DNA of 6,925 bases from Paraspadella gotoi. Lineage: Eukaryota; Animalia; Chaetognatha. The notes beneath the pieces were generated by a model, which was not told the origin of the DNA, did not search any database, and saw nothing but the letters and a program-made list of their open reading frames with translations. Positions 1 through 6,925 of this stretch are shown one piece after another (within the stretch, counting starts at the first letter, position 1; every line of letters begins with the position of its first letter). A program made the translations under genes and the position numbers. The stretch spans positions 1 to 6,925 of the forward strand of contig JBJCIZ010000078.1 of assembly GCA_051294375.1 (NCBI GenBank). The letters are read 5' to 3'.

Positions 1-41
1 AGCATTGAGACAAAATTTTACGAATTATTTTTCAAATTGAA

Positions 42-58
42 AGAGAGAGAGAGAGAGA
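42..58 (+). repeat. (GA)n microsatellite
   Basis: agagagagagagagaga. Confidence 0.9.
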
Positions 59-1028
59 TAGTCAGTGAGTAATTTATATTAGGTCATAATGCCATACAAA
101 TCGAAATATTATATTCCCAAAACTTAATAAGCGGTGCACCCGATGACATTATTGTACAACAAACAAAAAATTCAATTTAAATTAAATTGAATAGAAATTC
201 AAAAAAATATTTATACCATTATATAGTAGGGTAGTCTGGTGATTTTTTATTTTTATTAAGAAAAATTTTTTTCACGTGCTGTCATGTAGCAGACATCGTT
301 AGCTTTCATATGATACCTCACATGATGCATTAAAATTATTTTATGATAGCATTATGACATAAAAAAAATTGTGATAATTTTTTTTCTGCCAAGCCTCGTA
401 GACACAGCTAAATCTTAAAATTTAAAAATCTGAAAATACAGTCTTTTAGCCCTATGTCAGTAGTTTTTAAATCAGGGGGAACAAAGTTTGAACTCCTACA
501 TTATCATATTTAAATCATATGTTTTTTAAGGTTTCTACATAAATTTTTTAATTTTTTTTGTTTTCAACAAAATGATAATCATTATCCTTAGTAATTATAT
601 AAACATTTGAGGTATAGAAAATTTTGTTTATATCAGAAACATAATTCAATCTTTTCTCTTTCAGAATCTATATTTATTTATTTTTTTAAATGTGGCCAAG
701 TGTGTTTAATTTAATTTCAAAAGTTGTTATAGTTTTGACTAAGATTCCGATCAAGATTTAAAAAAAAATCCTTTGAAACATTTAAAAAAAATTATTTGGA
801 AAAGATGCCCCATAATTATGGATTTAATATGATACCAGTCTCATCGTTCTATCATTTTTGGTTCAAAAGATATCAAAGTAAATCAATTTTTAGTTGGATC
901 TGCTTATCAGCAGATCCCGACTTTATAATTCACTTTGTCGGTCCGTCGGTCCGCCCCCTCAATATTGTCGGGCATACACTTATATCATGTCAGAACATCG
1001 AATTATGATAAATTATGCAAAAAAAAGA

Positions 1029-1065
1029 TGTCTGTCCGTCTGTCTGTCTGTCTGTCCATCCATCC
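1029..1065 (+). repeat. GTCY/ATCC tetranucleotide microsatellite
   Basis: tgtctgtccgtctgtctgtctgtctgtccatccatcc. GTCY tracts are a known hallmark of DINE-1/HINE elements. Confidence 0.9.
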
Positions 1066-1115
1066 CACCTTAGCAAAAAACTCTAATACTTTGTGATTGA
1101 TGCGATGGATTGGTA

Positions 1116-1575
1116 TGAAATTTTGTGTGTGGGTAGAAACGTGTGTGATTGAGATGGATAATGAAGTTTCGAGGGAATTGCATGTTTGCGAGGGAAATTT
1201 GGTTTAAATGGAAAAAACAAAAAATTATATTTCACTATTTGAACCCAATTGCTCATGAGGGATAGGTCAATGACTTGAAATTTTGTATTGATGGTACGGA
1301 AGTGTGTGATTGAGCTGGATATAAAGTTTCGATGGGAATCGTGCAGAGTGATAATGAGTTTAAAATGGAAAAGACAAAATTCATATTTACTGAAGTATTT
1401 TTACTTAAAATTTACTCTAATATATTATGTTTAATAAAAATTTGGATAGATAAATCAAATTAATTATGTTTGTGTGGGGGTAGGAAAGTATTTGATAAAA
1501 GCTGGTATATAAATTTTTTGATGGAATCGTAGGAGTGGCAAAGAGCTCAATAGAAAACCAAAAAGACACATTTAT
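1116..1575 (+). repeat. Degenerate tandem repeat of ~160-190 bp, 2 clear copies plus a diverged third
   Basis: TGAAATTTTGT...GTGTGTGATTGAG(A/C)TGGATA...AAGTTTCGA(T)GGGAAT...AAATGGAAAA starts at 1116 and 1276 (period 160). A weaker copy starts near 1463. Confidence 0.8.
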
Positions 1576-1640
1576 TTTTGAATTTTTTAAAAGTTTCTTT
1601 CTCTCTATCTCTCTCATGATTGATTGATTGATTATTGATA

Positions 1641-1971
1641 TGACCAAATTATGCCAATTGACAAAATATGCCAGTTGACCCAAATTCTTAAAGTTGACAC
1701 AAATTATGCCAGTTGACCAAATTCTGCAAGTTGATCAAGTTCTGGCAAGTTGACCAAATATGCCTGTTGACCAAATTATGCCATGTTTGACCAAATTATG
1801 CCAGTTGACCAAATATAGCAGTTTTGAGTAAAAATTATTGCCAGTTGATCAAATTATATGTCCGCAGTTGACCAAATTATGTCAGTAGACCAAATTATGT
1901 CATTAACCAAATTATGTCAGTTGACAAAATTTATGTCATTGTACCAAATTATGGCAAGTTGACCAAGTTAG
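1641..1971 (+). repeat. 18-bp minisatellite, about 18 degenerate copies, consensus TGACCAAATTATGCCAGT
   Basis: Head-to-tail copies are directly readable (e.g. tgaccaaattatgccagt, tgaccaaattatgtcagt) with substitutions and small indels and no spacers. Confidence 0.95.
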
Positions 1972-2252
1972 CTTATTACCACTTAATTATCGTAGGCAGA
2001 TCCGACATTGTTTTGCTCAAACTTGTCTATCGCAGCCATGACGGCAGCCGGCTTCAGGCTCTATATGTTTTAGGTTTGCCTTCTTTCGTGACGTCAGTCG
2101 TCGTTCTCGTCCGTCACGCTGTTATTTATATAAAAACTACTACGCTTTTATAGGTTGCCTGTGACTTACCGGTGTTTTTTTTTAAATAAAAAATTATTAT
2201 GAATCTCATGATAAAGTTTTTACAAAATTCGTGTTTGCGATTCATTAAGTAA

Positions 2253-2570
2253 GTAAAAATTTAGCATATGGCTTCTCAACTTGGAAATAGCTTTTGATAT
2301 TTTCTCATTACATTTTGGATTTAAGTATTTTTTGTTTGAATTTGCCACTTCATTATGATGTACTGCAATACGCAAATGAGATTATAAGTAGTCATTATTT
2401 ATAACCAAATTTAGTATATTAGAAATGCTTTTAATCTAATTTACATATTGCAGTATTATAATATTGAAGTGATGAAATTCAAAAAAAAAAAAATTTTTTT
2501 TTTAAATTCTATATAAAAATGGGAACTCAAAATAACTTTTTAATGAGAAAGCTATATCTAATTTTAATAC
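2253..2570. repeat. Long imperfect inverted repeat (foldback, MITE-like)
   Basis: Left arm TTTGAATTTGCCACTTCATTATGATGTACTGCAATA (2335-2370) aligns with the reverse complement of 2446-2483, TTTGAATTTCATCACTTCAATATTATAATACTGCAATA. Similarity extends inward to ~2390/2426 and outward to ~2253/2570. Confidence 0.8.
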
Positions 2571-2700
2571 AATAAAAATAAAATCCTTTACAATCTGCTT
2601 ATTGCGAAAAAATTGGAAAAAATTCCAATTGTAAACCATGTAACATTTTTTGCCTTTCTTTTAAATTTATATTTTATAAATTATGAGTATTATTTCTTTT

Positions 2701-3045
2701 CAGGGCTGCCTATTTTACTGAATTCGCCTTAAAAACGAGTTCAGTCTCTCTCTGTCTCTCTTTGTGTTCGTCTGTCCTCTCTGGTACGATCTCTTTCGTG
2801 ATCGTTCAATTGAAAAATTCTGATTATTTATTTTTTTCTTTTTTAAAAAACATATATATTTGATCAGGCGCTGTTCTTTTCTGAATCGTTTAAAAAAAAA
2901 CGAGTTCAATCTCTCTCTCCTCTCTCCCTCCGTTTCCCCTCCCTCTCTTCTCTCTCTCTCTCTCTTTTTTTTACAAAAAAAAAAATTATTCACTTTTTTT
3001 ATTTTTACCACCGTTTGTTTTGAAAAAATTCTTATGTATTTCTTT
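2701..3045 (+). repeat. Degenerate direct duplication containing (CT)n tracts
   Basis: CAGG(C)GCTG..TTTT(A)CTGAAT(T)CG..TTAAAAA..CGAGTTCA.TCTCTCTCT at 2701 and 2865. Each copy is later followed by TGAAAAA(A)TTCT. Confidence 0.75.
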
Positions 3046-3789
3046 CCTTCTTAAAAACTTTTATTATCGCCATTTATTTTTTTCTCAAAAAACAAAACCC
3101 AAATTTACATCGAGATTTTCGTTGGATTCATTTTAGAAAAAAGGAAGAACAACTTTATAGAGTCAGGCTCAATGCCACATGTACATCCATACTTGTGTGA
3201 CGGCGGTATATGCGATTACCTGCTTATATATCCCTGGCAATGCTGTGGATTAATATAAATATAAACAATCTAAAAATTCATTCAAGATTAAAACTTTTTA
3301 AGATGAGGAAATAAATTTATTGATAAGTAAAAAAATAGTTTGGAAGTCAAAAAATATTCATAGTCGTTAACGATTATTGTCAACTATATTATTTTGATCT
3401 AATATAGATATATTTTCTTGACTGTTATTAATTTGAATAATGTTTCTACTTGCATCTGGTTCCTACTATTAGCCGACGCAGTTTTCATTTCACTACAATC
3501 ACATTTCAATCTATTATTTTACAATAATATGCAAATAAACAATTAAGGTCTTTGCAAATCTCATTTTCTGAACTAGTTGATGAACAAAAGACTTCTAGTC
3601 TTATTTCTAATTGAAAAAATAATAGAAACTTTAAATTGATGTCTTCATTCACACTCTAATAAAAACAATTTTATTTTTTATCGATGCCACTTTATTTGCT
3701 TAATACAAAAATTCCCAAATTTATTTCCGATATTTCGTCCAGTGATTTTTATTTTTTTCACTTCTAAAAATCTTTTATTATTATTTTAT

Positions 3790-3859
3790 TTTCTCTCTTA
3801 TATTTCTCTCCTCAATTCAACTCTCTGTCGCTCTCTCTTCTCTCTTTCTCTCTCTCTCT
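3790..3859 (+). repeat. Interrupted (CT)n tract directly upstream of the 22-bp minisatellite
   Basis: ttctctctta...ctctctgtcgctctctcttctctctttctctctctctct. Confidence 0.85.
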
Positions 3860-3866
3860 AATTAAC

Positions 3867-4130
3867 TCATCACGTATCAATGAATGACTAGCATCGCATC
3901 AAGGAATGACTATCATCGCATCAATGAATGACTACATCGCATCATATGAATGATTATTCATCGATCAATGATAGTGACTATCATCGCATCATATGAAATG
4001 GATTATCATTACGCATCAATGAATGACTATCCATCGCATCCATCATTTGGTTATATCGCATCTAAATACTTCGTTAATCGATCGCCTATCAATTATTGCG
4101 TTATCATCGCATCAATATTGGCTTATCATC
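3867..4130 (+). repeat. 22-bp minisatellite, about 11-12 degenerate copies, consensus TCATCGCATCAATGAATGACTA
   Basis: Head-to-tail CATCGCATC-core units. The first ~7 end in ..AATGAATGACTA and the last ~4 in ..AATATTGG(C)TTA-like tails. Confidence 0.92.
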
Positions 4131-4214
4131 AAAAAGTAGGCTCGATCGCGCTATTGCTTTTAAGATTTTTTTATTTACCAATTGACACGGCCGAACGCTA
4201 AAAATTTAAGTGGA

Positions 4215-4265
4215 ACCAAACCAAACAACCAAACCAAACAACGCGCATATCACGTCTATGCGCGT
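4215..4265. repeat. (ACCAA/ACA)n simple repeat followed by a perfect 9-bp GC-rich hairpin
   Basis: aaccaaaccaaacaaccaaaccaaaca, then ACGCGCATA-tcacgtc-TATGCGCGT (4241-4265). Confidence 0.75.
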
Positions 4266-4681
4266 CTACGTAGGTCAATTTTAAAAACAGATTTGGAATC
4301 CTCAAACTCATATTTACTAGTAACCTGACGATATCAAGTGACGGAAGTTCGGTTCTCTTATTATATCAAAAAGAAAAAAGAATTCTAATAATATTTTTAG
4401 TTAATATCTATCAATTTCAATGAAAAAAGAGACTCTAGATATATTGCATATGATTGAACAATGTTTTTGCAACAATAATTTTATCAATTTTATGTATTTT
4501 GTAAGTATTTTAAGTATTTTTATTCAGTGAGTAAAATAACAACTTTTTCATTCGCTAATTTTTAACTCGGACGCCAGACTTCCCTATATATAGGACAAAA
4601 GCTTGCTGGAATAAAATAAGATTAAATCATGAAAAAAGAAAAGGTGATTATAAACCAAAAAATGGTGACTCAATATTTTTT

Positions 4682-5179
4682 TTAATTTCTCTTTTCATCT
4701 GGTGAATGAGCAAAAGGGCACTCGTTTCCTCGCGAGCAGTTGTTCGAATAATGACATAATTTTCTCTTAAAATTTGAGGATTGTAGATTTTTTTCTGGGA
4801 CATTGTTTTCAATACTGTTTACAACTGACGTTCCCAGAAGCGAATCCATTTGCGACTTAAATCTGTGTTCCGTCAATAACCCGGTATTTTTCGCAATATG
4901 AAAACATCTGATCCCGTTTTGTATATATAATTCATAGAAAAAGTTGGCTCTTGATAAGTAATTCTTATATAAGTATTTATTGTTTTCAGAAAAATAATGC
5001 TTATTCAAAATGCTTTGTGCTTCATCAAATAGTGTCAAACCTTTTTGGATGTCACCGGTGTATCTCAATAAAGAAGCCCAGTTTGCGCAACAGCATTGCT
5101 CTTTCCAAATCTCACAATCTTTAGTGTAAATTTCGTTAGCTTTTTCGTACATCATACAGGCTTCGCTATGGCACTCATA
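4682..5179 (-). CDS. C-terminal part of the same protein: TPR-like helices + CCCH zinc finger
   Basis: Same frame as the upstream ORF: TAG(5182-5180), then YECHSEAC, then MMYEKANEIY... TPR-like segments HSEACMMYEKANEIY and ANWASLLRYTGDIQKGLTLFDEAQSIL. Ends FKRKLCHYSNNCSRGNECPFAHSPDEKRN, stop TAA at 4684-4682. Confidence 0.8.
   Translation of the reverse strand, partial: YECHSEACMMYEKANEIYTKDCEIWKEQCCCANWASLLRYTGDIQKGLTLFDEAQSILNKHYFSENNKYLYKNYLSRANFFYELYIQNGIRCFHIAKNTGLLTEHRFKSQMDSLLGTSVVNSIENNVPEKNLQSSNFKRKLCHYSNNCSRGNECPFAHSPDEKRN
4706..4771 (-). other. CCCH-type zinc finger (C-x5-C-x5-C-x3-H)
   Basis: FKRKL-C-HYSNN-C-SRGNE-C-PFA-H. The lead-in resembles (R/K)YKTEL-C and the core C.RG..C.FAH is typical of TTP/Roquin/Unkempt-like fingers. 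Confidence 0.85.
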
Positions 5180-6925
5180 CTAAAAGAAAATCTCCGTAAT
5201 CTTTATAATAACGGCCAATAAATGTATGTTTTCCAAGAATAAACTCTCCAAGACGCAGGAAAGACACTGCTTCACGCTTCGCTTCGCAGTTTCCAGCGAC
5301 TTTTTTTGGTTCTGTATGTCAAATCTTGACGTTCTCAAAAGTGTATGACATCCTATGTACACGAAATAGCATCTTGAAGTGATAAGGCTTTTTTCTGTTT
5401 CGACAAATTCAATTGGTCTTTTACTATTTATTAACGTCAAATTATTTGGCAATTTTACACAGAATTGAGATGCGGATTGCAGGTGTTTAAGAATCTCTTG
5501 GTTGTGCAAAAAGGATTTTTGCTTTGGAGGGACTTTCATCTCTGATTTAATTCTTGCAACTAGATAATGCATGAAAGATTTTAGGAACAAACCATCGATA
5601 TCTTCTTGAAGAGAACTTACATCGCTCAGTAGCATTTCTGCATTTTCCAAAGCCTTATCATAATTCCCATATCTTCTAATGTTATCAGCAATCATAGCTC
5701 TTGTAATTGTAACATTATTTTTGGTTCCTACTTTCAAAGAAATTCGTAAAAACCCTTCCAAAATACCATCATACAGCTCATGTTCATGGTTTAAAAACCA
5801 AGACAAATGATGAATTAAAATAGGTGACATATTTTTCCAAACAGAAAAGGCCTCATCGCATTTTTCGCTGATAATCCATTGGAAAAATGAATGACATTGA
5901 TTCTTTATCTGGAACAATATATGAACTTTGTTAGCTGACCCATTTTTTTTATTATAGCCTTGTAATAGACTTAATATGTGAGTTAAAGTCTCATCAACAA
6001 TTATTTTTCGGATAGATAATAGTTCAGATGAGTCAGTCTCTGCTTCTATACATTCCTTGACGTACCAATGAATATACAAAGTATTGTTCCTGTGATCTTT
6101 TCTCAATATACCTGATTTTTTTAATTCTTCAAGGTAAGTCAATTTATTTCTTGATTCAACGCCAAGTCGCTTTAAAATGTTTGAAAATAATTGGTCGTCT
6201 TCTGAATAGCAGGCAATCTGGCTTAAATAAATTAATATTTTACTTTTTTCAGCTGAAACATTTAAAAAACTTTCTGGTAGTTGACCTTGAAAATGTAATA
6301 CCTGTTCCATTATCTCATTTTGACTTGTTAAAACTAACTTAGTTCTATTATCGTAAGCCCCTAATATTTCTTGAAAATAATCAACATATTCTCTTGTTCC
6401 ATTTTTCAATATTATAAAGAGCCCAGTATGACTCTCAGAGCATTTATTTATACAATCCTTTATTAAAGAATTATATGCTTCCAGTGAATTTGGAATTGGT
6501 TGTTGAAAAAACCGAAGCAAGGCATTCTTGAAATCAATTACTGAATGAATTTTCGTCAAGTCAAAGAAAACAGTAAGATAACCGTCTTGTCTAAATAGGT
6601 GACCCAGTTTGAATGCTGTCAATGTTTTGTGACTTCCATGCCCGCCCCAAAAATTTAAAATTCTATTTCTTTCCAATAAACTTTTGGCTTCATTCACTAT
6701 TTCAGCAGCTACCCCTGAAGATAGTTCTGTGAAGTAAAACCCAAACCGTTGCTCGGCTTCAATGAGCTGCTCAATGCTTTTAACTGATTGTATTATTGTT
6801 TGCTTGATCTCTCGTAGTTGGGGCCGCATTTCCCAATCTTTTGCCAATGTGCGAAATATAATATCATTTAATAAATTTGGCCAAATATTTTCGCATGGAA
6901 TTTCTTTTTCTATGCTTTCTTTAAT
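5180..6925 (-). CDS. 5'-truncated NLR/STAND-like protein, N-terminal part: kinase C-terminal tail + degenerate NB-ARC-like NTPase + winged helix + TPR-like helices
   Basis: The frame of the 555-aa ORF stays open for 26 more codons to the window edge (IKESIEKEIPCENIWPNLLNDIIFRT-LAKDWEMRPQLREIKQ), so the TTG at 6847 is not the real start. Motifs: P-loop RILNFWGGHGSHKTLTAFKLGH, strand YLTVFFDL, Walker-B-like LFIILKNG, sensor-1-like KLVLTSQ, winged helix LEELKKSGIL...LYIHWYVKE, TPR-like RAMIADNIRRYGNYDKALENAEMLL. 581 stop-free codons in very AT-rich DNA. Confidence 0.85.
   Translation of the reverse strand: MKESIEKEIPCENIWPNLLNDIIFRTLAKDWEMRPQLREIKQTIIQSVKSIEQLIEAEQRFGFYFTELSSGVAAEIVNEAKSLLERNRILNFWGGHGSHKTLTAFKLGHLFRQDGYLTVFFDLTKIHSVIDFKNALLRFFQQPIPNSLEAYNSLIKDCINKCSESHTGLFIILKNGTREYVDYFQEILGAYDNRTKLVLTSQNEIMEQVLHFQGQLPESFLNVSAEKSKILIYLSQIACYSEDDQLFSNILKRLGVESRNKLTYLEELKKSGILRKDHRNNTLYIHWYVKECIEAETDSSELLSIRKIIVDETLTHILSLLQGYNKKNGSANKVHILFQIKNQCHSFFQWIISEKCDEAFSVWKNMSPILIHHLSWFLNHEHELYDGILEGFLRISLKVGTKNNVTITRAMIADNIRRYGNYDKALENAEMLLSDVSSLQEDIDGLFLKSFMHYLVARIKSEMKVPPKQKSFLHNQEILKHLQSASQFCVKLPNNLTLINSKRPIEFVETEKSLITSRCYFVYIGCHTLLRTSRFDIQNQKKSLETAKRSVKQCLSCVLESLFLENIHLLAVIIKITEIFF
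6065..6664 (-). other. Degenerate STAND (NB-ARC/AP-ATPase-like) NTPase module plus winged-helix domain
   Basis: Walker A GGHGSHKT (6646-6623), Walker B LFIILKN (6421-6401), sensor-1 LVLTSQ (6337-6320) and MHD-equivalent IHW (6073-6065) occur in the order expected for NB-ARC-type domains. Confidence 0.7.
6793..6925 (-). other. C-terminal end (subdomains X-XI) of a protein kinase-like domain
   Basis: IPCENIWPNLLNDIIFRTLAKDWEMRPQLREIKQTI resembles the kinase alphaH-alphaI pattern P..l.dli..cl..Dp..RP...ei, including the conserved subdomain XI Arg. The catalytic motifs would lie outside the window. Confidence 0.65.

Follow-up and report, generated by a model that had tools for sequence, protein, structure and literature searches.

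The window, as we call the whole 6,925-nucleotide stretch of the Paraspadella gotoi contig analysed here, carries one intact eukaryotic gene on its minus strand, running from the window's edge at position 6925 to a TAA stop at 4682 and interrupted in the window solely through assembly errors. Read in this direction, the coding frame contains two stops (a TAG at 5180-5182 and the final TAA), compared with 55 and 65 for the two alternative frames, and its stop-free run of 581 amino acids compares with a maximum of 209 amino acids among 300 base shuffles. Once four indels backed by public contigs are allowed, the frame (4682..6925) comprises 747 codons before the stop, remains open at the window's 5' end and requires no intron. 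The flanks are AT-rich and microsatellite-rich, and the genetic code is standard, features that indicate a eukaryotic origin.

The four indels, found only in the window, lie within 5085..5279. Relative to the window, Logan contigs from six public runs belonging to three studies have 5 letters fewer at 5275 (all six), 2 extra letters behind 5181 (five of the six runs), 1 extra letter behind 5111 (all six) and 1 letter fewer at 5085 (all six). The entry at 5181 is empty for run X4, yet its contig likewise has 9 gap letters altogether. These compensating changes have net effects of -3 and 0, and the frame is therefore continuous. In the window they produce a false TAG and two misframed stretches, leaving the translation used in the initial annotation off-frame at about 5182-5279 and 5085-5111. 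The single minus-strand frame described there thus holds, as one gene, and the one TAG interrupting it is an assembly error, absent from the genome. In X1, X2, X5, X6 and X8, the contig spanning the site has the frame-restoring letters at full depth, and the X1 contig shows 0 differences from the window over 5843-6925 and is therefore near the window's own haplotype. X5 and X6 each provide a single contig spanning 4519-6925 and extending 913 and 864 letters, respectively, beyond 6925, and the X1 contig extends 734 letters past this edge; X5, which may be RNA, resembles X6 in size and depth, is possibly the same data set, and was not taken as expression. An intron excising the TAG was also considered, as in-frame GT sites exist, but was rejected because the contigs restore the frame without one. 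For this assembly, stop codons should not be called as pseudogenisation without read support.

A single homologue (P0003) was found among 1.84 billion representatives, in a library where eukaryotic genes may be sparse. Wider protein searches, including a query with the two-sequence alignment, returned no further homologues, a pattern scan of 185,579 prokaryote genomes found none, and no related loci were detected in collections of metagenomes, viruses and prokaryote genomes, which are mostly prokaryotic, making these blanks weak evidence. The called start of P0003 lies only five residues before the point that aligns to the window's edge, a position that may stem from an error in gene calling or from an N-terminus that is short.

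The first 45 residues encoded in the window (6791..6925) resemble the tail of a protein kinase C-lobe, as judged from a profile match, an Atlas lead and a motif common to P0003. Within them, residues 13-39 (6809-6889) align with kinase subdomain XI, including its conserved Arg. The subdomain XI profile test, which used the 69 of 123 loci that gave a full-length stretch (the other 54 were too short and were dropped), scored the tail at 7.0 bits, a value attained by 1 of 1000 shuffles, with 77 control windows at or below 1.9. The tail of P0003 matches at the identical profile position (score attained by 8 of 1000 shuffles), and comparison by hhalign gave P 0.0014 with a probability of 17%. Because the kinases in this test are bacterial, the kinase group cannot be named from it. 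The top three ESM Atlas clusters for the tail were PK_Tyr_Ser-Thr (0.87-0.89), which we treat as a lead only; Pfam and PDB sequence searches made no kinase call on the tail. The tail is also the block best conserved between the window protein and P0003, at 38% identity compared with 26% over the first 220 residues. Together these data support, as a lead, the subdomain XI tail proposed from the sequence at the outset, and it likely belongs to a predicted protein kinase. No kinase catalytic motifs occur within the window, the VAIK, HRD and DFG motifs being expected beyond 6925.

Downstream of the tail, three concordant results identify, at modest strength, a P-loop NTPase of STAND/NB-ARC type at residues 74-235 (6221..6706). 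Pfam nSTAND3 matched at E 1.5e-4 in one scan and 1.6e-5 in another (25.1 bits against a cut-off of 27.2), all domain scores in this study falling below curated cut-offs. The ESM Atlas returned NB-ARC/nSTAND clusters at 0.91, with 9 of 10 family-bearing matches in one family or clan. The VIA structure match reached Z 7.6, within the tool's middling range, to ZAR1 (6j5t; rmsd 3.3, 109 aligned) and NRC2 (8rfh), equal to its match to Cdc6/ORC. The structure models had mean pLDDT values of 40 and 48; Foldseek found nothing at E 0.001 with the second model, and no usable match with a single-sequence model of residues 1-581 (pLDDT 39.7). PDB sequence searches gave nothing under E 0.1, one of them listing P-loop proteins alone (E 0.25-0.92), and an NCBIfam scan yielded nothing useful.

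These results support the NB-ARC-like motifs noted earlier as those of a STAND-type NTPase, in non-canonical form. The Walker A variant GGHGSHKT (6623..6646) retains the Lys and Thr of GxxGxGK[TS] but has His in place of the last Gly, directly before the Lys; P0003 retains Gly-Lys, followed by Met. The strand at 6401..6421, which we take to be Walker B by its position in the presumed STAND motif order, ends in Lys-Asn in the window protein and Arg-Asn in P0003, rather than the acidic pair of hhhhD[DE]. A probable winged helix follows (6059..6190). This element of the initial annotation is consistent with PADLOC CARF3/Csa3 matches over residues 194-316 (E 0.003-0.014) and Pfam HTH_56 (E 0.064), both weak, in a region where model confidence is under 50; a His motif that looks MHD-like by eye (6059-6076) closes it.

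The following helical region (4990..5720) contains about three TPR-like units by eye and is mostly helical in a low-confidence model. Pfam TPR_12 matched at E 0.038 and 0.065, far below cut-off, and in one of the four segments scanned, the correctly framed stretch having been scanned in pieces only, so that the TPR-like helices proposed earlier find weak backing here. All four assembly indels fall inside this region. Seven residues ahead of the stop, the protein carries a single CCCH zinc finger, C-x5-C-x5-C-x3-H (4706..4756). Five CCCH Pfam families match it, the best being zf-CCCH at E 7e-4 (19.8 bits; cut-off 20.5), and with the frame restored by the contigs the finger is real and in the same frame as the other domains, as first claimed. 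It is the sole loose CCCH spacing in the window's six frames, such spacing arising in 218 of 20000 shuffles. The three Cys, one His, and aromatic and Gly positions place it in the broad CCCH class; its spacing is not the C-x7/8-C-x5-C-x3-H of TTP and PF00642 and is Nab2-like rather than TTP-like. Basic residues lie upstream of it in the protein.

In X1 and X2, the kinase-NTPase half is represented by one sequence and the TPR/finger half by two to three versions that are 8-15% apart in places, mostly through amino-acid changes. Both runs contain a second version of 5293-5606 (8% divergent) and three versions of the finger region, and no second version of 4831-5069 was found among the pieces listed. 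In the C-terminal half, versions differ by 25 substitutions in 314 letters, 30 in 201 and 11 in 115, compared with 0 in 1083 letters of the N-terminal half of X1. The summed depths of the C-terminal versions (210 and 203) are about equal to that of the N-terminal half (209), and the gaps listed for the variant versions all add up to multiples of three, so that frames are kept. Differences in the finger comprise a His to Arg change after the first Cys and a Ser to Gln change after the second, together with the loss of 3 letters between these two Cys. Among the differences listed, the N-terminal half, in which synonymous sites make up 0.2 of the total, shows 9 synonymous and 8 non-synonymous codons (p 0.003), and is under purifying selection. 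The C-terminal half, again among the differences listed, shows 3 synonymous and 23 non-synonymous codons (Fisher p 0.005 against the N-terminal half), a ratio not significantly beyond neutrality (p 0.21), so that relaxed selection explains it equally well. X8 differs from the window at 15 of 916 positions in the N-terminal half and at 5 of 1108 in the C-terminal half, which indicates a mosaic of haplotypes rather than a simple gradient. Allelic variation, paralogy or the pooling of individuals may account for the C-terminal versions.

Judged from its sequence, the gene likely encodes an undescribed immune-type receptor. The reading we favour, at a probability of about one half, is an NLR-like receptor, encoded by one intact gene, in which a predicted kinase is followed by a degenerate STAND NTPase, TPR-like repeats and, at the C-terminus, a CCCH finger, and which acts through a ligand-triggered mechanism; the NLR-like interpretation already made in the initial annotation, which our results support, gains strength from how the C-terminal half varies. 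Extrapolating from STAND proteins, we propose that the end formed by TPRs and finger would recognise a ligand of foreign or damage-linked origin, a protein or ribonucleoprotein being the likeliest; the finger would serve as an integrated bait or an accessory RNA contact. Binding would free the STAND core to oligomerise, and the oligomer would gather the N-terminal kinase domains for trans-activation, leading to a defence or cell-death response; the core itself probably binds nucleotide with little or no hydrolysis.

Other readings share parts of this evidence. A PKR-like, RNA-activated kinase on an NLR scaffold, with a hydrolysis-dead STAND core, an active kinase and a swappable, fast-changing TPR-CCCH end reading viral RNA or RNP, appears unlikely to us. 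If true, it would represent a lineage-built eukaryotic PKR-like sensor that keeps several divergent sensor ends on a uniform kinase-NTPase chassis. TTP, ZAP and Nab2 use tandem fingers, compared with the one finger here, and variation of that finger between versions would be unexpected if it sensed an invariant RNA shape; being single, Nab2-like in spacing and version-variable, it would fit the role of a bait or variable accessory domain no less well than that of a conserved RNA sensor. We are accordingly doubtful that finger and TPR groove directly bind viral or aberrant RNA to turn on the kinase, even though the finger is real, in frame and preceded by basic residues. A parallel in favour of this RNA reading is SAMD9, whose STAND and TPR parts are followed by a C-terminal OB fold: the protein binds nucleic acid that is double-stranded, and its oligomerisation depends on the OB fold (PMC12015307, PMC5445408). 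Slightly less probable again is an N-terminus that is a pseudokinase or kinase remnant, which would leave the protein without catalysis, as a scaffold, helper or decoy partnering a second receptor. The Walker B acids are already gone from the NTPase in both known members, only the tail of the kinase is visible, and P0003 has its called start close upstream of the aligned region; however, the superior conservation of the tail is as expected for a folded C-lobe, and the contig extends at least 913 letters, enough for the roughly 230 kinase residues that, assuming a usual domain size, are missing upstream.

CCCH proteins act mostly in mRNA metabolism and the Cdc6/ORC folds match at equal Z, both of which would fit a non-immune signalling or RNA-processing protein, and the ratio among the C-terminal differences listed, being compatible with neutrality, would fit a duplicate whose C-terminal half drifts under relaxed selection. 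We nevertheless regard this as quite improbable, since the listed variant gaps keep their frames and homologues of a housekeeping gene should be numerous, whereas one was recovered, from a library with possibly few eukaryotic genes. The least credible reading, already largely refuted, is a pseudogene or a pair of separate genes divided by the TAG: the window does place that codon in frame behind a pyrimidine-rich stretch resembling a splice acceptor, but the full-depth contigs of five runs restore the frame, one of them near the window's own haplotype.

The favoured NLR-like receptor can be set against several known systems. Plants, fungi and bacteria all have known NLRs headed by a kinase, with thin direct evidence on how that kinase acts (PMC10952240); a compact single-exon gene with an integrated RNA-type finger and natural sensor variants would make it easy to test whether ligands drive kinase activation through a STAND scaffold and whether integrated bait domains occur outside plants. 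The PK-NB-ARC-LRR proteins of mosses and monocots, including wheat Tsn1, where kinase mutations abolish function, likewise place an N-terminal protein kinase on an NB-ARC switch (PMC10952240). Unlike them, the window protein has TPR-like helices rather than LRRs, ends in a CCCH finger and lacks the Walker B acids, and no homology to them was detected at the sequence level. In plant NLRs, zf-CCCH (PF00642) is among the ten commonest integrated domains of Brassica rapa; those proteins are NB-ARC-LRR, and the text mentions neither a kinase-TPR chassis nor the word 'kinase' (10.1101/2023.08.29.555307).

Fungal NLRs, built as effector-NB-ARC/NACHT-TPR/ANK/WD, have diversified TPR sensors under positive selection and PKinase among their N-terminal domains, and the term 'zinc finger' is absent from the main text of that source (PMC4986451). 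The nearest Atlas clusters to the window NTPase include basidiomycete NB-ARC/nSTAND1 proteins, but no near-identical internal repeats were seen in the window protein. Mycobacterial PknK and other bacterial kinase-STAND proteins are soluble Ser/Thr kinases that carry a STAND domain at the C-terminus (PMC4601284). Their roles lie in prokaryotic transcription and translation control. We know of no CCCH finger in such proteins. STAND and TPR modules also co-occur in animals, in the NB-ARC/NACHT-TPR proteins of corals, Hydra and placozoans, whose effectors are described as CARD, DED or Death-like rather than the kinase predicted here (PMC11359984, PMC6321704).

SAMD9, SAMD9L and their bacterial relatives share a STAND-like NTPase with a non-canonical Walker A, a TPR array and a C-terminal nucleic-acid-binding domain, and some bacterial relatives have an N-terminal Ser/Thr kinase (PMC5445408); nucleic-acid sensing is demonstrated for human SAMD9 (PMC12015307). 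That family has a Sir2-like domain before the NTPase, a Walker A without Lys and a C-terminal OB fold (PMC5445408), whereas the window protein retains the Walker A Lys, carries its kinase-like tail directly before the NTPase and ends in a CCCH finger. The initial annotation knew of no described protein with the full architecture, and we likewise found no description of the four-part fusion of kinase, STAND, TPR and CCCH in the literature searched; each pairwise link has published precedent.

The longest reading frame in the window lies on the minus strand, running from its last base at 6925 to a TAA at 4682-4684, with an interrupting TAG at 5180-5182. Over this stretch the frame contains two stops, whereas the remaining minus-strand frames have 55 and 65, and the longest stop-free length in 300 base shuffles was 209 residues. 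Nine public sequencing runs, from three studies, contain the stretch, and we compared contigs from six of them (X1, X2, X4, X5, X6 and X8) with the window. Relative to the window, these contigs have five letters fewer at 5275 (6/6 runs), two more behind 5181 (5/6), one more behind 5111 (6/6) and one fewer at 5085 (6/6); the 5181 insertion is not listed for X4, but its contig reaches the same total of nine gap letters. The first two indels together change the length by -3 and the other two by 0, and in the frames they imply all five stretches are stop-free, giving 747 codons in total. X1 contigs carry the frame-restoring letters at full depth, and 4519-6925 is spanned by one contig each in X5 and X6, runs that may be duplicate submissions of a single data set. 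The single frame described in the initial annotation is thus retained, while its TAG is an assembly error and that annotation translated about 5182-5279 and 5085-5111 in the wrong frame; by eye, the corrected stretches are more TPR-like. Since the four indels restore the frame, the terminal finger is read in the same frame and no intron is needed. The gene is real and intact, and it seems to be rare.

Outside this frame the window is AT-rich and carries microsatellites as well as two minisatellite arrays, indicating a eukaryotic source. The arrays are an 18-base tandem array at 1641-1970 (about 17.6 copies, 74% matches) and a 22-base minisatellite at 3869-4130. The latter is a genomic repeat of high copy number, since its summed contig depth reaches about 830,000 and that of the gene in X1 is 209. 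Many contigs of each of the four runs X1, X4, X5 and X6 lack single letters at 4031, 4131, 4148 and 4150, which again points to noisy indels or a varying copy number. In the same runs a dispersed repeat at 4220-4640, directly downstream of the gene's stop, has a depth far above that of the gene; it includes a minus-strand AATAAA at 4524, 160 letters past the stop, a weak signal in such AT-rich DNA.

Pfam and PDB sequence searches give no kinase call for residues 1-50 (counted from the window's edge at 6925), for which a kinase subdomain XI tail had been proposed. The top three named ESM Atlas clusters for this segment are PK_Tyr_Ser-Thr (0.89, 0.87 and 0.87, at the level of leads). A profile of bacterial kinases, built from 69 of 123 loci, places residues 13-39 on subdomain XI and brings the conserved Arg into register (7.0 bits, equalled by 1 of 1000 shuffles; 77 control segments score at most 1.9). 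Among 1.84 billion representatives the only homologue is P0003, a protein of 266 aa with 28% identity over residues 1-214 (E 4e-13), whose own tail aligns at the same place in the profile (4.1 bits, 8 of 1000 shuffles). The segment is therefore likely the end of a kinase C-lobe. P0003, a singleton ENA protein on an 1856-letter contig, has the same layout of kinase tail and NTPase (Pfam nSTAND3 E 1.6e-4, nSTAND6 E 0.003), so at least one distant lineage also has this fusion. Its called start, five residues upstream of the aligned start, is a caution on a candidate upstream catalytic domain, though starts are often miscalled on eukaryotic contigs. The public contigs extend at least 913 letters past 6925. 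Over the kinase-like tail at 6845-6925, X5 and X6 have extra depth (40 vs 15), absent in X1, X2, X4 and X8, which could reflect a related kinase gene or a low-complexity match.

For the NB-ARC-like NTPase several comparisons concur. Pfam nSTAND3 matches residues 74-235 (E 1.5e-4), and the isolated domain scores E 1.6e-5 and 25.1 bits, below the cut-off of 27.2; residues 45-400 adjoin NB-ARC/nSTAND clusters in the ESM Atlas (best 0.91). A model predicted from two sequences (pLDDT 47.7) matches ZAR1 and NRC2 (Z 7.6), Cdc6 (7.5), MLA13 (6.9) and Avs3 (6.7) over residues 97-217, middling scores that do not discriminate between STAND and the Cdc6/ORC clade. The profile, Atlas and model matches, taken with the domain order, make STAND the preferred assignment. 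In Walker A the Lys-Thr pair is retained and His replaces the final Gly. The Walker B strand finishes with Lys-Asn, or Arg-Asn in P0003; neither protein retains the acidic residue, which suggests poor or no hydrolysis. The proposed winged helix is weakly supported.

The TPR-like helices find a Pfam TPR_12 match in one segment (E 0.038-0.065) and no TPR match in three others. The terminal finger (4706-4756) matches five CCCH families, the best at E 7e-4, just under the cut-off; it is single, and its C-x5-C-x5-C-x3-H spacing differs from the x7-8 of TTP.

X1 and X2 contain a second version of 5293-5606 (25 substitutions and frame-keeping gaps) and three versions of the finger region: one window-like, one with 11 differences in 115 letters, and one with 30 in 201 and a gap of three letters. 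Over 5843-6925, X1 has a single contig with 0 differences from the window, at a depth of 209 close to the summed version depths (203 and 210). Alleles, paralogues or pooled individuals could each account for these versions. Among the codon changes listed, the kinase-NTPase half is under purifying selection, with 9 synonymous against 8 non-synonymous (p 0.003), and the TPR-finger half has 3 against 23 (Fisher p 0.005 between halves, whose change sets compare different samples), not significantly beyond neutral (p 0.21). A further 61 and 45 rows lie beyond those listed, and some of them are in repeats that are not part of the gene. Some changes fall inside the finger, none of those listed at its zinc ligands. 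Between X8 and the window the N-terminal half differs more (15/916 vs 5/1108). This variation is consistent with a receptor whose sensor end is variable, but it is not proof of positive selection. At seven places (5626-5657 and 5818) X1 and X2 have only non-window letters, six of them changing the residue, and X4, X5 and X6 agree with the window there. Behind 5872 a loose end of 27 letters occurs in one X1 contig. These haplotypes resemble mosaics.

We infer that the gene product most likely works as a STAND receptor: the TPR-plus-finger end would bind a ligand, the STAND core would then oligomerise, and the predicted N-terminal kinases would trans-activate. That the ligand is a protein or ribonucleoprotein and the finger serves as a bait or helper has a probability of roughly 0.5. 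Direct RNA sensing by the putative sensor end is rather unlikely, and a catalytically dead scaffold slightly less likely again. A non-immune or drifting gene is improbable, though the 3:23 ratio is compatible with neutrality, and a pseudogene or split gene very improbable, as contigs restore the frame at full depth.

We found no description of the four-part fusion, nor any paper with NB-ARC, TPR, CCCH and NACHT together, in the literature searched, mostly open papers without supplementary domain-architecture tables; because such tables could list it, its novelty is provisional. The accessible parts of PMC13449251, PMC8195603 and PMC12680541 hold nothing further on the kinase-NTPase-TPR-CCCH architecture. 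From the accessible parts of the sources, kinase-headed NLRs are known in mosses and monocots (PMC10952240) and in fungi (PMC4986451), a kinase and a STAND domain are combined in PknK (PMC4601284), and integrated zf-CCCH domains are common in Brassica NLRs (10.1101/2023.08.29.555307). The available text on animal NB-ARC-TPR proteins gives them Death-fold effectors (PMC11359984, PMC6321704), whereas the gene product has a kinase-like tail. SAMD9, as far as the available text describes it, is a STAND-TPR protein with an odd Walker A and a C-terminal nucleic-acid-binding fold, a kinase is present in some of its bacterial relatives (PMC5445408), and the human protein senses double-stranded nucleic acid (PMC12015307); the gene product instead ends in a CCCH finger. 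It belongs to the NLR-like STAND class, as neither a SAMD9 member nor a plant kinase-NLR.
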